NCBI GenBank assembly: GCA_030550395.1
Contig: JAUQPL010000006.1
Location: 4,624-68,623, forward strand
From: Bacteroidota bacterium
GTDB lineage: Bacteria; Bacteroidota; Ignavibacteria; Kapaibacteriales; HRBIN21
Reading direction: 5' to 3'
Length of the DNA stretch: 64,000 nucleotides
The notes beneath the pieces were generated by a model that saw nothing but the letters and a program-made list of their open reading frames with translations, had not been told where the DNA came from and ran no database searches. Positions 1 through 64,000 of the stretch are shown piece by piece (positions within the stretch are counted from its first letter, which is position 1; the number at the start of each line of letters is the position of its first letter). Position numbers and translations under genes: made by a program.

Positions 1-15
1 CGGGACTCAGCGTGG

Positions 16-993
16 GTGCGGGGGCTTGTGGCTATGGTTCCAATTCAAGTTGTCCGATGTCAGCTCCAGCTCCAGCTTGGGCAGGAGGTAAAGCGGCAGG
101 AGCTCACGATGTCCACAGCCCCTGGGGTGATGCGATGGAGCTCCCCGCTGGTTGCGATGCCGGGAGGGGATACCGTAGTGGTACCCTTTGTTTTAGGTTC
201 CGCACTTCCGTTTGGCTCCCTTGCGGCTCGCTTTGTGTTCTGGGATGCGCGGATAGAGCTGGGAAAGCCCTATAGCTATCGCTGTCGTCAGCTCCCTGCG
301 GCGGAGGGAGAGCGATGGTGGGATAGTGTTCCGGAGCTGCGGGGCGAGATCTTCGCTTATCGCTGCGGGCAGCTACGGATACACCGTCTTCCCTCAGGCT
401 TTCCTGCTTTCCGGTTTGAGCCTGGTCCTGTTTGCGGATGGATAGAGCTGGAGCTGCCGATGGCGATGGCTGTGCCGGGACGCTATGAGCTGACTCTGCT
501 TCGCGCCGATACCGTGCCGAAGGATACCCTACGCTGGAACTTTCGCATCCTTTGGGCAACGATGCCGGCTTCGCTCCGCCACATTCCGTATGCTGTTCAA
601 AGCATGCGATACCTGCTGACCGACGAGGAATGGGAACGGCTGCGGAGGGGTTCGTCGCACGAACAATGGGACAAACTCTGGCGTTATTGGAAGCAGCGTG
701 ATCCAACGCCTACGACGGCTTACAACGAAGCTATGGCGGTGTATTTCCGCCGGGTGGACCATGCTTATTTTGCTTTTCAGTCGGTGACCGAACCTGATGG
801 GGCGCAGACGGACCGGGGAAAGGTGTATATCCTGTATGGGGAGCCAAGTCGGGTTGAGCGTGATTTCCCACGCGATGATGCTCCGCGGGAGGTGTGGATT
901 TATGACCGTTTCCGCAAGAGGTTCCTCTTTGAACTCCGCCCCGATGGACGTTGGCGGTTGGTCAAGGTTGAGTGGGACGAGCCTAGGCGTTGA
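16..993 (+). CDS. GWxTD-domain protein; frame is open to the window start, so possibly 5'-partial
   Basis: C-terminal region ...DGAQTDRGKVYILYGEPSRVERDFP...EVWIYD... resembles the GWxTD(RG) family of the Bacteroidota/FCB group. The reading frame has no stop between position 1 and 16, so the true start may lie upstream of the window. Confidence 0.55.
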   Translation: MRGLVAMVPIQVVRCQLQLQLGQEVKRQELTMSTAPGVMRWSSPLVAMPGGDTVVVPFVLGSALPFGSLAARFVFWDARIELGKPYSYRCRQLPAAEGERWWDSVPELRGEIFAYRCGQLRIHRLPSGFPAFRFEPGPVCGWIELELPMAMAVPGRYELTLLRADTVPKDTLRWNFRILWATMPASLRHIPYAVQSMRYLLTDEEWERLRRGSSHEQWDKLWRYWKQRDPTPTTAYNEAMAVYFRRVDHAYFAFQSVTEPDGAQTDRGKVYILYGEPSRVERDFPRDDAPREVWIYDRFRKRFLFELRPDGRWRLVKVEWDEPRR

Positions 994-2126
994 GTATGGC
1001 GGTTCGGATCGTACCCCTTAGTGCGGACCATCCTCGGCAACGTCGTGCCTTCATTCGTCTTCAGTGGCGCTTCTATCGGGACGACCCCCTATGGGTCCCT
1101 CCGTTGCGGGCAGAGGTGGACCGGCTTTTAGACCCACGGCGGAATCCTTTCTTCCATCATGCCCGTATTCGCCTCTTCGTTGCTGAACGGGCGGGAGAGT
1201 TGGTCGGACGGATTGCTGCCATTGTCAATGAGCTCCACAATCAGACGCACCACGATGCGGTTGGATTCTTCGGCTTCTTTGAATCTATACCGGACGACTC
1301 CGTTGCACGTGCACTGGTCCACGCTGCGGGGGCATGGTTGCGGGAGCAGGGGCGTACCCATATTCGGGGTCCTGTAAACCCTTCTATGAACGACGAGTGT
1401 GGGCTGCTGGTGGAGGGCTTTGACCGTCCGCCAGTCATTATGATGCCGTACAATCCTCCGTACTACGCTGAGCTGCTGCAAGCGTGTGGTTTTCAAAAGG
1501 CGAAGGATTTGTTAGCATACTGGCTAACAGAGCAATTTCTGTCGCCGAAGCTCCAGCGGGGGCAAGAGCTGGTGCGCCAACGGTTTGGAATCCGTATCCG
1601 CGGGATGGATTTTCGGAACCGCAAGCTCTTTCAGGAAGATGTGGAGTGCATCAAGGCAATCTACAACCAGGCGTGGGAGCCGAATTGGGGCTTTGTGCGT
1701 TTGACGGATGCGGAAATGGATGCCTTGGTTGCGGGATTCAAGCAGATTGCCGATCCGGAGTTGGCAATCTTCGCCTTCCGCGGCGAGGAACCCATTGGTT
1801 TTGCATTAGCCGTGCCTGATATCAATCAGGTGTTGCGCTTCAACCGCTCAGGGAGTACACTGGGGGCACTTTGGCACTTTGTCACGAAGCGCCATCGGAT
1901 TGACACGATGCGGATCCTTATTCTAGGGATCTTGCCCAAGTACCAGCACATCGGTGCTGATGCTGTGCTCTACTATGAACTGGGGGTCCGAGGTCTCAGG
2001 AAGGGCTTCCGCTATGCGGAGGCAAGTTGGGTGCTGGAAGACAACTGGGCAATGCGCAACCCTTTGGAGAAGATGCTGGGGGCGCAGTTGTACAAGCGGT
2101 ATCGTATCTACGAGATGGCGCTGTAG
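990..2126 (+). CDS. FemAB-like/GNAT-fold N-acyltransferase family protein (COG3146-like)
   Basis: 378 aa; N-terminus MSMAVRIVPLSADHPRQRRAFIRLQWRFYRDDPLWVPPL and overall length are typical of the uncharacterised N-acyltransferase family of about 380 aa. The start overlaps the upstream stop by 4 nt. Confidence 0.45.
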   Translation: MSMAVRIVPLSADHPRQRRAFIRLQWRFYRDDPLWVPPLRAEVDRLLDPRRNPFFHHARIRLFVAERAGELVGRIAAIVNELHNQTHHDAVGFFGFFESIPDDSVARALVHAAGAWLREQGRTHIRGPVNPSMNDECGLLVEGFDRPPVIMMPYNPPYYAELLQACGFQKAKDLLAYWLTEQFLSPKLQRGQELVRQRFGIRIRGMDFRNRKLFQEDVECIKAIYNQAWEPNWGFVRLTDAEMDALVAGFKQIADPELAIFAFRGEEPIGFALAVPDINQVLRFNRSGSTLGALWHFVTKRHRIDTMRILILGILPKYQHIGADAVLYYELGVRGLRKGFRYAEASWVLEDNWAMRNPLEKMLGAQLYKRYRIYEMAL

Positions 2127-2157
2127 TTGAGGCTTGGGCTCTGATGGGGTTCCGGAC

Positions 2158-3468
2158 TTACGGTTCGGGTGGGAAGAGTTGACGCCCGCGGACGAAGACC
2201 CTTTGGATGGCTGCTGGCGTTGCGGTGTAGAGAAGGCGCATCAGTAAGCTTTCTGGGTCTGTCCGCAAGGGGTGCTGAGGTTCTAAGGTAGCAAGGTCCA
2301 TGACGATGAAGTCAGCGTCTTTGCCAGACTCAAAGCTGCCGATGGAACTATCTAAACCCAGGGCTTGGGCTCCTCCGAGAGTAGCAAGCCAGAGGGCTTC
2401 CTCGGGGCTGATTTCTGTCGGGGTTTCTTCGGGAGCTATAAAGCTTCGCAACTTTGCCATTTCTCGGGCGTAACGGGCCTCTTCGAGGATGAAGGGAGAA
2501 TATCCCGCGCCGATATCGCTTCCGAGTCCAATGCGGAGGCCGAGATCCAGGTAACACCGCAGAGGCATGATTCCGCTGCGGAGAAAGACGTTGGAGCGTG
2601 GGCAGTGGGCGATGGCACATCCGGCAGAGCGCAGTTGTGCTTGCTCCGAGGGGGAAAGGTAGAGGCAGTGCGCCAAGATGGTTCGTGATGTCAGCAAGCC
2701 AGCGGCATCGTAGATGGCAGTGTAGGTAGGAAAGTGGGGAAATTGTCCGGCAATCCAGCGTATCTCAGGCAGGCTCTCTGCCAAGTGCGTTTGCACTGGG
2801 AGCTCATACCGGTGGGCGATATCGGCACAAAGTCGGAGTAGCTCCAAAGAGCAGCTGCCAGCAAAGCGTGGGGAGACGGCATATAGAAGGCGCCCATAGT
2901 CATAGCCATGCCACTGGGCAAGGAGCTTTTCCAGCGCCTGGGGAGCATCTTCCGTGCGAATCCGAAGCTCCGGAGGCACGTTGGTATCCATGAGCGTTTG
3001 TCCCATGAGCACGCGTAGCCCTATCCGGGCAGCTGCGGCGAAGGCTTGCGAAGTTGCCTCAGCAAAGGGAGGCCCGAAGACCATAAGGGTAGTTGTCCCA
3101 CACCGAAGTGCAGCTTGGAAGAAAAGCTCCGCTTGCTGTTCGGCAAACTCTGGGTCTGCAAACCGTGCTTCCAAAGGGAAGATGAGGGTGTGCAACCATG
3201 GGAGGAGTTCTCCGGAATCAATGGCTATGGCTTGGTATTGGGGCAAGTGCGTGTGGACATCCACAAAGCCTGGTAGGAGGAGGCTTCGGGGACCGAAATC
3301 ACGAACTATCGCATGGGGGAAGCGCTGCTGGAGTTGTGTGGCCTCTCCCAGCGCTTGAATACGCCCTGCAGAATCTACGGTGAGAGCGCCGTCGTAGATA
3401 CAAGTGACCCGACGCTCTCTGGTAGGGTTAAGAATGTATCGAGCTCGGTACAGAACCGGATGCCCCAT
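2158..3468 (-). CDS. amidohydrolase, guanine deaminase-like
   Basis: Metal-binding GFVDVHTHLPQ (HxHxxQ) and the HLAES motif (QTHLAESLPE) are characteristic of the guanine/cytosine deaminase-chlorohydrolase subgroup. The first ATG is at 3468 (MGHPV...); the track's 3501 start is a TTG. Confidence 0.6.
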   Translation of the reverse strand: MGHPVLYRARYILNPTRERRVTCIYDGALTVDSAGRIQALGEATQLQQRFPHAIVRDFGPRSLLLPGFVDVHTHLPQYQAIAIDSGELLPWLHTLIFPLEARFADPEFAEQQAELFFQAALRCGTTTLMVFGPPFAEATSQAFAAAARIGLRVLMGQTLMDTNVPPELRIRTEDAPQALEKLLAQWHGYDYGRLLYAVSPRFAGSCSLELLRLCADIAHRYELPVQTHLAESLPEIRWIAGQFPHFPTYTAIYDAAGLLTSRTILAHCLYLSPSEQAQLRSAGCAIAHCPRSNVFLRSGIMPLRCYLDLGLRIGLGSDIGAGYSPFILEEARYAREMAKLRSFIAPEETPTEISPEEALWLATLGGAQALGLDSSIGSFESGKDADFIVMDLATLEPQHPLRTDPESLLMRLLYTATPAAIQRVFVRGRQLFPPEP

Positions 3469-3922
3469 AGGTTTGGGGTTCGTCGGCAGTGGCGCTGACA
3501 ATGACGGTTTTCAAAAGTTCAAGGCTTGCTTCGGCAGGAAGCACCGCAGAGGAGACAGGCAGTGGGGTTGTGTCCGACGAGGCAATTGACCAAGACCCCA
3601 GCTTCGGAGAAACATTGTGCCTCAGGAGCCAGCAAGGGAACGTGCTGGGAATGCTACTTTCAAGCGAGCAGCTACAGCCCAGATACAGCGGAGTTCTGTC
3701 CAGCGAGAACATCCGTTGCTGAGCTGACGACGGCTGGGGTGAGAGCGTTGCAGATTGTCGGTAAAGGAAATTTGGAATGCGATAGCCCCCATTCCCGTCA
3801 ATGTTGTAGCTCAATCCTGCAGCGGTTAGTTGCCGGGCAACGCGTAGGTCTGTAGAACCCAGAACCTGTGCCCATGCAGTAGAGGAGAGGAGCCCGAGAA
3901 CAAAGCAACACGGGAGAAGCAT
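3428..3922 (-). CDS. hypothetical small secreted protein (signal peptide, then S/P-rich tail)
   Basis: The first ATG gives MLLPCCFVLGLLSSTAWAQ (signal-peptide-like) and begins 53 nt downstream of the Cyc2-like gene on the same strand. The C-terminal half is low complexity and overlaps the guaD-like start by about 40 nt, so it is weakly supported. Confidence 0.25.
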   Translation of the reverse strand: MLLPCCFVLGLLSSTAWAQVLGSTDLRVARQLTAAGLSYNIDGNGGYRIPNFLYRQSATLSPQPSSAQQRMFSLDRTPLYLGCSCSLESSIPSTFPCWLLRHNVSPKLGSWSIASSDTTPLPVSSAVLPAEASLELLKTVIVSATADEPQTYGASGSVPSSIHS

Positions 3923-3974
3923 GGCAATCTCTATCAAGACCCAACAGAAAGCGCCGTGCTTGGCCTTGTTTTGC

Positions 3975-5069
3975 TCAGTAAGCGAAGTCTACCCCCACAG
4001 TCAGCCGCGTGAGAGGATTGTGGAATTGGCGTTCTATTTCTGCCAACAGACGCACGTTCCGGTAAGGGTAGTAGCTGTATTGTAGTGCTGCTGACCGATG
4101 GCGGAGGGATTGGTAAATGGAACCGTCGGGAGCATGGATTAGGTTAGCAAGGAAGGCGATGGCGTGCGGGAAGTCTATGTACTCTATCCCCAGGAAGCCT
4201 CCGTACAGGGTATGGCTTCGGGAATTGTCGTATCCGTAGAGGGCTTGGAAGAAGAGCTCTGTGTTATCCCAGAAGTTCCACCGCCAGTCTAACCCGATCC
4301 GGTAGCCGCGGATAATCCTGCCGGCCGTGTCAGGCACTTCTCCATAGAGACCAAACACCCCCAATTGGAGGGGAAGGGCAATGTGGCCGAAGAGGACCTT
4401 ACGGTTGTCGGCGTCGGCGTCTTCACCGATGTACTCTCCTATGCCATTTCCGTTGACAATGCCCAAAGCAAGGTCCCATGGAAGGCTGAGGATGAGTCCC
4501 CTCTGATACGTGAGGGGGAAGCGTCCGACTTTATAGATGAGGTAGTCGCTCCGGGTCAGTCGGAGCTCACGGGGGAACATGAGGTCGCAGAGTTGGAATT
4601 GCCCAATCTGCAGTCCCCAACCTGCCCACGGGTGGAGGTGGACCCAGGCATCTTCGAAAAAGGGAGCCTCACCCTTTTCAAAGATGACGTAGGCGTAGAA
4701 AGAAACCTGAGGTCCCAGGGCTCCCCCGGTCAGCAATTTGACTGCCCAAGGGGCTTTGAAATCTTGACGCCATTGGCGATTCTGGGTTCGGAGCTCCAAC
4801 CATTGCTGGAACCGAGCAGCCAGAGGTACTCGGTCAAAGAGATTCAGTTGGTCGTCACCTGTATTGGGTACGTACGCCTTTTCTTGCATGCCCTCAAAGA
4901 TGTAGCCGCCGGCGGAGAATTGTTGCCCGAAGGCGTTGAGTTTTGGGAAGGCAACGTGGCAAGTTGCACAAGATAATCCGTACTGGCGGGCAAAGGCGGG
5001 GATAGCATCAGCAGAGGGAGGCAGGAGAAGGCAAAGGCATACACTGAGCAGGGAAAGAGCCAAAGTCAT
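3975..5069 (-). CDS. Cyc2-like fused monoheme cytochrome c / outer-membrane beta-barrel (candidate Fe(II) oxidase or extracellular electron-transfer porin)
   Basis: Signal peptide MTLALSLLSVCLCLLLPPSADA, then AFARQYGLSCATCHVAFPKLNAFGQQF with a single CXXCH at the mature N-terminus. The rest is amphipathic and Gly/aromatic-rich and ends ...LTVGVDFAY (aromatic C-terminus typical of OM beta-barrels). A strong SD (GGAGGAG, 5-nt spacer) precedes the ATG at 5069. Confidence 0.55.
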   Translation of the reverse strand: MTLALSLLSVCLCLLLPPSADAIPAFARQYGLSCATCHVAFPKLNAFGQQFSAGGYIFEGMQEKAYVPNTGDDQLNLFDRVPLAARFQQWLELRTQNRQWRQDFKAPWAVKLLTGGALGPQVSFYAYVIFEKGEAPFFEDAWVHLHPWAGWGLQIGQFQLCDLMFPRELRLTRSDYLIYKVGRFPLTYQRGLILSLPWDLALGIVNGNGIGEYIGEDADADNRKVLFGHIALPLQLGVFGLYGEVPDTAGRIIRGYRIGLDWRWNFWDNTELFFQALYGYDNSRSHTLYGGFLGIEYIDFPHAIAFLANLIHAPDGSIYQSLRHRSAALQYSYYPYRNVRLLAEIERQFHNPLTRLTVGVDFAY

Positions 5070-5095
5070 GGTGTCTCCTCCAGCTCGATGGGACT

Positions 5096-6586
5096 TTATT
5101 GGATAACGGAAACCTCAACCCTTCGGTTCTGGGCGCGTGCTTCCTCAGAGGTACCCGGCACTAATGGGCGCCGGCGTCCCCATCCCTTTGTCTCAATGCG
5201 TCGGGATTCAATCCCATTACGCACCAAGTACTCTTTGACTGCATCGGCACGGCGTTGGGAGAGCCGGTCGTTGTAAGCGTCGGTGCCGACGTCATCGGTA
5301 TGCCCCTCAATGAGGATGCGTACGGAGGGATATGCTTTGAGGAAGTCTACCAACCGTTCCAGGTCGGGTATAGACTCTTCTTTCAGCTCAGCTTTGTCAA
5401 AGTCAAAGAAGACCAGGAGGCGAGTCCGACCGTGCTCTGCAGGAGTGAGGCGGATATCCTTCGTGATAGGGTTCTCCGTTATATTGCGCCCGACCTCAAA
5501 GCGTTCGCTGTAGAAGAGATAGCCCTCACGGGAGGCGGTCACAGAGTACGTCCGTCCAGCGGGGAGAGCAACGTAGTACTCACCTGTTTCTTCGTCGCTA
5601 TAAAGTTCGGCGATTTTCCGGCGCGTCCGGAGGTCAGTAATTGTAATGACAGCTCCCAGGGGACGCTCTGTATCGGCATCGCGGACAGTGCCTTGGACCA
5701 TTAGAACCGGTTCCGGAGGATTGGGGTTAGGAACGACGAGAAAGACGTCGAGGTCACCATCTGCTGTGGTGCGGCTCAAAAGAGCAGCGTTGCGGTCCGG
5801 TAGGGGAACGTAGAAGTATTCATCGGCGGCTGTGTTAATAGGAGAGGCTAACTTTTGGGGGCGCTCGAACCGGCCGTCAGCCCCCATACGACTGACGAAG
5901 ATGTCGAAGTTTCCATCCCGATTGGAAGCAAAATAGAGTGTCTTGCCATCGGCGGCCAGGACAGGCGCCATATCGTCGGCGTCAGAGTTGAGGGTTCGGA
6001 GCTCTATTGGAGTAGACCAACGATTTCCTTCACGACGGCACATCCATAAGTCTGTGCCTCCTGAGCCTCCGGGGCGGTCGGAAGCGAAGACGAGAAGTGT
6101 CCCATCGGCAGCAATACAGGGCTGGGAGTCCCAATAGGAGGAATTGACGGCTGGGCCAAGATTTTCTACTCGGGACCAGCGGTCGCCGGAGCGCCGCGCA
6201 AGGTATAGGTCGGTGCGTCCACTACCTCCGAGCTCATGCTGGAAGGCTGCAAAGAGCATCAAGTTCCCGTCCACAGTAAGGCTTGCGCTGCCTACGTGGG
6301 TGGCGTCCGCAATGGTGCCAGAGATACGCTCTGGAGCATGCCAGCGGTCACCATGACGTTCCACGCGGTAGAGGCGCTGGCGCCCTCCTGCACGACTGGA
6401 GGTGAGGAATACCTCCCGCCCGCCGCGGCTGACGCTGGTGACGAAGTCATCACCGGAAGAATTCAGCTCGGGCAAAGGGGTAACCTGAATTGCTGTTCCG
6501 GTCGGACGCACTTGAGTTTGGGCCCAGGTCGGGGAAGCTATAGTGGCTGCAAGCAGAGCGAGGACAGGGGCAACAGCGGTGTACAT
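5096..6586 (-). CDS. OmpA-family outer-membrane protein with PD40/TolB-like beta-propeller repeats and a CarboxypepD_reg-like domain
   Basis: Repeated ...FASDRPGGSGGTDLW.../...YFASNRDGNFDIFVS... (PD40 repeats) and a C-terminal OmpA_C domain ...ILIEGHTDDVGTDAYNDRLSQRRADAVKEYL...RRVEVSVIQ. The start is refined to the ATG at 6586 (MYTAVAPVLALLAATIASPTWAQ signal peptide), which has a GGAGG SD upstream. Confidence 0.8.
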   Translation of the reverse strand: MYTAVAPVLALLAATIASPTWAQTQVRPTGTAIQVTPLPELNSSGDDFVTSVSRGGREVFLTSSRAGGRQRLYRVERHGDRWHAPERISGTIADATHVGSASLTVDGNLMLFAAFQHELGGSGRTDLYLARRSGDRWSRVENLGPAVNSSYWDSQPCIAADGTLLVFASDRPGGSGGTDLWMCRREGNRWSTPIELRTLNSDADDMAPVLAADGKTLYFASNRDGNFDIFVSRMGADGRFERPQKLASPINTAADEYFYVPLPDRNAALLSRTTADGDLDVFLVVPNPNPPEPVLMVQGTVRDADTERPLGAVITITDLRTRRKIAELYSDEETGEYYVALPAGRTYSVTASREGYLFYSERFEVGRNITENPITKDIRLTPAEHGRTRLLVFFDFDKAELKEESIPDLERLVDFLKAYPSVRILIEGHTDDVGTDAYNDRLSQRRADAVKEYLVRNGIESRRIETKGWGRRRPLVPGTSEEARAQNRRVEVSVIQ

Positions 6587-6599
6587 GGCTGCCTCCGAA

Positions 6600-7463
6600 C
6601 TACAAATCAAACCAGAGTCCCAAGAGGAGCTGTATGGAATGCTGTGATGCATTGCGTAGCCGAACGTTGTACAGCCCTTCAGAGAACCATTTCCACCCGT
6701 CGCTGCTTTCCATGTCTTCGCGGAAAGAGGAGAGGAGTTGGAGCTGGAGCCGTGGGACAAGCCATAGTTTGGGGTTTAGTGGTATTGCATAGCCAGCCCC
6801 TAATTCCGCACCGATGCGGGAGCTTTTCATAGGAGGGGAGTTGATTTCTAGTTCAACCTCCAGCTGCCGGTATAGCCGATTATCCTCTGGGTTGAGGAAT
6901 CCGCAGTTGCTGGTCTCTGGGACAGAGTACTTTGTCTTTTGCCGATTACTTCGGTGAAAGTGGGCGACAATGCCAGCGGTGAGCCAAAGCTGGGCAGAGA
7001 CGTTGTAGCGTATTCCTGCCCCAGCGGTAAGGTAGTTCGTTGTGAAGGTCCAATCTACAGAAACCGGCACTGTGGTGATGATGGTAGGGTCATAGAGATT
7101 CTGACAGTCTGCTTCAGCCGTGCCGGAGTGCCCCACAGTTTTGACGTCGTACCCTACGTGCAGTCGGAGCCCGAGGTTGGGGGTGAGACCAATGTCGGCA
7201 AGGATGCGGACGGCAGGCGAGAGCCCGTTACCGCTTTTGAACAGCTGCGGGGGGGTATTGGTCGGTGCAGGGGTGGGTTGGTACTGTAGGCTTTGTGAGG
7301 CGGTGTTCCAATTTACTCCTCCTTCAATACCGAGCATGATGGGTAGTGGGCGTTCTCTTACCGGCGCGAAGGCTGGGGCACCGCGGGGACGTAGAATGTC
7401 CTCTTGGGCAATGGCGGGGAGGGTCAACAGGAGGAGACCGAGCACCGTACTCCGGGAACGCAT
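6600..7463 (-). CDS. outer-membrane beta-barrel protein (small OMP)
   Basis: Signal peptide MRSRSTVLGLLLLTLPAIAQ, alternating hydrophobic pattern and C-terminal ...LLLGLWFDL. It lies 13 nt upstream of the PD40/OmpA gene on the same strand. Confidence 0.5.
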   Translation of the reverse strand: MRSRSTVLGLLLLTLPAIAQEDILRPRGAPAFAPVRERPLPIMLGIEGGVNWNTASQSLQYQPTPAPTNTPPQLFKSGNGLSPAVRILADIGLTPNLGLRLHVGYDVKTVGHSGTAEADCQNLYDPTIITTVPVSVDWTFTTNYLTAGAGIRYNVSAQLWLTAGIVAHFHRSNRQKTKYSVPETSNCGFLNPEDNRLYRQLEVELEINSPPMKSSRIGAELGAGYAIPLNPKLWLVPRLQLQLLSSFREDMESSDGWKWFSEGLYNVRLRNASQHSIQLLLGLWFDL

Positions 7464-7531
7464 AGTAACCTCACGAATGGCTTAACAAGCGGCTTCAAAA
7501 TTACTGCGGAAGGATCAGCCGAGGCAGTAGA

Positions 7532-9610
7532 GTGGGAAAACGGTTCCGTAATTTTGCCAAGAAGCGCAATCCATGGGCACTGGGAGTGTGGGGAATTGTG
7601 ATACTGCTTGGCTGCGTGCTGGGAAGTTCCGCTCAGCAGCGGAGCTGGCGGGTGTTTTTTCTTGACAAAGGACCGGAGCCGTTCTCTATAGGGAGTCCGC
7701 TGTACGAGCAGACGCTAAGGCTTCATACTCCCCGGGCGTTGGTGCGGAGAGCATGGGTTCGAGGAGGTGATTCGCTCCTTACGTTGGCGGATGCCCCCGT
7801 ATATGAGCCTTACATTGATAGCCTTCGGCGCCTGGGTGCCTCGGTTCGATTGCGGGTGCGTTGGAATAACTATGTCGTGGTAGAAGCAGATTCCGTAATT
7901 GTAGAGCGTTTGCGGGGGCTCCCATTTGTTGCTGCCGTACAGCCGACGCATCAGGTGCCTTTACCGCGTACCCGTGTGCGGGTTACCTCCGGGGAGAGAG
8001 GCTCCGGGGGAGAGACGCTCCCTGTAGTGTGTGGGGAGCTGGACTACGGGGCTTCGTGGAGGCAGGTGCAGATGCTGGAGGTGCCGTTCCTCCATCGGAT
8101 GGGCTTCACGGGAGATAGTGTTCTTGTGGGGCTTTTGGACACGGGGTTTCGCTGGCGGGGACATCCGGCGTTTGAGCACATAGCCGTGGTAGCGGAATGG
8201 GATTTCCTCCAAGGGGACTCGGTGACGGCGAATGAAGGGACGGAGCATCCCTTGCAGGATACTCATGGCACGATGGTGCTATCTGTCGTTGGAGCTTTCT
8301 GGCCGGGGCAGCTTATTGGGGTCGCCCCAATGGCTCGGTACATCTTGGCGAAGACGGAGGATATTAGCCGGGAACGACACGTGGAGGAAGATGCGTATGC
8401 GGCAGCCATAGAGTGGATGGAGGCACTTGGTGTGGACGTTATTTCTTCCTCCCTGGGCTACCGGGATTTTGATAGCTTGGAGGTGTCGTATACTACTGAG
8501 CAGTTGGATGGGCGCACGACTATTGTCGCCCGGGCGGTAACGATGGCGGCGCAGCGAGGGGTGATATGTGTGACGGCGATGGGGAACGATGGTCGGCGTG
8601 GTTTAGTCTCGCCGGCGGATGCCGATAGCGTAGTTGCGGTGGCTGCTGTTGACAGTACGGAGCAATGGGCGCCGTTTAGCTCGGTGGGATTTCGGCAGCG
8701 CGGTGTCCTCCGTCCCACGGTAGCGGCAATGGGGGTCTCTGTCGTGGCTGCGGGACCTCGAGGGCAATGGGTGCGAGCGTCGGGGACCTCACTGGCAACA
8801 CCGCTGGTGGCGGGGACATTAGCCTTGCTCATTGGGGCGCGCCCGGACGTTCCCCCGTGGCGGATTCGCCAGGCCCTCTTGGAGACAGCATCCCGCGCTC
8901 GGGCACCCGACACCTTGGTCGGCTACGGGGTCCCCCGAGCCGCGCAGGCATTGGCTTCGTTGGGAGGTGCTTTAGGAACGCCCGCTGTCTGGAAGCTGCC
9001 TTCAGGAGCTATACGAGTTGCCTGCTATGGGTTTATCCCCTTCCGCTCGTTCCATGCGTGGCTTCAGTGGGCAGCTCAGCCAAGGGAGGATGCTGTTGAG
9101 GGGTATCTTCTGATGCGGGTCACCGGGGATAATGGGATGCCGTTGCTGTATGGGGATCTGCCCGGGGTGCTGCTCCAGCGGGGGCAACCTGTGTGGATAC
9201 AGGTGTGGGTTGAGAGCGCGGAGGGGAAGAAGCTGTCCAGCCGGTGGTATGTCCTTCCTCAGCAACCTAGTTTCCCATGTGGAGTGGAGATTCCAGAGTC
9301 CGTACTCCATGGGGGTGAAGACCAAGGCAGGACAGTGCAGATTCTGCCTCACCCTGTGATGGCTGGGCAGGAGTGTGTTGCGCGTGTGCCGGGTATATAT
9401 CCGGGGAGCCAGCAGCCATTATCCTCGGTTTGTCTTTGGGACATGACGGGGCGTTTAGTCGAGTGCGTATCGCTTCTACCCGAGAGACTGGGCCAGGTTC
9501 CAGAGTGGACAGTACGGCTTCCAACGGCGAGACTCTCCCCAGGTCTCTATTGGGTAGAGGCTACGTACGGTAAAGCGGAGCGCTTGGGGGCTCCACTCAT
9601 TTTGTACTGA
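7532..9610 (+). CDS. S8 family subtilisin-like serine peptidase with T9SS C-terminal sorting domain
   Basis: Catalytic triad contexts GLLDTGF (Asp), HGTMVLSV (His) and GTSLATP (Ser). The C-terminal ~80 aa ...SPGLYWVEATYGKAERLGAPLILY matches the Por_Secre_tail pattern. GTG start with a basic n-region and hydrophobic signal peptide. Confidence 0.85.
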   Translation: MGKRFRNFAKKRNPWALGVWGIVILLGCVLGSSAQQRSWRVFFLDKGPEPFSIGSPLYEQTLRLHTPRALVRRAWVRGGDSLLTLADAPVYEPYIDSLRRLGASVRLRVRWNNYVVVEADSVIVERLRGLPFVAAVQPTHQVPLPRTRVRVTSGERGSGGETLPVVCGELDYGASWRQVQMLEVPFLHRMGFTGDSVLVGLLDTGFRWRGHPAFEHIAVVAEWDFLQGDSVTANEGTEHPLQDTHGTMVLSVVGAFWPGQLIGVAPMARYILAKTEDISRERHVEEDAYAAAIEWMEALGVDVISSSLGYRDFDSLEVSYTTEQLDGRTTIVARAVTMAAQRGVICVTAMGNDGRRGLVSPADADSVVAVAAVDSTEQWAPFSSVGFRQRGVLRPTVAAMGVSVVAAGPRGQWVRASGTSLATPLVAGTLALLIGARPDVPPWRIRQALLETASRARAPDTLVGYGVPRAAQALASLGGALGTPAVWKLPSGAIRVACYGFIPFRSFHAWLQWAAQPREDAVEGYLLMRVTGDNGMPLLYGDLPGVLLQRGQPVWIQVWVESAEGKKLSSRWYVLPQQPSFPCGVEIPESVLHGGEDQGRTVQILPHPVMAGQECVARVPGIYPGSQQPLSSVCLWDMTGRLVECVSLLPERLGQVPEWTVRLPTARLSPGLYWVEATYGKAERLGAPLILY

Positions 9611-10332
9611 TGTGTCATGGATGGTTGTGGGACATGCCGACAGCGGTGATTACAGGTGCCAGTGGTGGTGCTGGACGCGTGGTGACACGGTACTTCCTGG
9701 AGCAAGGATGGGATGTGCAGGCACATTGTCATAGCGATGCTGGGGTAGAACAGCTCCGTCAATTCCTTCCAGCAGAGCTGCAGCATCGTCTGAGTATCAG
9801 TATCGGCGATTTGGGGCAGCCTGGGATTGCTGAGCAATGTATTGCGGATGCTCCTGCGCCGGTTCAGGCGGTAGTGCATTTGGTCGGGGGCATTAAGGCG
9901 GGGACGGGGTTAGAAGAGACAAGCCCGGAGACACTGGAGGAGATGTGGCGGATTAACGTACAGACGACCTTCATGGTGCTACGGGCGGCGCTACCGGTAC
10001 TGCGGCAGACCGGTGGAGCAATTGTAACTGTGGCGGCGAAGGCGGCGCTGCATCCGGAGATGCGAAAATCAGCTTATGCAGCGGCAAAGGCGGCCGTTAT
10101 TGCGCTTACACAAGCGGCGGCCGAGGAGGGACGCCCTTATGGAGTGCGGGCAAATGTGGTCGTTCCCAGTATTCTACGGACACCGGCAAATCTGGAGTGG
10201 GCGCGTGAGGGTGAAGAACGCCAGTGGGTGTCGGTGGAGGAGTTTGCCGCTGCTATCTTTGCTTTGTGCTCGGATGAGGGACGTGCTGTCAGCGGAGCTA
10301 TCATCCCAATGTACGGTGGTATTCCAGCGTGA
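9610..10332 (+). CDS. SDR family oxidoreductase
   Basis: TGASGGAGR (TGxxxGxG Rossmann motif) and YAAAKAA (YxxxK active site). TGATG overlap with the peptidase stop; an alternative start at 9634 (MPTAVITGAS). Confidence 0.7.
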   Translation: MCHGWLWDMPTAVITGASGGAGRVVTRYFLEQGWDVQAHCHSDAGVEQLRQFLPAELQHRLSISIGDLGQPGIAEQCIADAPAPVQAVVHLVGGIKAGTGLEETSPETLEEMWRINVQTTFMVLRAALPVLRQTGGAIVTVAAKAALHPEMRKSAYAAAKAAVIALTQAAAEEGRPYGVRANVVVPSILRTPANLEWAREGEERQWVSVEEFAAAIFALCSDEGRAVSGAIIPMYGGIPA

Positions 10333-10340
10333 GGGGGGCG

Positions 10341-11459
10341 ATGGAGACTGTAGCCATCATCATGGCAGGGGGGAGTGGGGAGCGTTTCTGGCCCCTTAGT
10401 CGGCAACAACGTCCTAAGCAGCTCCTGCGCCTGACAGCTTCCGGACGGACGCTCGTGGAGGAAACGGTCGAGCGGCTTTCAGGGGTAGTCTCTGGAGAGC
10501 ACATCTATGTGCTTACGTCAGCACCGTTACAAGCGCTGATACGCCGGACATTGCCTCAGGTACCGCCGGCTCATATTATCGCCGAGCCCGTGCGTCGCAA
10601 TACAGCTGCCTGCTTGGTTTTGGCGGCAGCTATTGTTGTGGAGCGGTTTGGTGAGCCCTCGCGTCTTCTCATGGCAGCTTTTCCTTCGGACCATCTGGTC
10701 GAACCCCTAGAGGAGTTCCAGCGCACCCTCCGAGCGGCACTCCAGTGGGCAGAGCAGGGGGAGGATATCGTCACCATTGGCATCCCTCCAGTACGCCCGG
10801 AGACGGGCTACGGCTATCTGGAGTTAGGCGAGGAGTTGGGGGAGGCAGAAGGCGTGACCGTCTATCGGGTTCGCCGTTTCCGGGAAAAGCCCAGCCGGGA
10901 GGTTGCGGAAGAGTTTGTCAACACTGGACGCTTCCTGTGGAACAGTGGTATGTTCTTCTGGAGACTGGACCTCTTCCTGCGGGCTCTCGAGCAGCACATG
11001 CCGGCTTTCTGGTCTCATTGGGATTTGCTCCGCCGTCTGGTTCGTCCGTGGTTGGAGCAGCCGGTGGAGGGGGCATATCCGGGTTTGGATGCGGTGTTTA
11101 GCGCTATGCCCGATGTTTCTATTGACTATGCTCTTGCCGAACGGGCAGAGCGTATTGCGACCGTGCGCGCCTCGTTCCGATGGGATGACTTGGGAGCTTG
11201 GGATGCTCTGGAGAGGGTTTTCCCCCCTGATAGCCAAGGTAACGTTGTCAGCGGGGAGGTAGTCCTTCTGGAGTCTCAGGGCTGTATTGCGTTGGACGCC
11301 CGTACGCATCCCCGCTCCATAGTGACGCTTTTAGGCTTGCGTGACTGTGTCGTTGTCCTCACCGATGATGCCATCCTCTGCTGCGCGAAGACGCACGTGC
11401 AGCAGGTGCGGGGTCTTGTAGCGTATCTCCGCGAACATGGCTACGAAGCGGTGCTCTAA
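10341..11459 (+). CDS. manC: mannose-1-phosphate guanylyltransferase (GDP-mannose pyrophosphorylase, nucleotidyltransferase domain only)
   Basis: METVAIIMAGGSGERFWPLSRQQRPKQLL... is the canonical ManC/CpsB N-terminus (GGxGxRxxPLS). There is no C-terminal PMI domain. The first ATG is at 10341; the track start at 10329 is GTG. Confidence 0.8.
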   Translation: METVAIIMAGGSGERFWPLSRQQRPKQLLRLTASGRTLVEETVERLSGVVSGEHIYVLTSAPLQALIRRTLPQVPPAHIIAEPVRRNTAACLVLAAAIVVERFGEPSRLLMAAFPSDHLVEPLEEFQRTLRAALQWAEQGEDIVTIGIPPVRPETGYGYLELGEELGEAEGVTVYRVRRFREKPSREVAEEFVNTGRFLWNSGMFFWRLDLFLRALEQHMPAFWSHWDLLRRLVRPWLEQPVEGAYPGLDAVFSAMPDVSIDYALAERAERIATVRASFRWDDLGAWDALERVFPPDSQGNVVSGEVVLLESQGCIALDARTHPRSIVTLLGLRDCVVVLTDDAILCCAKTHVQQVRGLVAYLREHGYEAVL

Positions 11460-12751
11460 TGGCGACCCTGTTGGTCAATATCGGGCAGTTGGTCACCGTG
11501 CGAGCAGATGGAGCACGCTGGAAAGCAGGACCAGCGATGCAGGAACTGGGTATTCTCCAGCGGGCGGCAATGGTCGTTGGAGAGCGGATCCACTGGATTG
11601 GTCTACCGGAGGAGGCGTATCAGCTCCAGGCTGCAGGACTCCTTCAATGGGAGGAGGTCTATGATGTTGGCGGACGGGTTATTGTCCCGGGTTTTGTGGA
11701 TGCACATACCCATGCGGTATTCGTTGGCTCACGTGCCCATGAATACCGCCGCCGGTTAGGTGGTGCCACTTATCAGCAGATTGCTGCTGCCGGAGGCGGC
11801 ATTATGGCGACGGTCCAAGCGGTGCGTCACGCAAGCGAGGAAGAGCTGATAGCGGCTGCACGCCCACTCCTGTGGCGAGCTTTGCAGCATGGGACGACCA
11901 CAATGGAGATAAAGAGTGGCTATGGACTGACAACTGCTGACGAGTTGAAGCTCCTGCGCGTTATCCGCCGCCTGGCGCAGGAGCTACCTTTGCGGATTAT
12001 CCCCACATTCCTCGGCGCCCATGCAATCCCACCGGAGTACCGTGACCGACGTGCTGACTACGTAGACTTGCTCTGTTACGAGATGATCCCCGCTGTCGCT
12101 GCTGAAGGATTGGCGGAGTATTGCGATGTCTTCGTTGAAGAGGGCTACTTCACCTTGGAGGAAGCTGAGCGCATTCTGCAGACGGCGCAGCAGTATGGGA
12201 TGCGTGTGCGCGTCCACGCCGATGAGCTAACCCCATTGGGGGCAGCGGAATTAGCGGCTCGGCTTGGGGCAGTTTCGGCAGACCATTTGTTGTTTGTGTC
12301 GGACGTAGGAATTGAGGCTCTGCGGGCTTCCGGGACAATTGCAACCCTTTTGCCCGGGACAGCCTATACACTGCGCCTTCCCTACGCCCCTGCCCGCAAG
12401 TTGATTGCGGCGGATGTCCCCGTAGCTTTGGCAACAGATTGCAACCCTGGTTCGTGCTTCTGTGAAAACATGCAGATGATTCTCTCGCTTGCATGTCAGG
12501 ACATGGGGATGTTGCCTGAGGAAGCGCTTGTTGCCGCAACGCTGAATGCAGCCGCAGCCTTGGACCGGTCCCATGAGCTGGGAAGCCTTGAGGTGGGAAA
12601 ATACGCCGACTTCCTCGTCCTCCAGCTCCAGGATGTCATAGAGCTGTTTTACCACTTCGGTGTCAACCATGTCGCTGAGGTATGGATCGGAGGGCGGCGC
12701 GTTTGGCGGGTGCCTCCGGATGTAACAAAACCGAGCTCCCCCGTGTCATAA
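11459..12751 (+). CDS. hutI: imidazolonepropionase-like amidohydrolase
   Basis: GFVDAHTHAVF metal motif, ...TDCNPGSCF... (HutI-like TDxNPGS) and a length of about 430 aa. TAATG overlap with the manC stop. Confidence 0.65.
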   Translation: MATLLVNIGQLVTVRADGARWKAGPAMQELGILQRAAMVVGERIHWIGLPEEAYQLQAAGLLQWEEVYDVGGRVIVPGFVDAHTHAVFVGSRAHEYRRRLGGATYQQIAAAGGGIMATVQAVRHASEEELIAAARPLLWRALQHGTTTMEIKSGYGLTTADELKLLRVIRRLAQELPLRIIPTFLGAHAIPPEYRDRRADYVDLLCYEMIPAVAAEGLAEYCDVFVEEGYFTLEEAERILQTAQQYGMRVRVHADELTPLGAAELAARLGAVSADHLLFVSDVGIEALRASGTIATLLPGTAYTLRLPYAPARKLIAADVPVALATDCNPGSCFCENMQMILSLACQDMGMLPEEALVAATLNAAAALDRSHELGSLEVGKYADFLVLQLQDVIELFYHFGVNHVAEVWIGGRRVWRVPPDVTKPSSPVS

Positions 12752-12845
12752 GTCGGACATAAGGATGCACAGTGGTGCCAGTTACAGTGTGGTGGCGGAG
12801 CAAGGGAGAATGGATTCCTCTGCGACGTATATGGAAGCAACTCAG

Positions 12846-13190
12846 ATGAAGCTGCCGCCAGCACCGAAGGAATGGGACAACGACGAGCCTAAAGTCCTGA
12901 AAGGCTTTCGGCAGAGGGATGCCCAAGCCTTTTAGCAGCTCTGCCGACAGTATGCTTGCGGAGTATACCGCTTCTGCTTGCGGATGCTCGGTGATGCTAC
13001 CAGCGCTGAAGACGCCTTCCAGGATACGTGCCTACAAACGACGACAAAGCCTCTGGGGAGAGAATTTCCGAGCCTGGCTGTTCCGTATCGCTCACTGGGT
13101 TTGCTCAATTCCCGGCGCCAACAGCGCGTAGTGGACGGTTTCTCTGAAGAGGGACTACCTGGAACCTGTCCGAATACGCATGGGCATTGA
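12846..13190 (+). pseudogene. ECF (sigma-70 family, group IV) sigma factor remnant with an in-frame stop and frameshifts
   Basis: The frame from the ATG at 12846 reads MKLPPAPKEWDNDEPKVLKGFRQRDAQAF*QLCRQYACGVYRFCLRMLGDATSAEDAFQDT..., i.e. ECF region 2.1/2.2 interrupted by TAG. Region 2.3/2.4 (...AYKRRQSLWGENFRAWLFRIAHWVCS...) continues in another frame (12919..13131), then returns (..LLNSRRQQR..). No intact region 4 follows. Confidence 0.45.
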
Positions 13191-13365
13191 GGGGCAGTGG
13201 ATACCCTCGTTGGAAGGGACAAAGCCTTCGCTGGATTACATCCGCTGCTGGGCTGTCGGCGAAGTTGTGAAAAAACGGGATTGTAGCAGTGCAAGAAGAG
13301 GAAAGTTGTTATATTAGCAGGTGTACGTAGATGTTACGTTGTTCCACAACAGCAGGAGGGGTGTG

Positions 13366-15333
13366 ATGGCTTACACGAAGTGCTACTACGCAGGACTTCT
13401 TGTGGGGAGTGCCCTGCTCGTAAGTGGGCTTTCTGCTGGGCAGAAGCCAGCGGTAGCGCAAACGGCATCTATAGTACGATACGATTTCCGCTTGCCCGAA
13501 AACTTGCCCAGCTATCCGGTGGCTGGCTCGCCAAAAGTATTCTCGCTGCGGAACGGGTATGCTCCGGTCCGTCTGCACGAACAGCAGCCCAGAGTATCCC
13601 TTTTGCGACTGCCGGCGCGTACACTGCAGACTCCCCCTGGAGTCAAGATTGGCAGTACTTCCTACGATTGGCAGACGAACTTTCTCAGTAAAAACCGCAT
13701 GGTGTGGGTATCGGGAGAGGGAGTATTGCAGTTGGTATGGATGGCGGGCAGCAATAGCCCCGATAGCGGTTGGCCGGATCGGGGAACGTATTACGCCGCT
13801 GTCGATCTTAGCGATCTCCAAAACCCCCAGGCGATTCCAACGCAGCGAGGGTGGGTCCGCATTGAGCCGAGGCGTACGGGCTGGCCAGCGGCAGCAGAGC
13901 TGCCGGGAGGAGGGGTAGCCTTTGTTTCCCATACCCCGCTCCGGCTGGGAAAGAACGGTGGCGTCCTGGATGAGAGCTGGACGGTGACGGATATAGGACC
14001 TGCTGGGAGCCTCTGGCCATATATGACCAGTACTCCCGAGGGGGCGCTCCATGTGGTTTACACTTATAGCAGTGGTGACAATGCTGGGCAGGTGGGCTAC
14101 CTCCGCTCCACAGACCAAGGTCAAACGTGGAGTCAAGAGGTCTTCCTTTCCGGGGGAGATGCCCCGCAGGGTATACAAGGGGCGGATCACTACGCTATTG
14201 AGTTTGGAGGTGGAAAGCTTGTGGCTGCTTATTATGCTATACCTTTGCAGACAGGACCCGGTATCGTATTGCGGATTTCCACCGACAACGGGCAGACCTG
14301 GAGCCAGGCAATTGGACTCTTCCCGGGTCAGTTTCAGCTAACCCAGTATGTGGATAGTACAACCGTCCAGGAAAGCGATACCCTACGGGTGACCACAACG
14401 TATTTCCACACCGATACCACTACAGGCGTTGACGGCTATAGCCTCCTTGTGGATGCTCAAGGAAGATGGCATATTCTTGCAACGTTGGCACAGTATTACC
14501 TAACGGGGCAGATTACCAGGAGAGATACGTTGCCGCAGGGAGGGACGGGAATCGATACTACATATGCTCTTGCGATTGCAGCTGTAAATCCTGTTGCTGC
14601 CTATGCTGTCGAAGGGAGTCAGCAGCCGGTATTGGTGCCTCTTCCACAGCCTGTATTGGATGCTACAGGGCAAGTGGTCCGCGTGCTCCATCGGGCTATG
14701 GATGGATACGTTGATCGGATTAAGTTGGGGATGGATGATGCCGGTCAGCTTTATGCTGTCTTCATTGCGCCGGCGGAAGGTGATACGTTTAGTGTTGATG
14801 GGGTAACCTATGGCTACGGTCACCTCTATGTGACTGCGGAAGTGAATACCCAGTGGACGACTCCTCAGAACCTCTCCCCGAACGGTATAGACTGTAGTTT
14901 CCCCACTGCCTCTAAGGGTGGTCCGGCAGGATATGCTCTCGTTGCATATCAGGCGGGGACAGTACCTGGTTCCTTCGTACAAGGAGCAGTATGGGAGCCG
15001 GGCAAAGATGATGATATTTACGTTTACGCTCACGGGCTTCCTGTTGGGGTGCGGGAAACGGAGGTTCCCGGAGCGGTTCAACTCCTGGTGCAACCCCATC
15101 CTCTGACGCAGTCAGGGTATGCGCAACTGCGGAGCGTGGAGGCCGGATGGGTAACCGTGGAGCTGTATACGTCAATTGGCGCGAAGCTGCAGACGCTCTA
15201 CGATGGTTGGCTCAACGCAGGTGAGACTCGCTTGCTGTGGTTGAATATCACGGAGCTGTCTTCAGGGGTCTACTATCTGAAGCTCCGCTTTAACGGGAAG
15301 CCCTTTGTGCGGCAGATTGTTGTGCTGCGCTGA
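13366..15333 (+). CDS. BNR/Asp-box repeat protein (sialidase-like beta-propeller) with T9SS C-terminal sorting domain
   Basis: Asp-box repeats STDQGQTWSQ and STDNGQTWSQ, and a CTD ...LSSGVYYLKLRFNGKPFVRQIVVLR. The start is refined to the ATG at 13366 (MAYTKCYYAGLLVGSALLVSGLSAGQ signal peptide) with a GGAGG SD. Confidence 0.7.
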   Translation: MAYTKCYYAGLLVGSALLVSGLSAGQKPAVAQTASIVRYDFRLPENLPSYPVAGSPKVFSLRNGYAPVRLHEQQPRVSLLRLPARTLQTPPGVKIGSTSYDWQTNFLSKNRMVWVSGEGVLQLVWMAGSNSPDSGWPDRGTYYAAVDLSDLQNPQAIPTQRGWVRIEPRRTGWPAAAELPGGGVAFVSHTPLRLGKNGGVLDESWTVTDIGPAGSLWPYMTSTPEGALHVVYTYSSGDNAGQVGYLRSTDQGQTWSQEVFLSGGDAPQGIQGADHYAIEFGGGKLVAAYYAIPLQTGPGIVLRISTDNGQTWSQAIGLFPGQFQLTQYVDSTTVQESDTLRVTTTYFHTDTTTGVDGYSLLVDAQGRWHILATLAQYYLTGQITRRDTLPQGGTGIDTTYALAIAAVNPVAAYAVEGSQQPVLVPLPQPVLDATGQVVRVLHRAMDGYVDRIKLGMDDAGQLYAVFIAPAEGDTFSVDGVTYGYGHLYVTAEVNTQWTTPQNLSPNGIDCSFPTASKGGPAGYALVAYQAGTVPGSFVQGAVWEPGKDDDIYVYAHGLPVGVRETEVPGAVQLLVQPHPLTQSGYAQLRSVEAGWVTVELYTSIGAKLQTLYDGWLNAGETRLLWLNITELSSGVYYLKLRFNGKPFVRQIVVLR

Positions 15334-15354
15334 ACCTAACTGAATACAACCGCT

Positions 15355-15389
15355 GGGCTCCCTGTTCCGACTTCACGGAACGGGGAGCC
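15355..15389 (+). terminator. strong GC-rich hairpin (14-bp stem with one G-U wobble, 6-nt loop) downstream of the BNR gene; no U-tract
   Basis: GGGCTCCCTGTTCCG-ACTTCA-CGGAACGGGGAGCC lies 22 nt after the stop at 15333 and 52 nt before the next start. Confidence 0.4.
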
Positions 15390-15440
15390 TGCATTCCCTC
15401 AGAGTCAGAAAAAGTCTCACAGACGAGCTGAGGAGTTATC

Positions 15441-18400
15441 ATGCGCCGTGCGGTGCTATGGACTACTGTAGCGATGGTGGTTCTCTCTTCATCATTGTGG
15501 GCAGGCATCTACGGTGTCCTGGCGGGGAAGGTAACGGATAAAGAGGGGAAGCCTATCCCAGGCGCCACTATTCGCATTGAGGGGACAACCCTTGGCGGCT
15601 TCGCACGCCCGGATGGACGCTTCAGTATTGTGAATGTGCCGGCGGGCTCCTATACGGTAGTAGTCCGCGCCGTTGGTTACCGGGAAGTGCGGCTTCAGGT
15701 GCGGATTTCTGCTGACCAGACTACAGAGATCGCCGTGCAGTTGGAGCCAGAGGCTGTCCGGGTACAGGAAGTTACGGTGGAGGCAAAGGCTCCTTTGGTA
15801 GAAAAGTACGCCATTGGAACACTGCGCAACGTCACTTCGGAAGAACTCCGCAATATTCCACGGCAAACGGTGCAGCAGGTAGCTTTATTGACTCCTGGAG
15901 TCTTGGCAGCAGGCAATGGATTCATCGTTCGAGGGAGTCGGGCGATTGAAACTCAGATCCGCCTGGATGGGTTGGATATTGCTGATCAATTTGTGGGAGC
16001 CTTCGGCAATGGTGGCTTCCGTTATTTCCCGACGGTCAGCAACTTGGCGGTGGAGGAAGTGCAGGTGTTAACGGGGAATTTTGCGGCGGAATACGGTAAT
16101 GCTCTGGGTGGGGTGGTCAACACGGTCACGAAAACAGGGCGAACCGACCGTTACGAAGCAACGTTGCGGTTCTATACCGATGACATCGGTTTCCTTTACG
16201 GAACTGCGAGGAATGGGCTCCAGAGGCTACCTCAGAAAGAGTACAACTATGAACTTGCCTTCGGTGGACCAATTCCGTTGCTGAGTGGATCTACGTTTTA
16301 CTTGGCGGCGCAGTATGTCACGAATCGCCACCGCAACGCCGGACTGGATGTCAGGGATCCGTGGGGCAATAGTTGGGGACAGCTTCCGCAAGATCGGACC
16401 TGGATGCGTTCGCTGAGCGCGCGAGCCAAGTTTGCTTTAACCAAAGATGTGAGTCTCTTGCTCGGTGGTATGTTCGGTCTTACCGACTATGAACGTCCAT
16501 CCATCGGTTGGATGTATGCCCGGGATGAAGGGGTTGTGGATGGAGTCTCTAACGGTGTGCAGGAGTACTTCGCTAAGCGGGCTGTTATTGACCAGTTTGT
16601 GGGAAATGTACTGGCCCGTATTACCCATACACTTAGCCAGACCACGTACTACGAGCTGACGGTTTCCAACACGTGGAACGTCAACGAGGTATCCCGACGG
16701 TACTTAGCGTATGAACCTGGAAAAGGGTGGGTCAAAGGGTACTTTGACCGTCCCCATTTCTTTAAAGGCTTTGACCTTTGGTACCCGCAGGATGACTACG
16801 TCATTGAAGGAAATCAGCTCTTGCCAAAGGCTCTCCGAGGTGAGGTTGGGGACAAGGTCATAGACCATTACTCGCTGCTGACTGGACAGACGGTAAGCGA
16901 GGATGGATATCTCATTACTGTCCGACCTATTCGGCATCCATGGACGGGGTATGTGGAGGGGAGTAGCAATGCGACGAGCACGCGTAATCCATACGGGTTG
17001 CAGGCTTTCTTTGCCGCTGCTGGGAACGAGCGTGCTTTTGAGTTCCGCTATTCACAGTACTTCCAGGTAGACGGCTATATTACTAGCCGGGTCGAAGTTG
17101 GGGATATTGTCCACTTGCTCAAAGCTGGCTTTGAGACACGTTTTCTCACGCTGCATCATCACTACAACAGCCTTCCGTGGGATGGAAATGCCTTCTTTGA
17201 CGTGTATACCGATCGCTGGGGTGGCAATATCTATGCGGAAAACCGGCAGGTATGGGAGCTGACCAGCAAGCCATATAAGCCTTACACGATTGCCGCTTAT
17301 GTGCAGGATCAGTTCACCTACCGTGGGATGATCCTCAATCTGGGCTTGCGTTTTGACTACTTCCAGCCCAATGCGAAGTACCGGACCGAATCGCAGCGCT
17401 TTATCCCGATCCAAGAGCAGGCTTACTTTGCACCGGCAACGGCAAAGCTGCTGTTGAGTCCGAGGGTATCTATCAACTACCCTATTACTGAGCGCTCTAC
17501 CTTTTCGGTTGCCTACGGTATCTTCCAACAGATGCCGCAGCCGAATTTCCTCTACGATGCTCTTAACACCTTCCGACTACGGGGCAATCAGATCTTAGGC
17601 AATCCTAATCTGGGAACCCAGCGCAGTAACCAATACCAGGTTTCCTATGCCCATGCTTTGACGGAAGACTTCGCTGTGGATGTAACGGCCTTCTACAAGG
17701 ACATTTATAACCAGGTGGGGCTGCGGTATGTGCCTACGTTGCCAGACCCGTACTCAGAGTACACCGTTGCAGAGTATGGAAACGTGCGGGGAGTGGAAGT
17801 AAGGTTGCGGCGTCGTCCAGTAGGGAACTTCGCCTTTGACATCAACTACACCCTTTCCTATGCTCGGGGCACTGCTTCCGGACCCACAACACAGTATCGG
17901 CAGACGATCCTCTCTGGCGAGGACCCCTATACAGGTACAAAGACATTCCCGCTGACAGAGTACTTCTTGGACTACGACCGTCGCCATGTGGTCAACTTTA
18001 CCCTCTCCTTCTTCCTGCGCGAGGGTGAGGGTCCCTCCATTGCAGGACTGCGCCTTCTGGAGAACACAACGCTCAGCTTGACGGGATTCTTCCGTACCGG
18101 CACGCCATACACCCAACGTGATCGCCAAGGGAACCAAGTTGGAGAGTACAACGGCGCACGGCAGCCTTCGGATTGGACAGTGGACATGCGGCTGCAGCGA
18201 GCTATACCGCTTCGCTTACTCTTCGGTGAAGCCTTCCAAAATGCGACGTTGGAGCTATATGTGGATATCTTCAACGTGCTCAACAACACTAAGCCTGTGG
18301 CAGTCTACGAGCGTACAGGCAGTCCGGATTACGATGGGGTAGATCTCAATCGGCAAATTGGTGATTTCAGCATCGTGAACTGGTATAAGGACCCTGATCC

Positions 18401-18608
18401 GAACCGTCCCGAGACGTTTAGCCCAGCGCAGTACGACAGTTATGGGCGCCGTCTCTATTCACCCGATGCAGACTTCAACCGAGATGGTGTTGTTACCCAG
18501 GAAGAGAAATACCAGAGTTACCTGCGATGGGTGCGGGATACGATTGCCCGCCAGCTTAACTACCGCTTACCACGTTCGGTGAACGTAGGTTTTGTCCTGC
18601 GCTTCTGA
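15441..18608 (+). CDS. TonB-dependent receptor-like outer-membrane protein with N-terminal CarboxypepD_reg domain
   Basis: Signal peptide, CarboxypepD_reg-like segment (GKVTDKEGKPIPGATIRIEGTT...SYTVVVRAVGY), a plug-like region (...FIVRGSRAIETQIRLDGLDI...), a long beta-barrel and a C-terminal ...VNVGFVLRF. GAGGAG SD 5 nt upstream. Confidence 0.75.
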   Translation: MRRAVLWTTVAMVVLSSSLWAGIYGVLAGKVTDKEGKPIPGATIRIEGTTLGGFARPDGRFSIVNVPAGSYTVVVRAVGYREVRLQVRISADQTTEIAVQLEPEAVRVQEVTVEAKAPLVEKYAIGTLRNVTSEELRNIPRQTVQQVALLTPGVLAAGNGFIVRGSRAIETQIRLDGLDIADQFVGAFGNGGFRYFPTVSNLAVEEVQVLTGNFAAEYGNALGGVVNTVTKTGRTDRYEATLRFYTDDIGFLYGTARNGLQRLPQKEYNYELAFGGPIPLLSGSTFYLAAQYVTNRHRNAGLDVRDPWGNSWGQLPQDRTWMRSLSARAKFALTKDVSLLLGGMFGLTDYERPSIGWMYARDEGVVDGVSNGVQEYFAKRAVIDQFVGNVLARITHTLSQTTYYELTVSNTWNVNEVSRRYLAYEPGKGWVKGYFDRPHFFKGFDLWYPQDDYVIEGNQLLPKALRGEVGDKVIDHYSLLTGQTVSEDGYLITVRPIRHPWTGYVEGSSNATSTRNPYGLQAFFAAAGNERAFEFRYSQYFQVDGYITSRVEVGDIVHLLKAGFETRFLTLHHHYNSLPWDGNAFFDVYTDRWGGNIYAENRQVWELTSKPYKPYTIAAYVQDQFTYRGMILNLGLRFDYFQPNAKYRTESQRFIPIQEQAYFAPATAKLLLSPRVSINYPITERSTFSVAYGIFQQMPQPNFLYDALNTFRLRGNQILGNPNLGTQRSNQYQVSYAHALTEDFAVDVTAFYKDIYNQVGLRYVPTLPDPYSEYTVAEYGNVRGVEVRLRRRPVGNFAFDINYTLSYARGTASGPTTQYRQTILSGEDPYTGTKTFPLTEYFLDYDRRHVVNFTLSFFLREGEGPSIAGLRLLENTTLSLTGFFRTGTPYTQRDRQGNQVGEYNGARQPSDWTVDMRLQRAIPLRLLFGEAFQNATLELYVDIFNVLNNTKPVAVYERTGSPDYDGVDLNRQIGDFSIVNWYKDPDPNRPETFSPAQYDSYGRRLYSPDADFNRDGVVTQEEKYQSYLRWVRDTIARQLNYRLPRSVNVGFVLRF

Positions 18609-18665
18609 CAGCGTAACGCATAAGTTTATGAGAGATTGTCAAACTCAGGAGACGGGGGATATGTG

Positions 18666-21600
18666 ATGCGAGGGCGATGTGTTCTCTTACTTTGCATGCT
18701 TTTGGCTAGTATCTTGAGTACTCAGGCACGGACGCTACAGAGTGGAACGCCGCAAAAAGATAGCGATGCTGCCCAACCAATGCGTCTGGCACAGGGAACG
18801 TTTGAACAACGGAAAAACCGTGTTAGCCGTATAGAGTTCTATTCCACCAACTATGGCATCTTCGGGCTCAACATTGCGGCAAACCGCGGTGGGGGATTTT
18901 GGCCCCGCGGCTCGCAGAACCAGTATATCTTCGGCGGAGGAATTTGGTTCGCTGCCAAGAAATGGGTGCGAAATGAATTGCGCAAACTTGTGGTCCTCTC
19001 CTATAACCCTAACTCTGGAGCTTCGTGGATGGTGCCCGGGCGTATCGCTGACGGGGATGAGTATAGCGACGACCTGAAGGATAAATATCAGCTTTACTTT
19101 TCCACCGACTATGCACCGGATGGTACGCCTCTTCCGGAGAGAGCTGGAGAGCGTCCCCAAGGACCGAATTGGCCACTGTGGATTACCTCAGAGACAGAAA
19201 CACTAAAGGTTAATCGCTACTTTGGTGACTACGTTGATGACCTCGATAAGCGAAACGTACAAACATATCCCCGAGGTCCGGCTTTCATCTCGCAAGAAGA
19301 CATTTGGTCGGTTTTCAAGGACACAGATTTGCGGCGTTACGAAGGCGGGGTTGCCGTTCGCCGCTCACAGGGGTATCCGCTGCGGGTAGAAATTGAGCAA
19401 ACTATCTACTCGTGGGGCTTTGGGGATTACGGGGACTTCATCTTCCTGAAGTACCTCATCATCAATCGTTCGCGGGACACTTTGTGGGAATGCTGGATGG
19501 CGCCGGCAATGGATTTTGATATTGGTCCGGCGAATAACCCCGTGGGGATTGCTGGAAATGACCGAGTACGCTTCTACGACGAGGACCCCAGTCTCAATTT
19601 GGCCATTCAGTGGAGTAATCCCGATCAGGGTGAGGGAGGAAAGGGCTTTGGATATCTAGGGATGACCTTCCTAGAGAGCCCTGCTGTGGACCCGATGACG
19701 GGGTTCATCCGAAAGGATAAGCGTTTCTATCCTCTACAGGAGCAGCTAGGGTTAGTGACGTTCCGAAACTGGGTTATCCAAAACGACCCTTCGGGAGATG
19801 AAGAGCGATACGACTTTATGGCTGCCCGTATTCGCGATGGCGATACAGGACCTGGCGATAAGCGCTTTCTGATGGCAACGGGGCCTTTCAACATGGCGCC
19901 AGGAGATACAGCACGGGTAGTCGTTGGGCTGGTATTGGCTCCGACTTCTACGGGAGCCGATCCGAGAGGCTCCGGTGATTTGGATGAATTGGTGCGCAAG
20001 GTCCGTTTTGCACAGGCAGTCTATGATGGTGGGTTCAAGGCCCCTGTGCCACCGGATCGCCCCAATATTAGTTGGACTCCTCTCAATGGAGGAGTTGTTA
20101 TCCGGTGGGACTCCACGGCGGAGTACTCTTACGATGATAGCGAGCGAGGGCTGGACTTTTTGGGATACCGGCTCTATCGTGCGCGGCGGATGGACTTGGA
20201 TTCCTTTGATGTAGACAATCGCCCTTCCATCGCCCGGGGACCCTTTGGCTGGAAGGAAATTGCTCGGTGGGAAGTCCCGTATCCGTTCGTAAAGAAGAGT
20301 GACCGACCGTTGTTGGCAGGCGTCAGTAAGAATCCCCTCATAGACTCTCTCATTTTCCTCCGCCAATCGGATACGGCAGGCTTCAGTGTGGAGGTAGCTC
20401 GCGTGGGGTATGGAGGGGAGCCGTGGGGAGAGTTCTGGCAGAGCCTGGATCCGAATGTGCGTAACCGTTACCTCCAAGGCCGGGTAGAAATCAGCCGCGC
20501 ACTGACGGGAGGTCGTGGACTGAAGCGAGCGGATTTCGCTACAACGGAGGAGTTCCTCAACGCCCTCTATGACTACATCCAGCAAGGAAAGGCGACGGTG
20601 ATTTTCCCCGATTTTGATGACGACCCCGATTTGCGGCAGCGTGTCCGCCAGACCATTGCTCGGTATATGGCCCGTGTTACCAATAACCGCACGTTTGTGG
20701 ATGTCGGGGATGATAACCGAGACGGTGTGGTAGAGGATCACCCCGATCCAACCCGAACGGAGCGGCTTTTCAATAATGTGGACTACTACTACCGGTTGTT
20801 GGCGTATGACGAGGGCGATCTCATCCAACGGACTCCGGGCAAACTCAATATTGGGGTAGCAGGGGTCAACGTCGTCCAGGCTTTCCCCCGCTCAGCTCCT
20901 GCTAGCGAGGCGGCAACGGTTACGATCACGGCAGAAGACCGTGATAAGCTGGGTGGTATTTACAATCTCCGCTTCTTGGTTCAGGACCCGCAACGGCTCC
21001 AGCAGCTTTTTGCCGGACACGAGTTGGAAATTGAGTTCCAACCTCTTTGGTTTGGGACCGCTTTCTTTGCCCCTTCCGGGATGGTCAATGGGATTTATGC
21101 CCGTGAAATCATCCTCCGTGATCTTACAACCGGCACGGAGTTAGGTCGGTATCAGACACTCTTTGAACCGACTCAATGCCAAAGTAGCGTATTGGGAATG
21201 CCATCGGAGTTTGCGGGGGTTTCTACAGGTGATACGACCCAGGGAATCGGGCGCCTTGATACGGTCGGATATATCCAGCGAACAGGGACCTTTCGGACCG
21301 ACGCGGTATGCAATGCTCCGGATCAATATGTCTTCGGTACACTTGGCTTTGCCTTTGACTATGCTCTGCAACAGTGGGCGGGTCAGTACCGTCCCTACAG
21401 GGCGCAACGGCGAACGGCAGGGCCGGTCGATGTACCCGTCTATCCCGATCGTACACAAGTGCAGCTAACACAGCCGGACCCTGTCACGGGCCGGTATGTG
21501 AGCTTTAACAATGGTCCGGCGCGGTACTTGGTAGTCCTGGAGCCTGGGGGTGTAGAGACGGTGACAATCACATGGAATTCAGGGAGGAACTCCAAAGAAG

Positions 21601-22493
21601 TGCAGGTGCCGTACTACAATATCCGGGTGTTTAATGACCTCAGCTTTGAGCGTCTCGATCCCGAAACGGGGCAACCAGTCAAGGTGCACTATCCGGGTGA
21701 ACTGCAGCGGGTAGATCTCAGCCTGACGCGGGGTACAGGACCGGATGCTCGGCAAGTGCCGATAGGAGCTTACGGCTTTGCTGCTGTACCGTGGGTTAAC
21801 GGACGGAGTGCCGATGGGATTAGCCAGCGTCGGACGCAGCTGGGGGATTGGATGCCGCAACAGGGGCGTTACTACCTGTCGGTGATTGATGGAACGGATA
21901 CAGTTGACTTTGTCCACGTCTTCGTTGCTTCCGGGTGCCGCTTCGTTGTGGATTTTGCCAATAAGCGCGGGTGGAGTGTATCGCCGCTGGCGGGAGTAGA
22001 GAGAGCGCCGCTACAGCCCACTCAGGACTTCCAAGCGGGAGATACGATTGTGTTTGAAACAACCGGTGGGGCACTGGGCTTGCCGCTGCCAGGGGCGAAG
22101 ATTCGGGCTCGGGTTAGCCAACCGACACCGCTGGAGAATATCACTGACGCGCTGTTGGAACAGCAAGTCAAAGTTGTGCCGAACCCCTACTACGTAACCC
22201 ATCAAGCCCAGCGCTCTCAGTATGATGCGAAGATCTTCTTCACTCGGTTGCCTGAGCGATGCACGATCCGCATCTACACGCTCGCTGGGGCACTAGTCCG
22301 GACTTTGGAATATGATGCTCGTACGGCGCAGGAGGTGGGGCGCCTAGGAGTAGCAATCTGGGACCTGCTCTCGGATAACCTGCAGCGGGTTGCCAGTCAA
22401 GCATTCGTTGCGCACATTGAAACTCCTAACGGTGCTAAAGCCGTGATCCCCTTCAGCGTTGTCGTTGGTGGAATTCGGCAAGTTCCAGAGTAA
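18666..22493 (+). CDS. large secreted protein with T9SS C-terminal sorting domain; candidate PorU (T9SS C-terminal signal peptidase) by synteny
   Basis: 1276 aa from the ATG at 18666 (MRGRCVLLLCMLLASILSTQA signal peptide; AGGAG upstream). The CTD begins ...VKVVPNPYY... (KVYPNP-type start). The gene ends 18 nt before a PorV-family gene, which is the conserved porU-porV arrangement. The C25 catalytic residues were not verified by eye. Confidence 0.45.
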   Translation: MRGRCVLLLCMLLASILSTQARTLQSGTPQKDSDAAQPMRLAQGTFEQRKNRVSRIEFYSTNYGIFGLNIAANRGGGFWPRGSQNQYIFGGGIWFAAKKWVRNELRKLVVLSYNPNSGASWMVPGRIADGDEYSDDLKDKYQLYFSTDYAPDGTPLPERAGERPQGPNWPLWITSETETLKVNRYFGDYVDDLDKRNVQTYPRGPAFISQEDIWSVFKDTDLRRYEGGVAVRRSQGYPLRVEIEQTIYSWGFGDYGDFIFLKYLIINRSRDTLWECWMAPAMDFDIGPANNPVGIAGNDRVRFYDEDPSLNLAIQWSNPDQGEGGKGFGYLGMTFLESPAVDPMTGFIRKDKRFYPLQEQLGLVTFRNWVIQNDPSGDEERYDFMAARIRDGDTGPGDKRFLMATGPFNMAPGDTARVVVGLVLAPTSTGADPRGSGDLDELVRKVRFAQAVYDGGFKAPVPPDRPNISWTPLNGGVVIRWDSTAEYSYDDSERGLDFLGYRLYRARRMDLDSFDVDNRPSIARGPFGWKEIARWEVPYPFVKKSDRPLLAGVSKNPLIDSLIFLRQSDTAGFSVEVARVGYGGEPWGEFWQSLDPNVRNRYLQGRVEISRALTGGRGLKRADFATTEEFLNALYDYIQQGKATVIFPDFDDDPDLRQRVRQTIARYMARVTNNRTFVDVGDDNRDGVVEDHPDPTRTERLFNNVDYYYRLLAYDEGDLIQRTPGKLNIGVAGVNVVQAFPRSAPASEAATVTITAEDRDKLGGIYNLRFLVQDPQRLQQLFAGHELEIEFQPLWFGTAFFAPSGMVNGIYAREIILRDLTTGTELGRYQTLFEPTQCQSSVLGMPSEFAGVSTGDTTQGIGRLDTVGYIQRTGTFRTDAVCNAPDQYVFGTLGFAFDYALQQWAGQYRPYRAQRRTAGPVDVPVYPDRTQVQLTQPDPVTGRYVSFNNGPARYLVVLEPGGVETVTITWNSGRNSKEVQVPYYNIRVFNDLSFERLDPETGQPVKVHYPGELQRVDLSLTRGTGPDARQVPIGAYGFAAVPWVNGRSADGISQRRTQLGDWMPQQGRYYLSVIDGTDTVDFVHVFVASGCRFVVDFANKRGWSVSPLAGVERAPLQPTQDFQAGDTIVFETTGGALGLPLPGAKIRARVSQPTPLENITDALLEQQVKVVPNPYYVTHQAQRSQYDAKIFFTRLPERCTIRIYTLAGALVRTLEYDARTAQEVGRLGVAIWDLLSDNLQRVASQAFVAHIETPNGAKAVIPFSVVVGGIRQVPE

Positions 22494-22511
22494 AGGTGGA
22501 GGGACTCAACG

Positions 22512-23576
22512 ATGGTGCGTGCATATACCCTTGTCCTGGTGCTCTTTGCTGCTACAGCTGAATTGGTAGCTCAGCTCTATGCTCCTTCAGCGGGGAAGTT
22601 CAAGAAGGTGGGTGCTGCTGGTTCGCAGTTCCTGAAGCTTGCTGTTGGGGCCCGAGCTGTTGGGTTAGGGGGAGCCGGGAGTGCGGTCAATGACCTGACG
22701 GCTGTCTACTGGAACCCTGCCGGGATTGCTGATGTGAAGAGTATCAGTGGACATTTCTCGTACACGCAATGGTTTGGTGGCTTCTCCCACCAATTTGCAG
22801 CGGCTTCCGTTCCGTTGGGTGAAAATTACTGTATTGCTCTCAGCTTGGTTAGCTTTACCAGTGGGGATATTCCCGTGACTACCTTGGAGCAGCCCGATGG
22901 AACGGGGGCAACGTATACGATCTCCGATATAGCAATCGGAGCAACCTTTGGGGGAAGGATCACGGAGCAGTTTTCCTTCGGAGTCACAGGACGCTTTGTG
23001 CAGAACGGCCTCTTGAATGTCTCCAGCACGGGGCTAACCTTTGATGTTGGAACGCTGTATCAGACGGATTTCTACGGGCTACGGCTTGGCTTTTCGGTGC
23101 ACAACTTGGGACCAGACATGCAGTATTCGGGACAGGGGCTCTACCTGCAGCGTCGCCTTTTGGATGCCCTCAACGCTGATCCGACAGCAATAAGTATTGT
23201 GACGAATCCGTATGCGGTTCCTCTTATGTTCCGTGCTGGTATTGCCTTTGACCTCCTCAGCGTCATCCAGGGGAAGCAGGAGACTCCTAAACTGTATGCG
23301 GAGGGGCATCAGACCCATCGGCTCATCACCGCTGTGGATTTTGAAACCTATTCTGACGTTCCCGAGCAGTTCGCCGTTGGGATGGAATACACATGGAACG
23401 AGCTTCTCTCGGTGCGGGCGGGCTATCGGTTCGGGAATGACCAAATGGGGCTCACCGCAGGTGTTGGAGTCCGCTACATTGGCAGCGGCTTCCGGGGGCA
23501 GATTGATTATGCCTTGACACCGACTCGGTTGTTGGGATTGGTGAACCGGCTGAGCCTGACGCTGAGTTTGGAGTAA
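22512..23576 (+). CDS. porV: PorV/PorQ-family T9SS outer-membrane protein (FadL-like beta-barrel)
   Basis: N-terminal ...AAGSQFLKLAVGARAVGLGGAGSAVNDLTAVYWNPAGIA... matches the PorV/LptO signature (GARAxxxGGA...YWNPAG). Signal peptide and a GGTGGAGGG SD are present. Confidence 0.7.
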   Translation: MVRAYTLVLVLFAATAELVAQLYAPSAGKFKKVGAAGSQFLKLAVGARAVGLGGAGSAVNDLTAVYWNPAGIADVKSISGHFSYTQWFGGFSHQFAAASVPLGENYCIALSLVSFTSGDIPVTTLEQPDGTGATYTISDIAIGATFGGRITEQFSFGVTGRFVQNGLLNVSSTGLTFDVGTLYQTDFYGLRLGFSVHNLGPDMQYSGQGLYLQRRLLDALNADPTAISIVTNPYAVPLMFRAGIAFDLLSVIQGKQETPKLYAEGHQTHRLITAVDFETYSDVPEQFAVGMEYTWNELLSVRAGYRFGNDQMGLTAGVGVRYIGSGFRGQIDYALTPTRLLGLVNRLSLTLSLE

Positions 23577-23653
23577 GGAAGACAGTAACCCACTTTTCTG
23601 CCCTTGCAGCTCTTCGCCCAAAAGAGGCGGGAGGGTGTTTTTTGCTTGAGAGC

Positions 23654-24745
23654 TTATAGCAGATTGTGTCGCTTTTTGCGGCGCAGATAGCGAACGACTT
23701 CGGCGACGCGCTCGGAGATGCCTCGGGGGCAGATGAGCGTTGCGTGTTCGGTTTCAATGACGATCAGATCGTTCACACCGACCAAGGCGACAGGCTTTCC
23801 CCCACAAGCGCTGACGTAGCAGGAGGTGGTGTCCAAAGCGATAACGTCGCCATGCAACACGTTCCCGCGCGGGTCCTTTAACGAGCGGCGATAGACTTCA
23901 TCCCATGTGCCGACATCGCTCCAGTCAAAGGAGCAGCGAAGGGCCAGCATCTGCGAAGCTGCTATTTCCAGAAGTCCATGCTCAATGGACAACGGGCGGA
24001 GCTGGCGGTAGAGAGCCTCAATAGCGGAAAGGAACTCCTGGGAGTGAAACCGTTGGCACCGTAATTCAGCGAAGAGGGAGTAGTAGTCCGGACGGTAACG
24101 TTCCAGGAGCTTCCAGGCAGTAGCAATTGGGAGAGCAAGGATGCCACTGTACCAGAGGAAGTCACCCAACTCCAGAAAGCGCTGGGCGGTTTCCAAGTCT
24201 GGCTTTTCGGCGAAGGTGCGAACCCGAAAAACGTATTCCTGCCCGATCTGCAGTTCGGGTGCTTCCTCTATCTGTATGTATCCAAACCGGGTCTCTGGGC
24301 GGCTAGGGGGAAGTCCCAGGACGACGGGGCGTTGGGTGGAGGAAGCAGCCCAAGCAGCGTGTTCCACGCTCTGGTGGAATTCCCCCACATTGGCGATGGC
24401 GTGGTCAGCAGGAAAGAGGAAAAGAACCGTGTCTGGGGAACAACGTTGCTCCCACCATAGTGCTGAGAGAGCGAGGCAAGGCGCCGTATTGCGTGCGATG
24501 GGCTCAAGGATGAGCTGAGTGGGGGGGAAGTCGGGAAGATGGCGTTGGAGGAGACTGCTCAGTGCTGTCGTTGTGGCAATAGCGATACGGTCCGGTGGAA
24601 AGAGAGGCTGGAGGCGGCGCAGGGTGCTCTGGAGCATGGAACCGTCAGGGTGAAGGGGAAGGCAGAATTTTGGCATCTGTTGCCGACTCTGAGGCCATAG
24701 GTAGGCGTCAACACCACCGGCTAAAATCGTTGCGACAGCGTTCAT
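23654..24745 (-). CDS. ManC-like sugar-phosphate nucleotidyltransferase paralog with a degenerate P-loop
   Basis: MNAVATILAGGVDAYLWPQSRQQMPKFCL... is alignable to the ManC N-terminus, but the GGxGxRxxP motif is replaced by GGVDAYLWP. The remainder resembles the ManC left-handed beta-helix region. Confidence 0.55.
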   Translation of the reverse strand: MNAVATILAGGVDAYLWPQSRQQMPKFCLPLHPDGSMLQSTLRRLQPLFPPDRIAIATTTALSSLLQRHLPDFPPTQLILEPIARNTAPCLALSALWWEQRCSPDTVLFLFPADHAIANVGEFHQSVEHAAWAASSTQRPVVLGLPPSRPETRFGYIQIEEAPELQIGQEYVFRVRTFAEKPDLETAQRFLELGDFLWYSGILALPIATAWKLLERYRPDYYSLFAELRCQRFHSQEFLSAIEALYRQLRPLSIEHGLLEIAASQMLALRCSFDWSDVGTWDEVYRRSLKDPRGNVLHGDVIALDTTSCYVSACGGKPVALVGVNDLIVIETEHATLICPRGISERVAEVVRYLRRKKRHNLL

Positions 24746-24823
24746 AGAGCCCGCTCCGGCATAGGGCTTCGGTTGTCGGTTGCAAAAATAGCGAAGGAAC
24801 TTCTGCGCTGCAGGCGGCAGGAT

Positions 24824-26707
24824 TTACTGCCCCGATGCAGGCATGAGTGCACCGTTGAGGAGTTGCAGATAGAGCTGAAGCTGGCGGGATAATTGCTGTT
24901 GTCCGTGGCGCTGTGCGTAGGAGAAGGAGGCGGTGAAGCCGTTGATGAGGAGTCTCCGGAGGTCCTGTACCAGGGAGCTATAGTGGTACCGGCGGAGGCT
25001 GGCGCTGAGGGGTTCCAGGGATGAAAGGGAAAGGAGGCGGGGCGAGAGGGTATCTGCTCGGCTGCTCAGGCGTAGTAGTGGTCCTTCGGGGATTTTAATG
25101 TAGGTGGCGCCGATGGCGGGTTCTCGAGCAATGACTTCAGGCGTTACGTACACAGGACGATGGGATATGTGGGCATCGATGAGAGTGTTGAAGAAGCTTT
25201 CATAAGCTCGTTGCAAGCGGGTAACTTCGTAGGGACGCCCTGATTCAAACAGCTCTAATTGCTGTTCGTACACTTGCTGGGCAGTTGTGCAACACGCCAT
25301 GACCTCGGGGTACCACCGTCGCAGCTGGGGCGGATACCATGTTCGGCGCACAAGTTCCTGCTCCACGAGCACAATGTCCGGCCGTACCTTCTCTACCATT
25401 TGCTTGTACCAAAAAGCGGAGCACCAGAAGTCCCACTGCGAGGAGATGATGAGGGCATTGGGCTGGGCAAGCTCGGTGATAAGCCGAAGGTAGTGGGGAA
25501 CAATCCAATCGTGGCGGCGGTTGTTGAAGTGCCAGTTCGTTGCGAGGTTGAGGAGGGGCAAAGCGATGAAGGAGTAGCGGAGAAGGGGAGTAATTCGGAG
25601 ACGTTCCCATACACTAGCAATGCCGACTGTCGTTGCCATCCCGAGGGCACCATAAGCTTGCAGGAAGTAAGGGGCGATGTCGTGGATACTGTAGTTGAGG
25701 GCATACACTAAGCATCCTGCCATTACCAGAAGCAGCCATATTGCCAATGGACGCTGGAGCTTCCAGAGGCGAAACAAGCCGATTGCCGTAAAAGGCAGTC
25801 CTATGAGCCCGAGTTGCCATGGGAGGAGCTCCAGGAATAGGCGTGAATGAGCTACCCACGTAGTGCGGTCAGCAAACATCCAGACCTGGTACTGCCTGCC
25901 GGTAATATGGGCGAAAAATTTCTCCCATCCTCGGGCAACTCCGCCCCAATCCAGGGGTGGCTGAGCAGCACTCCGAAGGGGTAGGGACAGGTAGAGTAGC
26001 AGAGCAAGGGTCAACGCTAGTCCAATCGAGGCCAGAAGTCTCCTGTCCCAACGGCGTAGAGGGACAACTAGTAGCCAAAGGAACGCTGGGCCTAGGAGCA
26101 TCATCATGGCGTGGTTCGTTAGTCCCAAACCGAACAGATATGCGCTACCGAGCAGAAATTGCGCATTTCCAGTTCTCCATGCCCGGAGAAATCCCCATGC
26201 TGCTAGCCACAGTAGGGCAAGGTGGATGGAATACACCTCTATCGCTGTGCCTTGTGCCCAGACAGTGCGAGCAGAAGCGTAGGTCAAGGCACCGAGTGAG
26301 CAAACAACAAGTTGGTGGTGGAGGTGAAGGGAGCGATGAGAGGCTTGAAGGATTTCCCAGCAGATACCGAAGAAGGCTAAAACGGAAAGGGCAGTATAAA
26401 CCGCCGCCAGTAGGTTCAAGGCGCTTATAGGCGGGGCAAACGGGGCTGTCAGTAGGAGCCAGGTGCGTCCAAGGAGCGTGAAGAGCGGATAACCTGTCGG
26501 ATGGGCGACACCCCAGACGAGGCAGCAGGCAGCAAGTTCTCCTGCATCTGTGAAAGTGACGTCGGGGGCGACGGTGAAAGCATACAGACAAAAAGCCAAG
26601 ACAGAGCAGCCAACAGCGGTCAACCAGAAGGGACGTGAAAGCTTGTCAGGAGGCATTGGAATAGACGCAGCAGATGCCGTTCGTCTGTCGGGACGAATCC
26701 TTCGCAT
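24824..26707 (-). CDS. DUF2723-family polytopic membrane protein (GT-C fold, protein O-mannosyltransferase-like)
   Basis: ...APDVTFTDAGELAACCLVWGVAHPTGYPLFTLLGR... is the hallmark DUF2723 N-terminal loop motif (DxGE...HPPGYPLF). There are many predicted TM helices over about 450 aa, followed by a soluble C-terminal domain. Confidence 0.6.
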   Translation of the reverse strand: MRRIRPDRRTASAASIPMPPDKLSRPFWLTAVGCSVLAFCLYAFTVAPDVTFTDAGELAACCLVWGVAHPTGYPLFTLLGRTWLLLTAPFAPPISALNLLAAVYTALSVLAFFGICWEILQASHRSLHLHHQLVVCSLGALTYASARTVWAQGTAIEVYSIHLALLWLAAWGFLRAWRTGNAQFLLGSAYLFGLGLTNHAMMMLLGPAFLWLLVVPLRRWDRRLLASIGLALTLALLLYLSLPLRSAAQPPLDWGGVARGWEKFFAHITGRQYQVWMFADRTTWVAHSRLFLELLPWQLGLIGLPFTAIGLFRLWKLQRPLAIWLLLVMAGCLVYALNYSIHDIAPYFLQAYGALGMATTVGIASVWERLRITPLLRYSFIALPLLNLATNWHFNNRRHDWIVPHYLRLITELAQPNALIISSQWDFWCSAFWYKQMVEKVRPDIVLVEQELVRRTWYPPQLRRWYPEVMACCTTAQQVYEQQLELFESGRPYEVTRLQRAYESFFNTLIDAHISHRPVYVTPEVIAREPAIGATYIKIPEGPLLRLSSRADTLSPRLLSLSSLEPLSASLRRYHYSSLVQDLRRLLINGFTASFSYAQRHGQQQLSRQLQLYLQLLNGALMPASGQ

Positions 26708-26792
26708 TTCAGAAGGACTGCCGGGGTGGACTTGTAGTCGGGAGCTCCCTGTTCAGGGCAATTAAGTTCCTACAAATTCCGAGCTCAAAGGC

Positions 26793-29606
26793 TCATGACG
26801 GGGCTGAGCCGAGCTTGGGCTGGTATACTCCCAGGGGGGTCTCCGTGGAACCAAGGGCTTCCTGGAGGATGCGGCGCAGTACGTAGTGTAAAACGCCGCC
26901 GTGGCGGTAGTATTCCACCTCTGCAGGGACATCCAAGCGGGCAATGACCTCAAACTCTCGGAGACTGCCATCCGACTTCCGAGCCCGGACACGAAGCCGT
27001 TTCTGGGGCACAAGCCCTTCACGGATTCCCACGATGTCGTAGACTTCCGTGCCATCTAATCCCAGACTTTGAGCTGAATCCCCTGGCAAGAATTGTAACG
27101 GCAGGACGCCCATACCGACCAGGTTGCTGCGGTGAATCCGTTCGAAGCTCTCTGCTAACACCGCTCGGATGCCCAACAGAGCTGTACCTTTGGCTGCCCA
27201 GTCACGCGAGGAACCGCTACCGTACTCCTTGCCGGCAATGACAATGAGGGGAATCCCTTCACTGCGATAGCGCATGGCTGCTTCGTAGACAGTCAGCTCT
27301 TCTCCGCTGGGCAAGTGGCGGGTCCAGCCACCTTCGCGCCTGGCAAGAGCATTCCGTAGGCGGATATTGGCAAAGGTGCCTCGCACCATGACTTCGTGGT
27401 TACCACGGCGAGCGCCGTACGAGTTGAAATCTATAGGGTCAACCCCGTGCTCAATTAGCCATCGTCCAGCGGGCGAGAAGGGGGAAATGGAACCCGCAGG
27501 GGAAATGTGATCCGTTGTGATGGTATCGCCCAGCAGGAGGAGAACCCGCGCACCGAGGATGTCTTCGGGTTCCTGGGGATGGAGGGGCAGATTCTGGAAG
27601 AAAGGAGCTTCACGGATGTACGTAGAATTCGGGTCCCACTGAAAGAGTTCGCCTGTGGGGGCTTCCAGCTCCTTCCAAAAGCGGTCACCAGCGTATGCCC
27701 GGGCGTACTCGTCACGGAAGTCTTCCGGTAGGAGCACACGTTCCATCGCGAAGCGAATTTCCTCCTGGCTGGGCCAGAGGTCGCGAAGGTATACGGGACT
27801 TCCGTTCGGATCGGTGCCCAGCGGTTCGGTGAGCAAGTCTATATCCATGCGTCCAGCCAGAGCGTAGGCGACAACTAAGGGGGGAGAGGCCAGGAAATTC
27901 ATGCGTACCTGTGGGTGAATGCGGGCCTCAAAATTCCGATTGCCCGAAAGAACGGCGGCGACAACAAGGTCGTTTTCAGTGATGGCCTGGGCAATGGGTT
28001 TAGGCAGTTGTCCACTGTTTCCGATGCAAGTTGTACAGCCATAGCCAACGACGTGGAACCCGAGGGCTTCTAAGGCTGTCAACAGGCCGGAACGCTCTAA
28101 GTATCGGGTCACAACTCGGGAGCCTGGGGCTAGGCTGGTCTTCACCCAAGGTTTAACTCGGAGTCCCAACCGAACGGCTTTCTGTGCCAACAGACCGGCA
28201 GCGAGCATCACCGTAGGATTGGAGGTGTTGGTGCAGCTTGTAATCGCAGCGATAACTACGGCGGCATCGCTGAGGAGGAACTCCATGCCATTGGTACGGA
28301 TCGGCACAGTTCGGAGCAAGGGTCGGACTTCGGTGGCAACGGCTTGGGTTGTCGCCTCCTGTGGTGTAGGAAGGGACAAGTGCTCCCATCGCTGTTCTGG
28401 AGGGAGATATGCCCGATTGTACTGACGCTCTAAGGTGTCAATGACGGCGGACTTTGCTGCACGCAGGGCAACTCGATCGTGTGGGCGCCGTGGGCCAGCA
28501 AGAGTCGGTTCCACGGTGGACAAGTCCAGCGTGAGCACATCGGTGTACAACACAGAGTCTTCCCCTTCGCGCCAGAGCAGGTTTTCTTTGCAGTAGCGCT
28601 CAACTCGCTCCAGGAGTTCAGGGGGACGAGCGGTGAGGTGTAAGTACTCCAATGTCTGCTTGTCGACGGGGAAGTACGTGACCGTGCAGCCGAATTCAGG
28701 GGACATGTTCGCGATAGTAGCTCGGTCGGGGACAGTCAGTGAGTCCACGCCTGGACCGAAGACTTCTACGAACTTGCCCACCACGCCGTAGCGGCGGAGC
28801 ATCTCTGTGATGGTCAACACCAGGTCTGTTGCTGTGGTCCCCGGTGGGAGCGTGCCTATAAGCTTTAACCCGATGACTTCAGGTAGCAGCAGGACAAGCG
28901 GTTGCCCCAACATAGCGGCTTCCGCTTCTATTCCCCCGACACCCCAACCCAGGACGCCGATTCCATTGACCATCGGGGTGTGAGAGTCGGTCCCGACAAG
29001 GGTATCAGGATAGGCAATGCCGTTGCGAGCGGTCACAACCTGAGCCAAGTACTCCAGATTAACCTGGTGACAGATACCCATCCCGGGGGGCAGCACCGTC
29101 ATATTCCGGAAGGCTTGCTGCGCCCATTTCAAGAGGATGTAGCGTTCCCGATTTCGCTGGTACTCTATCTCAACATTTCGTTCGTAAGCCCAGGCAGTGC
29201 CGAAAAAGTCCACCTGTACGGAGTGGTCAATCACTAAGTCAACCGGCACCAGAGGGTTAATTCGCTCTGGCGGCACTCCATGTCGTGCTGCTTCTGCCCG
29301 AAGGGAGGCTAGGTCTACAACTCCCGGAACACCGGTGAAATCCTGCATGAGAACGCGACTGGGCTTGAAGGGAATTTCCCGCTCGCTCGGACGTGGCTGC
29401 CATGAGAGAACGTTGAGCACATGCTCTTCTGTGACCAAGAAACCGTCCTCTGAGCGGAGAACGTTTTCCAGAAGGATACGCAGGCAGAACGGTAGATGGC
29501 AGACCCGATATCCCTGCCGCTCCAGCTCGGCCAAGCTGTAGTAGTATAGCGTCCCTGCCAAGGTTTTCAGTTGCCGTACGACACCGAAGCGATCGCGTAG
29601 GGGCAT
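26793..29606 (-). CDS. acnA: aconitate hydratase
   Basis: Full-length 937-aa aconitase A/IRP-type sequence with Fe-S ligand Cys contexts (...ITSCTNTSNP..., ...GCTTCIGNSG...). Confidence 0.9.
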   Translation of the reverse strand: MPLRDRFGVVRQLKTLAGTLYYYSLAELERQGYRVCHLPFCLRILLENVLRSEDGFLVTEEHVLNVLSWQPRPSEREIPFKPSRVLMQDFTGVPGVVDLASLRAEAARHGVPPERINPLVPVDLVIDHSVQVDFFGTAWAYERNVEIEYQRNRERYILLKWAQQAFRNMTVLPPGMGICHQVNLEYLAQVVTARNGIAYPDTLVGTDSHTPMVNGIGVLGWGVGGIEAEAAMLGQPLVLLLPEVIGLKLIGTLPPGTTATDLVLTITEMLRRYGVVGKFVEVFGPGVDSLTVPDRATIANMSPEFGCTVTYFPVDKQTLEYLHLTARPPELLERVERYCKENLLWREGEDSVLYTDVLTLDLSTVEPTLAGPRRPHDRVALRAAKSAVIDTLERQYNRAYLPPEQRWEHLSLPTPQEATTQAVATEVRPLLRTVPIRTNGMEFLLSDAAVVIAAITSCTNTSNPTVMLAAGLLAQKAVRLGLRVKPWVKTSLAPGSRVVTRYLERSGLLTALEALGFHVVGYGCTTCIGNSGQLPKPIAQAITENDLVVAAVLSGNRNFEARIHPQVRMNFLASPPLVVAYALAGRMDIDLLTEPLGTDPNGSPVYLRDLWPSQEEIRFAMERVLLPEDFRDEYARAYAGDRFWKELEAPTGELFQWDPNSTYIREAPFFQNLPLHPQEPEDILGARVLLLLGDTITTDHISPAGSISPFSPAGRWLIEHGVDPIDFNSYGARRGNHEVMVRGTFANIRLRNALARREGGWTRHLPSGEELTVYEAAMRYRSEGIPLIVIAGKEYGSGSSRDWAAKGTALLGIRAVLAESFERIHRSNLVGMGVLPLQFLPGDSAQSLGLDGTEVYDIVGIREGLVPQKRLRVRARKSDGSLREFEVIARLDVPAEVEYYRHGGVLHYVLRRILQEALGSTETPLGVYQPKLGSAPS

Positions 29607-29624
29607 CGTTTTGCCGGTAGGATG

Positions 29625-30311
29625 TTACACAACTAGCGGGACTTGACGAGTACGGGCTTGGGCTTCTTGGAGGCGGTGATAGTCAGCAAGAAACGCTTGA
29701 AGACCGAGTTCTGTGAGCGGGTGCTTGAGGGACTGCTGGAGAACCCGGAAGGGAGCCGTTGCGATATCTGCCCCTGCGCGGGCTGCCTCAACCAGGTGCA
29801 TTGGGTGGCGGAGCGAGGCGGCGATGATCTCTACTTCTAACCCTTGGCGTTCCCAAATTTCGCAGATGTCTGCTAATGTCCGGACCCCATCGTTACCAAT
29901 GTCGTCCAGGCGTCCAAGGAAGACGCTGACGAAACTGGCTCCAGCATTGGCGGCCAGGATTGCCTGTGCCGGGGAGAAAACAAGAGTGACGTTTGTCGGA
30001 ATTCCCTGCCGACTCAGTTGACGTACAGCAGCTAATCCTTCAGCCGTCATCGGGATTTTAATGACCGCCTCTGGCAGCCATGAGACGATCTCCTCTGCTT
30101 CGCGAAGCATCCCAGCGGTGTCCGTGGAGACAACTTCCACAGAGATATGTCCGCCAACCAGGCGGTGGATTTCCCGTATTCGCTCCCGAACGTCCACGGT
30201 AGGATCTTCCTTTGCCAACAGCGTGGGGTTTGTGGTTACACCGCTGAGAATACCCCATGAGGCAGCGGTGCGAATCTCATCAAGGTTAGCAGAATCAATG
30301 AACAGGCGCAT
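29625..30311 (-). CDS. tal: transaldolase (type 3B / fructose-6-phosphate aldolase-like)
   Basis: MRLFIDSANLDEIRTAASWGILSGVTTNPTLLAKE... is the canonical Tal/Fsa N-terminus; length 228 aa. Confidence 0.85.
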   Translation of the reverse strand: MRLFIDSANLDEIRTAASWGILSGVTTNPTLLAKEDPTVDVRERIREIHRLVGGHISVEVVSTDTAGMLREAEEIVSWLPEAVIKIPMTAEGLAAVRQLSRQGIPTNVTLVFSPAQAILAANAGASFVSVFLGRLDDIGNDGVRTLADICEIWERQGLEVEIIAASLRHPMHLVEAARAGADIATAPFRVLQQSLKHPLTELGLQAFLADYHRLQEAQARTRQVPLVV

Positions 30312-30409
30312 GGTCCATGCTCGTGAGTTTGACTTTTACAACACAGCTGCGGTGACGTCTCCGGCGAACGTTTTATTGCGTTCCGATGATGGTAGGAAGC
30401 GCCCTCGGA

Positions 30410-31960
30410 TTAGGCATTGGCTCCTTCGCAGCTGTTGGTGCCTTCTTCTGAAAGAGCGATATCTTCCAGGCCTGCCGAGGCTATGAGCCGACGCAGGGTC
30501 TGAATATCTTCGTACAACGGTCGGTCATCGTGAAGCGGCGGGACGTGTGCCCGAACCCATGCGATGACCCGTTCCAACGGGGGGGTTGTCCGAGCAGGAC
30601 GGAGAAATTCTATCGCTTGTGTTGCGCAGAGAAGCTCAATGGCTAAAACTGTCTCTAAGTTGTCCACCACTTGCCATGCCTTCTGAGCGGCAATGCTGGA
30701 CATAGAGTTGTGGTCCTCTTGTCCACCGGAGGTTGGGATAGAATCGACGCTAGCGGGATGGCACAGCACTTTGTTCTCCGACACAATGGAAGCAGCTGTG
30801 TATTGTGCGATCATCAAACCAGAATGTAGGCCAGGACGGGGCGAGAGAAAGGCAGGCAGATGGCTGCTCTGAGGATTGAGAAGCCGCTCAATGCGCCGTT
30901 CGGAGACGTTTGCAAGTTCCGCACAGGCGATAGCCAAGAAATCCAGTGCCAATGCCAAGGGCTGACCGTGGAAGTTGCCACCTTCCAAGTGCTCACCTGT
31001 GTCGGGGTCAATGAGTGGGTTGTCCGTAACAGCATTGAGCTCCGTTTGCACGACATTCCAAACGTAGGCAATAGCATCGTGCGATGCTCCGTGGATTTGG
31101 GGGATGCAGCGGAGGCTATAGGCATCTTGGGGGAATCCGTGGGGGCGAGGCTGTTGGCTAAGCTGGCTACCGGTGCGGAGCTTCCGTAAGCGGGCAGCCG
31201 TTTCCTGTTGTCCTGGGAAGGGACGGAGCTGATGGATGCGGGCATCATAGGCTTTTGGACATGCCCGCAGGGCTTCTGCAGACAAAGCGGCAGCGATGTC
31301 AGCGAACCGTGCGGCACGGCGGGCACGGAAAACAGATAAGGTCCCATATGCCGTGGACATGGTCGTTCCATTGATGAGTGCCAGCCCCTCCTTGGCTTCT
31401 AAGCGCAGCGGCTCCAGTCCATGGCGAACGAGGGCCTCGGCGGCTGGCTCTAATCCTTGCTCTGTCAGGAAATAGCCCTCTCCAATGAGAGCCAAAGCAA
31501 GATGAGCTAACTGAACCAAGTCCCCGCTGGCACCAACAGAGCCCTGTTTCGGGATGGCAGGAATCAGTCCATGGTTGAAGAGGTCTAAGAGTCGTTCAGC
31601 TACTATTGGTCGGACTCCGCTATAACTACGAGCAAATACGTTTGCCCGCAGGATGAGCATGGCTCGTACAACTTCGGGTGGAATCCACCCCCCAGCGCCT
31701 ACGCTGTGGGAGCGCACAAGATTGTATTGCAGCTCAATTGCCTCTTCCGGTGAGATACGGACGGCTGCCAATCCCCCAAATCCCGTGGTGATACCGTACA
31801 CAGGCTCTGCGGAGCGGAGCCAGTGGCGGAGCCATGCGTGGGAGCGTTCCATCCGGTGGCGGGCTTGTTGGTCTATTTCTACGCGCCAACCCGGCTCGGT
31901 GAGGACCTTCCATAGCTCTTCGATACGGAGGGATGTTCCATCCAGCAGGAGAGTCGGCAT
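30410..31960 (-). CDS. hutH: histidine ammonia-lyase
   Basis: MIO-forming ASG triad in ...GSVGASGDLVQLAHLA...; 516 aa aromatic amino-acid lyase family. Confidence 0.85.
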   Translation of the reverse strand: MPTLLLDGTSLRIEELWKVLTEPGWRVEIDQQARHRMERSHAWLRHWLRSAEPVYGITTGFGGLAAVRISPEEAIELQYNLVRSHSVGAGGWIPPEVVRAMLILRANVFARSYSGVRPIVAERLLDLFNHGLIPAIPKQGSVGASGDLVQLAHLALALIGEGYFLTEQGLEPAAEALVRHGLEPLRLEAKEGLALINGTTMSTAYGTLSVFRARRAARFADIAAALSAEALRACPKAYDARIHQLRPFPGQQETAARLRKLRTGSQLSQQPRPHGFPQDAYSLRCIPQIHGASHDAIAYVWNVVQTELNAVTDNPLIDPDTGEHLEGGNFHGQPLALALDFLAIACAELANVSERRIERLLNPQSSHLPAFLSPRPGLHSGLMIAQYTAASIVSENKVLCHPASVDSIPTSGGQEDHNSMSSIAAQKAWQVVDNLETVLAIELLCATQAIEFLRPARTTPPLERVIAWVRAHVPPLHDDRPLYEDIQTLRRLIASAGLEDIALSEEGTNSCEGANA

Positions 31961-32210
31961 GGATACACACGGTGGAATATTGGAACAGACACAAAACTAC
32001 GCACCCTGCCGACTCATATTGCAGTTCTGGCGGCGGGTCTCTTTCTCCGGGGACTTGCCGTGTAGAGTGTTGGAGCTGCTATGCTGTCTCAATGGGTGGG
32101 TTCGTGATAAGGGCTGCCGTGAAGAAGGTGGGGCCACCCTGGTTGAAGACAGAAGATTACGTGGGGAAGGCTACCCACAGGGACTTGCTATTCCCTCCTG
32201 CAGCCAATGT

Positions 32211-32486
32211 CTACCGGGAGCCGGTCAGCTCATCGGCAATGCGCTCTGCCACGGTACGGAGTACCTCAGGCTGGGAATAGAAGCCATGGGCAAGGCGTTG
32301 GCGTATTCGCTCAAGCAGCTCTTGTCGGCGTGCTTCCTGAAGCTGTTGAGCCTCTGGGGAAAGAGCGATGCTATCGGGTTTCTCCGCTGGTACGGGGGAC
32401 GGAGAGGATGGGCGTGTGCGTCGGACTTGGGTAGAGGAATCCCCTGGCGCCGTCGGTGGATGTTGGCGGATAGGATCAATGCTCAT
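32211..32486 (-). CDS. flgM: anti-sigma-28 factor FlgM
   Basis: A 91-aa product from the ATG at 32486 (AGGGAG SD). The C-terminal ...ELLERIRQRLAHGFYSQPEVLRTVAERIADEL fits the FlgM sigma-28-binding helix region, and the gene sits at the end of the flagellin operon. Confidence 0.55.
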   Translation of the reverse strand: MSIDPIRQHPPTAPGDSSTQVRRTRPSSPSPVPAEKPDSIALSPEAQQLQEARRQELLERIRQRLAHGFYSQPEVLRTVAERIADELTGSR

Positions 32487-32838
32487 TGTACTCCCTTTCG
32501 GCATACCACACACACTGGCGTTGTGCAAGCGTCCCTTGCAGACGGCGTTCTGCTTGCACAAGCAAACAACGTATGAGCTCCCGCTGTCGTGTTAGGCGAT
32601 GCAGAAGCTCTTGAAGGAGGCTATACCATTCTCGTGCCTGATTGGAGGGCCAGGTAGCGTAGGGACGGCTTTCCCACCACTGTTGAAGATGAACAAGAAC
32701 TTGCTGGCGTTGGGCGTAGAGGGATTCTACGTGGGAAAGCTCTTCCAGCCCCAGCGATGGTAAGGTAAGCCGAGCGTCTATTTCATCCGTTAGTCTCAGG
32801 CACTCCTGGAGAAGCTTCCAGCCACTATGCGCGTACAT
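32476..32838 (-). CDS. putative flagellar export chaperone (FliT/FlgN-like, all-helical)
   Basis: 120-aa helical protein lying between flaG and flgM on the same strand. Assigned by position and composition only. Confidence 0.3.
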   Translation of the reverse strand: MYAHSGWKLLQECLRLTDEIDARLTLPSLGLEELSHVESLYAQRQQVLVHLQQWWESRPYATWPSNQAREWYSLLQELLHRLTRQRELIRCLLVQAERRLQGTLAQRQCVWYAEREYNEH

Positions 32839-33244
32839 CGGTAATACCCCCTTCCCGTTGCAGGAACTCCATCACGAAGCGAGCTATGCGGAGGGCGATT
32901 TCGGGGGGAATCTGCTGGAGAATCTCTTTCGTTTCTGCATCGCGGACGCGAAGAACCAGCTTTTGGGTAGCTTCATCAACGACGAACTCCAGCTCTATGT
33001 TCTCCGACTCTATGACGGAATGCAGAGCCGAAAGGAGAACAGAAAAGTCTAAGGGCCGGTTTGCATTCTCTGCTTCAGGAGCGTTGGAGGCGGTTAAACT
33101 GGGTGCCGTTGGTGGTGGAGTAACGGCAGGTTGCTGCGGGAAGAAACGTCCATGTCCCCCTTCGCTCTCTGTGGCAATGCGTTCTGACTCCCCCACAATC
33201 GGCACTGTAACCGGGGATGTGATAGGCTGGGTTGGGGTTACCAT
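32825..33244 (-). CDS. flaG: flagellar protein FlaG
   Basis: C-terminal ...ELEFVVDEATQKLVLRVRDAETKEILQQIPPEIALRIARF... matches the FlaG signature. The start is refined to the ATG at 33244, 14 nt after the fliD stop; the track ORF would overlap fliD. Confidence 0.6.
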   Translation of the reverse strand: MVTPTQPITSPVTVPIVGESERIATESEGGHGRFFPQQPAVTPPPTAPSLTASNAPEAENANRPLDFSVLLSALHSVIESENIELEFVVDEATQKLVLRVRDAETKEILQQIPPEIALRIARFVMEFLQREGGITDVRA

Positions 33245-33257
33245 AGCTGCCTCACCA

Positions 33258-34685
33258 CTATGGGACGATAGAGGAAGGAATTGCAAAGTTATTGGCGATT
33301 CCCAATTGGGCTGTTGCAGCTGAGAAGAGCTGTTGTAGTTTGAGATATTCCTTACGATACTGCTCCACTTGCTGTTCAATCCGCAGCTCCGTTTGACGGA
33401 TGCGCTGTGAGAGGGTTTGTAGCTGTCGTCCGATACTATTCCAGCGGGCATGTAGGGTACCCGAGGAACCGATCATATCTTGTAGCAGAGTTGTGATCCG
33501 CTCGCCAAATCCCCCGCTGGAAGTAAAGAGAGCAGCGACACGGTCGCTTCCATTGGCAAGCTCTTGCTCTAAGCGTCGGCGATCAGAGAGGGTGAGGGTT
33601 CCATCTTTACCAATGCCGATCCCAATGTCGCCCAGCGTCTGTAAAGCTCCGTTACCGAGCAGCTGACTACTGAGAGAGCGCAGGTTGCTGAGAAGTTGTC
33701 GGAGAACTAAGTCGCCTTTGAGCGAGCCATTGAGAGCGTTTGTGAGCTCTTTAAGAGCGCTGTTGTATACGTCCAGGAGCTTCTGAATGAGCGCCGCTAC
33801 GGCGTCGGGGTCCACGGTCGTTGTTAGCGTCACCGCTGACTCAGTAGGAGTCTGGCTGCGAAGCAGTGTGAGTGTGACTCCGGGCAGGAGATCTGAGATT
33901 GTGTTGGATTGGCGGGTGACTGTAATTGCGTTAATGCTCAGTTGGGCGTTCAACTCAGAGGAGCGAGCACGTTGATATCCAGCACTTGTCTCCGTAAAGA
34001 CGGTCCGGTTTTCCGGATCAGCAAAGAAGCCGCTGTTCCAGCCTAAGCGGGCTAAGAGACCATCTGTGTCGACGAAGCGCAAGGCGGAATCGCTTCCGGT
34101 CTGCTTTGCAGTCAGAGAAAGGCGAACGGTGGTGGGAGTGTCTGTGAGCACAGTAGCGACGGCACCGACGTTAGTGGTCGCGTTGATAGCAGTAGCAATC
34201 TTCCTCAGAGCGGCTTCGGTATCCTCTGTCCCGTCTAAGGTGACGGTGACGGTCACGGTTGTGCCGCTCCCTGTCAATTCAAAGCGATACACCCCGGCGG
34301 GCAGGAAAGGATCGGTTCGGAGGAGACGCTGGGAGACCAAAACGTCATTATGGGCAAGGCGATGGACGTACACAGAAGTTGTTCCAAGGGTAGCAGAACT
34401 CTCTGCTATTGCTGTAACGACATCCGGATGAGAGCTCTGAACCTTTCGAGTTGCAAAGCGCTGGTCGGCACCAGGGAGTGTGAAGAGCTGCCCTTGGAAG
34501 AAGAGCTCCTCCAGCTTTGAGCGTATAGTGTTCAGGAGCTTCTGCTGCTCTTGAAGCTGCTGCCGCCTCTGTTTGAGAGTCTCCAGCGGACGACTCTGCT
34601 GGGAGCGGTAAGCCGCCAATAGCTGCTTCAGCAGAGCTTGTCCCGTTGGGTTCTGGAGCAGTGAGATGTCTGTAATACCTGCCAT
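33258..34685 (-). CDS. fliD: flagellar filament cap protein FliD
   Basis: The N-terminal heptad region MAGITDISLL...LLKQLLAAYRSQQSRPLETLKQRRQQLQEQQKLLNTIRSKLEEL is typical of FliD; about 475 aa. The first ATG is at 34685. Confidence 0.7.
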   Translation of the reverse strand: MAGITDISLLQNPTGQALLKQLLAAYRSQQSRPLETLKQRRQQLQEQQKLLNTIRSKLEELFFQGQLFTLPGADQRFATRKVQSSHPDVVTAIAESSATLGTTSVYVHRLAHNDVLVSQRLLRTDPFLPAGVYRFELTGSGTTVTVTVTLDGTEDTEAALRKIATAINATTNVGAVATVLTDTPTTVRLSLTAKQTGSDSALRFVDTDGLLARLGWNSGFFADPENRTVFTETSAGYQRARSSELNAQLSINAITVTRQSNTISDLLPGVTLTLLRSQTPTESAVTLTTTVDPDAVAALIQKLLDVYNSALKELTNALNGSLKGDLVLRQLLSNLRSLSSQLLGNGALQTLGDIGIGIGKDGTLTLSDRRRLEQELANGSDRVAALFTSSGGFGERITTLLQDMIGSSGTLHARWNSIGRQLQTLSQRIRQTELRIEQQVEQYRKEYLKLQQLFSAATAQLGIANNFAIPSSIVP

Positions 34686-34701
34686 GGGGGCCCCTTGGCA
34701 A

Positions 34702-35067
34702 CTAGTCAAACCCGAACGCCTCAGCCCATGCCTCTCGCAACCCTTGGATAATGGTTATAGCCTCTTCGTAGCGACGTTCCCACACACACCGTTGGCAGTA
34801 TTCATAAAGCCGATAGAGCCGAACAGCGATCTCTCCTGCTTCAAAGTTTAGGGCTTCCATTAGTTGAACCAGTGCGCGATTCATCCTGACGATATCACGC
34901 TGCTTAGCGGCTGACAAGAACACGTCGTAGGTTTTTAAGATGAGCTGTTCGGGACTCCAGCTAAAGACTTCCTGCTCCAGATAGGGGGTTATCGCCTTCG
35001 TTGGAGCTTCCATGGGTTTGAGAGTGATTGTGATACTTGTGGAGGGGAGGGGATGGGGGGAACCCAT
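34702..35067 (-). CDS. fliS: flagellar export chaperone FliS
   Basis: ...AYLEQEVFSWSPEQLILKTYDVFLSAAKQ... fits the FliS helical-bundle family and lies between fliC and fliD. Alternative start at 35013 (MEAPTKAIT...). Confidence 0.65.
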   Translation of the reverse strand: MGSPHPLPSTSITITLKPMEAPTKAITPYLEQEVFSWSPEQLILKTYDVFLSAAKQRDIVRMNRALVQLMEALNFEAGEIAVRLYRLYEYCQRCVWERRYEEAITIIQGLREAWAEAFGFD

Positions 35068-35103
35068 CCCCTTTACCCTTCACCACGCCCGCTGCGCGGC
35101 TGG

Positions 35104-36039
35104 TTACCGGAAAAGCTGGAGGAAGACCTGTGGCTGTTGGTTCGCCTGTGCTAAGGAGATGAGAGAAGTTTGCTGCAAGAACTGGGCCCGGATCAGTTCG
35201 AGCTGTTCTTTGGCTACGTCGGCATCCTCTATCCGTGAGATAGCAGCATTGTAGTTCGTGATCTGTGTTTTAAGCAGGTCTTCCTGAGAGCTCAGGCGGT
35301 TAATGATCCCACCCACATAGGAGGCAACCTTGTTAACGTTTTGTAGTGCTTGGTCTAAGCTCTGGAGCGTTGTGGTAATCTGGCTGGCACTGAAGATGCG
35401 GAGATCGCTGGAGCTCACTAATGCCAGTTCTTCCAAGTCCAGATTGGTGACGCCGGCGAAGTTTGTGTTCCCGTTAACAGCAAGCCAGAAAGAGCTAGAG
35501 TCCACATTGAAGTCACTTACGTTGGTGCTTTCTAAGTTAATGCTCAACGTAATGAGAGTGTTGTCAGCCCTGTAACCGATGACGAAATCAGCAGAGAAGC
35601 TGCCATCAATAAGCTGTCGACCGCCGAAGGTCGTGGAGTCGACCACGCTCTGAATCTGTTGTGCTAGACGGTATGCGGCGCGTGCCAGGGAGACCTTCTC
35701 ATCCGTCCCCAAAGCGCCGGAAGAGGCTTGGGAAGCAGCTTCTTTAATTTGGGCGACAAGGCTCTGGATGTTGTCCAGTGCGTCCTGAACAATGGCAGCT
35801 AAGCTACTTGCGTCGCCGACAGCATTGAGCGCTGTGCTGATACCCATAACGCGAGCACTCAAGGCACGGACCGTAATATAGCCTGCTACGTCATCGGCGG
35901 CGGAGTTGATACGCTTCCCTGTAGAAAGGCGTAGCTGGCGGAGTGCAATAGCACGGTTTGCTGCATCCAGAGCATTGTATGCGTTCTCCGCCGGTGTGTT
36001 CGTACGGATCCGTGCACCGTTCGTGATGGCGTATGGCAT
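35104..36039 (-). CDS. fliC: flagellin
   Basis: N-terminal ...LRQLRLSTGKRINSAADDVAGYITVRAL... (flagellin D0/D1 signature RINSAADDAAG) and C-terminal ...LISLAQANQQPQVFLQLFR. SD GAGGGT; a sigma-28 promoter lies immediately upstream. Confidence 0.85.
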   Translation of the reverse strand: MPYAITNGARIRTNTPAENAYNALDAANRAIALRQLRLSTGKRINSAADDVAGYITVRALSARVMGISTALNAVGDASSLAAIVQDALDNIQSLVAQIKEAASQASSGALGTDEKVSLARAAYRLAQQIQSVVDSTTFGGRQLIDGSFSADFVIGYRADNTLITLSINLESTNVSDFNVDSSSFWLAVNGNTNFAGVTNLDLEELALVSSSDLRIFSASQITTTLQSLDQALQNVNKVASYVGGIINRLSSQEDLLKTQITNYNAAISRIEDADVAKEQLELIRAQFLQQTSLISLAQANQQPQVFLQLFR

Positions 36040-36109
36040 GGTACCCTCGAACTGTAACGTGAGACTTCCCCGGGGCGTCCTGCCGACTCAGTAGGTGTCC
36101 TTCGGCGGT

Positions 36110-36137
36110 ATTATTCGGCAACCCTGGGGAAAACTTT
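36110..36137 (-). promoter_or_regulatory. sigma-28 (FliA) class 3 flagellar promoter for fliC: TAAA-N15-GCCGAATAA
   Basis: The minus-strand sequence reads ...ggacTAAAgttttccccagggttGCCGAATAAtacc..., against the consensus TAAA-N15-GCCGATAA. It sits about 70 nt upstream of the fliC ATG and overlaps the 3' end of the upstream membrane-protein gene. Confidence 0.6.
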
Positions 36138-36545
36138 AGTCCCAACCCCGAAGTCATAGACCAGGATACCGCCGTACAACGCAGTGAGCAATAGAAGGAT
36201 GACTCCTGCAAGATGGGCAATCACAAGGATGACACGTTCTCCACGGCGTATACGCCCAGAGCGGGCTAATTCCCAAAGGCTTAGGAAGCCATACCAAAGG
36301 AGCAAGGTAAAGCCCAGTCGTTGATGCTTCTCAAGGACAATGGCAGGTCCTTGGGGTAGCTCTGAAGGAATGCTGGATTGTCCGGAGAGTACTGCCGCTG
36401 CCAGGGTCAGCGTGCCTGTCCACAAGCAGAGTCGCAGTGCCGCTTCTATCCATGGCCTGACACTCCAGAGGAGTATCACGCGGAGTACTGCAGCCATGCA
36501 GAGCAAGGCGATCGGGAAATGGACAATTGCAGGATGAAGCTGCAT
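36111..36545 (-). CDS. DUF2231-like small integral membrane protein
   Basis: MQLHPAIVHFPIALLCMAAVL... carries the HFPIAL motif of the DUF2231 family; four predicted TM helices. Confidence 0.45.
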   Translation of the reverse strand: MQLHPAIVHFPIALLCMAAVLRVILLWSVRPWIEAALRLCLWTGTLTLAAAVLSGQSSIPSELPQGPAIVLEKHQRLGFTLLLWYGFLSLWELARSGRIRRGERVILVIAHLAGVILLLLTALYGGILVYDFGVGTKVFPRVAE

Positions 36546-36554
36546 GGGAGCGGC

Positions 36555-37721
36555 TTATGGGAGCAGTAGGAAAGCGAGGATTGCCGCGGCGGTGCCAAAG
36601 CGGAGGAAAGTCCAAATCCGGTAGCGGCGGACATACTCTAAGGCAGCAATACCGATGAGGCAGAGGGTGAGGATAACCAGTGCGATCCCTACGCCTTCAC
36701 CAATGGATAAACTCTTCGGGTACCACCGGGCAAAGCTGTCAAACCAAGGGGTGCCATAGAGGATGATGAGGTGTCCCACGAAGAGGAAGAGAGAATGTTG
36801 GCTGAGGAGCACGAAAGAATCTTTCCACCGTGCAACAAACCGGAAAAGCCATGCCGTTGCGCCGATGAACAGAAGAGCCAGCCCTAAGCGGAGGAGAATC
36901 AGTCCTGGATTTGCGTGGTATGGGTTTGCATGCACTGGAAGCAACGGTTGACACCACGCTGTTAACAGGGGCACAAGGGAGAGAAGCCCCAGACCCAGCG
37001 CGGGGAGATGGAGGCGCACGGCTATTGCCCGTTCTTTAGCTGAAAGCTGATGAAGCCAACTTCCGATGGGTAAGCCGAAGAAGAGATAGGCAGCAAAGGG
37101 AATGAACGGGAACAGGGAACCACGCTCCGTGCTCATATACGCTGCAAGGGGTTCAGGAAGTATCCGATACCAGTCCACCCATGCAGCAACTGGTGCGGAT
37201 ACTAGGACTGCTATCCCACTGAACAGGCCGATGAGAGCCGTGTGCCGGTTGGAACGGGTAAAGGCGAAGGTTGCTGTAACAAGCAGGAGGGTGAGGCCGA
37301 TGAGCTGTAGGATGTGGACTCGGAAGAAGTCCGTCCATTGGGCTGGAGATACGAATTTGAGGTGCCACAAACGTTGAGCGGGGAACATCATAAGGTATCC
37401 AATTCCCATAAGGGTCAGTGCCCACCGGACACGGCGCCAGAGGAGTTTCCGAGGCACGAGTCCATTTGGCTCCCGCGGGGTAGCGAAGATGTGGACGATA
37501 CCTGACAAAAGCAGGAAGATCGGTGCCGTAAGGCCTCGGAGGAAGTGCCAGATGTTCCACGGGAAGTGTGAAATATCTAGCTCTGCTGGCGTCACCAGCG
37601 CGTCCAGCGTGTGCCCCTGAATCATTAGGACCATTGCCAGCGTGCGGGCAAGGTCCAGAACGTAGAGGCGTTCTGCTTTGCTCATTGTGGAAAGTGGTAC
37701 TTGGTCAGGCAAATGGAGCAC
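36555..37721 (-). CDS. acyltransferase-3/DUF1624-like polytopic membrane protein
   Basis: About 10 TM helices; N-terminal ...ERLYVLDLARTLAMVLMIQGH... resembles heparan-alpha-glucosaminide N-acetyltransferase-like/DUF1624 proteins. Confidence 0.45.
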   Translation of the reverse strand: MLHLPDQVPLSTMSKAERLYVLDLARTLAMVLMIQGHTLDALVTPAELDISHFPWNIWHFLRGLTAPIFLLLSGIVHIFATPREPNGLVPRKLLWRRVRWALTLMGIGYLMMFPAQRLWHLKFVSPAQWTDFFRVHILQLIGLTLLLVTATFAFTRSNRHTALIGLFSGIAVLVSAPVAAWVDWYRILPEPLAAYMSTERGSLFPFIPFAAYLFFGLPIGSWLHQLSAKERAIAVRLHLPALGLGLLSLVPLLTAWCQPLLPVHANPYHANPGLILLRLGLALLFIGATAWLFRFVARWKDSFVLLSQHSLFLFVGHLIILYGTPWFDSFARWYPKSLSIGEGVGIALVILTLCLIGIAALEYVRRYRIWTFLRFGTAAAILAFLLLP

Positions 37722-37819
37722 ACAAAATTGAGACGTTTTTGTCTATCTACGCAAGAAAAGCTCTTTCAGCCGTCATTCAGCAAGCGTTCATCCGTGCGAT
37801 ATTTGAGAGTGTGACAACC

Positions 37820-39838
37820 ATGCCATACGCGGACGATCCTGCCCAAGGACACCCTGATGTTCGCACCCAGCTACCGGGGGTATCTTATTTCTTTCTCGGT
37901 AATGGGCATCTTGCTGCAGCGGTGCAGTATAGTCCCCAGGAGGGTACCCCGTTAGCGCTGGTGCTGTTCCACCCTGCTCTTCTAGGTCCTAAGCGAGCAG
38001 CTCTCAGTATGCATCCCGTGCGGGGGTTGGAGGATACGCAGTTAGTAGTGGAGTATGCCATGGGGCGCTTTACACCCTGTTGGCCGTACACGGTTGAGTG
38101 GGAGGAGGAAGCGATGGTCCCAACGGTCCGGGCTCGATGGGAGGCTGGACAATTAGAAGTAGAAGAGCGCTTCTTCTGTCCTGACCGGAGCCGACCACGG
38201 TTATTACGACTGCTTCGCCTTGTGAACCGAGGGAAAGTAATTTCGCTGAACCTTCGGACAGGGCTTGGGGAGCAGGAAATCCGGGCAGAGTTTCGGTTGG
38301 GTTCAGGGGAGGAGCGCTGGTTGGCCATTGAATATACCCTCACAGGTGAACCGCCGGAGGCTACGTGCCGCTGGACGTTGCCACAAACCCCAGAGGAGGA
38401 GGCAGTAAATTACTGGCGCCGGATTCACCATCTTCGGACAACAGTGCCGCTACTGGATGAGCTGTTCACATTCGCCTGCTGGCAACTTCCGGCAACGATT
38501 GATGTCAGTGGACGTATGGATGCCAGCATCTGGCAGTACAACCTGGAGTGGGTGCGCGACCACTGCATGAATGTTTTTGGGTTATTGGCTGCTGGACATC
38601 ACGAGGTAGCCCGCAACGTTCTGGAGCACAGTGTGCGTGACTTGGTACAGGAGGATGGAGCTCCTTATGATTCCAGCCGACCTCGCCCTCCTGAGTTAGT
38701 TGAATTGGACCAGAATGGGGTTCTTCTGTCAGCACTCCATGCCTATGTATGCTGGACGGGGGATTGGGAATTTGTCCGTCGGTGGTGGCATAAGCTGGTC
38801 GCTGTAGCGGAGTATCCATTCCAGTTCCGCGCTGAGCGGGCATTTCTCCTGCACAATGCTCGGGAGTATTGGGAGAGAATGCCTTTACACGGGGTGGAGG
38901 ATGGTTTTGAGTTGGCATATCAGGTTTGGATGGCGGTCGGGTGGGAAGCGGCGGCACGGCTGGCTGAGCGTCTTCAAGACGGACGGCGAGCATCCCGCTG
39001 GGGGAATGCTGCGGTGCGTATCCGGCGAGCCTTGTTGGCACATCCTCGCTATCGCCTGGTGGAAGATGGGCGTTTCATCAAGCGGCGATGTCTCTCGGGT
39101 GAGGTCCAGTGGGAGCTTTTCCCCCAGGACCATCCGGCAATTCCTCCGGGTGTTCCTCTGCGGTTGGAGGAGCGTCATTGGCTGAATCCCGATGCCTCCT
39201 GTGTCTTGCCTATCGTTTTGGGGCTTGTTGAAGCGCATTCCCCTCTTGCGCAGGCCACGCTCCAAGCGGTCGAGGAGCTCTGGAATCAGCGGTGGACGGA
39301 TGGGGGGTATGGGCGATACCATGTTAGTTCGGAACCGGATTCTCCAGGTCCCTGGCCGCTGGCGTCCTTACTGATTACACGAGCGTATGCCCGAGCCCGG
39401 GATGCTGAGCGGGTTTGGCGAGTGCTCCGATGGCTCCAGAGTCTGCCTCAGGCTCGCTCCGGCGCCTGGTTTGAGTTCTATGGTCCTCGTCCCATCCCGC
39501 CTTGTCCACAGGTGGGGATTCTCCTGTGGAATTGGTCTGAGCTTCTCCAGCTGCTTGTGCGGGATCTTGCAGGGGTCTGGGCAGAAGAGGAGTCTCTTTC
39601 CTTTTCTCCCTGGCTTCCGAAGGGAGTGGAAGCATTGACGTTGGAATGCCTATGGCGTGGGAAGCGCCGTATGCTTCAAGTTCGGCAAGAGGAAGGAATC
39701 GCGGAACCAGTGGTGCAGACAGATATTGGCCCACTGCCTTTTGAGCATGGGAGGGCGCGCCTACCGGAGGCAGTAACGATGGCGGAGGTGGTGTTGCCTT
39801 GCTTTATGGAAAGATCCCAAGCTGGAAGTATGCCGTAG
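37820..39838 (+). CDS. glycoside hydrolase, (alpha/alpha)6-barrel GH15-like family
   Basis: ...SIWQYNLEWVRDHCMNVFGLLAAGHHEVARNVL... and ...DGGYGRYHVSSEPDSPGPWPLASLLITRAYA... resemble the glucoamylase/GH15-type catalytic core. The start is refined to the ATG at 37820 to avoid overlapping the divergent upstream gene. Confidence 0.45.
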   Translation: MPYADDPAQGHPDVRTQLPGVSYFFLGNGHLAAAVQYSPQEGTPLALVLFHPALLGPKRAALSMHPVRGLEDTQLVVEYAMGRFTPCWPYTVEWEEEAMVPTVRARWEAGQLEVEERFFCPDRSRPRLLRLLRLVNRGKVISLNLRTGLGEQEIRAEFRLGSGEERWLAIEYTLTGEPPEATCRWTLPQTPEEEAVNYWRRIHHLRTTVPLLDELFTFACWQLPATIDVSGRMDASIWQYNLEWVRDHCMNVFGLLAAGHHEVARNVLEHSVRDLVQEDGAPYDSSRPRPPELVELDQNGVLLSALHAYVCWTGDWEFVRRWWHKLVAVAEYPFQFRAERAFLLHNAREYWERMPLHGVEDGFELAYQVWMAVGWEAAARLAERLQDGRRASRWGNAAVRIRRALLAHPRYRLVEDGRFIKRRCLSGEVQWELFPQDHPAIPPGVPLRLEERHWLNPDASCVLPIVLGLVEAHSPLAQATLQAVEELWNQRWTDGGYGRYHVSSEPDSPGPWPLASLLITRAYARARDAERVWRVLRWLQSLPQARSGAWFEFYGPRPIPPCPQVGILLWNWSELLQLLVRDLAGVWAEEESLSFSPWLPKGVEALTLECLWRGKRRMLQVRQEEGIAEPVVQTDIGPLPFEHGRARLPEAVTMAEVVLPCFMERSQAGSMP

Positions 39839-41258
39839 CGATTTTGTCAATGGCGCAGACAAAGGCAGCGGTTCGGAGGTCCTGGACACCTTTGCGAGTC
39901 TTGTGAATTTCCCAGAGTTCGTGGAAAGCCGAAATCATGGTGTCTTCCAGACCGGAGCGTACCAGGTCTACCTCATCCGGACCGCGCAGCAGGAGTTGGC
40001 GTTCCGGGGTTGTAAGTGTTTTACCGGTCAGACGCTCTACCATCTCAACCAGCCGCTGATTTGTCCGCTCCTCAAAGCGCTTTTCCAAGCGCCCTAAGCG
40101 GACATGGGCGATATTCTTGAGCCATTCAAAGTAGGAGACCACTACGCCGCCCGCATTGAGGAAGATGTCAGGCAAGATGAAAATCCCCCGCTGGAGGAGG
40201 ATTTCCTCTGCGGCAGCGGTGGTCGGGCCATTTGCGCCTTCGGCAATGATTTTTGCCCGAATGCGAGGGGCGTTATGGTAGTGGATTTGTGATTCCAGTG
40301 CCGCCGGTAGCAGAATATCGCAGTCATACTCTAAGACTGTGTCCCGTTCCTCCATCGGGATCGTTTGGGCTTTGGGGTAGTAGAGGATAGAGCCTGTTTC
40401 CCGGCGATGGCGCGCCAGCTCTTCAACGTCAATCCCATCCGGGTTGTAAACAGCGCCATCCCACTCAATGACGGCAGTGATGATAGCTCCTCCCTCTTGC
40501 TGGAGGAATCGGGCAGCGTGATAGCCAACATTGCCGAATCCTTGGACAATAACACGCTTGCCCTCCAGACCTGGCTCCAAACCCAGTGGACGTACCAGCT
40601 CGGGCAAGGAGAGGGCTTCCCGGATTCCGAAGTAAATGCCTAAGCCTGTAGCTTCTGTCCGACCACGGACACCGCCCTGTTCAACGGGTTTTCCTGTGAC
40701 ACACGCCAGCGCATTAATGTCATCAGGACGGAATGCCATGTAGGTATCGGCAATCCATGCCATCTCCCGGGGACCTGTTCCATAATCCGGCGCAGGAACA
40801 TCCAGCGAAGGACCGATGAAGTTCTTTTGTATCAGCTCCACTGTATAGCGGCGGGTAATCCGCTCCAGCTCTTCTTCGGTGTAGTTACGGGGATTGATCT
40901 TAATGCCGCCCTTCGCGCCCCCGAAGGGAACGTTGACAATGGCACACTTGTAGGTCATCAAGGCTGCGAGAGCCATGATTTCGTCTTGACCCACGGTCTC
41001 TGCATACCGTATACCGCCCTTGCACGGCAAGCGGTGATGACTATGTTCGGCGCGCCAGCCTTGGATGACCTGTATTTCGCCGCGAATGCGAACAGGGAAC
41101 TGGACATAGTAGACTTTGTTGCATACTCGAATTTGCTCCAGCAATCCACGCGGATAGTCTAACAGTGCTGCCGCTTTAGCGAAGTTGCGATCAACAGATT
41201 CTGAAAATGACAGAGTCTCCCGTGCCTGTGCCGCCGGAGCAGCAGTGTCTACCACCAT
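39804..41258 (-). CDS. gdhA: Glu/Leu/Phe/Val dehydrogenase family, glutamate dehydrogenase-like
   Basis: Catalytic Lys region ...VNVPFGGAKGGIKINP... and the Rossmann dinucleotide fold GFGNVG; about 484 aa. Confidence 0.85.
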   Translation of the reverse strand: MVVDTAAPAAQARETLSFSESVDRNFAKAAALLDYPRGLLEQIRVCNKVYYVQFPVRIRGEIQVIQGWRAEHSHHRLPCKGGIRYAETVGQDEIMALAALMTYKCAIVNVPFGGAKGGIKINPRNYTEEELERITRRYTVELIQKNFIGPSLDVPAPDYGTGPREMAWIADTYMAFRPDDINALACVTGKPVEQGGVRGRTEATGLGIYFGIREALSLPELVRPLGLEPGLEGKRVIVQGFGNVGYHAARFLQQEGGAIITAVIEWDGAVYNPDGIDVEELARHRRETGSILYYPKAQTIPMEERDTVLEYDCDILLPAALESQIHYHNAPRIRAKIIAEGANGPTTAAAEEILLQRGIFILPDIFLNAGGVVVSYFEWLKNIAHVRLGRLEKRFEERTNQRLVEMVERLTGKTLTTPERQLLLRGPDEVDLVRSGLEDTMISAFHELWEIHKTRKGVQDLRTAAFVCAIDKIATAYFQLGIFP

Positions 41259-41336
41259 TGACAGATAGCTCTCTTTGAGACATACTGAAGGGGCAGGAGA
41301 TAATACTCCTGCCCCGAGAGTATTCTACGGGATGGC

Positions 41337-42464
41337 TTAGAGGTTACCTCGCAACGCTTGCTCTCGCTCAATGGCTTCAAAGAGTGCCTTGAAGTTCCCT
41401 TTCCCGAAGGATTCTGCCCCTTTCCGCTGAATGAGCTCATAGAAGAGAGTTGGGCGATCTTGTACGGGCTTGGTAAAGATTTGAAGCATGTAGCCCTTGT
41501 CGTCTCGGTCTACCAGGATGTTGAGTTCGCGCAACGAGTCAATATCTTCGTCAATTTTGCCTACCCGCTGCTCCAGCTCATCGTAGTAGGTCGTGGGGGT
41601 GTAGAGGAACTCCACACCGCGAGCCTTAAGCTGTCGGACAGTTTGCACGATGTTCTCACACTCCAGCGCAATATGCTGAACCCCTGGACCATTGTTGTAG
41701 AGCACGAACTCCTCGATCTGTGAGCGCCGCCTTCCTTCGGCTGGCTCATTGATGGGGAACTTGATCCATTTGTTCTCGTTAGCGACCACGGTGGAGCGCA
41801 GAGCGGAGTACTCAGTGGAGATATCTTTATCGTCAAAGGAAACGAAGCGCTGGAAACCGAAGACACGGTTGTAAAAAGCAACGTACTCGTTCATCTGATT
41901 CCAGCCAACATTCCCCACGACGTGGTCAATGTGTTTGAATCCGACTGGGCGCGCAAGCTCATCTTTCGGCGTACTTTGATAGGGAGGCAAGAAAACACCG
42001 GCATAGGCATCGCGCTGGATGAAGCTATGGATAACGTCCCCATAGGTTGCAATGGCAGCAACGATGACTTTGCCGTATTCATCCTCTAAGACGCTCGGTT
42101 CACGCACGCCGCGAGCGCCCCGCTCAACAGCTTTCCGGTAGCAGAACTCGGCATCATCTACTTCAAAAGCGATGTCGCGAACCCCATCCCCGTGTTTGAC
42201 CAACCATTCCGCAATGGGATGATCGGAGACAACGGGAGCGGTCACTACCAGGGTTACCTTGTTTTGGCGTAGGACATACGAGGCTGTTTGCCGTACCCCT
42301 GTCTCCGGTCCGGCGAAGCCAATCAGCTCAAACCCGAAAGCATGGCGGTAGAAGTAAGAGGCTTGCTTGGCGTTCCCCACGTAGAGCTCAATATGGTGGA
42401 TGCGGCGAATAGGTAGTGGTTCCACGGTGGCTGCTCCAGGGGCTGTTTCTGTGTGAAGTTGCAT
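41337..42464 (-). CDS. hppD: 4-hydroxyphenylpyruvate dioxygenase
   Basis: Two VOC modules and a C-terminal ...KGNFKALFEAIEREQALRGNL characteristic of HPPD. Confidence 0.8.
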   Translation of the reverse strand: MQLHTETAPGAATVEPLPIRRIHHIELYVGNAKQASYFYRHAFGFELIGFAGPETGVRQTASYVLRQNKVTLVVTAPVVSDHPIAEWLVKHGDGVRDIAFEVDDAEFCYRKAVERGARGVREPSVLEDEYGKVIVAAIATYGDVIHSFIQRDAYAGVFLPPYQSTPKDELARPVGFKHIDHVVGNVGWNQMNEYVAFYNRVFGFQRFVSFDDKDISTEYSALRSTVVANENKWIKFPINEPAEGRRRSQIEEFVLYNNGPGVQHIALECENIVQTVRQLKARGVEFLYTPTTYYDELEQRVGKIDEDIDSLRELNILVDRDDKGYMLQIFTKPVQDRPTLFYELIQRKGAESFGKGNFKALFEAIEREQALRGNL

Positions 42465-42526
42465 AGCAACCTCTCCGAGATTGGGACATGTTCACGTGAT
42501 ACAAACTTAGCAAAAGCCTTAAAGAC

Positions 42527-44116
42527 TTACTCCGGGCGGGGGACGAAGCGGACTCGTATGACCACTCCGAAGAAGCCGGGGCGCACATCGGTGGTGGTTT
42601 CCCACCGGAGATTCGGGAGTGGGGATAAGCGGTGGCGCAATTCCGTTGCAGCGGTGTATGCCCGCAGTTGGGCAAGCATGGGCGCCTCCAACAAGGTGCC
42701 TGGCAGTAGTTGGAGCCCTGCCACAGATACCGGGGGTCCGGTGTAGAGTGCGGAAGCATTGGGTTCGGCAACACCCGTGACGATAATGTGAATGCGTTCG
42801 AGAGGCCTGCATCCCGGTGCGGTAAGGTGAGCAATCAGGTTTACGAGACTGTCCAGCCGTTGTTCCGTCAGCCGGACCCCCTCTGTTTCCCAGTCCAGTT
42901 GCGACTTGCCGGGGGGAGGGAAAGAACGGAGGGTAAACTGTTCGTGGAGCAGTTGTCCCCATGCATGCTCTGACGTTGACAGATGGTAACTTGAGGAGCC
43001 AGCGAAAGGGAGCTCATACACGGCCTCTGGTATCGTATCCAGTGGGCTAATCGGGATGCGATATACGACACTCCGGAAGAAATCGCACGGTGTAGAGACG
43101 GTGAGCTGAACCTCGGGAGAACAAGGGACCTTGTACCGGATCCGGAGGTGCTGGAATGCGGAGGTCGGGAGAGAAAATTGTCCTGATGCAGGAATCTGGA
43201 GTCTCTGTCCCCCTTGCTCGATGATGAGTGTTCCCGACACGGTGGTATCCGGAGATGGAGGAGGCTGGAACACAATGTGAACAGGTCCGCAGAGCGCGAA
43301 GGCGAAGAGATCGTATCCTCCTTGGCCTTCGCGTCGGTTGGAGGCGAAAAGAAGAGTGTCTTGCCAGAGGATGGGAGTCATGTCGTCGGCTTCGGAGGAG
43401 AATGGGGGTGGCAGGAGAAGGATGCGTTCCCAGTGTCCAGGGGCTATCGGAGCGGCGATCAGGAGTTTCCACCGACCGGAGATGTCCACGCCCCGAGAAG
43501 CGAAGACAAAACGCCCATCCGGCAGGAACCAGGGCATGGCATCGTCGGAGGGGGTGTTGATGTGTGGACCCATGTTTTCAGGGGGTGTCCAACGACCATT
43601 GGGAAGACGTCGGCTGAGGTAGAGGTCTAATCCACCCCATCCCCCGGGTCGGTCGGAGGCGAAGATGAGCCATTCTCCGTCGGGCGATATACTAGGATGT
43701 CCGTCCCATGCTGGTGAGTTCAGGTCTGAGAGAAGTTCTGGGGGGCTCCACTGGTCCCTATTCCACTGCCGTACGGCGAGCTCTGCCGAAAGCGATGCTG
43801 TTACGAGGGTTCCTAATACTGTGGGCGGTGAACGGCGAAGGGCTTGGCGCGGGAGGAATGAGCTGTCGGTTAGCAGGGTCTGTATCCGATAAGTGTTCCA
43901 TACCGTATCGGGACGCAGCGTAAGGAAGGTTCGATATTGCATCTGTGTCTGGCTGATGAAGAGGACGGATTCTTCCAGCAGTCCCACAATGTGCTCGTCA
44001 CCTTTGGTGTTTACTTGCCGCAGGCGCTCGCTCAGCGAAAGGTGGGGCATGGCAGGGGCCTCACAGTAAGCGAGCATCAGGATGTACAGACAAACCCGGT
44101 AGGCACGGATGCCCAT
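42527..44116 (-). CDS. PD40/TolB-like beta-propeller repeat protein with a degenerate OmpA-like C-terminal region
   Basis: ...LIFASDRPGGWGGLDLYLSRR.../...LLFASNRREGQGGYDLFAF... repeats and a signal-like N-terminus. The C-terminal ...QRLDSLVNLIAHLTAPGCRPLERIHIIVTG... has OmpA_C-like spacing but lacks the TDxxG core. Confidence 0.6.
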   Translation of the reverse strand: MGIRAYRVCLYILMLAYCEAPAMPHLSLSERLRQVNTKGDEHIVGLLEESVLFISQTQMQYRTFLTLRPDTVWNTYRIQTLLTDSSFLPRQALRRSPPTVLGTLVTASLSAELAVRQWNRDQWSPPELLSDLNSPAWDGHPSISPDGEWLIFASDRPGGWGGLDLYLSRRLPNGRWTPPENMGPHINTPSDDAMPWFLPDGRFVFASRGVDISGRWKLLIAAPIAPGHWERILLLPPPFSSEADDMTPILWQDTLLFASNRREGQGGYDLFAFALCGPVHIVFQPPPSPDTTVSGTLIIEQGGQRLQIPASGQFSLPTSAFQHLRIRYKVPCSPEVQLTVSTPCDFFRSVVYRIPISPLDTIPEAVYELPFAGSSSYHLSTSEHAWGQLLHEQFTLRSFPPPGKSQLDWETEGVRLTEQRLDSLVNLIAHLTAPGCRPLERIHIIVTGVAEPNASALYTGPPVSVAGLQLLPGTLLEAPMLAQLRAYTAATELRHRLSPLPNLRWETTTDVRPGFFGVVIRVRFVPRPE

Positions 44117-44235
44117 ACTGCTTCAGGATAAGCCAAGGGCTACGACGAACGAAAATAAGCACTTTGGGAATGGAGCGCTCCCATAATGAGGGCTTCCATT
44201 GTGCGTCTTAGCAAGCTAAGCTGCTGGTAAGAGCT

Positions 44236-44598
44236 ATGGCTGGGCTGGAGGCGGGAAAGCGAAGGCACGTGTTTGTTTATGGTGGCTTTCTTGTGGCGGT
44301 AGCAGCAATAGCCTTCGTCATGCTGGAGGGGCATCTCCGACTGCGCTTGTCGGTCGGTGCTGTAATTGTTGCCCTCCAGGTATTGGCTCTGTGGCGCCTC
44401 GGGAGGCGGTTCCCTCGGAGTGCGCTATCCTTGTGGGTAGTCACGGCCGTGCTGATCAGCTGGGTATGGGGACGGTTAGCATGGAATGCGGTGGATACGA
44501 TGCCGTTGGTAACCCTGCTTTTAGGAGCTGCAATCGGTGCGACGCTGGGTGTGACGTATCTATGGGTGAGAGACACATGGGGGCAATCGACCGGATGA
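44236..44598 (+). CDS. small integral membrane protein (3-4 TM), translationally coupled to hslV
   Basis: Hydrophobic 120-aa product. Its stop overlaps the hslV ATG in an ATGA arrangement (ccggATGAag). Confidence 0.4.
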
Positions 44599-45125
44599 AG
44601 CTGTATCAGACCACCGTTGTCGCTGTTCTGCGAGATGGTAAGGCGGCAATGGGTGCTGATGGACAAGTCACGATGGGAAATACGGTTTTGAAGCAGCGGG
44701 CGCGCAAAGTCCGTCGCCTTTATAACGACCGGATTCTCGCAGGCTTTTCCGGGGCGACGGCAGACGCTTTAACTTTGCTCCAGCGCTTTGAGGAGAAGCT
44801 AGAGAGTAATCGGGGAAATTTGCTGCGGTCTGCTATTGAGTTGGCGAAGGAGTGGCGCACCGACCGGTACTTACGTCACTTGGAGGCATTGCTTTTGGTG
44901 ATGGATATGACCCAACTTCTCCTTATCAGCGGCACGGGAGACGTCATTGAGCCCGATGATCATATAGCCGCTATTGGCTCCGGTGGGGGCTTTGCATTGG
45001 CGGCTGCCCGGGCGCTGTTACACCATACACAGCTGCCGGCCCGCCGCATTGTGGAGGAGTCGCTCCGAATTGCAGGTGGCATTTGCATTTACACCAACGA
45101 CGTCATCACAGTGGAGGAACTCTAA
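44595..45125 (+). CDS. hslV: ATP-dependent protease subunit HslV
   Basis: ...[61 protein letters not shown]... is the canonical HslV sequence. A 5-residue propeptide-like extension (MKLYQ) precedes the TT. Confidence 0.85.
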
Positions 45126-46516
45126 TGGGAGAGGCGCTCTACGGCGAGCAGTTATTAGAGCGTGTACGCTCGTTGACACCGCAACAGATCGTACGGGAGC
45201 TTGACAAGTACATCGTTGGGCAGCAGGAAGCGAAACGTGCCGTCGCAATTGCACTGCGCAATCGGTGGCGGCGCCAGCAGGTGCAAGGATGGTTACGGGA
45301 GGAAATCGTCCCGAACAACATCATTCTGATCGGACCGACGGGAGTGGGTAAGACGGAAATCGCCCGGCGTCTGGCAAAGCTGACGCAGGCTCCTTTCGTT
45401 AAGGTAGAAGCCACGCGCTTTACCGAAGTTGGCTACGTCGGACGGGATGTAGAATCAATGGTCCGTGATCTGGTTGAGGTTGCTGTGGCGATGGTGCGGG
45501 CGGAGAAGATGGAGGAGGTTCGTCGGCAAGCCCGGGCGGCAGCTGAACAGCGCCTTTTGGATTTGCTTTTGCCTCTGCCTCGCCCTGCCGGTTTGGGACT
45601 TGATACGGGGAGGATGGAAGAGGTGAGTCGCTACTATACTGCTCATCAGCAACTTCAGGCGCAGCTCCAAGCCGGTGAGTTAGACCATCAGCTTGTTGAA
45701 ATAGAGTTGCCTGTTGACTTTCCCCCCACGATGTACTTGTTTGGTCCGGCTCAGTTAGAAGAATTAGGGTACAACTTGCGTGAGCTCTTCCGCCGCTTTA
45801 TGCCGAGGGAAACCCGGAAACGCCGAGTCACTGTGGCCGAAGCTCGCTCTATCCTGGAGCAGGAGGAGGCGAATAAATTCATTGATATGGAGGCTGTCGT
45901 CCATGAAGCACTCTTCCGAGCAGAGAACCTCGGCATCATTTTCATTGACGAGATTGACAAAATTGCTGTTTCCGGCAGGACCCATCACGGACCTGATGTA
46001 TCGCGGGAAGGGGTGCAGCGAGATCTCCTCCCCATTGTGGAGGGAGCAACTGTGATGACGAAGTATGGACCGGTGCGTACCGATCACATTCTCTTCATTG
46101 CCTCCGGGGCCTTCCACATTGCAAAGCCGTCCGATCTGATCCCAGAGTTGCAGGGACGTTTCCCTATTCGGGTAGAGCTCCACAGTTTAACGGAGGAGGA
46201 CTTTGTCAAGATCCTCACCCAGCCGGAGAATGCACTGATCAAGCAGTATCAAGCCTTGCTGAAGGCTGAGGGAGTCCACTTAGAGTTCACCGAGGATGCC
46301 ATCCGAGAAATTGCCGCCATAGCAGCTCGGGTGAACGAGGAGGTCACCAATATTGGAGCACGGCGCTTGCATACGATTCTGTTCACCGTCTTGGAAGATG
46401 TTCTGTTTGGAGCGCCAGAGAACACCGAAGGGGTCGTGCGAGTTGATGCCGAGTATGTTCGCTCGCGTTTGAGCGGTGTCGTGCAGAATGTAGATTTGAG
46501 TCGCTACATCCTCTGA
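45125..46516 (+). CDS. hslU: ATP-dependent protease ATPase subunit HslU
   Basis: Walker A ...[19 protein letters not shown]...; about 463 aa. TAATG overlap with hslV. Confidence 0.9.
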
Positions 46517-46523
46517 TGGCGCT

Positions 46524-47792
46524 ATGGAGCTACAACTCAGTCCAGCCCTTGTTGACCGTCTCCTGCAGGTAGTGCAGCAAGGAGGGGGTGCAAATGATGA
46601 GCAAACGATAGCACGCCGGCTCGGTGTTTCTTCCCGAACGCTTCAGCGCTGGCGGCAGATGGGGAGATTCCCACTCAAGCTGTTTGTGGAACGCTTCCCC
46701 GAGCTTCCGTGGATTCAGCTGGTAGGAGAGGAAGTGCTTTCTCTCCTGGTACCACGGACCCTGCTGCCTGGCTGGCGTCCAACGCCAGAAATGCCGGACT
46801 TGGATGCCCCAATTCCTCCGATCCGAGCTTCTCATGCTCTCACCGATACTGAGCGACGTCGCCTCTTGGAGTGGATGCTCTGGGCGCGAGAGTTCGATTT
46901 GGCCTTCATCCGCCTCTACCGACAGGGACGTGCTGTCGGTGGAGTCTTTGCGCAGATAGGAAATGAGGCGGTCTCGGTCGGGACAGCTTTTGCTTTACGT
47001 CCCGAAGACGCTATCTTCCCTATGCATCGGGATATCGGCGTCCACTTTGTCCGGGGGCAAGAGCTGCAGGCTTTGATCGCAACGCATCTGGGGCGCCAGG
47101 GGAGTCTGACCCGCGGAACAGACGGCACCGTGCACTATGCCGATCCGGAGCGTCGGATCTATGGCAATATCTCGCATCTTGGAGCAATGTTGCCCGTTGC
47201 CGTTGGATATGCTCTGGCGGCTCGCCTCAAGGGTGAGCAGACGGTTGTGTTGACTTACATTGGTGATGGTGGAGCCCAAACGGGAGAGTTCCATGAAGCG
47301 GTCAATTTCGCTGCAGTCCAACGACTGCCAGTGGTGTTTGTGATTGAGAACAATCAGTACGCTTACTCTACCCCAAACCGTTCCGAATACGCATCCACTT
47401 TCCTGGCTGACCGTGCGCCGGGCTATGGATGCTTCGGCGAAGTTGTGGATGGAACAGATGTGGAATTGGTCTATGATGCTTGCCGCCGTGCGGTTGAGCG
47501 TGCTCGCCGAGGGGAGGGACCCACGCTATTGGAGACAATCACCTTCCGTACGCGCGGGCACGCAGAGCATGACGATGCCTCCTATGTCCCAGAGCCTATT
47601 CGCCGGTATTGGAGTGCACGCGATCCTGTGGAGCGCTATCTCACCTTTATCCACGAGCGAGGTATCCTAACTTCGGAGCAGACGGCAGCTCTGCGTGAAA
47701 ACATTCAGCTTCAACTCCGGACGGCTCTTGAAGAAGTCCTCCAACGTCCTTTCCCAGCCCCTGAGGAAGCTTTTCGGAATGTGTTCCTCTAA
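46524..47792 (+). CDS. thiamine-diphosphate-dependent 2-oxoacid dehydrogenase E1 alpha subunit with an about 90-aa N-terminal extension containing an HTH-like segment
   Basis: TPP-binding ...YIGDGGAQTGEFHEAVNFAAVQRLPVVFVIENNQYAYSTP... The N-terminal extension ...TIARRLGVSSRTLQRWRQMG... looks like a helix-turn-helix. No E1 beta gene follows. Alternative start at 46791. Confidence 0.7.
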   Translation: MELQLSPALVDRLLQVVQQGGGANDEQTIARRLGVSSRTLQRWRQMGRFPLKLFVERFPELPWIQLVGEEVLSLLVPRTLLPGWRPTPEMPDLDAPIPPIRASHALTDTERRRLLEWMLWAREFDLAFIRLYRQGRAVGGVFAQIGNEAVSVGTAFALRPEDAIFPMHRDIGVHFVRGQELQALIATHLGRQGSLTRGTDGTVHYADPERRIYGNISHLGAMLPVAVGYALAARLKGEQTVVLTYIGDGGAQTGEFHEAVNFAAVQRLPVVFVIENNQYAYSTPNRSEYASTFLADRAPGYGCFGEVVDGTDVELVYDACRRAVERARRGEGPTLLETITFRTRGHAEHDDASYVPEPIRRYWSARDPVERYLTFIHERGILTSEQTAALRENIQLQLRTALEEVLQRPFPAPEEAFRNVFL

Positions 47793-47877
47793 AGCAACTG
47801 CAAGATGGGGCAGGAAGCTTTTTCGTAGCTTTGCGCATTGGGATAGGTCCGTTGTGAGTAAGGCCAGAAGGATACCG

Positions 47878-48993
47878 ATGGCAGAAGAGCGTTCGTATAG
47901 TCCGGGCTTGGAAGGGGTCATTGCAGCAGAGACACGGATTTCGTTTCTGGATACGGAGCAGGAAGAGATTGTGGTTCGTGGTTACAACCTTTTAGAACTC
48001 ATTCGCCGTGTCCAGTATGTTGACGTAGTCGGGCTTCTGCTGGACGAGCGATTGCCCGATGCGGGACGGCGAGAAGAATTAGAGCAGGAGATGGTCAATG
48101 CGCAGGTGCCGGAGATAGTTTACGAAATTCTATGGCGGCTTCCTGCCCAGATGCATGCTATGGACCGACTGCGGACGGCGGTGTCAACATTGGCGGGATT
48201 TGACCCTGAGGCAAACAGCGCTGACCCAGACTCCGAACGGCGGAGAGCCCCGCGCATAATTGGACAGATTGCTCAAATTGTGGCAAACCTGCATCGGATT
48301 GCTCAAGGTGACAGACCGCAACACTTTGAGTCCAACCGAGGATTTGCCGAAAACTTCCTCCGTACGATTGTCGCTCGTGAAGTCACGCCTGCTGAAATAC
48401 GGGCATTTGAGCAGAGCCTGATTGCCTATAGCGAGCATGAATTGCCGAATTCAACGTTTGCTGCGCGCGTGGTTGCCTCCACGCTATCGGATGCCTATGG
48501 TGCACTGACGGCCGCCGTTGCATCCTTGAAGGGGCCTCTCCATGGTGGGGCAAATGAAGCGGTCATCTACCTGCTGTTGGAGGCGAGGACAGCCGATGGC
48601 TTAGAAGCTCTCATCCGCCAAAAGCTAGCACGCAAGGAGCGCATTATGGGATTTGGCCATCGGGTCTACATGCGCCGCATGGATCCCCGAGCTCAACTTC
48701 TCAAGGAGACATTGCATGAGCTGATAGCGGCAAAGGGAACGGGCTCCGAGTTGGCCGCCATGTGCCAGCGGGGCGAAGATGTGATGCGAACGGAAAAGGG
48801 GCTGTATCCGAATCTGGATTATTACGCTGCACCGGTTTATTACCTACTGGGCATCCCGATAGAGCTTTATACGCCGATCTTCTTTGCTGCCCGCAGTGCC
48901 GGGCTATTGGCGCACATTATTGAGCAGCACCGAGAAAACCGCCTTTACCGGCCACGTGTTCTGTACACAGGTCCACGGGGACTCCACGTGTAA
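47878..48993 (+). CDS. prpC: citrate synthase family, 2-methylcitrate synthase-like
   Basis: Active-site ...MGFGHRVYM...; about 371 aa from the ATG at 47878 (AAGGA SD). Directly upstream of prpD and prpB. Confidence 0.8.
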   Translation: MAEERSYSPGLEGVIAAETRISFLDTEQEEIVVRGYNLLELIRRVQYVDVVGLLLDERLPDAGRREELEQEMVNAQVPEIVYEILWRLPAQMHAMDRLRTAVSTLAGFDPEANSADPDSERRRAPRIIGQIAQIVANLHRIAQGDRPQHFESNRGFAENFLRTIVAREVTPAEIRAFEQSLIAYSEHELPNSTFAARVVASTLSDAYGALTAAVASLKGPLHGGANEAVIYLLLEARTADGLEALIRQKLARKERIMGFGHRVYMRRMDPRAQLLKETLHELIAAKGTGSELAAMCQRGEDVMRTEKGLYPNLDYYAAPVYYLLGIPIELYTPIFFAARSAGLLAHIIEQHRENRLYRPRVLYTGPRGLHV

Positions 48994-49010
48994 GTTGGTT
49001 GGGATGACAG

Positions 49011-50447
49011 ATGGCGTTGGAGTACGACGGCGTGTTGCAGGAGATTGCCGACTATGTTCTTTCAGCGCGCATTGAGAACACGGAAGCCTATGAAACGGCG
49101 CGCTTGGCATTGATGGACGCCTTATCCTGTGCTTTCCTTGCATTGCAGAAGCCGGAATGTACGAAGTTGATTGGTCCGTTGATTCCGGGGACCCACGTGC
49201 CTTACGGGGTTCGCATACCAGGGACAGCCCATGTTGTAGACCCTGTGCAGGGGGCTTTCTCTATCACGGCATTGATTCGGTGGCTGGATTACAACGACAC
49301 CTGGTTAGCACTTGAGTGGGGGCATCCATCGGATAATTTCGGGGCGTTGCTGGCTGTGGCGGATTACCAGTCCCAGCGTCGCCGTGCATATGGGGAGCCC
49401 TGCTATCGGGTTCATGACCTGTTGGCGGCAGCCATCAAAGTGTACGAAATCCAAGGGGTGCTGGCGCTAGGCGTCAGCCTTAATCGGTGGGGATTTGATC
49501 ACGTGCATTTCGTCAAAATCGCCTCTGCTGCTCTGGCCACGCAGCTCCTCGGTGGTGGGCGGGAGGAGATACTGAGTGCACTTTCTAATGCTTTCGTGGA
49601 TGGGGCAGCGTTGCGGACGTATCGGCATTTTCCTAATACAGGACCGCGTAAATCTTGGGCTGCTGCCGATGCCGTTGGTCGGGCTGTCCGCCTGGCGTTT
49701 CTGGCTATGGCAGGGGAGCCAGGGTATCCTACGGCGTTGAGCGCCCCGCGGTGGGGCTTTGAGGAGGTCGTTTTAAGAGGCGAACCAGTGCGCCTGGTGC
49801 GACCGTTGGGGAGCTATGTTATGGAGCACATCCTCTTCAAGGTAGCTTACCCGGCGGAGTTCCACGGGCAGACAGCTGTGGAGGCGGCTTTGCGAATCTA
49901 TCCCCTGGTACGAGAACGGTATGATGAGATAGAGCGCATTGTCATTGAGACTCAGGAGTCGGCTATTCGTATCATTGATAAGCCAGGACCTTTCCGGAAT
50001 CCGGCAGACCGTGACCATTCGCTACAGTACATGACGGCAGTCGCATTGCTCTATGGCGAGTTGACCTATGCTCATTATGAGGAACCGATTGCCTCAGATC
50101 CCCGGATTCCCCAGTTGATTGCTCGCATGCAGGTTCGGGAGAATCCCGACTTTAGCCGGGACTATCTAGACCCAGATAAGCGCTCCATTGCAAACGCCGT
50201 GCAAGTGTTTTTCCGTGATGGCACAGCCAGTGATCGGGTGCTTGTGGAATATCCTCTCGGCCATCGTCGGCGTCGGGAAGAGGCACGACCGTTACTGCGG
50301 GAAAAGTTCTGGAATGCTCTCTGCGGAGTGTTCCCAGAGCGGAAAGCGGAGAAGCTCTTTCACCTGGTAGCAGAGGATGAGGCTTTCTGGGAGATGCCTG
50401 TGGACCGTTTTGTGGAAGCGTTTGTTCATCCGAGTGGAATGCTGTAA
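49011..50447 (+). CDS. prpD: 2-methylcitrate dehydratase (MmgE/PrpD family)
   Basis: The N-terminus ...IADYVLSARIENTEAYETARLALMDALSCAF... and a length of 478 aa are typical of PrpD. Confidence 0.85.
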   Translation: MALEYDGVLQEIADYVLSARIENTEAYETARLALMDALSCAFLALQKPECTKLIGPLIPGTHVPYGVRIPGTAHVVDPVQGAFSITALIRWLDYNDTWLALEWGHPSDNFGALLAVADYQSQRRRAYGEPCYRVHDLLAAAIKVYEIQGVLALGVSLNRWGFDHVHFVKIASAALATQLLGGGREEILSALSNAFVDGAALRTYRHFPNTGPRKSWAAADAVGRAVRLAFLAMAGEPGYPTALSAPRWGFEEVVLRGEPVRLVRPLGSYVMEHILFKVAYPAEFHGQTAVEAALRIYPLVRERYDEIERIVIETQESAIRIIDKPGPFRNPADRDHSLQYMTAVALLYGELTYAHYEEPIASDPRIPQLIARMQVRENPDFSRDYLDPDKRSIANAVQVFFRDGTASDRVLVEYPLGHRRRREEARPLLREKFWNALCGVFPERKAEKLFHLVAEDEAFWEMPVDRFVEAFVHPSGML

Positions 50448-51367
50448 TGGGGTGGCTTTTGGAATCACCGCCGGTGCAATCGGAGTTATCGGAGCGCTTC
50501 CGGCAGCGGGTTCATCGTGGGCGTCTGCTCCTGCCGGGAGCCCATGATCCTTTGGCGGCTCTTTTAGCGCGGAAGGCGGGATTTGAGGCATTGTATCTTT
50601 CCGGGGCTGCTTTTTCCGCTAGTATGGGGATGCCGGATATAGGGTTGTTCAGCATGGATGAACTCGTTGCGCGAGCTCGTGCCCTGGTTCGGGTCGCTCA
50701 GCTACCGCTGCTGGTGGACGCCGATACGGGTTTTGGGGAAGTTATCAATGTCGTGCGGTTGGGGCGGGAACTTGTAGAAGCTGGTGTTGCGGCTGTGCAG
50801 GTGGAGGACCAGGAGATGCCCAAACGGTGTGGGCATCTTTCGGGCAAGCGCCTGGCTCCTCCTGAGGTCCTTGCTGAGAAAGTGTATGCTCTCAAGCGCC
50901 TCTTCCCGACTCTGATCGTTGTAGCTCGGACCGATGCCCGGGAGAGCGAGGGGATTGAGGGAGTCATTGAGCGTGCGCGGCTCTATGTCGAGGCGGGAGC
51001 GGATATTATTTTCCCTGAAGCACTGGAAAGTTTGGAGGAATTCCAGGCTGTGCGGGAGGCTCTTTCAGTTCCTTTGCTGGCAAACTTGACAGAGTTTGGG
51101 AAGACGCCCCTTTTCAGCGCTGAGGCGATTTTTGCCCTTGGCTATGAAATTGCCCTTTTTCCAGTATCTGCCCTGCGGGTTGCAGCGAAAGCCATGGAGG
51201 AGTTTTACGAGCACCTTTCCCGTCACGGTTCCAGCCAAGAGTATCTATCCCGCATGCAGACGCGGGCAGAGCTCTATGCTCTGATCCGTTACCGTGACTA
51301 TGAGTACTTTGACCATGAAGTCGCCCGCCGACTCTCTGTCGAAGGCCCGGGGCAGGCTCGAGGGTAA
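50447..51367 (+). CDS. prpB: methylisocitrate lyase (ICL/PEP mutase superfamily)
   Basis: ...QVEDQEMPKRCGHLSGKRLAP... is the catalytic loop signature (KxCGH); about 306 aa. Confidence 0.85.
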   Translation: MGWLLESPPVQSELSERFRQRVHRGRLLLPGAHDPLAALLARKAGFEALYLSGAAFSASMGMPDIGLFSMDELVARARALVRVAQLPLLVDADTGFGEVINVVRLGRELVEAGVAAVQVEDQEMPKRCGHLSGKRLAPPEVLAEKVYALKRLFPTLIVVARTDARESEGIEGVIERARLYVEAGADIIFPEALESLEEFQAVREALSVPLLANLTEFGKTPLFSAEAIFALGYEIALFPVSALRVAAKAMEEFYEHLSRHGSSQEYLSRMQTRAELYALIRYRDYEYFDHEVARRLSVEGPGQARG

Positions 51368-51421
51368 CGGATTTCTGTTATATTGCGTTTCCGAAGAGGC
51401 GTGTATGCTTGAGGGCAAGTG

Positions 51422-52762
51422 ATGTGGCTGTGGTGGTGGGGAGTGTTGGGCGCTGGAGTGGTACCTGTCATTGCGCAGACGTGGAGCCCGGTAACAGGGG
51501 TTGAGCCTTTCGTCCACCGCATTGTCTGCCCTGTAGAGCGTCCGGAGATGGTCATTGTGTGCGCGGATTCTGTGCCGCCAGTTGCGGAGGTGTGGCGAAG
51601 CAATATTCAATTCTACGGGGGTCATGGCTTCCGCATCAGCACTGATAGTGGGCAGACGTTTGGTCAGCCTCGGTTAGTGGGGGTTTCCGTCCGGGATATT
51701 TTCATTCTGCCTGATCAGCCGCAGACATGGCTAGCAGCGGTTGCGGAGTTTGCCACCGGTGGTGTAGTGCTCTCTACCGACGGCGGGCAGACGTGGCAGT
51801 GGACGGAGAGACCACGATGCCAGGCCTATGTCGTGCGGATACAGATGCGTTCGGGAACGCCCCCGACCTTTTTCGCCTCCGTTATCAATACGAACCAGGG
51901 GTATCGGAGGTCACAGGATACATTCGCTACCTGCTCTGGGGATTTGAGCTTCCCTGTTCAGTCGCGTGATATTGCTGTCACCGATAGCGCTGTGTTTTTA
52001 GCAGCGGATGGCTATCTGGCAGGCGGTGTATGGCGTTCTACGGACGATGGGCATACGTGGCAAAAAGATTCGCTGGGGCTTGGCAATTTGCGAGTTTGGT
52101 GTGTTGTGCCTTCCCGCCATCAGCCAGGGGTAGTGCTCTGTGGGGCCGATTCCCTTCTGTCAGAAACCCAGAGTGTTGGACGGGGAATCTACCGTTCGGA
52201 GGATGGGGGAAAGACCTGGCGTTTGGTAGGGGCGCCGGGAGTCCGCATTACCGCTATTGCTGAGCATCCGTTGGATCCGCGGTATTGGATTGCTGCGGGT
52301 GATACAACTGGTGTGTGGGTGAGCGGAACATACGGTGAGGCGTGGGAACTTCATGCCGATGGACTTCCGGCAGGTGTTCCCGTTCGGACAGTTGCTCTTC
52401 CTCCGTGGGATACCCGGCATGGTGTCATTGCTTTTGCTGGGTTAACTGGTGCGGGGCTTTATCGTTCCCGACCAATAGTGACTTCTGTCCCTATGGCGCC
52501 AACGACACTATCGGTGGCGGTCAGGATCCTGCAGTCTGACCAGCTGTTGCTAATGTACAGCTTATCCGAAAGCGGTGCTGTGCAGTGGGAGTTGGTAGAC
52601 GTTGTAGGGCGGCAAGTGGCATCGCATCAGGTAGCGTGGCAACCAGCAGGACGGCATCACCTCCAGTGGTTGTTGCCCCATCGGCTTTCTCCAGGGTGGT
52701 ATGCAGTGCGCATGAAGACTGCGGGGAGGCATGTTGTGACAACAGTGGTATTGCTTCCGTAG
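51422..52762 (+). CDS. BNR/Asp-box (Ycf48/sortilin-like beta-propeller) protein with T9SS C-terminal sorting domain
   Basis: Asp-box-like STDSGQTFGQ, STDGGQTWQW, STDDGHTWQK and SEDGGKTWRL, plus a CTD ...SPGWYAVRMKTAGRHVVTTVVLLP. The first ATG is at 51422, with a signal peptide and a GAGGG SD. Confidence 0.7.
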   Translation: MWLWWWGVLGAGVVPVIAQTWSPVTGVEPFVHRIVCPVERPEMVIVCADSVPPVAEVWRSNIQFYGGHGFRISTDSGQTFGQPRLVGVSVRDIFILPDQPQTWLAAVAEFATGGVVLSTDGGQTWQWTERPRCQAYVVRIQMRSGTPPTFFASVINTNQGYRRSQDTFATCSGDLSFPVQSRDIAVTDSAVFLAADGYLAGGVWRSTDDGHTWQKDSLGLGNLRVWCVVPSRHQPGVVLCGADSLLSETQSVGRGIYRSEDGGKTWRLVGAPGVRITAIAEHPLDPRYWIAAGDTTGVWVSGTYGEAWELHADGLPAGVPVRTVALPPWDTRHGVIAFAGLTGAGLYRSRPIVTSVPMAPTTLSVAVRILQSDQLLLMYSLSESGAVQWELVDVVGRQVASHQVAWQPAGRHHLQWLLPHRLSPGWYAVRMKTAGRHVVTTVVLLP

Positions 52763-52780
52763 CGCAGCGGCGGATGTAGG

Positions 52781-52801
52781 ACCCCGGCGAAGGGTCGGGG
52801 T
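52781..52801 (+). terminator. short GC hairpin (ACCCCG-N9-CGGGGT) 19 nt after the stop of the BNR/T9SS gene; no U-tract
   Basis: Inverted repeat read directly from the sequence. Confidence 0.25.
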
Positions 52802-52843
52802 TATGGAAAGATATGTGCAACAGCAATTGCAGAGGAGACGACC

Positions 52844-53536
52844 ATGACGGAAATGCAACCCACTCCAGAGCAGTCCGGGATGGCACAACCATCCACTACC
52901 CCAGCTATACCTGAGGTGCTCAGCTTTGGAGACATCCTCTCGTACTCCTTCCGCTGGGGATTCGGACAGTACTTCCGCATCTTTCTCATGTACGCGTTGT
53001 GGGTGCTGACGCTGTGGATTCCCTACGTTAATGTCGGAACCACGATTGCAGTCACCGCGGGAGCCGCGATTCTGCTGAGTCGTCAACAGCGGATTGACCC
53101 AACCTTTATCTTTGACCGCCGCTACCGTCAGGTCATGGCAGATTGGTTCATATTGTCATCGCTCATTGGGGGTGGTGTCTTGCTGGGCATAGTGTTTCTG
53201 GTCATTCCCGGAATCGTGTTAGCACTTGGGTGGCTCTTGGCGCCTCTGCTGTTGGTTGATCGGGGGACCGCTGTTATGGACTCGCTCCGACAGAGTTGGC
53301 AGGCAACAATGGGGGAGAAGTGGACTCTCTTTTTTGGACTGTTGGCGGTCTACCTACTCTACGCTATCCCAGCTGCTCTTGTCTATGGAATTCTGCAAGC
53401 GATTCTGCCATCAGACTCAAGCGTCACGAATGTTATTCTGGCAATCTATGCCGTCTTGGCCTACGTTGGCTTTGGGGCAGTGGACTTAGGCTATACAGGT
53501 TATGTTTACACCGTCTTGGGGCGGCGCGTAGCCTAA
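52844..53536 (+). CDS. integral membrane protein (DUF975-like)
   Basis: 230 aa with 5-6 predicted TM helices and an AGAGGAG SD. Confidence 0.45.
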   Translation: MTEMQPTPEQSGMAQPSTTPAIPEVLSFGDILSYSFRWGFGQYFRIFLMYALWVLTLWIPYVNVGTTIAVTAGAAILLSRQQRIDPTFIFDRRYRQVMADWFILSSLIGGGVLLGIVFLVIPGIVLALGWLLAPLLLVDRGTAVMDSLRQSWQATMGEKWTLFFGLLAVYLLYAIPAALVYGILQAILPSDSSVTNVILAIYAVLAYVGFGAVDLGYTGYVYTVLGRRVA

Positions 53537-53656
53537 TGCGCAGGGACATAGGGTAGCGGACGGAAGCGCTGGAAAGAGCGCAGAAAGCCGTGATTTTTAC
53601 TAATTTTGCGGTTGACCTTTGCAGCTCAGTACCTGCTGCACTAATAGACGAGCCGA

Positions 53657-55168
53657 ATGCCGCGACCAATCAACGTTCTTTTCGTATCTGCGGAAGTATA
53701 TCCGTTTGCAAAGACAGGGGGGCTGGCGGACGTTTCGTACGGATTGGTGATGGCATTGCGCGAGCGGGGGGTAGATATTCGCGTAATGCTTCCCAAGTAC
53801 GGATGCGTCAGCGAGCGAAAAAATCATATCCACGAAATCCGCCGTCTGCGGACGATAGAGATCCCGATGGGGAATCGTCTGGAGCCGGCAGCAATTAAGT
53901 CCTCTACGCTGCAAAATCCACGAGTTCGGGCGCAGGTCTACGTGACCACGAATTATACCTATTTTGACAGTCGGAAGGGGCTGTATACCGACCCTCAGAC
54001 GGGGAAGCCGTATCCGGACAACGATGAGCGTTTTCTCTTCTTCTGCCGCTCCGTAGTGGAGATGTGCCATTTTCTGCGTTGGTTCCCTGATATCATTCAT
54101 TACAACGACTGGCAGACGGCCACGGTAGGGGTGTATGTCCGAACACTGTATCCGGCGGAGTTCCGGCGGACACGGCTGGTGTTCACCCTCCATACCCTCA
54201 GTGATCAAGGAGTATTCCCACCGGAGACATGGCTCAAGACAGGGTTACCGGCAAATATTGCTGAACGTCTTCTGCACCGTGGTATGGTCAATTTCGTAAA
54301 GGCCGGTATAGAGTTTGCCGATGTAGTAACGACGGTCAGCCCCAGTTACGCCCAAGAGATTCTTATGGAATCCATTGATACTGGCGGAATTGGGGAGCTC
54401 CTTCGGCAGCGCCATCCAGATACCTTTGTGGGTATTCTTAACGGGGTAGACTCCACGGTGTGGAATCCGCAGACGGATCCCTATTTGGACCATCACTACA
54501 ACGCTGAGACAGTTTGGGTAGTGAAGCCGCTAAACAAGCGACAGTTGTTACAGCGTTTTGAGCTCCGCTACGATCCGAAGGTACCAGTTCTCGGCATGAT
54601 TACACGCCTCTACGCAGTCAAAGGGATTGAGCTCTTCCTGGAGGTTGCGCCAACGCTGCTGTCCCGGCGTGATCTCCAGATTGTCTTCCTTGGGGATGGG
54701 GCCCCAGAGTACCGGACAGCGCTGCAGAAGCTCCAGCGGCAGTTCCCACGGCGTTTTGCTCTCTTTTTGGGATTTGATGAAACCCTGGCACATCTGATTG
54801 AGGCAGGGGCGGACATGTTTCTCATGCCCTCGCTCCAAGAGCCGTGCGGACAAAATCAAATGTACTCCATGCTCTATGGTACGGTCCCCATTGTTCGGGC
54901 AACAGGCGGACTGAAGGATACGGTTCGTGATTTTAATCCAGAAACAGGGGAAGGAACCGGCATCGTCTTTGAGGAGGCGACTCCGCAGGCTTTGTTAGCA
55001 GCTATTGAAAGGGCTCTTGAACTATACCGGCAGCCGGAACTATGGCAGAAGCTTGTCGCAAACGGCATGGCGCAGGATTTCTCCTGGAGCCGTTCAGCGC
55101 AACAGTATGTGGAGCTGTACCGTGCTTTGACCAAGGGGAAAGAAGCAGTTCGGGCTGCTGTGCTGTGA
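53657..55168 (+). CDS. glgA: glycogen synthase (ADP-glucose type, GT5)
   Basis: ...INVLFVSAEVYPFAKTGGLADVSYGLVMALRERGVDIRVMLPKYG... is the canonical GlgA N-terminus (KTGGL). Confidence 0.85.
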   Translation: MPRPINVLFVSAEVYPFAKTGGLADVSYGLVMALRERGVDIRVMLPKYGCVSERKNHIHEIRRLRTIEIPMGNRLEPAAIKSSTLQNPRVRAQVYVTTNYTYFDSRKGLYTDPQTGKPYPDNDERFLFFCRSVVEMCHFLRWFPDIIHYNDWQTATVGVYVRTLYPAEFRRTRLVFTLHTLSDQGVFPPETWLKTGLPANIAERLLHRGMVNFVKAGIEFADVVTTVSPSYAQEILMESIDTGGIGELLRQRHPDTFVGILNGVDSTVWNPQTDPYLDHHYNAETVWVVKPLNKRQLLQRFELRYDPKVPVLGMITRLYAVKGIELFLEVAPTLLSRRDLQIVFLGDGAPEYRTALQKLQRQFPRRFALFLGFDETLAHLIEAGADMFLMPSLQEPCGQNQMYSMLYGTVPIVRATGGLKDTVRDFNPETGEGTGIVFEEATPQALLAAIERALELYRQPELWQKLVANGMAQDFSWSRSAQQYVELYRALTKGKEAVRAAVL

Positions 55169-55222
55169 GTGAATTTCCCACACCGAGCGTCTATACGCTG
55201 TGGTAAGAGCACTGGAGGGCTG

Positions 55223-56422
55223 ATGTCTGTCTCCCGATGGGAGGGAATCCAACAGGCGTTGCAGCGGTTTGATATCCCCGCATGGCTTCTGTACGACTTC
55301 CGTGGCTCAAACCCTTTTGCAGCCCACGTCTTGGGGTTGCCATCGAATCTGCATGCCACTCGCCGGTGGGCAGTGCTGATTCCCGCAGAAGGGATGCCGG
55401 AGAAAATTGTCCATCGTATTGAGCCGCATGTCCTGTCCGGAGTAGAGGCGCAGGAACATCGGTACACAACGCACCACGAATGGAGGGCACTCCTGGACCG
55501 GTGGTGTCGGCGATATCGGCGTCTGGCGGTGGAGTACTCCCCGGAAGGGGCTCTCCCCATGGTGTCAGTACTAGATGCCGGAACGGCAGACTTGCTCCGT
55601 TCCCTTGGTGCAGAGCTGCTCTCTTCAGCGGATGTCTTGCAGGAGTTGGTGGCTGTCTATACTCCGGACCAGCTGCGACAGCAGGCACAAACGGCACAGC
55701 AGTTGTACGATATTCTCATGCGAGGTTTGGAATGGTTGCGCGAGCGACTCCTCCAGGGGGAATGTCCCCAGGAGTATGCGCTTCAAGGGTTTCTCGAAGA
55801 GCAGCTTGCAAGGGCGGGTCTGTACACAGAGCACCCCCCTATTGTAGCTCGCACGGAGCGAGCAGCCAATCCGCACTATAGTCCAACACCAAAAGATACA
55901 GCTCCGATCCGTCCTGGTGACCTTGTGCTGGTGGATATATGGGCAAAGCCGCCGGAGCCTTCGGCGTTGTATGCTGATATTACGTGGATGGCGTATGCTG
56001 GTGAGGAAGTTCCCGGGCGGTTTGCCGACATCTTTGCAGTGCTCTGTCAAGCTCGCGACCGAGCAGTTGAGTTGATTCGGGAAGCTTTCCATCAGCAGCG
56101 TCCCCTCGCTGGCTATGAGGTTGACCGATTTGTCCGGACCTTTCTGCAGGCTGCTGGATACGGCGAGCTTTTTCTCCATCGTACGGGCCATAGCCTTGGG
56201 ACGGAAGTCCACGGACCGGGAGCAAATTTGGATGATTACGAAACCCATGATACGCGTCGGCTCCTGCCGGGAACGGCGGTTACCGTTGAGCCAGGGCTGT
56301 ATCAGATGGGCGAATTCGGAATGAGGACGGAGATTGATGTGCAAATCTGGTCTGATGGAACCGTTGTCCTTTGCCCTGTACCGGTTCAGGAGCGGATTAT
56401 CCCCCTTCTTGCTTGGGAGTAA
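55223..56422 (+). CDS. M24 family metallopeptidase (Xaa-Pro aminopeptidase/prolidase-like)
   Basis: ...FLHRTGHSLGTEVHGPGANLD... and ...VTVEPGLYQMGEFGMRTEIDV... are pita-bread fold metal-ligand contexts. The start is refined to the ATG at 55223 with a GGAGG SD. Confidence 0.75.
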   Translation: MSVSRWEGIQQALQRFDIPAWLLYDFRGSNPFAAHVLGLPSNLHATRRWAVLIPAEGMPEKIVHRIEPHVLSGVEAQEHRYTTHHEWRALLDRWCRRYRRLAVEYSPEGALPMVSVLDAGTADLLRSLGAELLSSADVLQELVAVYTPDQLRQQAQTAQQLYDILMRGLEWLRERLLQGECPQEYALQGFLEEQLARAGLYTEHPPIVARTERAANPHYSPTPKDTAPIRPGDLVLVDIWAKPPEPSALYADITWMAYAGEEVPGRFADIFAVLCQARDRAVELIREAFHQQRPLAGYEVDRFVRTFLQAAGYGELFLHRTGHSLGTEVHGPGANLDDYETHDTRRLLPGTAVTVEPGLYQMGEFGMRTEIDVQIWSDGTVVLCPVPVQERIIPLLAWE

Positions 56423-56429
56423 GGCTAAG

Positions 56430-58232
56430 ATGTGGAGAGTGTTCTGGACGTGGGGGGTGCTCGGATTAGGAGGAGCTTTGCTGTGGGGGCAGGTTTGGTT
56501 GGAATCTCAGGAACAGCTCCGAATGGCGCAAATGCTTGAGTCTGCTGGGGATTATGCGGGGGCAGTGCGCATCTATGAGCGGCTGTGTCGGTTGTATCCA
56601 GATTCGGTGTCCTACTTTTTGGGACTAAGTCGTGCTCTTGCGCGCCTACAGCAGGAGAAGGAAGCCCTGGAGCGTCTACGGAAGTTTACGGAACGCCATC
56701 CCCATTCTGCTGCCTTAGCGCTTGTAGGAGAGTTGTATTGGCGGGTACAGCAGCCCGATTCAGCGCGCTGGGCTTGGCAAGAGGCTCTTCGGCGCGCGCC
56801 TCAAGACCCACAGAGTTATCGTGCCGTTGCGTTTGCGCAAGCTGAGGTCCAACTCTTCGATGAGGCAATCAGGACTCTTCAGCAGGGGCGGCTCCGGCTC
56901 CGTTCCGATACGGTCTTTGCTGATGAGCTGAGTCGCTGGTATGTCCGGATTGGGGATGTAGAGCGCGGAGTGACGGAGACACTTCGGCTCTTGTCGCAAT
57001 GGAAGGAGCTGCAGGGGGTGCAGAACCGCCTGGCTGTTTATTTAGCTCTTCCAGAAGCGATATCGCGAGCGCGATCGGTCATTGAGCGGCGGGCGTCAGA
57101 GTATCGGCAAGATACTCTGCTGCAGTACCTGTTTGTGTGGTTTCTTGAGGAGATCAAAGAGTTTCGGGCAGCTTTGGAGCAAGTCCGCCGTTTGGATGAG
57201 CTCTACCAACGGGGAGGGATGGAGCTTCTGCGTTTTGCCGATGCTGCTCGGCAAAGCGAAGAGTTTGCGCTGGCGCTGGAGGCATATCAGGAAGTTCTGA
57301 AGCGTCATCCGGCTCGGGAGCTCCGTCTTCGGGCGCTTTACGGTTCTTTGCAAGCGGCTGAGCAATTGGTGCGGGGCGGGGTGCAGGATATCCCATGGCA
57401 GCGAATTCGGCGAGAGTATGAGGAGTTAGTTCGGCAAGCGGATACCCTACTGCTGAGCGCGGAAGTGCTGTATTCGTTGGGGATTTTTTTGCAGGATGTC
57501 GCTCAAGACTGGGTAGCAGCTGGCGAGAGCTTCCAAAGACTTCTCCGCGACTTTCCGCAGACGCGTTGGGCAGCGTGGGCGCTGGTGCATTTGGCTCAAT
57601 TGGCCCTTCGACAGGATGCGTTTGAGCAGGCGGGGAAGTACTTACAGCAAGCCATGGGATATGACACGCTCGTGCCCGATGCCGTTGAGCAAGCACGCTT
57701 ATGGCGGGCAGAGATGGAATTTTTCCGGGGCAATTGGGACAGTGCCCGTGCGCTATACGCTGCCGTGGCTATACAGACGGGGAGTCCAGTGGCGAATGAT
57801 GCGCTGCAGCGCCTTTTGCTCTTTGAGAGTGTGGGAGATAGTGCCCTTCTATACCGTTTTGCGCAGGCGGAGCGGGCATTCTTCCAGCGGCGCTTCGCTC
57901 GAGCCCAGGCGGAGTATAGAGCTGTGGCGGAGCGGGAGGGCGTTCCTGAACAGGTGCGGGAATTGGCGCTGCTCCGGGCGGCAGAAGCTGCTTATGCTCA
58001 GGGAGCGTGGGAACAGGTACAGCAGTTCCTGACGCGCTTGCTCAGTGAAGGAGATGATGTTCTGTACGGGGATAGAGCCTTGCTCCTTTTGGGGGATGTC
58101 TTAGAGCGTCAGCAGCGCTATGCGGAAGCAGTTTCAGTGTACCAACGTTTTCTCGTGCGGTATCCCGGCTCTATCTACGAGCGCGAAGTCGCGCGTCGGA
58201 TGCAACGCCTGCGAGAAAAACCGGGGCTTTAG
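56430..58232 (+). CDS. tetratricopeptide-repeat protein (secreted or periplasmic)
   Basis: Signal-like MWRVFWTWGVLGLGGALLWGQ, then repeated TPR-like A/L/Y-rich helical pairs throughout. Confidence 0.65.
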   Translation: MWRVFWTWGVLGLGGALLWGQVWLESQEQLRMAQMLESAGDYAGAVRIYERLCRLYPDSVSYFLGLSRALARLQQEKEALERLRKFTERHPHSAALALVGELYWRVQQPDSARWAWQEALRRAPQDPQSYRAVAFAQAEVQLFDEAIRTLQQGRLRLRSDTVFADELSRWYVRIGDVERGVTETLRLLSQWKELQGVQNRLAVYLALPEAISRARSVIERRASEYRQDTLLQYLFVWFLEEIKEFRAALEQVRRLDELYQRGGMELLRFADAARQSEEFALALEAYQEVLKRHPARELRLRALYGSLQAAEQLVRGGVQDIPWQRIRREYEELVRQADTLLLSAEVLYSLGIFLQDVAQDWVAAGESFQRLLRDFPQTRWAAWALVHLAQLALRQDAFEQAGKYLQQAMGYDTLVPDAVEQARLWRAEMEFFRGNWDSARALYAAVAIQTGSPVANDALQRLLLFESVGDSALLYRFAQAERAFFQRRFARAQAEYRAVAEREGVPEQVRELALLRAAEAAYAQGAWEQVQQFLTRLLSEGDDVLYGDRALLLLGDVLERQQRYAEAVSVYQRFLVRYPGSIYEREVARRMQRLREKPGL

Positions 58233-59002
58233 AGGAGGCGCTCTACAAGTTCCCGGAAGCGAAGCGCATCGTAAGGAGCGGTCCCAGCGGTGTTATTGAA
58301 GTAGGCGTACATCCGATATCCCTGCCGTAGGAACTCGGCTGTGGACTCTGCCCAGGGATACAGTTCCTGCTCCGTATACCGGTGGGCATAGCCACCCTGG
58401 AGCCCATGGAAACGCACGTAGAGGAATGGAGCTGTACGGAGGCGGAAGGACGGATACCGGAGAGAGCTACTCCAGACAATGGCAACGTTGGAGCTTTGGA
58501 GTAATTCCCACACCTCAGGGATGTCCCAGGAAGGATGACGGAATTCTATGGCGTGTTCCAGTCCATTACCGCAGACAATGGCAAGGAAACGGCGTAAGCG
58601 GTGCGTATCGCATGGGAAATGTGGGGGAAGCTGCCATAGGATGGGTCCTAATCGTGCCCCAAGACCGGAGATTGCGTTGCGGAAGCGCTGGAAAGTGGCT
58701 TCCTCTATCTGTAGTTGGTGCTCGTGAGTGAACGAGCGTGGTGCCTTGATAGCGAACCGGAATGTTGGAGGAACGGAGCGTGCCCAGGTCTGGAAGCGTT
58801 CCGGAGGAGGAAGGGTGTAGAAGGTGCTGTTGACTTCCACGGTAGGGAAGTGTTCGGCGTAGAAAGAGAGCCAGGCACGTGGAGGAAGGGAGGATGGATA
58901 CCAGTGATGACGCCATTCTCGATATGCCCAGCCGCTGGTACCAATAAAGTAGAGGGGAATTCCCACGGAAGGGAGATTCCCCTCTACCGACACAGAGGAC
59001 AT
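58229..59002 (-). CDS. DUF72 (UPF0759) family protein
   Basis: ...LYFIGTSGWAYREWRHHWYP... is the DUF72 N-terminal signature; 257 aa. Confidence 0.8.
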   Translation of the reverse strand: MSSVSVEGNLPSVGIPLYFIGTSGWAYREWRHHWYPSSLPPRAWLSFYAEHFPTVEVNSTFYTLPPPERFQTWARSVPPTFRFAIKAPRSFTHEHQLQIEEATFQRFRNAISGLGARLGPILWQLPPHFPCDTHRLRRFLAIVCGNGLEHAIEFRHPSWDIPEVWELLQSSNVAIVWSSSLRYPSFRLRTAPFLYVRFHGLQGGYAHRYTEQELYPWAESTAEFLRQGYRMYAYFNNTAGTAPYDALRFRELVERLL

Positions 59003-59005
59003 ATC

Positions 59006-61654
59006 CTACGGCGTTGTTTCAATCTCTATGGGGGTACTGATGAGGATTTGCACTGTGCGGTTGTAGAACCGTCCCTCAGGCAGGTCGTTAGTATAGAGCG
59101 GATCGTCTTCGCCGACACCACGAGCTGTCATGCTCTGATAGCGCCCCCTGGCATATGCTTCAATGGCTCGGTAGACGGTGCGGGCACGGTTTTCCGATAG
59201 CTTCTTGTTGTGGTCGTAAAGACCAACGACATCCGTGTGCCCGACGATTTCAATAGTGGAATTGGGGAAGACCCGTGGAAAGACGTATTCCCGTAGGATG
59301 CGCTCGTTGAGTGGTCCGGCGTCGTATCGGTCAAATGGGAAGAGGATGAGGTTGTACCGCTCAAGTGTTCGGTCTGCCATGCGTTCAATTTTCTTCTGTT
59401 CTGTGCTCACTTGCATGACGGGGATGGTGATTGGGTCAGAGACGCATTCCTGGCCCGTTTTGCTCTGGACAATTAAGCGGGCTTCGTAAGGGACCTCATC
59501 ACTGGGATATTCCCCGCGAGGGGTGACCCAGTCCCAGGTGGTAGACGGAGTGGAGGTGCCGATATTGGTCAGGATATTCCACGGTTGTCCCCTGCGAGTG
59601 ATTTCAATCCGACGACTTGCAACCAGGGCATCTTCAATTCCATTACGCATAACGAAGGTCATAGTCTCCGGCGAAGGCAACCGCTTCGGGTCGCGACTGA
59701 TGATGGGCTTGATGACTTCCCACTCTGTACAGATGAGCTCAACACGACGGTTCTCCACAATACCTTGGGGATCGTTGAGGTTTGAGGGTACTTGGGGAAG
59801 ATTCCGGACAGTGAGCTTCATCCGTTCGGGGCTAATGCCCCAGATGTCACGAAGGTACGTGAAGACCGCTTGGGCTCGCTCTTGCGACAGTCCGGGACGT
59901 TTCTCGGCCGGCGTTTTGTTGTCATTGCAGCCGACAATTTCCAGCTTTGCATGGGGATTCTTCCGGAGTCGGTACCCGTAGATGTTGAGGATGTGGTAGT
60001 ACTTCTCCAAGGTTCCGCCGGGGATGCGTTCGTCGCTAAAAGTATGGGTTTCCTCAGGCGAGCGGAACAAGACATAGCGCTCGGGGATTTTTGAAGAGCC
60101 CTCGTCAAAGAAGACGTAGTGCAGCAGTGGGAAAAGCTCAATGGAGGCAACCTCCTCCATGACCAAGCCGCGGAAATTCGCAATAGAGGGGTCGTCCTTT
60201 GCGCGCCGCTTGACGTAATCGGCCGGTTCAATTTGGGCTTGGAGAACAGGACGCTGACCCAACTTCAGTACAACGCGGATTTCCAAGCTTTGTTGGGCTT
60301 CCTCTTCGGTACGGACCTCTGGGGGTTTTTCGACATGTACCTTCTGCGTGACAGTACCATAGTTGGGATTGAAGGCACTGATTTCCAGATCGAATTCCTT
60401 CTGGTCACCGAAATCTGTAACGCTAACGACGTATTGGAACTCTGTTCTCACGGTTCCAGTGCCGGAGACGGTATCGGTTGTGACTCGTCCGGTGATGGGA
60501 TTGCGGATTGTGAGCTTTGCCGGGATGTCTGCACCGGTACACTCGTCAATGACACGTCCGACGATGTTGATGGCACGGAAGAAGGTCGGGACGAACGCCA
60601 TGAAGAGGTCATAATCACCTTGGTAACCCGGTAGGTCACGGCGTTTTGAACTGAAGTAGAGCACGTTGCCAGCTGCCGGGAGAGTCAGGAAGAGCTCGTC
60701 TTCGGAGGTGTTAATTGGAGGACCCAGATTCTGAGGTTTGGACCAAGTTCCATCAGGGGAGCGGCGGGTGATGTAGAAATCCAAACCGCCAAAGTTGGGC
60801 TTATGTCCGTCGGAGGCAAAGAAGAAGGTTTGATTGTCCGCAGCAATGAAGGGAGAAGCTTCACGGCCTGGCGTGTTTACTTCACGGAAATTGACCGCTG
60901 GTTTCCACTCGCCTCGTTCAAAGTCAAAATCGCTGTACCAGATGTCTAGGTTCCCTTCTCCGTGCGGGCCCGGTCTATTGGAGACGAAATAGATGCGGCT
61001 TTTATCCGGTGCGACCGAAGGTTGAGCATCCCAGGCGGAAGAGTTTACGTTCGGTCCCAAATTCCGCGGGCGTGCCCAGCGGTCCCCTTCAATTTCCGTC
61101 ACATAAATGTCACAGCTCCCCAAGCCGTCGGGGCGGTTGCAGCCAGTAAAGAAGAGGGTACGTCCGTCAGCAGCGATGGTGGCCACCCCTTCGTTGAAGC
61201 GAGTATTGACACCTAAATCGCCCAATTCCGTAGTGGTGTCAATGTTGAAGGGAGCGAAGAATACAGTGTCCAGGGGATTCTCTTTCTTCGCTGCCCAGAA
61301 GTCATGGGAGAAGTTCCCATCGGGTAATCGCTTTCCCCCCGGCCGGTTAGATACAAAGTACAGCGTTCGTCCATCGGCGGTAACCGTGGGGGCATAGTCT
61401 GCGTAGGGGGAGTTAACAACAGGCCCTAGGTTGATGATGCGGATGTAGCGGCTACCCAGAATAGTCTCCTGTTCCTGCTGAGTTGGGTGCGAAGGTTCAA
61501 TGACAGCAGCATATAGGAAGAGGGTACTCTCGGACATGGTTGAGGCTGCTGGGAACAGTGGAGAAGTTTGCAGCTCCTTCCGAGAGGCTCCCGCGCCCCA
61601 GAGAGGTATAGTTGCGAGGAGTGCTACAACAGCGAGCAAGTAGCCCGATACCAT
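59006..61654 (-). CDS. OmpA-family outer-membrane protein with PD40/TolB-like beta-propeller repeats
   Basis: Multiple ...YFVSNRPGGKRLPDGNF.../...YFVSNRPGPHGEGNLDIWYSDF... repeats and a C-terminal OmpA_C domain ...IEIVGHTDVVGLYDHNKKLSENRARTVYRAI... The start is refined to the ATG at 61654 (signal peptide MVSGYLLAVVALLATIPLWGAGAS; AGGAG SD). Confidence 0.8.
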   Translation of the reverse strand: MVSGYLLAVVALLATIPLWGAGASRKELQTSPLFPAASTMSESTLFLYAAVIEPSHPTQQEQETILGSRYIRIINLGPVVNSPYADYAPTVTADGRTLYFVSNRPGGKRLPDGNFSHDFWAAKKENPLDTVFFAPFNIDTTTELGDLGVNTRFNEGVATIAADGRTLFFTGCNRPDGLGSCDIYVTEIEGDRWARPRNLGPNVNSSAWDAQPSVAPDKSRIYFVSNRPGPHGEGNLDIWYSDFDFERGEWKPAVNFREVNTPGREASPFIAADNQTFFFASDGHKPNFGGLDFYITRRSPDGTWSKPQNLGPPINTSEDELFLTLPAAGNVLYFSSKRRDLPGYQGDYDLFMAFVPTFFRAINIVGRVIDECTGADIPAKLTIRNPITGRVTTDTVSGTGTVRTEFQYVVSVTDFGDQKEFDLEISAFNPNYGTVTQKVHVEKPPEVRTEEEAQQSLEIRVVLKLGQRPVLQAQIEPADYVKRRAKDDPSIANFRGLVMEEVASIELFPLLHYVFFDEGSSKIPERYVLFRSPEETHTFSDERIPGGTLEKYYHILNIYGYRLRKNPHAKLEIVGCNDNKTPAEKRPGLSQERAQAVFTYLRDIWGISPERMKLTVRNLPQVPSNLNDPQGIVENRRVELICTEWEVIKPIISRDPKRLPSPETMTFVMRNGIEDALVASRRIEITRRGQPWNILTNIGTSTPSTTWDWVTPRGEYPSDEVPYEARLIVQSKTGQECVSDPITIPVMQVSTEQKKIERMADRTLERYNLILFPFDRYDAGPLNERILREYVFPRVFPNSTIEIVGHTDVVGLYDHNKKLSENRARTVYRAIEAYARGRYQSMTARGVGEDDPLYTNDLPEGRFYNRTVQILISTPIEIETTP

Positions 61655-61719
61655 AAGAGTTCTCCTGGAACCCAGTGGAACATGCATGGTAGAGTGATTG
61701 CAAACTTATCGAGAGCAAG

Positions 61720-62520
61720 TTATTTGCGCCATGTTTTCCCAAGTGAGAAGACCAGATACCCTTGCCAAAGGCGGACGGTGGATGGGGGAGGAAGGACAGC
61801 CGAAAAGTGAAGGAGCCCATAAAGTCCAGCGCTGAGCCACCAGTTGGGGGTAATGACAACGTCAGCCCCTATATGGAAGAGTCCGCCCCAGTGGAGGCGG
61901 CTCGGGATAGAGGCTTCTTCTACGGTGAAGTTCTCCGTGGCGGGCAAGTAGATGCTTTCACCGGTGGGGAGGGATAAGCTTTCTGAAAGGAGGGCTTTGT
62001 CATGGCGGAGGGTCACCGACAGTGGAATAATAGCGGCTGGCCCTGCAGAGGCAACCAACCATGGGGCAGGGCGCCACCGCAAATAACCCCATAGGAGCAG
62101 CGAGGTGAGGGTAATTTCGGCGTGATTCCGTGTTTCAACAGGCAGCAGGAATGTATCGCTGGGAGCTTGGATAGAGAAAGGTTCTCGTGCCCGATACGAG
62201 GCTCGGAGTTGAAGTCGGTTTATCCAGGTAGAGGCACCCCATAGCCAGTTTTGGAGCAAGGGGCTACTGTAAGAAATACCGACAAGCCAACCGGTGCTCC
62301 TGCCATAAGTAAACTCCTGCGAGCAGCGGCTGTGGAAGGAACCCTGTTGAAGCCCCCAGCCGATCCCGGCAGAGAGAAGCAATTCTGGGGGATATTCTTG
62401 CACTGCTGGTGCCAGAGGTGAGGCAGGGGGCGTTACCTGCCGATCCTGGGACTGCAGGGTCAGGCTGCCGATGATGAGAAGGCAGTACAATCGTCCTATG
62501 TATGGGAAGGGTGCATACAT
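61720..62520 (-). CDS. hypothetical outer-membrane beta-barrel protein
   Basis: Signal-like N-terminus and alternating hydrophobic pattern. It lies immediately upstream of the PD40/OmpA gene on the same strand, mirroring the 6600..7463 / 5096..6586 pair. Confidence 0.35.
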   Translation of the reverse strand: MYAPFPYIGRLYCLLIIGSLTLQSQDRQVTPPASPLAPAVQEYPPELLLSAGIGWGLQQGSFHSRCSQEFTYGRSTGWLVGISYSSPLLQNWLWGASTWINRLQLRASYRAREPFSIQAPSDTFLLPVETRNHAEITLTSLLLWGYLRWRPAPWLVASAGPAAIIPLSVTLRHDKALLSESLSLPTGESIYLPATENFTVEEASIPSRLHWGGLFHIGADVVITPNWWLSAGLYGLLHFSAVLPPPSTVRLWQGYLVFSLGKTWRK

Positions 62521-62555
62521 TGGTCAATAGCAACTTCGCGAAAATCACGGAAGTG

Positions 62556-63920
62556 ATGGCAATGTCACGCGAGGATATCTCATCCATCGGAGAAGTGTCC
62601 CCTGCGCGGCTTTGGGCATGGAGACTCTTGCAGCGCGTTGAGCAGGACGACGCTTATGTTGATCGGCTTCTGGAAGTAACGCTCCGCCGTGTTGATCTCA
62701 CCGCTCCAGACCGAGCCCTGCTAACAGAATTGGTTCACGGTGTTGTGCGGTGGAAAAAGCGGCTGGATTTCATCCTTCAAGCTTTTTCCAGGCATCCGAT
62801 ACAGCGGTATCCTCTGCCAGTTCTGACAGCACTACGGTTGGGGGCGTACCAGCTGCTCTACTTGGATCGGATCCCTGAGTATGCTGTCATTCACCAGGCT
62901 GTGGAGCTGGTCAAGTCGCATGGTAAGGCAACAGCGGGTCTGGTGAATGCGATTTTACGTGCCCTCCAACGGCACCGTGGGGCACTGCCCGAGCCGACAC
63001 TGGAAGACACAGTTCGCTATCTAAGCCTTGCCCATTCGTATCCCGAGTGGATAGTACGCCGCTGGGTAGCACGATTCGGACCCGAGGAGACAGTCAAGCT
63101 CCTTCAGGTGCAAAACCGACGACCGAGGCTCTCTCTCCGAGTCAATCAGCGACGGATGGGCGTGGAGGAATTCCTTGTATGGCTCCAAGAACGAGGGAGC
63201 ACAGCATGGATGTCTCCGTATGTCCCGCAAGCTGTTGTCGTAGAGCGTTTAGCGCACGAGGTGCTGGAGGAAGTGATAAATCAGGGGTGGGCAAGTGTAC
63301 AGGATGTCAGTTCGTTGCTTGTCGTTCAGTTGGCCGATCCGCAGCCAACTATGCAGGTCATTGATCTCTGCGGAGCGCCAGGGGGCAAAGCGTGTGCAAT
63401 TGGCGAACGGCTGGGGGAGGAAGGACATCTGACCGTTGTAGACATTCATCCAGGACGACTCAACATTGTCAAGCGGGAGGCGCTTCGCTTGGGGATTGCT
63501 GATAGAATGAGCTTCTCTGTGACGGACGCTCGCTCCTTCCAGCATGTACCGGTAGACCTAGTCTTGTTAGATGCTCCGTGCTCAGGTCTGGGGACAATCG
63601 CAAAGAAGCCTGATATCAAATGGCGTCGCCGCGAAAGCGATATTGGCGCCCTTGCAAAGCTCCAACGGGAGCTTCTGGAGCATGCTGCTACGCTGGTTTG
63701 CCCTGGTGGGGTATTAGTGTACAGCACGTGTACGACGGAGCCCGAAGAGAACGAAGAGGTTGTGTTGGACTTTCTCCGCCGTCATCCGGAGTTTGTTTTG
63801 GAACCGGCTCAAAGGTGGCTGCCGGTCGAAGTATGTCAAGGAGGCTTTTTCCAGACATTGCCACATCGGCATCAGGATTGTGACGGAGCGTTTGCGGCTC
63901 GGCTGCGGCGAAGGGAGTGA
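62556..63920 (+). CDS. rsmB: 16S rRNA (cytosine-C5)-methyltransferase RsmB/Sun family
   Basis: N-terminal NusB-like domain, SAM motif ...VIDLCGAPGGKA... and catalytic ...LLDAPCSGLGT... Confidence 0.85.
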   Translation: MAMSREDISSIGEVSPARLWAWRLLQRVEQDDAYVDRLLEVTLRRVDLTAPDRALLTELVHGVVRWKKRLDFILQAFSRHPIQRYPLPVLTALRLGAYQLLYLDRIPEYAVIHQAVELVKSHGKATAGLVNAILRALQRHRGALPEPTLEDTVRYLSLAHSYPEWIVRRWVARFGPEETVKLLQVQNRRPRLSLRVNQRRMGVEEFLVWLQERGSTAWMSPYVPQAVVVERLAHEVLEEVINQGWASVQDVSSLLVVQLADPQPTMQVIDLCGAPGGKACAIGERLGEEGHLTVVDIHPGRLNIVKREALRLGIADRMSFSVTDARSFQHVPVDLVLLDAPCSGLGTIAKKPDIKWRRRESDIGALAKLQRELLEHAATLVCPGGVLVYSTCTTEPEENEEVVLDFLRRHPEFVLEPAQRWLPVEVCQGGFFQTLPHRHQDCDGAFAARLRRRE

Positions 63921-64000
63921 AGCTCCTAATTTTGAGGCTGTGCTATGGAACGGCGTATTGGGATTTTCGATTCTGGTATCGGTGGACTGACCGTCGCACG

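Follow-up and report, generated by a model that had tools for sequence, protein, structure and literature searches.

In a hot-spring Kapabacteria genome, a gene for a Cyc2-like haem-porin lies on the minus strand together with genes for a small outer membrane beta-barrel, for a PD40/CarboxypepD_reg/OmpA protein and for a small ORF, which raises the question of whether these proteins form a functional envelope module around the electron conduit. The four-gene string in this genome is real (Table 1). Analysis of the window, which here means the whole stretch of 64 kb under study, and comparison with other genomes lead us to regard it as likely that functionally independent genes have come to stand together in this lineage only, within one compact transcription unit.

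Organization of the locus

As originally predicted, four minus-strand ORFs are present in the string, and the intergenic gaps are 13, 26 and 52 nt, the last of which narrows to 37 nt if the small ORF begins at the TTG codon at 3937. Profile matches in Pfam and NCBIfam agree with the gene and domain identifications that had been given. The cluster does not end at 3428, as had been assumed, since the string runs on into a guanine-deaminase-like gene on the same strand, which shares 41 nt with the small ORF. The suggestion to look for relatives among Rhodothermota also has to be corrected: the organism belongs to the Kapabacteria, and its lineage carries the NCBI labels 'Chlorobiota bacterium', 'bacterium HR21' and 'Candidatus Kapabacteria'. 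The tight spacing of the four genes is not special, because the median of same-strand gaps around the locus is 13 nt, with unrelated genes overlapping or standing 8-23 nt apart. A divergently transcribed S8 peptidase gene, which is conserved in the lineage, neighbors the string. Rfam (gathering thresholds) and tRNA scans of the whole window gave no matches.

Table 1. Features of the gene string on the minus strand, with positions in the window.
Feature	Position	Strand	Basis or remark
Putative Bacteroidota-type -7 box TAATTTTG (TAnnTTTG)	7496..7503	minus	33 nt upstream of the barrel ATG
Small outer membrane beta-barrel, 287 aa, signal peptide, OMP_b-brl / OMP_b-brl_2 type	6600-7463	minus	Pfam, AF2, Foldseek
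Periplasmic PD40 beta-propeller / CarboxypepD_reg / OmpA_C protein, 496 aa with the Met at 6586 as start (6760 as start would give the longest ORF)	5096-6586	minus	Pfam, NCBIfam
OmpA_C-like peptidoglycan-binding domain, residues 393-488 of the 496-aa protein	5123..5410	minus	PF00691, 5.5e-26
Short-form Cyc2-family fused monohaem cytochrome-porin, 364 aa	3975-5069	minus	Homologues, motif, AF2, Foldseek
Cyc2 signature AIPAFARQY-GLS-CATCH-VAF-PKL, residues 22-44	4938..5006	minus	Sequence reading
Degenerate YbjN-like small ORF, 164 aa (169 aa with the TTG start at 3937), N-terminal signal-like segment	3428-3922	minus	L087 comparison, codon-position GC
Guanine-deaminase-like amidohydrolase, 436 aa	2158-3468	minus	NF006679, 381 bits vs cutoff 351

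Transcription of the string

The original prediction had proposed a single transcript and had named separate promoters or terminators between the genes as the observation that would speak against a common cluster. Neither a TAnnTTTG box nor an intrinsic terminator was found in the intergenic gaps, and one promoter-like box precedes the first gene, so that a single transcript is plausible. Between 2000 and 7600, the minus strand has no TAnnTTTG match other than this box, TAATTTTG, which in an alignment read by eye occupies the same position in four relatives (L007, L087, L093 and L094). Several other genes of the window also have a box of this type 14-49 nt upstream of their starts, and the one before the barrel gene is a candidate for the promoter of the whole string. 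Terminator-like sites occur at chance level (6 found vs 4.4 expected), and the two on the minus strand are both located inside the Cyc2 ORF. A sigma-70 scan returned one weak promoter-like site, also inside Cyc2, a result that is uninformative for an organism of the Bacteroidota type; as the promoter search was consensus-based, promoters departing from the consensus would escape it. The string is likely co-transcribed from the TAnnTTTG promoter before the barrel gene. Co-transcription in itself is no evidence of common function.

It might be speculated that the position of Cyc2 is nevertheless adaptive, for regulation only and without any contact between the proteins, the gene having been captured behind a constitutive envelope-gene promoter. 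The gap of only 26 nt between the PD40/OmpA and Cyc2 genes, devoid of a TAnnTTTG box or terminator, would be in line with such selected co-expression, as would the N-termini of the barrel, PD40/OmpA and Cyc2 proteins, which read as those of Sec-exported envelope proteins. We consider this unlikely: the cytoplasmic enzyme GuaD is encoded in the same string, non-consensus promoters would have escaped notice, and from sequence alone selected co-expression is indistinguishable from neutral juxtaposition.

A short-form member of the Cyc2 family

Among the ORFs of at least 90 aa in the 64-kb window, the Cyc2-like ORF is the only one to bear a CXXCH motif, of which it has one (CATCH, residues 34-38). 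The preceding AIPAFARQY (residues 22-30) fits the consensus AXPXFAR[Q/K][T/Y], which, located just before CXXCH, is unique to Cyc2 (PMC8406198), and its spacing to CXXCH is that of the Mariprofundaceae homologue P0081. A PXL motif follows 4 residues after CXXCH (H38-VAF-PKL), so that the signature comprises the family-specific motif, the sole haem-binding site and the PXL motif. Residues P24, F26, R28, Y30, C34, C37, H38, P42 and L44 do not vary among 30 homologues. The N-terminus reads as a Sec signal (MTLALSLLSVCLCLLLPPSADA/IPAF), and in the AF2 model it is predicted as a helix (residues 2-13) followed by a low-confidence segment. The model as a whole (pLDDT 86.9, pTM 0.84) has 17 DSSP strand elements, two adjacent ones of which probably represent one kinked strand, and its best Foldseek matches are the 16-stranded porins OmpU, OmpF, OmpC and Omp32 (probability 1.0, E 6e-12 to 1e-9). 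When the Cyc2 alignment was used as a profile against the PDB, no solved relative came up. Proteins from MAGs of Mariprofundaceae and Gallionellaceae share 34-38% identity with the window protein; both are Cluster 1 taxa, and this similarity is the one clue to the cluster of the window Cyc2.

Similar to Cyc2PV-1 of Mariprofundus ferrooxydans and Cyc2 of Acidithiobacillus ferrooxidans (PMC8406198), the window protein thus has a predicted signal peptide, one CXXCH, the PXL motif and a predicted 16-stranded porin fold. Family members are mostly at least 400 aa long, whereas the window protein has 364 aa and, as alignment gaps suggest, shorter loops. This is one residue under the 365-aa filter used by FeGenie and Keffer et al., which is a screening rule and not a biological criterion, and of the 26 nearest clusters at 90% identity, at least 15 have a length of 347-364 aa. 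By its sequence and its modeled fold, the 364-aa protein shows every feature by which the Cyc2 family is recognized. In contrast to known Cyc2 proteins, it stems from a thermophilic Kapabacteria lineage that is not known to oxidize iron, and its function is a predicted one only. By analogy to the family, Sec would export the protein, haem would be loaded in the periplasm, and BAM would insert it as a barrel of 16 strands with a haem domain at the N-terminus; it would shuttle single electrons between soluble extracellular Fe2+, or other small redox species, and a periplasmic carrier. The short clade (347-368 aa), which carries the full family signature, has members among thermophilic Kapabacteria as well as among MAGs that bear the labels WOR-3 and Thermotogota. 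Standard 365-aa filters drop much of this clade, and hot-spring iron-oxidation surveys may for this reason undercount it. A foreign origin of the gene was considered and discarded, as there is no GC anomaly (0.55-0.56 vs 0.54-0.60 in the flanks).

The original prediction had also pointed out that this is not a described neighborhood for cyc2, and indeed it is not the usual one. In the rus-type operon (cyc2-cyc1-cup-coxBACD-rus), cytochrome/cupredoxin and terminal oxidase genes adjoin cyc2, whereas the neighbors of the window Cyc2 are the PD40/OmpA gene, the YbjN-like ORF and GuaD, and the 64-kb window has no cyc1, rus, cox or other cytochrome gene. In the literature on Cyc2 in Kapabacteria and hot-spring Ignavibacteria we found no description of the present locus.

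A conserved pair of envelope genes

In the 496-aa protein, Pfam identifies OmpA (5.5e-26), PD40 (5.1e-22) and CarboxypepD_reg (1.1e-06, at 29.3 bits under the cutoff of 32.3), and no TPR domain. Its OmpA_C domain matches the C-terminal domain of OprF (5u1h, 3e-30), Pal, and PorE's C-terminal domain (6top, 9e-16), and the peptidoglycan-binding motif NDRLSQRRADAV (N-x2-LS-x2-RA-x2-V) is invariant across the alignment. The N-terminus, MYTAVAPVLALLAATIASPTWA/QTQ, reads as an SPase I-type signal and has no lipobox cysteine. More than 1100 homologues were found; TPR-bearing relatives (L105-L179) have about 640-710 aa vs 496 aa here. The barrel encoded upstream has only weak OMP_b-brl matches itself, while its homologues match PF13568 and PF13505: of ten family members, all match OMP_b-brl and seven match OMP_b-brl_2, and none matches PorP_SprF (PF11751) at E up to 1. 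Its AF2 model (pLDDT 76.7) gave Foldseek matches to barrels of the OmpA, OmpT and Ail type.

A word-indexed homologue search with the barrel returned 10 relatives, all from within the lineage. Restriction of the barrel to this lineage is ruled out by an HMM search of the fetched loci, which finds the family in all outgroup pairs. In a small outgroup sample of nine PD40/OmpA loci (L096-L104), all nine keep a barrel gene followed 8-24 nt later by the PD40/OmpA gene; the encoded PD40/OmpA orthologues are 46-52% identical and 485-505 aa long, and the upstream barrels belong to the family of the window barrel (HMM E 1e-83 to 1e-96). No Cyc2 match was found within 6-8 kb of these nine pairs, and the downstream genes vary (RecO, TruA, a T9SS cargo protein). 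In L096, paralogues of the pair exist. The window PD40/OmpA protein belongs to a separate subfamily of 485-505 aa, always with a barrel gene before it.

The domain architecture invites comparison with two known systems. The PorP-PorE pair of the T9SS likewise consists of a barrel gene and a gene for a propeller / CarboxypepD_reg-like / OmpA_C protein with intact peptidoglycan-binding residues. However, PorE has a TPR domain and a lipoprotein signal, both of which are absent from the window protein, and PorP is a PorP_SprF barrel, whereas the window barrel is of the OMP_b-brl / OMP_b-brl_2 type. On the PorE profile NF052230, the window protein reaches 206.6 bits vs a cutoff of 600, covering positions 208-599 of 648. 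With a PorE score far under the cutoff and no PorP_SprF match, filing the pair under PorP/PorE was rejected. The CHU_0125 family, an OmpA-like / Pal-like outer membrane integrity protein of Cytophaga hutchinsonii (PMC5891637), shares the PD40 / CRD / OmpA_C architecture, and its profile NF053607 matches the window protein at 8.6e-60 over positions 139-637 of 639; in contrast to that family, the window protein lacks about 140 N-terminal profile residues and scores 202.9 vs a cutoff of 620.

The pair might still serve as a PorP-like / PorE-like T9SS accessory for the divergent S8 peptidase or other secreted cargo, with Cyc2 as a bystander. PorE is the best NCBIfam match of the PD40/OmpA protein (5.9e-61), six porP-like genes adjoin porE-like genes in F. 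johnsoniae (PMC9143113), the S8 peptidase is a conserved divergent neighbor within the lineage, and cargo genes (Por_Secre_tail) lie near two of the outgroup pairs (L096 and L099). The low PorE score, the missing TPR domain and lipobox and the absence of PorP_SprF matches in the barrel family argue against this role, as do the loss of the S8 adjacency in the outgroup loci and an S8 peptidase with no Por_Secre_tail match at E below 0.1, and we regard it as very improbable.

We rather favor a reading in which the barrel and the PD40/CarboxypepD_reg/OmpA_C protein would constitute a conserved envelope unit of two genes, ancient in the Kapabacteria / Ignavibacteria / 'Chlorobi' group. Most likely, the two proteins would link the outer membrane to peptidoglycan as a tether in two pieces, with the barrel in the outer membrane, by analogy to PorP-PorE, OmpA and TolB-Pal. 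The soluble periplasmic partner would bind peptidoglycan by its OmpA_C domain and the barrel, or other proteins, by its propeller. With its TPR-less PD40/CRD/OmpA_C protein, the pair has an architecture like that of PorP-PorE; it is conserved, seems not to have been described, and is a candidate for a split OmpA-like tether.

Occurrence of the pair and Cyc2 in other genomes

HR21-like Kapabacteria are the only group in which the four-gene order recurs. There, in seven of seven genomes, the order barrel, PD40/OmpA, Cyc2 is kept with gaps of 7-21 nt and 8-37 nt, and the Cyc2 proteins of the relatives are 69-77% identical. Some 16 flanking housekeeping genes, about 18 kb, are collinear as well; in all seven genomes the run includes, to one side, S8 peptidase, SDR, NTP-transferase and HutI, and to the other GuaD, a GNAT-like gene, GWxTD, RuvX and IspF. 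The synteny that the original prediction had asked for is accordingly found in close relatives, where it is trivial and, since the surrounding housekeeping genes are equally collinear, uninformative, and it is gone beyond the lineage. Among 81 Cyc2-family loci, 80 are without the pair, the sole exception being L007, from the window's own lineage, and Cyc2 relatives at about 50% identity (L008, L009 and L091) have unrelated neighbors.

These distributions bear on the proposal that the barrel and the PD40/OmpA protein anchor, assemble or stabilize Cyc2 in the HR21-like lineage and are co-transcribed with it because they work together. The preserved order and short gaps, the single promoter-like box with no terminator between the genes, and the precedent of PorE-PorP, in which a propeller/OmpA_C protein anchors an outer membrane barrel to the cell wall (PMC9143113), would all be compatible with such a module. 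However, the pair predates its association with Cyc2 and is found far more widely: it stands free of Cyc2 at all nine outgroup loci, and only one of the 81 Cyc2 loci shows the association. Within the lineage, the association is no better conserved than the housekeeping genes around it; the guanine-deaminase-like gene is part of the same string; and in L093, from assembly GCA_033581675.1, the pair is intact and Cyc2 is disrupted by two frameshifts and a stop, the frameshifts possibly being assembly errors. The roles of tether or assembly partner that had been predicted for the two proteins are therefore not borne out, and a module of this kind appears quite improbable to us. As far as can be judged from gene content and order, nothing in the other genomes compared points to a joint function of Cyc2 and the pair. 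Recruitment within the lineage is conceivable, because every lineage genome examined retains the order although the proteins have diverged by 20-30%. That HR21-like Kapabacteria have turned the ancient tether into a dedicated scaffold pinning a miniaturized 364-aa Cyc2 to the cell wall is something we give little credence; if true, it would be a previously unknown Cyc2 accessory set and the first iron- or electron-uptake module in the class.

We thus return to a juxtaposition of independent genes, in which the short-form Cyc2 gene would have come to lie directly downstream of the pair in the ancestor of the HR21-like thermophiles only, and would since have been inherited along with the collinear region. 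As a new electron-conduit module the locus matters little, because the comparative evidence separates its parts. Real Cyc2 partners are detectable by locus comparison, since a multihaem cytochrome recurs in several phyla at 33 of the 81 Cyc2 loci, a median of 19 nt upstream of Cyc2. This cytochrome c, of about 450 aa with 4-5 CXXCH motifs, is found in Ignavibacteria, Melioribacter, Calditrichota, Gemmatimonadota and Holophagae MAGs, beside Cyc2 proteins 31-37% identical to that of the window, and not in the window lineage. The pairing of multihaem cytochrome and Cyc2 in these other phyla is a far better candidate for a genuine set of Cyc2 partners.

The small ORF downstream of Cyc2

The small secreted ORF of the original prediction is doubtful as a gene. 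Its GC content at codon positions 1/2/3 is flat (0.55/0.55/0.55), compared to 0.60-0.69/0.40-0.51/0.55-0.64 in the genes around it, and a Pfam scan that included PF10722 gave no match at E up to 1. The only detectable counterpart, a 166-aa protein in L087, is 26% identical over 111 residues (E 4e-08); it shows normal codon-position GC periodicity and matches PF10722 YbjN with 26.3 bits, where the cutoff is 22. A YbjN-like ORF is present in two of the seven lineage genomes and absent from L007, L089, L093, L094 and L180. The small ORF is probably a decaying YbjN-like remnant and not a functional partner. The YbjN-like gene after Cyc2 would thus be in decay or already lost, and the guanine-deaminase-like gene would end the transcription unit; in L007, L089, L094 and L180, this gene directly follows Cyc2 at a distance of 23-77 nt.

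Gene arrangement and transcription

The Cyc2-like gene is best described as adjoining a conserved but separate pair of envelope genes, which encode an OMP287-family barrel and a PD40/CarboxypepD_reg/OmpA protein. Five tightly packed ORFs run on the minus strand from 7463 down to 2158 (see table), separated by 13, 26 and 52 nt, with the small ORF and the gene for GuaD, a guanine-deaminase-like amidohydrolase, overlapping by 41 nt. This arrangement is confirmed, and the coordinates, spacings and domain identifications originally predicted for four genes were right, as ORF positions, the three gaps and Pfam agree. The string runs one gene further than those four, with GuaD on the same strand.

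Features of the gene string and examples of the candidate cytochrome c partner of Cyc2 in other genomes
Feature	Position	Strand	Description
Barrel protein	6600-7463	-	287 aa, signal peptide
PD40/CarboxypepD_reg/OmpA protein	5096-6586	-	496 aa, Pfam domain matches
Cyc2-like protein	3975-5069	-	364 aa; Cyc2 signature motif
Small ORF	3428-3922	-	164 aa
GuaD	2158-3468	-	NF006679, 381 bits versus cutoff 351
Cytochrome c upstream of Cyc2	L068:8619-9962, L082:8609-9955, L046:8581-9978		Examples from 33 loci among L013-L086

Between 2000 and 7600, the minus strand has a single Bacteroidota-type -7 box (TAnnTTTG), at 7496-7503, which places it 33 nt before the ATG of the barrel gene; alignment of upstream regions shows a TAnnTTTG box in four related loci too (L007, L087, L093 and L094). 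No such box occurs inside the string and no terminators were found in its gaps; thus, an operon-like arrangement in which all genes from the barrel gene to GuaD share one transcript, as had been suggested for the four genes, is plausible. Several further genes in the window have the box 14-49 nt ahead of their starts, its overall enrichment being only mild (25 matches versus 17.4 expected). In the surrounding 21 kb, the median distance between same-strand genes is 13 nt, and the HutI, NTP-transferase, SDR and S8 peptidase genes are spaced by at most 23 nt or overlap; gene spacing here says little on function. A mirror-image box for the divergent S8 peptidase gene, TAATTTTG, is located at 7549-7556 on the plus strand within the called ORF (start 7532), so that the true start probably lies past 7556 and the 692-aa protein, as annotated, is probably too long at its N-terminus.

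A short member of the Cyc2 family

The Cyc2 family is defined by a signal peptide, one CXXCH, flanking motifs and a 16-stranded porin; of the flanking motifs, AXPXFAR[Q/K][T/Y], unique to Cyc2, precedes CXXCH and PXL follows four residues after it (Keffer et al., PMC8406198). The 364-aa protein, which has no match in Pfam or NCBIfam, shows all four features, with AIPAFARQY-GLS-CATCH-VAF-PKL at residues 22-44, and none of the motif residues varies across an alignment of 30 homologues. Its gene is the sole CXXCH ORF in the 64-kb window. An AlphaFold2 model built from this alignment is confident (pLDDT 86.9, pTM 0.84), and the modelled barrel resembles the 16-stranded general porins OmpU, OmpF, OmpC and Omp32 (probability 1.0, E 6e-12 to 1e-9); a PDB profile search found no solved structure of a Cyc2 family member. 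Among its homologues, at 34-38% identity, are proteins encoded in MAGs of Mariprofundaceae and Gallionellaceae.

FeGenie and Keffer et al. used a minimum length of 365 aa as a filter (PMC8406198), which the protein misses by one residue. At least 15 of the 26 clusters nearest to it are 347-364 aa long, and the short clade comprising the protein and its homologues P0001-P0026 (347-368 aa) spans both sides of this minimum. Many of its members, including the protein studied here, would be dropped by the standard pipeline despite a full signature. The protein is best described as a new, short-form Cyc2 family member of a thermophilic Kapabacteria lineage. Judging by its family, it would pass electrons one at a time from soluble Fe2+ to a carrier in the periplasm, none of which is encoded in the window, and iron-oxidising activity is predicted on that basis.

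Adjacency of Cyc2 and the envelope gene pair is confined to one lineage

It had been proposed that the cluster could be a module that tethers or assembles the Cyc2 conduit, or a novel partner set for extracellular electron uptake. In a scan of one genome per GTDB species, among the best 80 of 587 confirmed Cyc2-family loci, the pair adjoins Cyc2 in L007 only, a 'Chlorobiota bacterium' MAG with a Cyc2 that shares 77% identity with that of the window. Exact-protein look-up yielded five further members of the lineage (L087, L089, L093, L094 and L180; Cyc2 identity 69-75%). All six loci are collinear over about 18 kb, in the order HutI-like, NTP-transferase, SDR, S8 peptidase, barrel, PD40/OmpA, Cyc2, GuaD, GNAT-like gene, GWxTD, RuvX, histidine kinase-like gene and IspF. 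The next-nearest Cyc2 relatives (48-50% identity) have wholly different neighbours: L008, a WOR-3 MAG, L009, a 'Thermotogota' MAG, and L091, where the gene lies downstream of M1, M28 and M36 peptidases and upstream of NifU. In L093 (Candidatus Kapabacteria MAG, GCA_033581675.1; 12370-13500), two frameshifts and a stop codon disrupt Cyc2, which is still 66-81% identical to the window protein, while the flanking genes (barrel, PD40/OmpA, GuaD) are intact. Either Cyc2 has become a pseudogene there or the assembly is wrong; if the disruption is real, Cyc2 can decay without effect on the pair.

The PD40/OmpA protein has more than 1100 strong homologues. In all nine full-length orthologous loci examined (L096-L104, 46-52% identity, from MAGs labelled Kapabacteria or Kapaibacterium or without label), a barrel gene of the OMP287 family precedes the orthologue by 8-24 nt (HMM E 1e-83 to 1e-96), and in none is there a Cyc2-family ORF within 6-8 kb, indicating that the pair is an old conserved unit. 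Downstream genes vary (RecO, TruA or a large T9SS cargo protein). Remoter homologues (L105-L179, at most 38% identity) belong to the longer PorE/CHU_0125-like type of 640-710 aa, and none has such a barrel gene upstream. Thus, the order barrel-PD40/OmpA-Cyc2 does recur in relatives, but not beyond the collinear lineage, to which the adjacency is limited and where it is conserved no better than the surrounding genes; a functional module or partner set with Cyc2 is not supported. Paralogy was seen around the pair in outgroup loci (L096:4666-6198, L096:12712-14055, L104:3817-5076): in L096, another PD40/OmpA-like gene lies 1.8 kb upstream, and a protein of 447 aa with faint multihaem-cytochrome matches is encoded 3 kb downstream; L104 carries two barrel-family ORFs in tandem.

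The ORFs lying up to 4 kb from the 81 Cyc2 genes were also clustered. A multihaem cytochrome c (about 450 aa, 4-5 CXXCH motifs), which matches Pfam Cytochrome_C7 and C554, recurs in 33 of the 81 loci, directly upstream on the same strand (median gap 19 nt), across Ignavibacteria, Melioribacter, Bacteroidales, Calditrichota, Gemmatimonadota and Holophagae. Its recovery demonstrates that the approach detects conserved Cyc2 partners where present. This cytochrome, absent beside Cyc2 in the window lineage, is a much stronger candidate partner than any window gene.

The small ORF is no stable part of any module. It could be matched only to a protein of 166 aa encoded at the corresponding place in L087 (26% identity, E 4e-08); that protein scores above the Pfam YbjN threshold and the window ORF below it. 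The other five loci have no counterpart, the Cyc2-GuaD distance being 23-77 nt. Codon-position GC of the L087 gene is normal (0.69/0.49/0.75), whereas that of the window ORF is flat (0.55/0.55/0.55), unlike all neighbouring genes, and lacks periodicity despite an open frame of 164 codons. The ORF looks like a recently relaxed YbjN-like gene. As L087 is the most divergent lineage member, this gene is probably ancestral, repeatedly lost, and decaying in the window.

A putative outer membrane-peptidoglycan tether

The barrel itself gives weak Pfam matches; among ten family members, all match OMP_b-brl, seven OMP_b-brl_2 and none PorP_SprF. Its AF2 model (pLDDT 76.7) resembles small outer membrane barrels (OmpA transmembrane domain, OmpT, OpcA and Ail). 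The 496-aa protein carries PD40 repeats (5.1e-22), OmpA_C (5.5e-26) with the peptidoglycan-binding motif N-x2-LS-x2-RA-x2-V retained, and a CarboxypepD_reg-like region just below cutoff (1.1e-06). Most likely, the pair would act as a two-piece tether, with the barrel in the outer membrane and its soluble partner, the propeller/CRD/OmpA_C protein, attached to peptidoglycan. The nearest case known from experiments is PorE, which links peptidoglycan to the PorP barrel; six porP-like genes adjoin porE-like genes in F. johnsoniae (PMC9143113). CHU_0125, a Pal-like relative, affects crystalline cellulose degradation by Cytophaga hutchinsonii (PMC5891637). PorE (5.9e-61) and CHU_0125 (8.6e-60) are the best family matches of the 496-aa protein, but both begin well within the profiles and score far under the cutoffs (206.6 versus 600 and 202.9 versus 620). 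We therefore rejected PorE/PorP membership, as the protein also has neither TPR domain nor lipobox cysteine and the barrel no PorP_SprF match; the likeness is one in way of working, not a family assignment.

An OmpA_C match was also seen in PDB chain 7f4v_aB (872 aa; residues 756-863, E 5.8e-20), deposited as 'Photosystem I P700 chlorophyll a apoprotein A2', an unexpected place for such a region, perhaps explained by a fusion or by mislabelling. Elsewhere in the window, minus-strand ORFs at about 33258-36039 resemble, by eye from their N-terminal sequences, flagellin, FliD and FliS, in agreement with the flagellar genes reported for hot-spring Kapabacteria (PMC6338057).

Follow-up and report, generated by a model that had tools for sequence, protein, structure and literature searches.

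Does a gene that resembles cyc2 tell us that its host oxidises iron? Cyc2 is the most used genetic marker of microbial Fe(II) oxidation, and what the gene means outside Cluster 1 of the family is disputed. The question arises here from one gene in the window that was analysed (the whole 64-kb stretch of DNA), whose product has been called in identical form on 9 metagenome contigs and is labelled in public records only as a 'hypothetical protein'. A preliminary description made from the sequence had read this product as a Cyc2-like fusion of a one-heme cytochrome with a porin, and as a candidate Fe(II) oxidase. The two parts of that proposal fare differently. Membership of the protein in the Cyc2 family of fused monoheme cytochrome-porins is very probable, as argued by its signature, 16-strand barrel and profile homology, and a role as Fe(II) oxidase is plausible only. 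The one-heme-plus-porin architecture marks a protein as a Cyc2-family member; it does not mark it as an iron oxidiser.

The gene is an ATG-initiated open reading frame on the minus strand, and the coordinates of its parts and of its neighbours are collected in Table 1. Its 364-aa product begins with MTLALSLLSVCLCLLLPPSADA, which is followed beyond the predicted cleavage site by IPAFARQYGLSCATCHVAFPKLNAFGQQF. The signal peptide, the one CXXCH at the mature N-terminus and the C-terminal GVDFAY that had been described can all be read back from the ORF, and residues C34-H38 are the sole CXXCH in the protein. The signal peptide is atypical in that it contains no basic residue (K or R) and has no basic n-region. 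Confidence of the AF2 model (pLDDT) is low at residues 14-24, around the predicted cleavage site.

Table 1. Features of the cyc2-like locus, in window coordinates.
Feature	Position	Strand	Basis
cyc2-like CDS, putative fused monoheme cytochrome c and 16-strand porin, 364 aa	3975..5069	-	ORF; 323 homologs; AF2 model
Shine-Dalgarno sequence GGAGGA, 6 nt 5' of ATG	5076..5081	-	read from sequence
Signal peptide, aa 1-22, MTLALSLLSVCLCLLLPPSADA, cleavage predicted between ADA and IP	5004..5069	-	hydrophobic core and AXA site, from sequence
Cyc2 signature A-I-P-A-F-A-R-Q-Y, aa 22-30	4980..5006	-	AXPXFAR[Q/K][T/Y] as in Keffer 2021
Heme c attachment motif CATCH, aa 34-38	4956..4970	-	37/37 aligned sequences; once each in 119/119 full-length homologs
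PXL motif P-K-L, aa 42-44, downstream of heme site	4938..4946	-	P42 and L44 invariant; motif per Keffer 2021
N-terminal heme segment, aa 23-80	4830..5003	-	AF2; small helices at 25-30, 34-37, 46-53 and 62-65
Predicted 16-strand beta-barrel, aa 83-363, ending GVDFAY	3981..4823	-	
Long loop after strand 5, aa 156-188, motif GQFQxxDLMFPRELRLT	4506..4604	-	alignment and AF2
Upstream gene, PorE-like (PD40 repeats, CarboxypepD_reg, OmpA_C), 496 aa	5096..6586	-	Pfam, NCBIfam; public gene call
Small outer-membrane beta-barrel protein, first gene of conserved cluster, 287 aa	6600..7463	-	weak OMP_b-brl and autotransporter-barrel hits
Small secreted ORF downstream, no family match, 164 aa	3428..3922	-	present in L002 (Bacterium HR21), not found in L001

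We assign the protein to the Cyc2 family, as delimited by McAllister 2020 and Keffer 2021, because it combines a profile match to Cluster 1, the signature published by Keffer 2021 and a predicted N-terminus of the LPSFARQ kind. The sequence AXPXFAR[Q/K][T/Y] upstream of CXXCH is stated to be unique to Cyc2 and is accompanied by PXL downstream (Keffer 2021). Both elements are present in the candidate, whose heme-flanking residues had been described as resembling the conserved Cyc2 N-terminal block. Residues A22-Y30 are followed by 3 residues and then by the first Cys, a spacing equal to that in the Cyc2(PV-1) peptide ...QTGAACLSCH. The native N-terminus of Acidithiobacillus ferrooxidans Cyc2 is LPSFARQ by Edman sequencing (PMC3084935), to which the predicted mature N-terminus of the candidate, IPAFARQ, corresponds. 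The MS peptides published for Cyc2(PV-1) served as bait to fetch Cyc2 orthologs of Mariprofundus ferrooxydans, and BLASTP against such an ortholog aligns 62 aa at 47% identity (E 4e-12). When the family profile is compared by hhalign with a profile of validated Cluster 1 Cyc2, 107 columns match with a probability of 98.2% (E 4.4e-14). Similarity to Cluster 1 by either method thus stops short of the full length. Only about the first 60-107 residues, comprising the heme segment and the first strands, can be aligned with validated Cyc2, and the barrels are unalignable by sequence. Searches of Pfam, NCBIfam and PDB sequences with the protein and the family profile returned no match. A genuine Cyc2 used as a control also gave 0 matches in Pfam and NCBIfam, neither of which holds a Cyc2 model, and the negatives from these two collections are therefore uninformative.

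The predicted fold agrees with this assignment. An outer-membrane beta-barrel of 16-18 strands had been expected, and the AF2 model (pLDDT 87.8) has 16. The predicted barrel is OprP-like, and structural likeness to OprO/OprP is a defining trait of the Cyc2 family. The preliminary description had also made its reading depend on orthologs retaining CXXCH, and they do so throughout: no exception occurs among 37 aligned sequences of 34-75% identity, and each of the full-length homologs (119 of 119) has the motif just once and with the same spacing. The heme motif is therefore not a chance match. Of the three outcomes that the preliminary description had named as refuting its reading, none was seen, profile homology to validated Cyc2 being the evidence used on the point of HMM similarity. 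In the same 37 sequences P24, F26, R28, Y30, P42, L44, G48 and F51 are invariant as well, and neither a Met nor a second His is invariant in the family alignment as a distal heme ligand; M164, a Tyr or Lys, or the free N-terminal amine are candidates for that position. Within the barrel, the most conserved motif is carried by the loop between strands 5 and 6 (aa 156-188), in which G156, Q157, F158, Q159, D162, R167, E168, R170 and D175 are invariant across the 37-sequence alignment. Judging from general porin topology, this loop would occupy the position of an L3-like constriction loop. Other conserved residues of the barrel and its loops include K111, Y125, Y127 and Y188.

The candidate is also instructive as to how family members are counted. 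For Cyc2, FeGenie and the reference tree apply an operational length filter of at least 365 aa (the preprint of FeGenie gives 375 aa), and the candidate falls one residue short of 365, yet a complete 16-strand barrel is predicted. The 365-aa filter is technical, being meant to guarantee room for the porin, and 15 of the 119 family members are shorter than it. The candidate belongs to a compact clade of Kapabacteria, WOR-3 and 'Thermotogae'-labelled MAGs whose proteins measure 347-398 aa, many of them under the filter. Marker-gene surveys of hot springs and the subsurface may undercount this clade because its members lie under the cut-off. Cyc2 homologs were already known to be widespread, with 1,593 in the reference tree (Keffer 2021), and 4,244 cluster representatives of Cyc2-like homologs were found in the present analysis. 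We think it improbable, though worth stating, that the compact clade is a distinct, uncatalogued Cyc2 branch that is partnerless and sits in an operon with a PorE-like anchor. If true, the iron or electron-uptake capacity of thermophilic FCB-group heterotrophs has been systematically missed.

The genomes nearest to the candidate are those of Candidatus Kapabacteria and Bacterium HR21. Together with the PorE-like neighbour, a PorV/PorP-like gene at 22512..23576 and a GWxTD-domain gene, which indicate a T9SS/FCB context, they agree with the T9SS-bearing FCB-group setting that had been proposed. The host lineage is of the uncultured, hot-spring type of Kapabacteria. Scans of the window for tRNAs and Rfam families gave nothing informative about the host. 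No paper linking Kapabacteria to iron cycling was found in the literature searched.

The immediate gene neighbourhood is that of an envelope cluster. The stop codon of the upstream PorE-like gene is at 5096, which leaves a gap of 26 nt before the cyc2-like gene; this distance and the strong Shine-Dalgarno sequence are as originally described. No terminator-like or promoter-like site was found in the gap, and the two genes are probably co-transcribed. The order of barrel gene, PorE-like gene and cyc2-like gene is conserved in two related loci from Kapabacteria and HR21 genomes (L001 and L002). Linkage to an OmpA gene was considered as a general trait of the family and rejected, being confined to the window and these two loci. 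When native Cyc2 is purified from A. ferrooxidans, a protein of the OmpA family accompanies it in a peptidoglycan complex (PMC3084935), an association that parallels the OmpA-domain gene next to the candidate. Further neighbours encode a subtilase and an amidohydrolase. The statement that no cytochrome partner is encoded nearby proved correct, because no other CXXCH-containing ORF of at least 90 aa exists in the 64-kb window. Nor was a gene for a periplasmic cytochrome, HiPIP, cupredoxin or oxidase found nearby in the window.

Given these features, we favour with reasonable but far from complete confidence an explanation in which the candidate, as a Cyc2-family member, takes electrons from a small dissolved reductant, likeliest Fe2+, and delivers them to a periplasmic carrier. 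The protein would be exported by the Sec route, its heme would be attached covalently in the periplasm, and removal of the signal peptide would leave a mature chain starting with IPAFARQ. The barrel would then take its place in the outer membrane, and the heme segment would lie within its opening on the periplasmic side or next to it. A small reductant, most likely Fe2+, would pass the conserved charged loop that follows strand 5 (with D162, R167, E168, R170 and D175) on its way into the pore and would reduce the single heme. Electrons might then leave the heme for a soluble carrier in the periplasm, the gene for which would lie in another part of the genome, and might reach a terminal oxidase or reductase. 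The gene is probably transcribed together with those of the small barrel protein and of the PorE-like PD40/OmpA peptidoglycan anchor, which may hold the conduit in the envelope.

Whether the physiological role is Fe(II) oxidation itself is a separate matter, and we would put the chance of it somewhat below even. The claim is no more than plausible, because homology is confined to the N-terminal part, because the protein is neither of the Cluster 1 nor of the Burkholderiales/A. ferrooxidans-like type, because hosts of the family include bacteria that are not known to oxidise iron, and because doubt attaches to Cluster 3. The family is common in taxa not known as iron oxidisers, such as Microbulbifer, Steroidobacter denitrificans, Thiohalophilus and Ignavibacteria. 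For the divergent Cluster 3 homologs, function has been called 'most uncertain' (Keffer 2021), and the authors of FeGenie report that Cluster 3 cyc2 occurs in iron reducers too.

Loci beyond the closest relatives of the window offer a different picture of partnership. In 24-26 of 80 related loci, a gene for a secreted pentaheme cytochrome that weakly resembles the Geobacter ExtKL conduit cytochrome precedes the family gene at a distance of 9-180 nt. These paired loci come from Ignavibacteria, Melioribacter, Bacteroidota, Thermoanaerobaculia and KSB1. One possibility is that the pentaheme cytochrome and the monoheme cytochrome-porin of Ignavibacteria and their relatives form a module that constitutes an undescribed type of porin-cytochrome conduit. 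A 747-aa ORF in one locus (L049) was considered as a fusion and rejected as a spurious upstream extension in high-GC DNA. The pairing speaks for the best surviving alternative, by which the candidate is the same type of protein but serves as a general or outward outer-membrane electron conduit, with multiheme cytochromes encoded elsewhere, and is not an Fe(II) oxidase. Possible tasks would be the reduction of extracellular Fe(III), Mn or humics, or the oxidation of Mn(II) or other soluble reductants. Neither the pentaheme partner nor any other nearby heme gene is present in the window or in its closest relatives (L001-L004), and a narrow 16-strand barrel with one heme is unable to bridge the membrane to solids (Keffer 2021). 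Set against these points are the known capacity of Ignavibacteria and Melioribacter for Fe(III) reduction, the occurrence of Cluster 3 cyc2 in the iron reducers Geobacter and Rhodoferax as well as in the Mn-oxidising Ca. Manganitrophus, and the prospect that Mto/Mtr and other related porin-cytochromes may work in either direction. On balance, we consider a conduit of this kind unlikely.

We give a still smaller chance to a non-respiratory role, in which a heme porin within an outer-membrane and peptidoglycan maintenance cluster would serve in Fe(II) detoxification or protection from reactive oxygen at the cell surface, or in redox sensing or gating, with no energy conservation. Over more than 1,000 sequences the heme segment and the charged residues of the pore loop are strictly conserved, which suits a catalytic redox role no less well, and no precedent was found for a non-respiratory role in the Cyc2 family. 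In its favour is the company of the gene: the conserved operon partners are a small barrel protein and a PorE-like anchor, which are envelope and not respiratory genes, and a subtilase and an amidohydrolase lie close by. Operon partners of outer-membrane proteins, however, are often uninformative. Host biology points the same way, as many hosts of the family are heterotrophs and Kapabacteria relatives have been described as Bacteroidota that are not phototrophic, for which lithotrophy is unreported in the literature searched. Finally, the proposal that this is an ordinary general porin with a fortuitous CXXCH and no bound heme, for which one might cite the barrel's likeness to general porins and the lack of cytochrome matches in Pfam or NCBIfam, is hardly credible, since genuine Cyc2 gives no match there either, CXXCH together with at least 10 residues around it does not vary in sequences down to 34% identity, and the heme segment is homologous to that of a Cyc2 biochemically proven to contain heme.

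The locus adds a well-supported family member for Kapabacteria, and it indicates that the cut-off applied by FeGenie and the reference tree can exceed the length of a complete 16-strand cytochrome-porin. Should the candidate truly be an iron oxidase, lithotrophic or mixotrophic use of Fe(II) would reach thermophiles related to Chlorobi and Bacteroidota. If it is not, it would provide a useful negative control on the trust placed in the Cyc2 marker.

Comparison with the established types of Cyc2 indicates where in the family the candidate might belong. A first reference is Cluster 1 (Zetaproteobacteria, Gallionellaceae, Chlorobium ferrooxidans), of which Cyc2(PV-1) of M. ferrooxydans has been shown to oxidise Fe(II) in vitro with an Em of about 208 mV (Keffer 2021, mBio). 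The candidate shares with Cluster 1 a signal peptide, xPxFARQ[T/Y], 3 residues, CXXCH and PXLNxFG, and also the long internal loop after strand 5. It differs in having 3 residues in place of 4 between the His and the proline of PXL, an aromatic C-terminal residue (Y or F, as in its family) where Cluster 1 has mostly M or L, and a length of 364 aa against about 405-430 aa. Identity inside Cluster 1 itself is 25-53% (Fig. S7). The host of the candidate is of a Kapabacteria-type heterotroph lineage and is not a known iron oxidiser.

A. ferrooxidans-type Cyc2 has the same kind of mature N-terminus, determined by Edman sequencing in that case and predicted here, and both are associated with the OmpA family, physically in A. 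ferrooxidans and genomically in the candidate. A. ferrooxidans has a full rus operon, whereas the window holds no redox partner. The Ralstonia, Caballeronia and Methylocystis homologs, which we take to be of the Cluster 2 type, offer a further reference. The 3 + 3 residue spacing around CXXCH is identical in the candidate and in the Caballeronia and Methylocystis homologs, and only residues 13-59 align with the Caballeronia homolog (49% identity, E 7e-12). Across tblastn and BLASTP comparisons with all three, the similarity covers only residues 13-68 and not the full length. Burkholderiales/Hyphomicrobiales-type homologs are 446-552 aa long, compared with 364 aa for the candidate, and in Cluster 2-like loci cyc2 is followed by c4-type cytochromes and HiPIP, unlike in the window.

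Judged by its sequence, the candidate is neither of the Cluster 1 nor of the Burkholderiales (Cluster 2-like) type, and it is therefore probably Cluster 3-like, a tentative placement made by elimination and from taxon spread. Leptospirillum Cyt572, whose heme is unusual and whose branch is long, belongs to Cluster 3, as do the homologs of Nitrospira, Ca. Manganitrophus, Ca. Tenderia and Geobacter and the second copies of Zetaproteobacteria; by elimination this cluster is the likeliest home. The taxa of the candidate's family, which include sulfur-oxidising Gammaproteobacteria and Ignavibacteriales, fit this cluster, and FeGenie reports Ignavibacteriales as Cyc2-positive in Cluster 3-dominated communities. 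According to the literature, Zetaproteobacteria carry only Cluster 1 and Cluster 3 cyc2. Anchoring the family to Cluster 3 on this ground was rejected as firm evidence, as its single Mariprofundaceae-labelled member (P0081) is nearest to Gammaproteobacteria (Thiohalobacter, Steroidobacter, Thiobacillaceae), which makes the argument weak, and no named Zetaproteobacterial isolate is among the family members. No placement of FCB-group homologs was found in publications on how iron oxidation evolved or in those on sequence similarity networks.

Two sets of better-known outer-membrane proteins help to define the candidate further. MtrAB, MtoAB and PioAB and the Pcc/Ext systems of Geobacter resemble it in their proposed common logic, by which a heme protein and an outer-membrane barrel together move electrons across the membrane. 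Those systems make heme protein and barrel as separate chains; their barrels have 26 strands, and their deca- or multiheme wires can reach solids, whereas the candidate is one polypeptide with a predicted 16 strands and one heme. The phosphate-selective porins OprP/OprO and the general 16-strand porins Omp32, PorB and OmpU share only 8-14% sequence identity with the candidate and lack both an N-terminal heme segment and CXXCH. The candidate has both and, unlike the OprP/OprO-type and general porins, bears a family-specific invariant motif in the loop after strand 5.

The protein encoded by the cyc2-like gene is very probably a member of the Cyc2 family, and the structural reading offered in the preliminary description, a Cyc2-like fused monoheme cytochrome-porin, proved right on the basis of its Cyc2 motifs, the homology of its heme segment and a predicted 16-strand porin. 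Cyc2 proteins are recognized by a signal peptide, one CXXCH, the motif AXPXFAR[Q/K][T/Y] (held to be unique to Cyc2), a downstream PXL and a 16-strand OprO/OprP-like porin (Keffer et al. 2021). The window protein, which public records name only ‘hypothetical protein’, begins with MTLALSLLSVCLCLLLPPSADA/IPAFARQYGLSCATCHVAFPKLNAFGQQF (slash, predicted cleavage), carries A-I-P-A-F-A-R-Q-Y, a single CXXCH (CATCH) and P-K-L, and ends in GVDFAY. It is a secreted protein in which a conserved single heme-attachment site is fused to a 16-strand porin, and its heme segment is homologous to that of proven Cyc2.

Searches of Pfam, NCBIfam and PDB sequences with the window protein gave no match, and neither did genuine Cyc2 used as a control, so these negatives are uninformative. 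As bait for genuine Cyc2 we concatenated the MS peptides that Table S1 of Keffer et al. 2021 gives for Cyc2(PV-1), a biochemically validated protein, which recovered two Mariprofundus ferrooxydans orthologs (P0121 and P0122) and ~170 Zetaproteobacterial Cluster 1 sequences. By BLASTP, 62 N-terminal residues of the window protein align with P0121 (47% identity, E 4e-12), with no alignment anywhere in the barrel; profile-profile comparison of the family with Cluster 1 Cyc2 gave 98.2% probability (E 4.4e-14, 107 columns). Furthermore, Edman sequencing placed the N-terminus of native Acidithiobacillus ferrooxidans Cyc2 at LPSFARQ (PMC3084935), exactly matching the predicted ADA/IPAFARQ cleavage, so that position -1 at the signal-peptidase site is occupied by the conserved ‘A’ of the Cyc2 motif.

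Judged by sequence, the family is large and conserved. A database search returned 323 homologs; when 1.84 billion cluster representatives were searched exhaustively with a profile, 4,244 proteins reached E<=1e-3 and 1,892 reached E<=1e-10. In a 37-sequence alignment (34-75% identity), C34, C37 and H38 are invariant, as are P24, F26, R28, Y30, P42, L44, G48, F51 and a set of barrel residues. Orthologs conserve the heme motif: all 119 full-length matches have exactly one CXXCH within the first 120 residues and identical spacing (R-x-x, 3 residues, CXXCH, 3 residues, PxL), and 114 of the 119 end in F or Y. At one locus (L049), a 747-aa ORF contains the family domain; its true start is MNPRARRAALMLG..., and we reject the full length, because the Arg-rich stretch ahead of that start, in high-GC DNA, is a spurious extension.

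Assignment to a published sub-group proceeds largely by exclusion. Cluster 1, that of neutrophilic iron oxidisers, is rejected: its barrel cannot be aligned with that of the window protein, and it has four residues from His to Pro and a C-terminal M/L, whereas the window protein has three and an aromatic residue. Homologs from Burkholderiales and Hyphomicrobiales are tied in the literature to A. ferrooxidans Cyc2 (Cluster 2), and the reference data set included many Burkholderia, Ralstonia and Xanthomonas sequences (Keffer et al. 2021). This type is also rejected, as the Ralstonia, Caballeronia and Methylocystis homologs match residues 21-68 only, by BLASTP and by tblastn covering plasmids and chromids. 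Their loci also differ in having c4-type cytochrome genes after the cyc2-like gene and, in Caballeronia, a HiPIP gene ahead of it.

Two of these plasmid loci deserve separate description. On Caballeronia sp. SBC1 pSBC1_3 the order is HiPIP, cyc2-like and diheme c4-like cytochrome; RefSeq begins WP_206366205.1 (‘cytochrome C’) past the CXXCH, leaving the annotated product without signal peptide or heme site, and the cyc2-like open frame reaches upstream to MVTQMKS...ARA/LPAFARQTGLACVACH. The Methylocystis sp. MJC1 plasmid, from a methanotroph, carries a 552-aa Cyc2-like gene (AVPSFARQTGQPCATCH) followed by three c-type cytochrome genes.

Because Clusters 1 and 2 are eliminated and because of the taxon spread of the family (sulfur-oxidising Gammaproteobacteria, Gallionellaceae MAGs and many Ignavibacteriales), the window protein is probably Cluster 3-like, a tentative placement. 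FeGenie studies report Ignavibacteriales as Cyc2-positive in Cluster 3-dominated communities. Zetaproteobacteria are reported to carry Clusters 1 and 3 only, and confirmation was sought through P0081 (MDX8410793.1), the lone member labelled Mariprofundaceae; this route failed, since P0081 groups with Gammaproteobacteria (~60% identity). Its nearest relatives are two unnamed metagenome proteins (81-83% identity). The next matches lie at ~58-64%, and those with names come from Gammaproteobacteria (Thiohalobacter, Steroidobacter denitrificans, Thiobacillaceae); no Zetaproteobacterial isolate with a name appeared. This pattern suggests that P0081 was either transferred laterally or wrongly binned into its MAG.

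The closest relatives of the window protein are from a Candidatus Kapabacteria MAG (74%) and Bacterium HR21 (75%), followed by MAGs labelled WOR-3 or Thermotogae/Thermotogota (42-52% identity). Proteins of this compact clade are 347-398 aa long, versus ~385-460 aa in the remaining family. FeGenie and the reference tree apply a minimum length of 365 aa (the FeGenie preprint gives 375 aa) and drop shorter sequences. The window protein misses this cut-off by one residue, and 15 of the 119 family members lie below it. This filter is an operational one, and despite its length the window protein is predicted to form a complete barrel. Cyc2 surveys probably capture too few members of the compact clade, and this blind spot is a point of some value arising from the window protein.

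Coordinates of the features discussed
Feature	Sequence	Position	Strand	Remark
cyc2-like CDS	window	3975..5069	minus	364 aa, ATG start; ORF read from sequence
Predicted signal peptide	window	5004-5069		
PD40/OmpA gene	window	5096-6586		496 aa in public gene calls; start at 6586
Outer-membrane barrel gene	window	6600-7463		287 aa; upstream of PD40/OmpA gene
TonB-dependent-receptor-like protein	window	15441-18608		CarboxypepD_reg and Plug domains
ORF without Pfam match	window	18636-22493		1285 aa
PorV/PorP-like protein	window	22512-23576		
ORF with family domain	L049	6927-9170		747 aa
cyc2-like gene (‘cytochrome C’ WP_206366205.1)	L085 (NZ_CP049159.1)	2917-4260		Caballeronia
Cyc2-like locus	L086 (NZ_CP107559.1)	2824-6144		Methylocystis
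Pentaheme partner	L017	6532-7890		
Pentaheme partner	L027	6361-7788		
Pentaheme partner	L008, L012, L016, L019, L021, L028, L030-L032, L036, L039, L040, L044, L047, L050, L056, L064, L066, L071, L078			

Identical copies of the window protein occur on nine contigs from several metagenomes with gene order unchanged, and the Kapabacteria and HR21 genomes share this order: S8 subtilase (divergent), 287-aa outer-membrane barrel protein, PD40/CRD/OmpA protein (PorE-like, 206 bits vs a 600-bit cut-off), cyc2-like gene, 164-aa secreted ORF and amidohydrolase. The mechanical PD40/OmpA ORF (554 aa, TTG start, 5096-6760) overlaps the barrel gene, which the 496-aa public call avoids. Several further claims of the preliminary description were borne out, namely a strong SD (GGAGGA, 6 nt 5' of the ATG), a 26-nt spacing from the stop codon of the PD40/CarboxypepD_reg/OmpA gene, and no cytochrome partner nearby, the cyc2-like ORF being the sole CXXCH ORF (>=90 aa) in the 64-kb window. 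As no promoter-like or terminator-like site was seen in the 26-nt gap, co-transcription with the upstream gene is likely. The n-region of the predicted signal peptide has no Lys or Arg, and no earlier in-frame start is available upstream; close homologs such as P0002 and P0008 have basic residues there. Elsewhere in the window (GC 56%) lies a cluster related to outer-membrane transport and type IX secretion (15441-23576), and no tRNA genes or Rfam families at gathering threshold were found in positions 1-64000.

The heme segment (~55 residues) is too short for an independent cytochrome domain and is therefore likely to be packed against the periplasmic mouth or the lumen. Following Keffer et al. 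2021 and the anatomy of the protein, Fe2+, as the most plausible dissolved reductant, would pass a charged L3-like loop on its way into the pore and reduce the heme, which would then hand its electron to a periplasmic carrier whose gene would lie elsewhere. No Met is invariant in the family alignment, nor is any second His (M164 in 76%; K111, Y30, Y125, Y127 and Y188 in 100%), so the sixth heme ligand is not obvious. The conserved Cyc2 motif starts at the signal-peptidase site, and thus the mature N-terminus is itself conserved; by analogy with cytochrome f, its free amine might be involved at the heme.

Fe(II) oxidation, the function originally proposed, is plausible but unproven, and we put its chances as the physiological role somewhat short of even. 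Cyc2 homologs have a very wide distribution that takes in organisms which are not known iron oxidisers, and the window protein therefore adds a member to an existing family; the literature searched holds no link between its lineage and iron cycling. A general or outward-directed electron conduit is unlikely, and a non-respiratory envelope or detoxification role is rather improbable. A porin without heme can be dismissed almost entirely.

Among relatives, 30 of the 68 loci in which we recognized a family gene have a heme-motif ORF within 3 kb. In ~24 of these it is one specific partner, a secreted pentaheme cytochrome of ~450 aa (first motif CX3CH or CXXCH, plus four CXXCH) encoded immediately upstream on the same strand (9-180 nt), in Ignavibacteria, Melioribacter, Bacteroidota, a Chlorobiota MAG, Thermoanaerobaculia, KSB1 and Glassbacteria. 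The survey found this neighbour absent from the window clade and most proteobacterial loci. The pair, for which the literature searched offered no description, may be an undescribed two-gene porin-cytochrome module and is of some value as a side observation on FCB-group relatives. Its cytochrome has c7/c554/NapC-like heme domains (Pfam) and weakly resembles Geobacter ExtKL (weak NCBIfam match). As an analogy and not as evidence, the OmpA-domain operon neighbour of the window gene recalls native A. ferrooxidans Cyc2, which co-purifies, within a peptidoglycan complex, with FopA, a protein of the OmpA family (PMC3084935).
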